This document shows positions 1 through 20,000 of a DNA stretch of 20,000 nucleotides, one piece after another. A program made the position numbers and the translations under genes. The notes below the pieces were generated by a model. That model had not been told where the DNA came from and searched no databases. It saw only the letters and a program-made list of their open reading frames with translations. Source of the stretch: Deltaproteobacteria bacterium (GTDB taxonomy: Bacteria; JAGRBM01; JAHCIT01); NCBI GenBank assembly GCA_026129095.1, contig JAHCIT010000013.1, positions 44,887 through 64,886 on the forward strand, given 5' to 3'. The stretch's first letter is position 1; each line of letters opens with the position of its first letter.

Positions 1-270
1 AAACCCACTGGCCGGGACAAGACGACGCTCGTCTGTTCGGTGAAGGATGAACCCGGCATCCTGTTTCGGCTTCTGCAACCCGCCGCCCGTGCGAAGATCA
101 ATCTTTCCAAGATCGAGAGCCGGCCCTCGCGTACCCGCAAATGGGAATCGGTCTTTTTCTTCGACCTGATGGGCCACGCCCATGACCCGAAGGTGTCCCG
201 CGTACTTTCCCAGATGCGCGCCTGCTGCCAGCTCTTCCGGGTGCTGGGCAGTTATCCCGCTGCCCGGTAG
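1..270 (+). CDS. pheA: Prephenate dehydratase (P-protein), C-terminal ACT domain; 5'-truncated by the window edge
   Basis: Frame is open from base 1: KPTGRDKTTLV..DEPGIL..INLSKIESRPS..W..FFFD..GH..LGSYP, the PDT ACT-domain signature. Lies upstream of hisC-tyrA-aroA-cmk. Confidence 0.95.
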   Translation, partial: KPTGRDKTTLVCSVKDEPGILFRLLQPAARAKINLSKIESRPSRTRKWESVFFFDLMGHAHDPKVSRVLSQMRACCQLFRVLGSYPAAR

Positions 271-361
271 GTGGAGAATGCCACCCGTTTGCCCCACCGG
301 TACCCCCGTGCTACGCGAGGCTGCCCGGAGGGGCGCCTCCCCGCCGCGGGGCGATATATCC

Positions 362-1465
362 GTGATCGAAATTCCCAAAAATATCAGTGAGTTGTTGCCC
401 TACGTTCCAGGCAAGCCGGTCGAGGAACTGGAACGCGAACTGGGCCTCCAGGAGATCATCAAGCTGGCCTCCAATGAGAACCCCCTGGGGGGTTCACCCA
501 AGGGGGTGGAAGCTGCCCGGCGGGCGCTGGAATCGGTTCAGCTTTACCCGGACGGTTCGGGCTACCGGCTGAAGCAGAAACTGGCAACCCTTCATCAGGT
601 TGCGCCGGAACAGATCGTCCTGGGGAACGGCTCCAATGACGTTATCGAAATCGCCGCCCGGACGCTGCTCACCCCCGGCACGACAGCGGTCATGTTCCGC
701 CATGCCTTTGTCGTCTATCCGCTGGTGACCGGGGCTGCCGGTGCCGGACTGATTGAGGTTCCGGTCGAAGATCGAGGCGGTTTCCGGCAGGAGATGGACC
801 GGCTTTTGGCGGCGATCCGGCCGGACACGCGGATCGTTTTTCTGGCAAATCCCAACAACCCGACCGGTTCAATGGTGGGCCGGACGGACTTCGATGCTTT
901 CGTGGCGAAACTGCCGCCTCACGTGCTGCTGCTCGTCGATGAGGCATATGCCGAATACGTCACCGATTCCGACTACCCCGATCCCTGGCCGCTGGTCCGG
1001 TCTGGCTGCGAAAACATCCTCGTGACGCGGACGTTTTCCAAGATATACGGACTCGCGGGTCTCAGGGCGGGCTATGGCGTGACCAGCGCAAGACTCGCCG
1101 GATTTCTGGAGCGGGTCCGGCAGCCGTTCAACGTAAACTCCTGCGCACTGGCGGCCGCCGAGGCTGCCCTGGACGATACGGGGTTTGTGCGCCGCTCCCG
1201 TGACCTCAATACCCGCGGGCTCCAGATGCTCCGCGACGGATGCAAGCGGCTGGGGCTGGAAGCCACGCCTTCATGGGCCAATTTCGTGCTGGTCCGTATT
1301 CCCCGCCCGCCGAAAGCCGTGTATGAGGCGATGCTGAGGGAAGGGGTGATCGTCCGGCCCGTGGGGGTCTACGGACTGGACGAACATCTCCGGATCAGCG
1401 TGGGCGAAGCGGACCAGAATATCCGCTGCCTGAAGGTTCTCGAAGAGGTGCTGAAGCGTGTTTGA
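362..1465 (+). CDS. hisC: Histidinol-phosphate/aromatic aminotransferase (PLP, class I/II), about 367 aa
   Basis: YVPGKP, KLASNENPLG, GNGSND, NPNNPTG, DEAY and RTFSKIYGLAGLR (PLP Lys) motifs. Start placed at GTG 362 because homology begins there; the ORF-track extension from 182 overlaps pheA. Confidence 0.93.
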   Translation: MIEIPKNISELLPYVPGKPVEELERELGLQEIIKLASNENPLGGSPKGVEAARRALESVQLYPDGSGYRLKQKLATLHQVAPEQIVLGNGSNDVIEIAARTLLTPGTTAVMFRHAFVVYPLVTGAAGAGLIEVPVEDRGGFRQEMDRLLAAIRPDTRIVFLANPNNPTGSMVGRTDFDAFVAKLPPHVLLLVDEAYAEYVTDSDYPDPWPLVRSGCENILVTRTFSKIYGLAGLRAGYGVTSARLAGFLERVRQPFNVNSCALAAAEAALDDTGFVRRSRDLNTRGLQMLRDGCKRLGLEATPSWANFVLVRIPRPPKAVYEAMLREGVIVRPVGVYGLDEHLRISVGEADQNIRCLKVLEEVLKRV

Positions 1466-2321
1466 ACGGGCGCTCATCGTGGGCGTGGGCCTCATGGGCG
1501 GATCGCTGGGGATGGCGATTCGCCGCAAGGGTCTGGCGAAGACCGTCGTGGGGCTGGGCCGTTCAGCCGACAAGCTCAGGCGCGCGAAGGAACTGGGCGC
1601 CATCGACGAATACGGAACCGGGATCGGAGACGTGGCCGACGGCTGCGATCTCGTCGTCATGTGCACACCGGTTGAACTGATACCCGATCTTGCCTTCGAT
1701 GTGGCGGGCGACCGCGTGTTCCCTGGCTGCGTCTTTACCGATGTGGGCTCGGTAAAGGGGAACCTGTGCGCGTATCTCGACAAGCGGATGCCCGCGCACA
1801 CCCCGTTCGTGGGTTCGCACCCGATCGCCGGGGCGGCCGAGGCGGGCGTCGAACATGCCCGGGCTGATCTCTATGACGGCCACGTCTGCATCATCACGCC
1901 GACACCCGCCACCGACGCCGCCGCCAAGTCGAAGATTACCGATTTCTGGAAGCGGATCGGCATGCGGGTCGAGGAGATGAGTCCGGCCGAGCACGACGCC
2001 GTGCTGGCCTCGATCAGCCACCTGCCGCACATGATCGCCTATGCACTGTTCGATGCCGCCCTGGAAGCCGATAAAATACGTGCGGGCGCGCTCCAGATGG
2101 CGGCCGGGGGCCTCAAGGACACCACCCGGATCGCCCAGAGCCCCGGCGCCCTGTGGGCAAGGCTGCTCACCGAGAACCGTGATGAGGTGATGAAATCCCT
2201 TGGACGGTTCGAGCAATCGCTGGGGGAAATCCGCAGGCTCGTGGAGGCCGGAGATATCGGCGCCCTCTCGGCCCATCTGGAGCAGATCGCTGCCAGCCGC
2301 CGCAAGCTGGGGTCGTCATGA
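1458..2321 (+). CDS. tyrA: Prephenate/arogenate (cyclohexadienyl) dehydrogenase
   Basis: GVGLMGGS Rossmann motif, TDVGSVK, GSHPIAG, HD..LA.ISHLPH, DTTRIA. Overlaps the hisC stop. Confidence 0.93.
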   Translation: MFERALIVGVGLMGGSLGMAIRRKGLAKTVVGLGRSADKLRRAKELGAIDEYGTGIGDVADGCDLVVMCTPVELIPDLAFDVAGDRVFPGCVFTDVGSVKGNLCAYLDKRMPAHTPFVGSHPIAGAAEAGVEHARADLYDGHVCIITPTPATDAAAKSKITDFWKRIGMRVEEMSPAEHDAVLASISHLPHMIAYALFDAALEADKIRAGALQMAAGGLKDTTRIAQSPGALWARLLTENRDEVMKSLGRFEQSLGEIRRLVEAGDIGALSAHLEQIAASRRKLGSS

Positions 2322-3628
2322 GCTCGGTCACGCTCAAGCCGGTATCGAAGGTCCGCGGCGAAATCGCGCTGCCAGGGGACAAGTCGGTTTCCCACCGGTC
2401 GATGATGTTCGGTTCGCTGGCCGACGGGGTGACCGAGGTGGATAATTTCCTCGAATCCGAGGACTGCATTGCCACCCGTCGAGCCTTTGAGCTCATGGGA
2501 GTGCGGATTGAAACCCCCGGTCCCGGCCGCGTGACGGTGCATGGAGCCGGCGTTGATGGCTTGAGAGAACCAGCCCAGACCATTGACGTGGGAAACTCCG
2601 GGACGTCGATCCGGCTGCTTACCGGAATACTCGCCGGGCAGCATTTCCGCTCACGCCTCGATGGCGATGTGTCGATCCGCCGCCGTCCGATGAAGCGGGT
2701 TGTTGAGCCCCTGAGAAAAATGGGCGCCATCATCACGGGGGAAAACGACGGCCAGAATGCACCGCTTGTGGTCGGCCCCCTGCCGGCGGGAGTCAGCCTC
2801 ACCGGTATCGACCATGTTTCTTCAGTTGCGAGCGCGCAGGTGAAATCCGCGATTCTGCTTGCGGGGCTTTTTGCCAGTGGTGTTACCAGCGTGAGCGAGC
2901 CGGCGGTTTCACGGGACCATACCGAAAGGATGTTTGCCCACTTCGGGGTCAAGCTGAAGCGTTCGGGGAAAAAGGTCTCCATTGCCGGAGGGCAGCGGCT
3001 TAAGGCCGCCCCGGTGACGGTGCCGGGGGACATATCTTCGGCCGCCTTTTTCCTGGTGGCGGGGCTTCTCGCAGGCGAGGGGGAACTGGTGCTGAAGAAC
3101 GTCGGTGTGAACCCGACGCGCGACGGGATCCTGGCGGCACTGGAACGCATGGGCGCCCTGATCGAACGGCTGGACGAGCGGGTCCAGTGCGGAGAGCCGG
3201 TAGCCACCCTGAGGGTCCGTCCGGCAAAGCTCAAGGATGCACAGATCGGCGGCGCGCTCATTCCCCGCCTGATCGACGAGGTGCCGGCGCTGGCCGTGGC
3301 GGCAGCCTTCGCTCATGGCCAGACGGTGATCAAGAATGCCGAGGAACTCCGGGTGAAGGAGTCCGACCGGATCGCCACGATGGCCGAAGGGCTGCGCGAG
3401 GCAGGCATCAAGGTCCAGGAGACGAACGAAGGGATGAAAATATTCGGCGATCCGTCGCACCGGGTGAAGGCTACCCGGTTCAAATCCCACGGCGATCACC
3501 GGGTGGCAATGAGCCTGTCGCTGCTCTCGCTGCGCGCCGATGAGCCGATCGAAATCGACGATACGGACTGCGTGGCCACCTCATTCCCCGGCTTCTTCCG
3601 GCTGTTCGGGGAGGTCACTTCTGCGTGA
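2318..3628 (+). CDS. aroA: 3-phosphoshikimate 1-carboxyvinyltransferase (EPSP synthase, class II motifs)
   Basis: PGDKSVSHR, GNSGT, SAQVKSA, RDHTE, NPTR, ELRVKESDR, DHRVAM. ATGA overlap with tyrA. Confidence 0.97.
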   Translation: MSSVTLKPVSKVRGEIALPGDKSVSHRSMMFGSLADGVTEVDNFLESEDCIATRRAFELMGVRIETPGPGRVTVHGAGVDGLREPAQTIDVGNSGTSIRLLTGILAGQHFRSRLDGDVSIRRRPMKRVVEPLRKMGAIITGENDGQNAPLVVGPLPAGVSLTGIDHVSSVASAQVKSAILLAGLFASGVTSVSEPAVSRDHTERMFAHFGVKLKRSGKKVSIAGGQRLKAAPVTVPGDISSAAFFLVAGLLAGEGELVLKNVGVNPTRDGILAALERMGALIERLDERVQCGEPVATLRVRPAKLKDAQIGGALIPRLIDEVPALAVAAAFAHGQTVIKNAEELRVKESDRIATMAEGLREAGIKVQETNEGMKIFGDPSHRVKATRFKSHGDHRVAMSLSLLSLRADEPIEIDDTDCVATSFPGFFRLFGEVTSA

Positions 3629-4290
3629 GCCGCCGCCCTGTGGTCGCCATCGACGGCCCCTCCGGTGCCGGAAAGAGCACGGTCAGCAAGGCGGTCGCCC
3701 GGCGGCTGGGGTATGTCTACATGGATACGGGCGCCATGTACCGGGCGGCTGCTCTGGCAGCGATCCGGGCCGGTGTGGATGTGGCCGATCCCGTGCAGGT
3801 AACGAAACTGGCCCCTGCTCTCGATATCCGTCTTGAGTCCGGACCAGACGGCCTTCGGACGATTCTGGGTGGAGAAGATGTGTCCAGCCTGATCCGGACC
3901 CCGGAAATCAGCATGGCAGCCTCCACAATCAGCAGGCACCAGCCGATTCGTGACCGCCTGACGGCTCTTCAGCGCCGGATGGGCGAAAAGGGCGGCCTTG
4001 TGTGCGAGGGGCGGGATATGGGGACAGTGGTGTTTCCCGACTCCCCGGCCAAGTTTTTCCTGTCAGCCTCTCTTGAAGAGCGGGCCCGCCGCCGTTTCCG
4101 CGAACTGAGGGAAAAGGGCGAATCCGTCACCCTGGAGGCAACGATTGAGGAAATGCGCCGCCGGGATGAGCAGGATTCCAGCCGGGACATCGCCCCGCTG
4201 AAGGTGGCCCCCGGTGCGGTCGAAATTGACTCCTCCAGCCTGACGGTGGATCAGGTCGTGGAAATCATTTTGCGACGGGTGGACGAGTAG
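3625..4290 (+). CDS. cmk: Cytidylate kinase
   Basis: AIDGPSGAGKST P-loop, DTGAMYRA, EGRDMGTVVFP, RD..D..R..APL. GTGA overlap with aroA. Confidence 0.97.
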   Translation: MSRRPVVAIDGPSGAGKSTVSKAVARRLGYVYMDTGAMYRAAALAAIRAGVDVADPVQVTKLAPALDIRLESGPDGLRTILGGEDVSSLIRTPEISMAASTISRHQPIRDRLTALQRRMGEKGGLVCEGRDMGTVVFPDSPAKFFLSASLEERARRRFRELREKGESVTLEATIEEMRRRDEQDSSRDIAPLKVAPGAVEIDSSSLTVDQVVEIILRRVDE

Positions 4291-4468
4291 CCTTCCTTCG
4301 GATAGAACCTTGGGGCCAGGAACCGGCCAGTCCCTTCAAACTGGCTCCGGTCCGGTCGCAAAGCCCGATAAGGGCAAATCCGAATGCCGGCCAGGAAATC
4401 CAGTTGAGAGTGCCCGGGGAGGCAGGGCCGCTCGCACTTGATTTCAGCGTCCTGGATAAGGTGATTAT

Positions 4469-4491
4469 GGAAGGGGCAGGAAGTCCCTTCC
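4469..4491 (+). promoter_or_regulatory. Stem-loop in the rpsA leader with an AGGAA loop
   Basis: GGAAGGGGC-AGGAA-GTCCCTTCC forms a 9-bp stem with one G-U pair. It is flanked by identical ATAAGGTG octamers at 4456-4463 and 4495-4502. Confidence 0.45.
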
Positions 4492-4518
4492 CGAATAAGG
4501 TGGTCAGTGTCAGTCGTT

Positions 4519-6336
4519 ATGTCAGCAGATGAGAAACGGTCACAGGGCAGCAGCGGTGGCGGAGACAGCTTCGCCGAACTGTTCGAAAAAAGTGTCGCAG
4601 CGGAGAGCATTCGTCCAGGCGAGGTCGTCACGGGGACGGTCGTGGCCGTTGACGGCGATGAAGTCATTATCGACATTGGATACAAGAGCGAGGGCCGTGT
4701 CCCGGTCTTCCAGTTCACCGATGATGGCGGCAAGGTCATTGTGCAGCCCGGCCACAAGATCCGGGTCATGGTCGAGGATCTCGAGGACCAGGGCGGATTC
4801 GTGCGCCTCTCGAAGGAGAAAGCCGATCGCCGCCGTATCTGGGATGAAATACAGGAGGCTTTTGAAAAGAACCTCGTGGTTGAAGGACGGATCACCGGAC
4901 GCGTGAAGGGCGGCCTCCAGGTCGACATCGGTGTGAAGGCATTCCTGCCCCAGTCGCAGGTGGATCTCCACAAGGTTCGCAACCTGGATCCGTATCTCAA
5001 CAGCAAGGAATCCCTGCGGTTCAAGATCATCAAGTGCAACAAGGCCCGCAACAATGTGGTGGTGTCCCGCCGTGATGTGCTCGAAGTAGAGCGCGAGGTG
5101 GAACGGAACCAGACCCTGAAAACCCTTGAGGTCGGCTCTACCATTACTGGCAAGGTGAAGAACCTCACCGACTACGGCGCATTCGTGGACCTGGGCGGAA
5201 TTGACGGTCTGCTGCACATTACCGACATGTCGTACGGCCGGCTCAACAACCCGGCTGAACGGGTGAAGGTCAACGAGGATGTGACCGTGAAGGTCCTCCG
5301 GATTGACCATGAAACCGACCGGGACGGCAAGGACCGTTACAAGGTAGCACTCGGTCTCAAGCAACTGGAGCCCGATCCCTGGTCGGACGTGGATTACCGG
5401 TTCCCCATTGGGACCAAGGTCAAGGGCAAGGTGGTTTCCGTGGTGGATTACGGAGCCTTCGTCGAAATCGTCGAAGGAGTCGAGGGTCTCGTCCATTTCT
5501 CCGAGATGACATGGTCGAAGAAGGCCAAGCACCAGCATCCGTCCAAATTCATCAAGGTCGGAGCCGAGGTCGAGGCCGTCATCCTGTCCATTGACAAGAA
5601 CAGCCGGCGCATTTCGCTCGGCATGAAGCAGCTTCTCAAGAATCCGTGGGAAGAACTGGCCACAACGCACCCGGTGGGTTCGATCATCGAGGGCAAGGTC
5701 AAGTCCATTACCGACTTCGGCATCTTCGTCGAGCTGAACGACGAAGTGGACGGTCTTGTCCATGTGTCGGATATCTCGTGGACCAAGAAGGTGAAGAATC
5801 CGGCGGAGATGTTTACCAAGGATGAGGTCATCAAGGCCAAGATCCAGTCCATCGACGTGGACAACGAAAAAGTATCCCTGTCGATCAAGCATCTGGAGTC
5901 CGACCCGTGGGGAGATTTCAAGTCCCAGTACCGGCGCGGGTCCATCATCGAAGGCGTGGTGAAGTCGATCGCCGATTTTGGCGCGTTCGTCGAGATTGTC
6001 GAGGGAGTCGAGGGTCTCATCCGGACCAACGAGATATCAACCGAGCCGGTCCGTAATGCCGGCGAAGTGGTGAAGATCGGCGACAAGATCCGCGCTGAAA
6101 TCACTTCCATTGATGATAACGAGCGCAAGGTTGGCCTGTCGGTCCGCCAGATGGAGATGAACGCCACCAAGGCTGACATCAAGAAGTTCATCGAGACTCA
6201 GGGCAAGGCAAGGGCCAGTCTCGGCGACATTCTCGCCGATCGCATCGCCGAAAAGGCGGCTGCCAGCCAGCCCGCTACGGAAGCTGCTGCGGCCGAACCG
6301 GAAGCTTCCGGCAGCGGCAAAGAGAGCAAGGAATAG
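4519..6336 (+). CDS. rpsA: 30S ribosomal protein S1 (six S1 domains plus Ala/Glu-rich tail), about 605 aa
   Basis: DIGYKSEG, AFLPQSQVD, and repeated DYGAFVDLGGIDGLLHITD / DYGAFVEIVEGVEGLVH / DFGIFVEL..VDGLVHVSD / DFGAFVEI motifs. Follows cmk. The start could alternatively be GTG 4507. Confidence 0.97.
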   Translation: MSADEKRSQGSSGGGDSFAELFEKSVAAESIRPGEVVTGTVVAVDGDEVIIDIGYKSEGRVPVFQFTDDGGKVIVQPGHKIRVMVEDLEDQGGFVRLSKEKADRRRIWDEIQEAFEKNLVVEGRITGRVKGGLQVDIGVKAFLPQSQVDLHKVRNLDPYLNSKESLRFKIIKCNKARNNVVVSRRDVLEVEREVERNQTLKTLEVGSTITGKVKNLTDYGAFVDLGGIDGLLHITDMSYGRLNNPAERVKVNEDVTVKVLRIDHETDRDGKDRYKVALGLKQLEPDPWSDVDYRFPIGTKVKGKVVSVVDYGAFVEIVEGVEGLVHFSEMTWSKKAKHQHPSKFIKVGAEVEAVILSIDKNSRRISLGMKQLLKNPWEELATTHPVGSIIEGKVKSITDFGIFVELNDEVDGLVHVSDISWTKKVKNPAEMFTKDEVIKAKIQSIDVDNEKVSLSIKHLESDPWGDFKSQYRRGSIIEGVVKSIADFGAFVEIVEGVEGLIRTNEISTEPVRNAGEVVKIGDKIRAEITSIDDNERKVGLSVRQMEMNATKADIKKFIETQGKARASLGDILADRIAEKAAASQPATEAAAAEPEASGSGKESKE

Positions 6337-6342
6337 GAAGCA

Positions 6343-6378
6343 GCAGCGGGCCGTTCACTACCGGCCCGCTGCCATTTT
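6343..6378 (+). terminator. GC-rich hairpin after rpsA (weak intrinsic terminator or mRNA-stabilising stem)
   Basis: GCAGCGGGCCG-ttcactac-CGGCCCGCTGC is a perfect 11-bp stem (6343-6372), followed only by CATTTT. Confidence 0.6.
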
Positions 6379-6390
6379 GGAGAGCCGGCA

Positions 6391-7347
6391 TTGGCGAGCA
6401 AGACCTCACGGGCCGTCTGGATCATTGTCGGCACAACGCTCGTCCTGGTGCTGGTCATCCTTACTGGAAGCCTGTTCTCCCCTTCCGATTCGTCCGGTCC
6501 GGCGTCAGCCATGCTCCGGGGCCGGGCGTCGGGATCGGTCGCGGTGGTGCCCATTGAAGGCCCGATTTTCAATGCCCGTCCGGTCATCAAGCAGCTCCAC
6601 GCAAGGAGCGAAGACAAGTCCATCAAGGCGCTCGTAGTCCGCGTGGACAGTCCCGGCGGGGGCGTGGTGCCAAGCCAGGAGATTTACAACAAGATCCGGC
6701 GCATACGGGAGGGCGGAAAGCCCGTCGTCGTGTCGTTCGGATCGACGGCGGCCTCCGGGGGATACTATGTCGCTTCGGCCGCCGACTGGATCGTGTCCAA
6801 CCCCGGTACGATCACCGGCTCCATAGGTGTGCTGATCGAGACGGCGAAATTCCACAAACTGCTGGCCAAGATTGGCGTTGAATCGGTGGTTATCAAGAAC
6901 TCAAAAGGCACATTCAAGGATATCCTGAATCCGGCACGGGACATGACTGGCGAAGAGGAAAGGCTGCTCAAGTCGCTCCTGGATTCCACTTTTGACCAGT
7001 TCGTTGATGCCATCGTCGAAGGTCGTAAAATGGACCGGGCAGAGGTGCTGGCGGTGGCTGACGGGCGGATATTTACTGGTGTGCAGGCTGCGGCGGCGGG
7101 CCTGGTGGATCAGGTCGGTGATCTCGACGCCGCCATCGCCAAGGCCGGGGAACTGGCAAAGCTCGGTCCAGACCCGCATGTCATTTACCCGCGCCGCCCC
7201 AAGCCGACGATTTTCAACCTGTTTCCCGATCAGGATGACGAATGGTCTGGTCCTGACGAGACGCCGTTTCTGGGCAAGCTCCTCGGACGGCAGATCGCCC
7301 AGCATCTCGAATTCAACGGTCTTCTTTTCTACCTGATGCCCCGGTAA
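6391..7347 (+). CDS. sppA: Signal peptide peptidase SppA, 36K type (peptidase S49)
   Basis: N-terminal TM anchor; VDSPGG, AASGGYY (catalytic Ser), TITGSIGV, ADGRIFTG..A...GLVD. TTG start with GGAGAG upstream. Confidence 0.93.
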   Translation: MASKTSRAVWIIVGTTLVLVLVILTGSLFSPSDSSGPASAMLRGRASGSVAVVPIEGPIFNARPVIKQLHARSEDKSIKALVVRVDSPGGGVVPSQEIYNKIRRIREGGKPVVVSFGSTAASGGYYVASAADWIVSNPGTITGSIGVLIETAKFHKLLAKIGVESVVIKNSKGTFKDILNPARDMTGEEERLLKSLLDSTFDQFVDAIVEGRKMDRAEVLAVADGRIFTGVQAAAAGLVDQVGDLDAAIAKAGELAKLGPDPHVIYPRRPKPTIFNLFPDQDDEWSGPDETPFLGKLLGRQIAQHLEFNGLLFYLMPR

Positions 7348-7371
7348 GCCGTTTGGGCAGGGAGTGATCCC

Positions 7372-8004
7372 GTGGCTGGCAAGCGCAACAAGCAGGTTTC
7401 CGGACGGGCAAGGACGAAGACGCACCGCGCTTCCTCCAGGAAGCCGGGTGGCAGCAGGCTCCGGATGCGGGGCGTGGACCTGCAGCCGGAATCACCACGG
7501 ACACGCGCAAGACTCTGGGCTCCCTGGCGGATGGACTATATCAAGGGACACGCCACGAATGGTCCTGCCTTCCAGGGGTGTGTGCTCTGTGAGCTGCTCA
7601 GGATGGATGATGGAGACGGGAACCTCGTTCTCTGCCGGACCGGAAATGCCTACGTGGTGATGAACCGGTATCCTTACACGAACGGGCACCTCATGGTGGT
7701 TCCTCGCCGCCATACGAGCGATTTCACATCGCTGACCGCGGAGGAAACGGCAGGCCTGATGGAGCTTATCCAGAAGTCAGTGGCCGCCCTCCAGCAGTCG
7801 ATCCGGGCACAGGGGTTCAATGTCGGCATGAATATCGGCCGGATTGCCGGGGCCGGAATCGATGAACACCTGCACTTCCACGTTGTGCCGCGCTGGAACG
7901 GTGATACCAACTTCATGCCGGTTCTGGCTGACGTGAACCTGGTGAATGACCATCTTGTGCCCAGCTATCGCCTGATCCGGGAAACGATGAAGAAGCTGGG
8001 GTAG
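7372..8004 (+). CDS. HIT-family diadenosine polyphosphate hydrolase/phosphorylase-like protein
   Basis: LWAPWRMDYI, CVLC, MNRYPYTNGHLMVVP, GFNVGMNIG..AGAGI, HLHFHVVPRW.GDTNFM (HxHxH triad). Start is uncertain (GTG 7372 or ATG 7465). Confidence 0.9.
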   Translation: MAGKRNKQVSGRARTKTHRASSRKPGGSRLRMRGVDLQPESPRTRARLWAPWRMDYIKGHATNGPAFQGCVLCELLRMDDGDGNLVLCRTGNAYVVMNRYPYTNGHLMVVPRRHTSDFTSLTAEETAGLMELIQKSVAALQQSIRAQGFNVGMNIGRIAGAGIDEHLHFHVVPRWNGDTNFMPVLADVNLVNDHLVPSYRLIRETMKKLG

Positions 8005-8011
8005 GGCAGTC

Positions 8012-8962
8012 CTATTTCGGCGACGGAACAGTCTTGATCAGTTCGTCCAGTACGAGATCTGCCGGTTTCTGGCGGGGATCTTTGGCGATGATCCGGTGGA
8101 GCATCACTGGCTTGGCGACTGTCTGAACATCCTCGGGGATGACAAACCCCCGTCCCCGGACAAGCGCCAGCGCCTGCGCCGCCCGTTTGAGTGCCAATGA
8201 GCCACGGGGCGACATACCCTGTGTGAACCGGGCATCCGCGCGGGTCGCTCCGGACAGCCGTACGATGTAATCAAGCACCGTTTCCTCAACCCGGACAGCC
8301 GCGGCTGCAGCCTGTAAATCTGACATCGCATTCACACCGAGTACTGGCTTCAGGCTCGACCACTCGGGGTGACCCAGCGTTTCGCGCAGGATGTCGCGTT
8401 CTTCGGCTTCTGCCGGGTAACCCATGGAAAGCCTCATCAGGAACCTGTCGAGCTGGCTTTCCGGAAGGGGGAACGTGCCGTGCGGCTCGTGAGGGTTCTG
8501 GGTGGCGATGACAAAGAATGGCTGGGGAAGCTTCAGCGTTTCGTTTTCGATGGAAACTTGCCCTTCGCTCATGGCCTCCAGCAGGGCCGACTGCGTTTTG
8601 GGTGAAGCACGGTTGATCTCGTCAGCCAGAATGATGTGGTGGAAAATCGGACCTGGTACCAGCTCGAACCGGCGATCGGACTCCTTCCAGATTGACACCC
8701 CCAGGATATCGGATGGCAGGAGATCGCTGGTGAACTGGATACGGCGGAAACTGGCATCGAGGCTCCGGGCGAGGGCCTGTGCGAGCGTTGTTTTCCCAAC
8801 ACCTGGGAGATCTTCCAGGAGGACGTGCCCTTGGGCGAGCAGGGCGGCTACGACCAGCTCGATTATCTCGTCCTTGCCCCGGATCATGCGGCCGATGGAC
8901 GACCTGAGCGCCTGTATCTGCTGGACGGCCGGGGATGGAGAGGTTTGCGTGGCGGGCTGCAT
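8012..8962 (-). CDS. moxR: MoxR-family AAA+ ATPase
   Basis: GHVLLEDLPGVGKT (Walker A), RIQFTSDLLPSD, ILADEINRASPKTQSALLEAM (Walker B), ATQNP, GTFPLPESQLDRF, SPRG. Confidence 0.93.
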   Translation of the reverse strand: MQPATQTSPSPAVQQIQALRSSIGRMIRGKDEIIELVVAALLAQGHVLLEDLPGVGKTTLAQALARSLDASFRRIQFTSDLLPSDILGVSIWKESDRRFELVPGPIFHHIILADEINRASPKTQSALLEAMSEGQVSIENETLKLPQPFFVIATQNPHEPHGTFPLPESQLDRFLMRLSMGYPAEAEERDILRETLGHPEWSSLKPVLGVNAMSDLQAAAAAVRVEETVLDYIVRLSGATRADARFTQGMSPRGSLALKRAAQALALVRGRGFVIPEDVQTVAKPVMLHRIIAKDPRQKPADLVLDELIKTVPSPK

Positions 8963-8972
8963 CGATGATCCC

Positions 8973-9803
8973 TTACTTTCCCTGGAACACGGGCTGACGT
9001 TTTTCGATAAAGGCCCGCTGGCCCTCGCGCAGATCCTCTGACAGGAAACAGGCGATCCGGATCTGCTTGAGTTCCTGTTCCCTGGCGGCGTCCAGCGGAG
9101 GAGCGTCCAGCAGGTAGCGGATCGTCTTTTTCATCCCGCGGACGGCAAGTGGGGCGTTGGCCGCAATCCGCTGAATGAGTGTTTCTGCGGCCGCGTCCAG
9201 GTTGCTCCGGTCCGCAATCCGGCTGACGAGTCCCAGCCGGAGTGCCTCCTCCATCGTGACCGGTTCGCCAGCCAGGAACAGCATGCGCGTAGCTCCCGCG
9301 CCGATCAGGTCAATGAACTTCTTGATACCCCGAGGATGATAACAGATGCCCAGTCGTGCGGGCGGCATCGAGAACTTCCCGTGCGAGGCAGCCAGGCGAA
9401 AGTCGCAGGTGACGGCCAGTTCCGCTCCCGCTCCATAGGCATGGCCGTTCAGGATAGCGACTGTCGGGAGGGGAAACTCCTCGACCCTATCCAGCATCCT
9501 TAGCAGTTCGTTGGCTTCGATGTCGTTCGAATCCTTGCGGACGCCATGGCTATCGCCGGGGCGGGCGCCTCCGGTCGGGATCGCGGCAATGTCATAGCCG
9601 GAGCAGAACGCTTCGTCACCGGCCCCGCGGAATATCACGACCCGGACGTCATTATTCTTCTGAACGTCATCCAGAACTTTCGAGACAGCCACTGCCATCT
9701 CCGCATCCAGGGAGTTCCGTTTGGCGGGATTGGTGAGCTGGATTCGGGTTACAGGGCCGGTCTCGACGAGCACCTTGCCGCTGGCGAGCGATTGGGTAGC
9801 CAT
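8973..9803 (-). CDS. Enoyl-CoA hydratase/isomerase (crotonase) family protein, about 276 aa
   Basis: NPAKRNSL, AFCSGYDI oxyanion loop, NGHAYGAGAELAVTCDFR, EALRLGLV, NAPLAVRGMK, SEDLREG..AF.EKRQPVFQGK. ATG 9803 preferred over 9830. Confidence 0.9.
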   Translation of the reverse strand: MATQSLASGKVLVETGPVTRIQLTNPAKRNSLDAEMAVAVSKVLDDVQKNNDVRVVIFRGAGDEAFCSGYDIAAIPTGGARPGDSHGVRKDSNDIEANELLRMLDRVEEFPLPTVAILNGHAYGAGAELAVTCDFRLAASHGKFSMPPARLGICYHPRGIKKFIDLIGAGATRMLFLAGEPVTMEEALRLGLVSRIADRSNLDAAAETLIQRIAANAPLAVRGMKKTIRYLLDAPPLDAAREQELKQIRIACFLSEDLREGQRAFIEKRQPVFQGK

Positions 9804-9949
9804 TACCTGTGAGCTTGGCCAATCGGGCACAGAGGCTCAAGGGCCGCAAACACCCTGTTCCTATGCCATGTCTGCCCGGCTTGCCTCATTTAGACCGTGC
9901 GGTAGGGTTTGGCTGGGGAAACGGAAGCGGGCAGGAGGTTGATGCAGAC

Positions 9950-11176
9950 ATGGCGAAGAAGGCTCAGGGCAGCACGAAGAAGACCACGGCAAAAAGCAGT
10001 TCCCGCACGGCGGCATCGTCAAGGCGGGTGGCGTCCGGCGTCCCTGCCGAAACACCCATCGACAGGCGGCTTGCGCTGGTGAATGGAGCGGGTGGTTTTC
10101 TGGGACTTAATGTGGTGCGGGAGCTGGTCCGCCAGGGCTGGCATGTGCGGGCAAGTGACCTGCCGCAGGTCAGAATCGACCATCTCTCCCGTGATTTCGG
10201 CGTGGAAACGCAGCCGGCGGACCTTTTGGACCTTGAGCAGTGCCGTGCACTCGTGAATGGAGTCACCCACGTCTTCAATCTCGCGGGACTGTTCAACTTC
10301 GCCGCCAGCCGTGAGCAGCTTTTCAATGCCAACGTGAAGGCAACCGAAATGATGTGCCGTGCCGCTTCCGGGACAAAACTGGAGCGTTTCGTGCATGTGG
10401 CGACCATCGGTGTCTATGGAAGAATGGGCCGCCGCGCAGCGGATGAGAGCTGGCCGCACCGGCCGAAGAATCCCTATGAGGCGACCAAGGAACAGGGAGA
10501 GGCTGTGGCGTTTCACTATGCACGCACCCGCGGACTCCCGGTGGTATCGCTCCGGCCGACCGTGATCTATGGGCCGCGTTCCCGCTACGGCGTTGTCACG
10601 TTCCTGTCGGCTATTGCCATGCTGCGGTTTTTCGGCATCCGGAAGGCTCCGGCTATCCCTGGAGGGCCGAAACTCTCACATGTGCACGTCGAGGATGTCG
10701 CCCGCGCGCTGGTGCATATTGCCACCCATGGCAAGGTGGGCGAGGCCTACAACTGCGCCGACGATACCCCGCAGGCGTGGGGTGATCTGGCCACTTTCAT
10801 GGCTGGCGAGTTCGGCATCGAACCGGCTGATGAATACCATGTACCGGACCCGGTTTTTCACCTGCTGGGCCGGGTGGCGCCATACGTGCCGAAATCATGG
10901 CTTGCCGGCCGGCAGAAGCAGATTGACCAGCAGTGGCAGAAGCTGGTGGAAGCCGGCGTGAAGGATTTCCTGAAACCCACGCTCGACATGGATTTTCTTG
11001 GTTACCTCCGGTCGAACCATATCCTCGACACCGGGAAGCTGAAGAACACCGGCTTCAGGTTGAACTATCCGCGCACGGTCGATGGCCTGCGTCAGACGAT
11101 CGAGTGGTACCGGGAGGCGGGCTGGCTGCCGAGGCTGGACCAGTTCCACCAGTCCGGCAGCCGGGCTACGGCCTGA
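9950..11176 (+). CDS. NAD-dependent epimerase/dehydratase (extended SDR, 3-beta-HSD-like), about 408 aa
   Basis: GAGGFLG nucleotide-binding motif, YEATK (YxxxK), LRPTVIYGP, VHVEDVARA. AGGAGG SD at 9933-9938 before ATG 9950. Confidence 0.88.
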   Translation: MAKKAQGSTKKTTAKSSSRTAASSRRVASGVPAETPIDRRLALVNGAGGFLGLNVVRELVRQGWHVRASDLPQVRIDHLSRDFGVETQPADLLDLEQCRALVNGVTHVFNLAGLFNFAASREQLFNANVKATEMMCRAASGTKLERFVHVATIGVYGRMGRRAADESWPHRPKNPYEATKEQGEAVAFHYARTRGLPVVSLRPTVIYGPRSRYGVVTFLSAIAMLRFFGIRKAPAIPGGPKLSHVHVEDVARALVHIATHGKVGEAYNCADDTPQAWGDLATFMAGEFGIEPADEYHVPDPVFHLLGRVAPYVPKSWLAGRQKQIDQQWQKLVEAGVKDFLKPTLDMDFLGYLRSNHILDTGKLKNTGFRLNYPRTVDGLRQTIEWYREAGWLPRLDQFHQSGSRATA

Positions 11177-11187
11177 CACCTGCACGA

Positions 11188-11574
11188 ATGAAAACCGACA
11201 CGGTATTCGTGGACGCCACGCGCGTGGTGACGGATGCGGGCCGCATCTCGCTGTTTTTGTGGGTGGATGTCATGCGCGGAGACGGTGGTGAGGTGCTGAC
11301 CGGCGAGCCGGCGAGGCTATGGGTCGAGCTGGAATGGGAAAAGACCGGTGGCGAGGCGGAATCTCTCCGAATGTACGAGGAGGCAGTTCCTGCCGAGTGG
11401 CTCACCGGTTCCGCGCCTGACCGGAGGCTCAAGGCCAGAGTCCGGGCGCTGTTCGAGGAAGGCCGGGACCGGATGTACGCCGTGGGTGCCGGCGGGACGA
11501 TGGCATGGGCCCGTGACTGGATGAAGTCGGGCCGGCCGGCCGGGAAAACTCCTAGTTCAGGAACGGCAGAATAG
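11188..11574 (+). CDS. Hypothetical protein, 128 aa
   Basis: ATG lies 11 nt after the SDR stop, fills an otherwise empty gap and has protein-like composition. No recognisable motif. The 3' end overlaps the convergent gene by 23 nt. Confidence 0.55.
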   Translation: MKTDTVFVDATRVVTDAGRISLFLWVDVMRGDGGEVLTGEPARLWVELEWEKTGGEAESLRMYEEAVPAEWLTGSAPDRRLKARVRALFEEGRDRMYAVGAGGTMAWARDWMKSGRPAGKTPSSGTAE

Positions 11575-12778
11575 GCATGCCGGTCTTGGGATCAGTATCG
11601 AGCAGGACGGCTTCCAGATAGAAAACGAGATCCAGCCAGTAGAACAGGCAGTAGGCTCCTGCCACCAGGAACAGGATGAAGCTGGGCCAGAAAACGGCCT
11701 TGCCGCAGGGTTTTGCAGCGGCTCCGGGCCATATCCAGTTGCCGATGAAGACCCCAATCGCCGTCATCAGGTAGCTGGCAATGACGAGCCGGGGCTCGCG
11801 GCCCGAGATGTTGACCATGGACTCGACATCTCCGGTACCGAAGGTAAGCCAAGCGGTGACACCGAAAAGGATGGCGAAAAGCGGCAGCAGCCAGAGCGCC
11901 GTTGAACCGGCAGAACGCGCCAGTTCCTTCCACGGGGCGGGGGCCGGAGCGAGCCAAACCAGCGTAATGGCGGAGAGCGCGAGCAGCAGGAACGATCCCA
12001 GCAGTGCCTGATAGCGGGCGACGTAGAGATGGGCTTTCACCCGCTGGGCGGGGCTGGGGGGCGGGACGCCCAGTTTTTCGCCAAGCGCGGTAGCAGCATC
12101 ATAGTAGGCGGCCGACTGGGAGTAGCGGTTTCGCGTAAACTCCAGATCGCCCAGACCTTTCAGTGCAAACGCCGCCGACAGGGTGCCGGGATAACGGTCA
12201 AACACCATCCGGTACAAACGGCGTGAATCATCGAAACGGTTCTGACGGAACGCATTCTTGGCAAGGAAAAAGAGATATTCGGGCGAACGCGGATAGCCGG
12301 GATTGGCCTCGGTAAGCCTGAGCATTTCCTGCTCGAATGCTTCCTCACCGATGTCCTTCCGGGTGTCGAGGAGTTTCTGGAACTCCTTGTAGGTTGCCGC
12401 CCATTTACCCTCGAACGGAAGCAGTGAGGGGAGCCGCCGCTCCACGCGGGCCGCTGCACGGCTGTCATGATAGCGGGAGACGACCAGCCGGTATATTTCG
12501 AGTGCGCCGTCCACATCGTGAAGTTGCTGGTCACGGATGAAACCACACTGAAACAGCGCGCTCGGCGCTGACGGGCTGGCGGGGTATTTGTTCGCCACTT
12601 CCAGATAGATCCGGCAGGCTTCATCGAGATTCCCCGCCGTCTCAGCCTTCTGGCCCTCGACGAACAGGATCTCGCCAGGTTCCTCCGGCGCAGATGCCTC
12701 GCCGGTAGCAAGTACGGCCAGAGGCATCAGGCCGCAACCATATGCAGCAACCAGAAGGAGACCCCGCCAGCGGGCCAC
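11552..12778 (-). CDS. TPR-repeat protein with an N-terminal signal peptide and about 4 C-terminal TM helices (hypothetical)
   Basis: Hydrophobic N-terminus ending AVLA. CpoB/BamD-style helical repeats (YPASPSAPSALF, NPGYPRSPEYLF, YPGTLSAAFALK). The last ~150 aa contain four hydrophobic stretches. GTG lies 2 nt after the upstream stop. Confidence 0.8.
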   Translation of the reverse strand: MARWRGLLLVAAYGCGLMPLAVLATGEASAPEEPGEILFVEGQKAETAGNLDEACRIYLEVANKYPASPSAPSALFQCGFIRDQQLHDVDGALEIYRLVVSRYHDSRAAARVERRLPSLLPFEGKWAATYKEFQKLLDTRKDIGEEAFEQEMLRLTEANPGYPRSPEYLFFLAKNAFRQNRFDDSRRLYRMVFDRYPGTLSAAFALKGLGDLEFTRNRYSQSAAYYDAATALGEKLGVPPPSPAQRVKAHLYVARYQALLGSFLLLALSAITLVWLAPAPAPWKELARSAGSTALWLLPLFAILFGVTAWLTFGTGDVESMVNISGREPRLVIASYLMTAIGVFIGNWIWPGAAAKPCGKAVFWPSFILFLVAGAYCLFYWLDLVFYLEAVLLDTDPKTGMPILPFLN

Positions 12779-12780
12779 GG

Positions 12781-13851
12781 CTATTTCTTTCCTGCCGGCC
12801 TGACGGGCGGTGTCGTAACCGCCGGTGCGGTGCCGATCTGTTGCACTTCCATCCGGACGCGGTGCTGTGTGTCATAGGTATAGTGGTGCGGTGCAGGGAT
12901 GGTCAGAACGCCGTTATAGTAGAGTTCAGCCTTGAGAGGGACCGAAAGTTCACGATCAATCCAGATTGTGCCCTCATAGTTTCGCACCGTGATGCCGGGG
13001 TTTTCTCCGGTATAGTGAGAGGGGCCCGTCTTGTACTGGTCTACGGTCCTGCCCAGCCATTCTCCCACCCCTGCGAGCTCGTAGCCGATGGCCTGCCGGG
13101 TTTCGTTGACCCACCGGCGGAGAAGGTCATGGGAAAGCAGATCGAGTTGCCCTGAAGTGATGGAATTCAGAAGCTGCTGGTCTTCCTCAGGTGACTGCTC
13201 GTTGATGTCAGCGGCCTGCTTGTCGCCAGGCCGCTGAAGGAGCGGCCGGTTCCCGATCAGCCAGAACTGGCTCTTGTAAAGCGGCTTGTGGAAGGTCTGG
13301 GCGGGACTATCGGTATCGACGTTGTAACTGGCGTGCCAGTCTCCGTTCGAAGCCTTGGTGAAACGCACGGCACCCTTGCTGTATACCTTGCCCAGCTTCG
13401 GCTCCGAACTTTTCATCTCGAAACTGAAATCGACCACGAAGGACGGCAGGTTGTCGAAAGTCCGCCGGAACGGCTGGTTAACGGCAGCGATGACCGACGA
13501 CAATGTTTCGGGAAGCTTCTCAGGGACTTCTTCTTCCTGCCGGCGTCCCTGGTGCATGGTCATCGGTTCGAGTGTCACGCCCTGCATCTCGGGCTCCACC
13601 TCACCCTCTGCATAGAGCTGCCCGGATTCCATGCGCTGTTCTTCCACCCATGCACGGGCCTTCTTGACGTGGTCCACTTCCGCACCCCGTTGCGGTGGTG
13701 CCGACGGGATGAGGCCATCCGGAAGTTCCGAACGGGTAGTGAGGTACAGAAGATAAATGCTGACCACGACCGCAATGGCCAGCGCCGCCATGACAAAGCG
13801 GCGAACATTGTCCGCTTTCGGGACTGGTGGACTGGATGGAGGCTCAGTCAC
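12781..13851 (-). CDS. Single-pass membrane-anchored protein with a beta-rich soluble domain (hypothetical), about 356 aa
   Basis: GTG 13851 overlaps the TGA of the upstream peptide (GTGA). RR followed by TM helix FVMAALAIAVVVSIYLLYL; C-terminal alternating beta-strand pattern (GTIWIDRELSVPLKAEL). Confidence 0.75.
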   Translation of the reverse strand: MTEPPSSPPVPKADNVRRFVMAALAIAVVVSIYLLYLTTRSELPDGLIPSAPPQRGAEVDHVKKARAWVEEQRMESGQLYAEGEVEPEMQGVTLEPMTMHQGRRQEEEVPEKLPETLSSVIAAVNQPFRRTFDNLPSFVVDFSFEMKSSEPKLGKVYSKGAVRFTKASNGDWHASYNVDTDSPAQTFHKPLYKSQFWLIGNRPLLQRPGDKQAADINEQSPEEDQQLLNSITSGQLDLLSHDLLRRWVNETRQAIGYELAGVGEWLGRTVDQYKTGPSHYTGENPGITVRNYEGTIWIDRELSVPLKAELYYNGVLTIPAPHHYTYDTQHRVRMEVQQIGTAPAVTTPPVRPAGKK

Positions 13852-14087
13852 GATGCCGCTTCCGTCCCGGACTGGCCCGGCATGGGCTCGCCGTGGCCTG
13901 GTTTCACACGGCTTCGCAGGTAAGCCGAGATGACCGGTATCGCTACCATGAGAAAACCCGAAAAGATCACAAGCGGTGTGAGATCGGCACCGATCGAAGA
14001 CGAGTTCGGGTTGTAGCCGAACTTCACTTCGAGCACCCGTCCGCGCCGCCGTTTCCACGGCAGTATCCATTTGCTCCAGAACGACAT
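13848..14087 (-). CDS. 79-aa membrane-anchored peptide with a VKFGYNPNSSSIG motif; candidate rSAM substrate
   Basis: GGAG SD upstream of ATG 14087 and an in-frame stop 7 codons upstream. Its stop is coupled to the next start. Layout: basic patch, polar motif, one TM helix (about L39-L57), polar tail. Confidence 0.75.
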   Translation of the reverse strand: MSFWSKWILPWKRRRGRVLEVKFGYNPNSSSIGADLTPLVIFSGFLMVAIPVISAYLRSRVKPGHGEPMPGQSGTEAAS

Positions 14088-14261
14088 CCTGCAAGTCTCC
14101 GGTCGTTATCCAGCAGTCGAAGCTCCACCATAGCACCGGCGCGGCTGGCGCGGGAAGGGGAGATTATCCCGGACACCCTTCGCCATTATTGTCCAGTTAA
14201 TGAGTTCTCGCCGTTACAGGGCAGATTGGATATATTTGGCTGAACAGGGCAGCATTTCCGG

Positions 14262-15455
14262 ATGGATACCAAGGCGGGCTGGCGATACCGGTACGAGCCG
14301 TTCGGCGGGATTATCTCCGTCGAGGAGCCGCCGCTCCTCATGCTGGTGGACCAGGACTACCTGCGCGAGCGGGGCGTGGCGGAAAGCCCGGCGTGGAGTG
14401 AGCCCTGGGACGGCCAGCTTTCGGCGCCGACAGAAGTGCATCTGGCGCTCACCAACTATTGCGCTGCCGGCTGCACGGCTTGCTACATGGACTCGCGGCC
14501 GACTGACCGGCTGGAGACCGAACGGAAGGATTATGAACTGGCCCTGGGCCGGATCCGTACTCTGGCTGGAATGGGTGTATTCCATGTGGCGCTGGGCGGC
14601 GGAGAGACGCTGGAAGTGCCGTGGCTGTTTGATCTCGCCGCCGAGATGAGAAAGCTCGGCATGGTACCGAACATCACGACGAGTGGCCTGGGCATGACGG
14701 AGGAGAAAGCCCGCCGTTGCCGGATATTCGGGCAGGTGAACGTGTCGGTGGATGATCTGGGCGAGCGTTACCGCGAAAGCCGCGGATACCAGGGGTTCGA
14801 GGCGGCTGAGAAAGCAATCGGCTTGCTGCAAAGAGAGGGCATCCCGGTTGGCATCAACTGCGTCATCTCCCGCAAGAACATCGGCCACCTGGATGAGATA
14901 TTCGCCTGGGTGAAGCGGAATAAACTTCTGGAGATCGAGCTGCTGCGCTTCAAGCCGGCGGGACGTGGCGCCGAACACTATGGGGAGTTCTGCCTCACGG
15001 CGGAGCAGGCGGAAAACTTCTTCCCGCAGGTAAAAACACTCACGCGCAAGCACCGGATCCGGGTAAAACTCGACTGCTCGTTCGGGCCGTTCGTCTACTT
15101 CCACAAGCCAGACCGGGAGACCGTGCGGTTTTTCTCCATCCGGGGCTGCGAGGGGGGCAACTGGCTCGCCGCCGTCCACCCCGATGGCCGGGCGGCCCCA
15201 TGCAGTTTCGCCTGGGATGAAAGTGTTCCGGTGGCTGATCTGCCCTCGAAATGGAAAGACCCGTCGGCCTTTGCCAACTTCAAGGCATGGTGGACAAACC
15301 CGCCTGAGCCCTGCGCCTCGTGCGACTATCTGGACCTTTGCCATGGTGGATGCCATGCGGTGTCGAAACACACGAACGGCAGTTTCCAGGCACTCGATCC
15401 CGAGTGTCCTTCGGTGCGGCGCTACCGGGCGGGACTGGAGGGGAAGCAGGGATGA
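14262..15455 (+). CDS. Radical SAM/SPASM-domain protein (PqqE/MftC/anSME-like architecture)
   Basis: CAAGCTAC (C67/C71/C74, nt 14460-14483), LGGGE, TTSG, VSVD. SPASM cysteines C296-x17-C314 and C351xxC354-x5-C360xxxC364-x17-C382, plus C272. Confidence 0.95.
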   Translation: MDTKAGWRYRYEPFGGIISVEEPPLLMLVDQDYLRERGVAESPAWSEPWDGQLSAPTEVHLALTNYCAAGCTACYMDSRPTDRLETERKDYELALGRIRTLAGMGVFHVALGGGETLEVPWLFDLAAEMRKLGMVPNITTSGLGMTEEKARRCRIFGQVNVSVDDLGERYRESRGYQGFEAAEKAIGLLQREGIPVGINCVISRKNIGHLDEIFAWVKRNKLLEIELLRFKPAGRGAEHYGEFCLTAEQAENFFPQVKTLTRKHRIRVKLDCSFGPFVYFHKPDRETVRFFSIRGCEGGNWLAAVHPDGRAAPCSFAWDESVPVADLPSKWKDPSAFANFKAWWTNPPEPCASCDYLDLCHGGCHAVSKHTNGSFQALDPECPSVRRYRAGLEGKQG

Positions 15456-15928
15456 GCCAGATTGTTTTTGAATCGTCGGCGCGTCTGCTCACGCTGCTGC
15501 ACGGTCTTGCCGGAATCGCGCTTACTGGCGCACTTACCCACGGGGCGGTTTTCATCTGGAAAGGAAACCGCACCGGGGCGGCGGGCTACTACCGGCGGGC
15601 GGAGAAGTTCTGGCCCGTCATTCACATATCGCTCTTTGCTTCCATGCTGCTGGGGTTCATTGCCTACCCGACCTACCGGATCCGTACCCGCGCCGAGTTC
15701 CTCGACGCCCACTATCCGCTGGTGGTGGACCTGTTCGATCTCAAGGAAAACTACGCCTCGATCGTTTTCGTGCTGGTGTTCGGGGCCTGGCTCCTCCGTC
15801 ACGCACCGCTCAAAAGCCAGGCGCGGCAGCTTCTGCACGACAACTTCTACTACGCGGCCACGGCCCTTACCTGGCTTATTGCCGTGCTGGGGCTATGGGT
15901 GACGCTGCACCGGGGGATCGGTACATGA
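15452..15928 (+). CDS. Integral membrane protein, about 4 TM, 158 aa (hypothetical)
   Basis: ATGA overlap with the rSAM stop; four hydrophobic helices; YPTYR..RAEFLD..P...LFDLKEN loop. Confidence 0.8.
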   Translation: MSQIVFESSARLLTLLHGLAGIALTGALTHGAVFIWKGNRTGAAGYYRRAEKFWPVIHISLFASMLLGFIAYPTYRIRTRAEFLDAHYPLVVDLFDLKENYASIVFVLVFGAWLLRHAPLKSQARQLLHDNFYYAATALTWLIAVLGLWVTLHRGIGT

Positions 15929-16299
15929 GTGAAGCTCCAGAAAACAGTACGAAAGGCACCGGCGTGGCTGCTGCCGCGATTCTGGTGAGCACCTTTGGGC
16001 TCATGTTCGCGCTTCTGGCGATTCTTCCTGTCAAGGTGCCCGCCTACATCCCGCTGGAACACCGCTGGCAGTGGGGGATGCCCGATCCTCCGCTCATCGG
16101 GATGGACTACTACGGCCGGACCATCGTCGCGCTGGTTGTGGCGGTCGTCGCTTCCGGCATCGCCTGGATCATCGCCGGTCCCGTTGCCAGATGGAAACCG
16201 GCTGAAAACTCCCAGGGGGTGAAGATGCTCGCTATCTACGCCTTCACAGGGACGGCGCTGTCGGTGTTCATCTACTGCTATACGCTCGTATTCAAGTGA
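15925..16299 (+). CDS. Integral membrane protein, about 3 TM, 124 aa (hypothetical)
   Basis: ATGA overlap with the previous stop; three hydrophobic helices; aromatic loop YIPLEHRWQW...GMDYYGR. Confidence 0.8.
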   Translation: MSEAPENSTKGTGVAAAAILVSTFGLMFALLAILPVKVPAYIPLEHRWQWGMPDPPLIGMDYYGRTIVALVVAVVASGIAWIIAGPVARWKPAENSQGVKMLAIYAFTGTALSVFIYCYTLVFK

Positions 16300-16417
16300 T
16301 CTGTGCCGGGAGTCTTGCTCCCCATTGACTCTCCGGTCGATTTTGGCTCGACTGGCCGTTCCGGGTGGAGCATTGTGGCCCCCGGCTATCTCCAGGGGAG
16401 TTCAAAGGTAACAGCAT

Positions 16418-17830
16418 ATGGTCGGCATCATGGCATACGGGGCATATGTCCCCTTTCACCGGCTCCAGCGCAAGGCGCTCAACGAGGCCCACGGCAAGCC
16501 GGGAGGCAAGGGCGAGCGGTCGGTTGCCAACTACGACGAGGATTCGGTTTCGATGGCGGTTGAGGCCGCCTGGAATGCCTTGTGGAAATACGACACGAAG
16601 CAGGTGGGGACAGTCTATCTCGGCACGACGACGAATCCGTACGCCGAAAAGGCTTCCAGCACGACTATTGCCGCCGCCCTCGACATGCCACCGCAGGTCC
16701 GCACGGCCGATTTCGGTGATTCGCTCAGGGCGGGTTCGAGTGCCCTGCTGGCGGCGCTGGATGCGGCAGTCTCGACGGGTAAGCCCGCACTGGCGCTGGC
16801 CGGGGACTGCCGGATCGGCGGAGCCGGTGGCGGCAACGAAAGCAGTTTCGGTGACGGGGCGGCCGCGTTCCTGTTCGGAACAGGGGATCTTGTGGCGCGG
16901 GTGCTGGCGACGGCCAGTGTTGCCAACGAGATCGTGGACAACTTCCGCCGCCATGAGGACGTGATGGTCCGCAACTGGGAAGAGCGGTTCGGCATTGTCC
17001 AGGGTGTGAACCGGGCCATACCTGCAGCGGTGAAGCAGGCGCTCCAGCAGGCGGGTCTCAAAGGGGAGCAGGTGGACCGGTTCGTCTGCGCCTCGCCTTC
17101 GAGCAAGGCAACGCAGGCCGTGGCCAAGATGTGCGGCATCAGGCCGGAAGCCATCGAGGATGCGCTGGAAGCCACGGTCGGCCAGGCAGGCGCCGCCCAC
17201 GGACCGATGATGCTCACCGGGGCACTGGAAAAGGCGAAAGCCGGCGACAAAATCCTTTTCGTATCTTATGCCGAAGGAGCCGATGCGCTGCTCTTGGAGG
17301 CGACACCGGGCATTGACGCCTGGCGCCCCAAGCGGCACCTCTCTGACCTTATTGAACGCAAGCGGAACGACATCCGCTACACGGACTACCTCAGGTGGCG
17401 GAATCTGCTTGATTTCGAGCCGCCCCGCCGCCCGGAAATGAAGCGTCCGGCAGCAACTGCCATGTTCCGGAACTATCACCAGAACCTCGGCCTCTACGGA
17501 AGCCGCTGCACGGCTTGCGGAGCATTGAGCTACCCCAAGCAGCGTGTCTGCTGGAAGTGCCGTGCCAAGGACAAGACCACCGACTACTCGTTCCGTACGG
17601 CCAAGGGAAAGATACGGACATTTTCGGCCGACCATTTGGCCTACACACCTGCGCCGCCGGAACTGCTGGTGGTGATCGATTTTGAGGAAGGGGGACGGCT
17701 CATGTGCAACATGGCCGACGTTGACCTCAAGAACGTCAAGGTTGGCGAGCCGGTCGAGATGACCTTCCGCCGGCTCTATGAAGCGGGTGGAATTTTCAAC
17801 TACGCATGGAAAGCGAAGGCGGCGGGCTGA
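16418..17830 (+). CDS. HMG-CoA-synthase-like domain fused to DUF35 (zinc ribbon plus OB fold)
   Basis: GIMAYGAYVP..RL, GERSVANYDEDSVSMAVEAA, GDGAAAF, SYAEGADA. C-terminal CTAC-x10-CWKC and GEPVEMTFRRL...NYAWKA. Confidence 0.9.
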   Translation: MVGIMAYGAYVPFHRLQRKALNEAHGKPGGKGERSVANYDEDSVSMAVEAAWNALWKYDTKQVGTVYLGTTTNPYAEKASSTTIAAALDMPPQVRTADFGDSLRAGSSALLAALDAAVSTGKPALALAGDCRIGGAGGGNESSFGDGAAAFLFGTGDLVARVLATASVANEIVDNFRRHEDVMVRNWEERFGIVQGVNRAIPAAVKQALQQAGLKGEQVDRFVCASPSSKATQAVAKMCGIRPEAIEDALEATVGQAGAAHGPMMLTGALEKAKAGDKILFVSYAEGADALLLEATPGIDAWRPKRHLSDLIERKRNDIRYTDYLRWRNLLDFEPPRRPEMKRPAATAMFRNYHQNLGLYGSRCTACGALSYPKQRVCWKCRAKDKTTDYSFRTAKGKIRTFSADHLAYTPAPPELLVVIDFEEGGRLMCNMADVDLKNVKVGEPVEMTFRRLYEAGGIFNYAWKAKAAG

Positions 17831-17862
17831 TCCAGCCTTCCTCTTAAGGGGAGTACGAAATC

Positions 17863-19044
17863 ATGGCAGGAACCATCAAGGACCGTGTGGCAGTCGTCGG
17901 CATGGGATGTTCGAAGTTCGGCGAACGCTGGGAATCCAGCGTTGAGGACCTGCTCGTCGAGGCAGCCTACGAAGCCTATGAATCGGCTGGCATAGACCCC
18001 AAGCAGCTCGAAGCGGCATGGTTTGGCACCATGAACTCCGGCCGGGCAGCCCTGCCGCTGTCGCAGTCGCTGAAGCTCGACTACATCCCGATTACCCGCG
18101 TCGAGAACATGTGCGCTACCGGCAGCGAGGCCTTCCGGAATGCCTGTTATGCGGTCGCTTCTGGTGCCTATGACCTGGTGATGGCGATCGGTGTCGAGAA
18201 GCTGAAGGATTCCGGCTATTCCGGTCTCACGTCAGCCATGCCCGATTCCGACGGTACCGAGCCGAACCTCTCGGCTCCATCGGCCTTTGCGCTGCTGGCC
18301 CCGGCCTATGCGGCCAAATATGGCGTCAGTACCGAGAAGATGAAGGAGGTACTTTCGCGCATTGCCATGAAGAACCACGCCAACGGGGCGCTCAATCCCA
18401 AGGCGCAGTTCCAGAAGGCAGTCTCGATGGACGAGTGCCTGAAGTCACCCACGGTGGCGAGCCCGCTGGGCATTTTCGACTGCTCGGGGGTCGCCGACGG
18501 GGCCGCTGCCGCGATCATCTGCCGGGCCGAGGATGCCCACAAGTACAACAAGAAGCCGATGTACGTGAAGGCACTCACCATTGCCGCCGGGACGGGGGAG
18601 GGTGCACTCAACCCGGACTTCGACTTCACCATGATCAATGAGAACGTCCGCGCCGCGAAGGAAGCCTACCGGCAGGCGGGCATCACAGACCCGGCGAAGC
18701 AGATCTCCATGGCCGAAGTCCATGACTGCTTCACGCCGACCGAGCTCGTTATCTACGAAGACCTCGGTTTCACCGCTCGCGGGCAGGGCTGGAAAGACGT
18801 TCTGGACGGCGCGTTCGAACTGGGCGGCCGTTTGCCCGTGAACCCCGACGGCGGCTTGAAAAGTTTCGGTCACCCCATCGGTGCGTCCGGCCTCAGGATG
18901 CTCTACGAATGCTGGCTCCAGTTCCGCGGTGAGGCGGGAAAACGCCAGCTTCCCGACCCCAGGCTGGCTGTCACCCACAACCTGGGCGGCCAGCCTTGGC
19001 GTTGCGTCGCCTTCGTCAGTGTCGTCGGCAAAGAGGCCGGGTGA
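17863..19044 (+). CDS. Thiolase, SCP2/type-2 (acetyl-CoA acetyltransferase family)
   Basis: VGMGCSKFGE, VENMCATGSEA (Cys84), KNHANG..NPKAQF, DGAAA, AEVHDCF, NPDGGLKSFGHPIGASG, HNLGG. GGGGAG SD. Confidence 0.93.
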   Translation: MAGTIKDRVAVVGMGCSKFGERWESSVEDLLVEAAYEAYESAGIDPKQLEAAWFGTMNSGRAALPLSQSLKLDYIPITRVENMCATGSEAFRNACYAVASGAYDLVMAIGVEKLKDSGYSGLTSAMPDSDGTEPNLSAPSAFALLAPAYAAKYGVSTEKMKEVLSRIAMKNHANGALNPKAQFQKAVSMDECLKSPTVASPLGIFDCSGVADGAAAAIICRAEDAHKYNKKPMYVKALTIAAGTGEGALNPDFDFTMINENVRAAKEAYRQAGITDPAKQISMAEVHDCFTPTELVIYEDLGFTARGQGWKDVLDGAFELGGRLPVNPDGGLKSFGHPIGASGLRMLYECWLQFRGEAGKRQLPDPRLAVTHNLGGQPWRCVAFVSVVGKEAG

Positions 19045-19086
19045 ACCGGTCTAGGGATCGAGAAAATACCAAATAATTTCAGCTAA

Positions 19087-19113
19087 TTAGCAGTCACGTC
19101 TTTTAATTGCCAG
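19087..19113. promoter_or_regulatory. Degenerate CIRCE (HrcA operator) upstream of groESL
   Basis: TTAGCAGTC-N9-AATTGCCAG against consensus TTAGCACTC-N9-GAGTGCTAA: 8/9 and 5/9 matches, with the exact 9-nt spacer. Confidence 0.7.
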
Positions 19114-19120
19114 TTATCCC

Positions 19121-19148
19121 TTGACCGGTTGCAGGGCATGATTACTAC
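19121..19148 (+). promoter_or_regulatory. Putative groESL promoter
   Basis: TTGACC -35-like hexamer at 19121-19126, 7 nt after the CIRCE. Weak -10-like TACTAC at 19143-19148 (16-nt spacer). Confidence 0.4.
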
Positions 19149-19234
19149 TGCCCCAGCTTCGTGTCTGCCGGGGAACGGCGGGGGCGGGGCAAATTCAGGT
19201 TTCAACTCAAGTTCCAATGAAAGGGATGGCAAGC

Positions 19235-20000
<766 letters not shown>

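Follow-up and report, generated by a model that had tools for sequence, protein, structure and literature searches.

Results

Organization of the locus

The window, here meaning the whole 20 000-nt stretch of DNA that was analyzed, carries at 11552..16299 a cassette of six genes, all of which were found to be real ORFs with real junctions (Table 1). The sequence-only reading that preceded this work had described two coupled three-gene units diverging from a 174-nt spacer, and the ORFs, overlaps, gap and spacer were all confirmed. Both plus-strand junctions, between the genes for the radical SAM enzyme and the 158-aa protein and between those for the 158-aa and 124-aa proteins, are ATGA overlaps, while on the minus strand the peptide and beta protein genes share a GTGA overlap and the beta and TPR protein genes are separated by a gap of 2 nt. 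By hydropathy, the peptide and the beta protein have one predicted helix each, the TPR protein a signal and four helices, and the 124-aa protein three. The 158-aa product had been proposed to span the membrane four times, which agreed with the four-helix bundle seen in its model but not with hydropathy, where only three helices were predicted. With helices predicted in the peptide and in the beta, TPR, 158-aa and 124-aa proteins, five of the six products indeed appear membrane-associated. No sigma-70-like promoter consensus was found in 11400-16500. As for RNA-run contigs over the locus, one was flat across the spacer and DNA-like and three were patchy, being uninformative on expression. An additional 128-aa ORF at 11188-11574 was left out of the system, having no relatives in 80 loci.

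Table 1. Positions of genes, motifs and structural elements of the radical SAM/SPASM locus in the window.
Feature	Position	Strand	Remarks
Signal peptide + TPR + four-helix membrane protein	11552..12778	-	408 aa; frequent partner
Anchored beta-rich protein	12781..13851	-	356 aa; LppX/LprAFG (LolA-like) fold; local addition
Membrane-anchored peptide	13848..14087	-	79 aa; core gene, probable substrate
Single membrane helix of peptide, residues 36-54	13926..13982	-	By hydropathy; basic C-terminal flank
Invariant tag G24-x-N26-P27-N28-S29-S30-S31	13995..14018	-	Follows basic strand GR[IV]Lx[VI][KR]
Divergent spacer	14088..14261	.	174 nt; lineage-specific layout
Radical SAM/SPASM enzyme	14262..15455	+	397 aa; core gene
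N-terminal three-strand meander + helix (residues 7-36)	14280..14369	+	Candidate partial peptide-recognition element
CxxxCxxC radical SAM cluster motif (C67, C71, C74)	14460..14483	+	Invariant in 43 relatives
SPASM region, eight invariant Cys (272, 296, 314, 351, 354, 360, 364, 382)	15075..15407	+	
Four-helix membrane protein (4TM)	15452..15928	+	158 aa; DUF2269-like; accessory
Three-helix membrane protein (3TM)	15925..16299	+	124 aa; accessory, usual partner of the 158-aa protein

The radical SAM/SPASM enzyme

The enzyme scored above cut-off with both PF04055 (46.9 bits, cut-off 29.5) and the SPASM model TIGR04085 (41.3 bits, cut-off 27). Its relatives at E<=1e-30 number more than 1,700, and no member of the family was seen in viral contigs or plasmids. 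An alignment of 43 relatives revealed a total of 11 invariant Cys residues, and those Cys motifs that were tested occurred in all family members (81 of 81). Its best curated models were MftC (TIGR03962, 103.6 against 265 bits) followed by PqqE (TIGR02109, 91.3 against 381 bits), both far below their cut-offs, with no MftA, MftB or MftD-F neighbor family and no pqq operon in 80 loci. Scores for AhbC, AhbD and NirJ were 66-73 bits with cut-offs of 500-650, the family forming its own tree branch, and that for anSME was 32.2 against 349 bits (TIGR03942), with no sulfatase among the recurring neighbors. NxxcB-type and TqqB models were not among the best 25 of 49 enzyme matches. The earlier assertion that the enzyme is not MftC, PqqE, AhbC/D or NirJ was thus upheld.

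The structural model of the enzyme (pLDDT 94.6) matched SuiB best (Z 28.5, rmsd 3.3, 358 residues aligned), with SkfB (Z 25.6), anSME (Z 24.1) and CteB also among the closest, and this likeness of the modeled fold to peptide maturases was counted in favor of a peptide-modifying role. At the N-terminus, DSSP assigned strands to residues 7-12, 15-20 and 25-30 and a helix to residues 31-36 of the model, and this meander overlays the N-terminal region of SuiB (alignment from residue 1) and of SkfB (from residue 5). No RRE or MftB match was obtained for N-terminal fragments of nine enzymes, NCBIfam likewise giving none, and with three strands and one helix, as compared to the three strands and three helices of an RRE, the element amounts to only half an RRE, a point against the mechanism discussed below. 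That the cassette lacks PqqD, as had been stated, therefore holds for a free PqqD but needs qualification for the enzyme itself, whose residues 1-36 give the overlay with SuiB and SkfB.

Linkage of the enzyme to the 79-aa peptide

All locus counts derive from profile searches of six-frame ORFs around enzyme relatives from two collections (GTDB and metagenome), with 80 relatives taken from each, and neighbor families were defined with a simple gene caller that missed some genes. The peptide gene adjoined the enzyme gene in 73 of the 80 GTDB loci and in 73 of the 80 metagenome loci, on the same strand in 70 of the 73 former cases. Five of the seven GTDB loci lacking an adjacent peptide had one elsewhere in the genome, and all seven such metagenome loci had upstream sequence of under 1.2 kb. 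Among 201 sampled genomes the identical 18 held enzyme and peptide, with the two genes adjacent in 18 of 18; neither was found in the family relatives G002 and G003. As evidence to the contrary, two genomes of unstated completeness (G045, G048) had an intact enzyme with no peptide found. Two clean in-frame fusions (P0281, P0282), each backed by one or two gene calls, combined the motif, helix, linker and whole enzyme. Two further candidates (P0279, P0283) were dropped as frameshifted, and the remaining long peptide matches look mis-started or chimeric. A single genome, G165, displayed apparent co-decay, with the peptide helix retained, the motif lost in all three frames and the SPASM region of the enzyme deleted. 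By these counts the enzyme and the NPNSSS peptide form a near-obligate pair, and a co-conserved small precursor with an invariant core, as found in RRE-dependent RiPP systems, is present here. Recurrence of the peptide beside enzyme homologues had been suggested as a check of the system and was clearly obtained; together with the 18 genomes and the fusions, this linkage argues for the peptide being the partner and probable substrate of the enzyme.

Features of the peptide

The peptide had 444 relatives at 50% clustering and its ORF should consequently be more than a chance one, with no family for it in Pfam, NCBIfam, PADLOC or PHROGs. In 153 aligned rows the G, N, P, N, S and S of the tag were conserved to 100% and the third S to 99%, with the position after the Gly varying (Y 41%, L 18%, M 16%, F 7%, V 6%). 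These rows show neither a Cys nor an aromatic residue that is invariant in the motif, which makes thioethers and cyclophanes unlikely, and sactipeptide, ranthipeptide and cyclophane maturation were rejected on that ground. Prepilin-type cleavage at the invariant Gly was also set aside, as six polar residues lie between this Gly and the helix. The number of K/R in the 10 residues flanking the helix averaged 0.07 before it and 3.3 after it in 143 relatives, and this bias, together with the enzyme being fused after the helix, suggests that the end proposed to be modified faces the outside; the basic leader (mean 4.1 K/R) counts against an easy translocation of the N-terminus. Records bearing the NPNSSS system carried the names of Myxococcales, Desulfobacteraceae, Planctomycetota, Terriglobales, Elusimicrobia, Clostridia, Spirochaetales, Fibrobacteria and Bacteroidales.

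Membrane proteins of the cassette

Recurrence of the membrane genes gave a different outcome. The gene for the TPR-membrane protein, a protein with TPR Pfam matches, was a frequent partner (44 of 80 GTDB and 33 of 80 metagenome loci). It also followed peptides located far from the enzyme. The 158-aa protein was found in 30 of 80 GTDB and 34 of 80 metagenome loci and the 124-aa protein in 29 and 28, respectively, the pair thus being absent from about 50 of 80 loci, and the beta protein was found in one of 80 loci, being absent also from the order-level relatives L004 and L447. The 4TM gene occurred in 19 of the 201 genomes, including 12 of 183 without an intact enzyme, and was missing from 11 of the 18 that have the enzyme; where genomes lacked an intact enzyme, the 3TM gene lay near it at 9 of 10 loci. 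As an observation that speaks against the mechanism discussed below, no partner besides the peptide was universal.

Six genes forming one dedicated complex would agree with their tight coupling in the window, the gene order kept in L003 and the joint presence of peptide, TPR, 4TM and 3TM genes in 7 of 42 well-flanked GTDB loci. The rarity of the beta protein, and the 4TM gene being found without the enzyme and missing with it, make such a complex exceedingly improbable, and as a general unit it is largely refuted by these distributions. The divergent arrangement was found in 2 of 73 GTDB loci (L003, L004) and in L447, all of the window's own order. Judged from gene neighborhoods, the conserved unit is accordingly one of two genes, for the radical SAM/SPASM enzyme and the 79-aa peptide, and not of six, the divergent layout being lineage-specific; the proposal of one conserved divergent cassette was hence not supported.

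Neither the 3TM nor the beta protein had a family in Pfam, NCBIfam or PADLOC. An Atlas lead linked the beta protein to LppX_LprAFG/DUF6612 clusters (features 0.92; structure TM 0.62-0.64). In the 158-aa protein H17, Y72-P73, R76, R80, F95-D96 and K98-E99 were invariant and H30 near-invariant. Its family matched DUF2269 weakly, in 2 of 28 members (Atlas 0.94), and a wide fold search with its model gave generic helical bundles, at best Z 14.4 (designed proteins) and about 11 for cytochrome bd and CcmF. In heme/metal-binding DUF2269/CopD-like bundles conserved His ligands would be expected, for which H17 and H30 are at most candidates.

Other neighbors and proposed retention in the envelope

Secreted metallophosphoesterases were found at 25 of 80 loci, and some loci included redoxins or a CcdA/ArsG-like domain. 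As a further point against the mechanism discussed below, the locus in the window has no phosphoesterase, the two of its genome being on other contigs. Among five regions from other genomes with the peptide far from the enzyme, TPR, redoxin and phosphoesterase genes occurred together in two (L449, L453), and L452, likewise with a distant peptide, had redoxin and phosphoesterase neighbors. The 4TM gene was absent from all seven redoxin loci, but L004 combines CcdA, a DsbA-like gene and 4TM in one locus, and replacement of a redoxin/CcdA chain by the 4TM/3TM pair is a conjecture only.

No regular protease, exporter or tailoring enzyme was found across 80 loci, with an Rce1-like protease near 4 of the 80. 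Because exporters and proteases are not regular neighbors and distant peptides keep envelope-gene neighbors, retention of the product is supported, in line with the earlier view that it stays in the membrane and is less likely to be a secreted RiPP. The peptide could alternatively be the precursor of a released product, either a secreted RiPP or a cofactor like mycofactocin or PQQ, with a temporary helix that is cut off. We find this decidedly unlikely: the leading rank of MftC and PqqE among the curated models would be in its favor, but their scores are far below cut-offs, and the redoxins, CcdA/ArsG-like domains and Rce1-like protease at some loci must be weighed against the lack of conserved processing or export genes and against a helix that keeps family-specific sequence and outlives motif loss in G165.

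A sister clade with tagged phage and defense proteins

The enzyme grouped with radical SAM enzymes of phages and defense operons (tree support 99/92 and 99/94, and SH-aLRT 93 in a larger quick tree), as seen in unrooted trees with outgroups restricted to MftC-like enzymes and the phage clade on a long stem, and 11 clade-specific residues were common to both groups. Neighbors of the phage and defense enzymes begin with an F-V-S-N-S-S-S tag in the same register as that of the peptide, the common pattern being [IV][KR]-x-G-x-x-x-N-S-S-S (in phages, phrog_7293 for the radical SAM enzymes and phrog_7397 for the tagged proteins). Tagged ORFs were present at 77 of 80 phage enzyme loci, as compared to 0 of 110 bacterial control loci. 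The 287 distinct phage tagged proteins all lacked a helix, with up to 11 different ones beside one enzyme; against this, in phage KP15 none of seven translated neighbors began with the tag. We infer that the enzyme belongs to a wider clade acting on same-register NSS tags.

This bears on whether the peptide might be an adaptor, with its motif docking the enzyme at the membrane so that it could act there on a lipid, small molecule or partner protein such as the phosphoesterase. Docking would account for the linkage and co-decay as well, the enzyme is tied to the membrane in the fusions, and Lnt-like acyltransferases (L003, L005, L454) and the LppX/LolA-like protein lie nearby. Those neighbors are rare and local, however, a docking strand would need fewer than six invariant polar residues, and the presence of as many as 11 different soluble tagged proteins next to a phage sister enzyme fits better with the tag being the target, wherefore we regard an adaptor as unlikely.

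Sister enzymes were also found in SMEK-STAND operons with a small tagged protein. According to PMC11564622, the radical SAM protein Avap1 is required for KpAvs2 defense against some phages, and to the eye the start of Avap2 resembles the tag strand. PF19902, the partner family of the Avap system, matched neither the peptide nor the tagged proteins and was not found in 301 genomes, where no control gave a signal, and a scan of viral contigs for an Avap2-type motif found nothing. By analogy with such STAND-NTPase operons, a cytoplasmic tag could serve as a signaling or defense switch, its modification controlling a TPR sensor complex. The defense-linked sister enzymes, Avap1 and a basic leader favoring a cytoplasmic N-terminus would suit this reading, but PADLOC models fitted none of the window's genes apart from that of the enzyme and no defense genes recur among the neighbor families of 80 loci, and we hold it to be very unlikely.

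Discussion

The reading that we favor, and consider probable from the sequence comparisons, is that of a two-gene system for post-translational modification whose product is kept in an envelope complex. In the cytoplasm, the N-terminal meander would grip the basic strand of the peptide and the enzyme would abstract a hydrogen from N28-S29-S30, steps that jointly seem quite likely. The most likely outcome would be a two-electron oxidation (-2 Da). Conversion of Ser to formylglycine, as by anSME, and cross-linking to Asn through a Ser-O ether or a C-C bond, as by TqqB, are both conceivable forms of it that we propose tentatively, while epimerization and backbone cleavage each seem doubtful. The unreleased, helix-anchored peptide, its modified end probably outside, would then plausibly be part of an envelope complex, in which it would act as a small subunit or as a cofactor arm. 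Its companions there would be the TPR-membrane protein and, depending on the lineage, either a secreted metallophosphoesterase, a redoxin or the 4TM/3TM pair.

The substrates of characterized SPASM maturases are mostly soluble peptides whose cores contain Cys or aromatic residues. An Asn-Pro-Asn-Ser-Ser-Ser core on a membrane helix points to unrecorded chemistry, with a modified peptide as a fixed part of the envelope. It is possible, though we would not presume it, that one enzyme clade writes a new residue into a portable N-S-S tag that is put to three uses; these would be an envelope cofactor arm with phosphoesterases, soluble phage protein arrays and NLR-like defense accessory proteins, and the result would be tag-directed protein modification by new chemistry, portable to any cargo. 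The link to phage and defense tags offers soluble substrates in cultured organisms, the reaction might be relevant to the radical SAM accessory proteins in Avs2-type defense, which are so far unexplained, and a short tag made reactive by an enzyme could serve as a protein-labeling tool. Full-text literature searches, with subscription papers and bioRxiv supplements outside their scope, gave no published account of the NPNSSS motif or system, the NPNSS string also being absent from the supplements of PMC9062424 and PMC10288494; with the enzyme under the curated cut-offs for MftC, PqqE, AhbC/D, NirJ and anSME, the notion of an undescribed system was sustained.

Among known systems, SuiB/SuiA (streptide) and SkfB/SkfA are alike in structure, N-terminal overlay and a small adjacent peptide gene, but identity to SuiB and SkfB is only 17-18%, the N-terminus of the present enzyme is limited to three strands with a single helix, the peptide carries a membrane helix and no invariant Cys, Trp or Lys-Trp pair as compared to SuiA and SkfA, and no protease or exporter is regularly found at these loci. 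The likeness to anSME/AtsB lies in structure and in a Ser-containing motif near the N-terminus of an envelope-bound protein. Eight SPASM Cys residues are the anSME pattern, which the enzyme shares; the anSME target motif CxPxR/SxPxR is absent from the peptide. MftA/MftB/MftC and PqqA/PqqD/PqqE provide the closest sequence models and the same peptide-plus-enzyme logic, but here there is no free RRE chaperone, no downstream pathway genes and no C-terminal Tyr core, and there is a membrane anchor. That radical chemistry can take place on polar aliphatic motifs is known, according to PMC9389541, from TqqB, which forms a Thr-Gln ether and tolerates Asn in the acceptor role but Ser only marginally in that of the donor, and from NxxcB, forming an Asn beta-thioether, although their substrates are soluble secreted streptococcal peptides. 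QhpD/QhpC and CrpC/CrpA, where according to PMC13692751 an RRE-guided SPASM enzyme modifies a retained protein, are similar in that the modified protein is kept and not released, but differ in forming Cys thioethers, conserved Cys being absent from this peptide. Further counterparts are phrog_7293 and phrog_7397, both without assigned function in PHROGs, with sister enzymes, the same-register tag and the 11 shared residues; they differ in that their enzymes have a shorter Cys set and their tags are carried by many different soluble proteins, each about 125 aa long.

Conservation of the enzyme–peptide pair

All six open reading frames proposed by the sequence-only reading, with two ATGA overlaps, a GTGA overlap, a 2-nt gap and a 174-nt spacer, were found as it had stated. 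Its claim of an undescribed system was also borne out, with the enzyme lying outside every curated family tested and the peptide motif (G24-x-N26-P27-N28-S29-S30-S31, here called NPNSSS) not being found in a literature search. However, the six genes do not form one conserved unit, as had been proposed. The conserved heart is only the pair of the rSAM/SPASM enzyme and the 79-aa membrane peptide, while the remaining four genes are a frequent partner (the TPR-membrane protein), an independent pair (the 4TM and 3TM proteins) and a local addition (the beta protein). Nor is the divergent layout a general feature: the peptide shares the strand of the enzyme in 70 of 73 GTDB loci, and the divergent arrangement is therefore special to the window's order (loci L004, from an order-level relative, and L083 being one contig). 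Housekeeping genes, unrelated to the unit, flank it.

Using the best 80 of 341 enzyme relatives in GTDB and searching within 6 kb, we found the peptide near the enzyme in 73 of the 80 loci. For five of the seven misses it was present elsewhere in the genome, and in the other two genomes (G045 and G048) it was not found genome-wide. In a metagenome set (the best 80 of 497 relatives), of which some contigs may be the source of GTDB genomes, the peptide was again near the enzyme in 73 of 80 loci, all seven misses having less than 1.2 kb of upstream sequence. When 201 genomes of one phylum, that of a Myxococcales record, were sampled and scored on the best 29 peptide and 9 enzyme candidates per genome, the same 18 genomes matched both, with the two genes always adjacent and on one strand. 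Moreover, among 12 longer peptide-matching protein records two clean fusions (P0281 and P0282) joined motif, helix, linker and whole enzyme. One genome, G165, retained the order 4TM-3TM-TPR-peptide-enzyme-phosphoesterase; there the motif was absent in all three frames with the helix kept, the enzyme ended at 249 aa without a SPASM domain, the other four genes were intact, and no intact copy was found elsewhere in the genome. The system is widespread, tightly paired and testable.

Locations of features in the window, the host genome (G000) and sampled loci (L-numbers; C, contig)
Location	Feature	Remark
Window 11188-11574	128-aa ORF without a family	Relatives in 0/80 loci; 23-nt overlap with the end of the TPR gene
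Window 14040-14064	Three differing sites in the peptide gene, among those listed, in a related strain (sequencing run X1)	All at third codon positions, two silent and one Ile to Met; 258 further differences
Window 16418-19044	Downstream HMG-CoA-synthase-like/OB-fold fusion and thiolase pair, as read from sequence only	Does not recur as neighbour
G000:C23:44396-50474	Tandem of four radical SAM genes	Away from the window locus
L466:6659-10933 (G165:C11)	Retained gene order with degraded enzyme and peptide	
L013:2326-4095	Purple-acid-phosphatase N-terminal domain fused ahead of TPR-membrane protein	
L449:7874-9691	Same fusion	
L453:4932-7028	Same fusion	
L452:4555-9880 (G049:C1)	NPNSSS peptide, redoxin and degenerate phosphoesterase	Immediately preceded by two further rSAM genes plus PqqD; family enzyme elsewhere in G049
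L003:1701-3137	Lnt-like apolipoprotein N-acyltransferase	Adjoins the system
L005:8277-9089	Lnt-like apolipoprotein N-acyltransferase	Adjoins the system
L454:2063-3592	Lnt-like apolipoprotein N-acyltransferase	Adjoins the system
L364:3601-8056	Plasmid operon: SMEK-domain STAND NTPase, tagged small protein, bridging enzyme	
L365:3575-8026	Plasmid operon, same composition	

Properties of the peptide and the enzyme

A profile built from five sequences gave 444 peptide representatives at E ≤ 0.001. In the 148 new rows listed and the five seeds, G, N, P, N, S and S of the motif were invariant and the third S was conserved at 99%; these 153 rows were selected by the profile, and the loci selected by enzyme nonetheless show the motif unchanged. 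The peptide consists of a basic strand, then the motif and then a single membrane helix, with Lys/Arg averaging, over 143 peptides, 4.1 in the 14 residues preceding the motif, 0.07 in the ten residues before the helix and 3.3 in the ten after.

The window enzyme passed both the PF04055 and the SPASM domain models, and it passed none of the curated models for MftC (103.6 bits, cut-off 265), PqqE (91, cut-off 381), the heme enzymes (66–73, cut-offs 500–650) or anSME (32, cut-off 349). More than 1,700 relatives were found at E ≤ 1e-30 out of 4,752 candidates, with 44–51% identity among the matches listed once three close relatives were set aside, and an alignment of 43 relatives revealed 11 invariant Cys residues. 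The predicted structure (pLDDT 94.6) best matched SuiB (Z 28.5, rmsd 3.3, 358 residues aligned), followed in order by SkfB, CteB, anSME, ChlB and PqqE. Only SuiB and SkfB aligned from the enzyme's first residues, which are modelled as three strands plus one helix and which we read as half a peptide-recognition element; library models gave no confirming match for this N-terminal element.

Partner genes

With profiles built from GTDB members, and many contigs being short, the TPR-membrane protein was found in 44/80 GTDB and 33/80 metagenome loci, the 4TM protein in 30/80 and 34/80, and the 3TM protein in 29/80 and 28/80. A relative of the beta protein occurred in L003 only among 80 loci, and its likeness to LppX/LprAFG proteins in the Atlas is a lead only. 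The 4TM gene was present in 19 of the 201 genomes, of which 7 belong to the 18 enzyme-bearing ones and 12 to the other 183, and a 3TM gene lay near the 4TM gene in nine of ten loci examined from genomes without an intact enzyme. In these loci (L465-L474) the two form a stand-alone module, the L473 copy adjoining a 1,232-aa phosphoesterase.

A secreted, purple-acid-phosphatase-like metallophosphoesterase was found in 25/80 GTDB loci (0.84 Mb) as compared to two in the 3.67-Mb host genome, and in 8/80 metagenome loci, being absent from the window locus. In some neighbouring phosphoesterases the metal ligands were changed and a CcdA/ArsG-like membrane domain was present, with a redoxin alongside. 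Those of L024, L027, L031, L053, L062 and L075, having altered metal motifs (GDND, SWHxY) and fused thioredoxin-like and CcdA/ArsG-like membrane domains, are probably pseudo-enzymes or sensors; a second peptide gene is present at five of these six loci. Among the loci whose peptide is distant from the enzyme, L449 and L453 have a TPR protein, a redoxin and a phosphoesterase near the peptide, and L452 a redoxin and a phosphoesterase; none of the three was found as neighbour in L450, L451 or L454. The two-rSAM and PqqD group of L452 resembles a SynChlorMet cassette. In L027, L031 and L073 the gene after that of the enzyme encodes a DUF2950-like protein.

A sister system in phages and candidate defence operons

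Some phage proteins start with G-F-V-S-N-S-S-S, a tag with the same spacing as in the NPNSSS peptide. Viral contigs were scanned, and the tagged genes proved to be arrayed; 42 of 80 loci had a radical SAM gene no more than 4 kb away, in some cases overlapping. In the reverse search tagged ORFs occurred in 77/80 phage-enzyme loci as opposed to 0/110 bacterial control loci, yielding 287 distinct tagged ORFs (median 125 aa) without a membrane helix. The enzyme and tagged-protein families correspond to phrog_7293 and phrog_7397, respectively, both without assigned function in PHROGs. Up to 11 tagged genes surround one rSAM gene in large phages (L284-L363), and the phage enzyme is also found in 172 GenBank phage records, chiefly KP15-like. 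Phage KP15 itself has the enzyme, yet of the neighbouring genes seven were translated and none of these is tagged, which counts against the tag link.

The family and phage enzyme profiles aligned with a probability of 99.7 at 25% identity, and the phage profile scored a median of 53 bits (34.5–91.2) for 81 family members versus at most 47.3 for 41 true outgroups (three of the 44 intended outgroups having turned out to be family members). In unrooted trees with a long phage stem, the family and the phage/defence enzymes fell on one side of a branch supported by an SH-aLRT of 93 in one tree (74 rows) and by values of 99/92 (42 rows) and 99/94 (38 rows) in two smaller ones, which were made with long branches and near-duplicates removed; as outgroups we took the host's own enzymes and, out of 151 genomes, the 30 top-scoring MftC-model loci. 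Eleven residues (G16, A110, G112, R130, P136, N137, T139, L228, K231, D271 and S315) marked this clade, each present in at least 80% of 23 family and at least 75% of 17 phage/defence enzymes and in less than 25% of 34 outgroups. On plasmids of Rhodobacter and Rhizobium, operons unite a STAND-type NTPase with a tagged protein and the bridging enzyme; for Rhodobacter the soluble tagged protein and the enzyme have the accessions WP_157764683.1 and WP_232520758.1. These SMEK-STAND operons, whose hosts are in culture, may represent an undescribed defence system.

Proposed mechanism

These analyses establish the pairing, motif invariance, fold class and clade of the enzyme–peptide system. The enzyme would bind the basic strand of the peptide and abstract a hydrogen within N28-S29-S30, N-S-S being the part common to phage tag and peptide and thereby the prime modification targets. 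A two-electron oxidation would be the most likely outcome, leaving formylglycine or else a cross-link through an ether or C–C bond. The charge bias, together with fusions placing a cytoplasmic enzyme after the helix, suggests that the C-terminus lies inside and the modified end outside, alongside the TPR and phosphoesterase domains, and given that placement the modification would come before membrane insertion. An outside position of the modified end is hard to reconcile with the basic leader. The phosphoesterase association hints at phosphate-ester scavenging or sensing, the window locus itself having no phosphoesterase.

Comparison with known systems

The background for comparison is the cluster pattern and substrate motif of anSME and the RRE layout. 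Judged by sequence models, the enzyme belongs to none of the curated families tested, and NPNSSS was mentioned neither in the full-text literature searched nor in the rSAM-RiPP supplements searched. The chemistry of the pair is probably unrecorded, and the pair connects with the biology of phages and defence. Precedents are TqqB and NxxcB (PMC9389541), QhpD and CrpC (PMC13692751) and Avap1/Avap2 (PMC11564622). The enzyme–peptide pair would work much as the RRE-guided SPASM maturases do.
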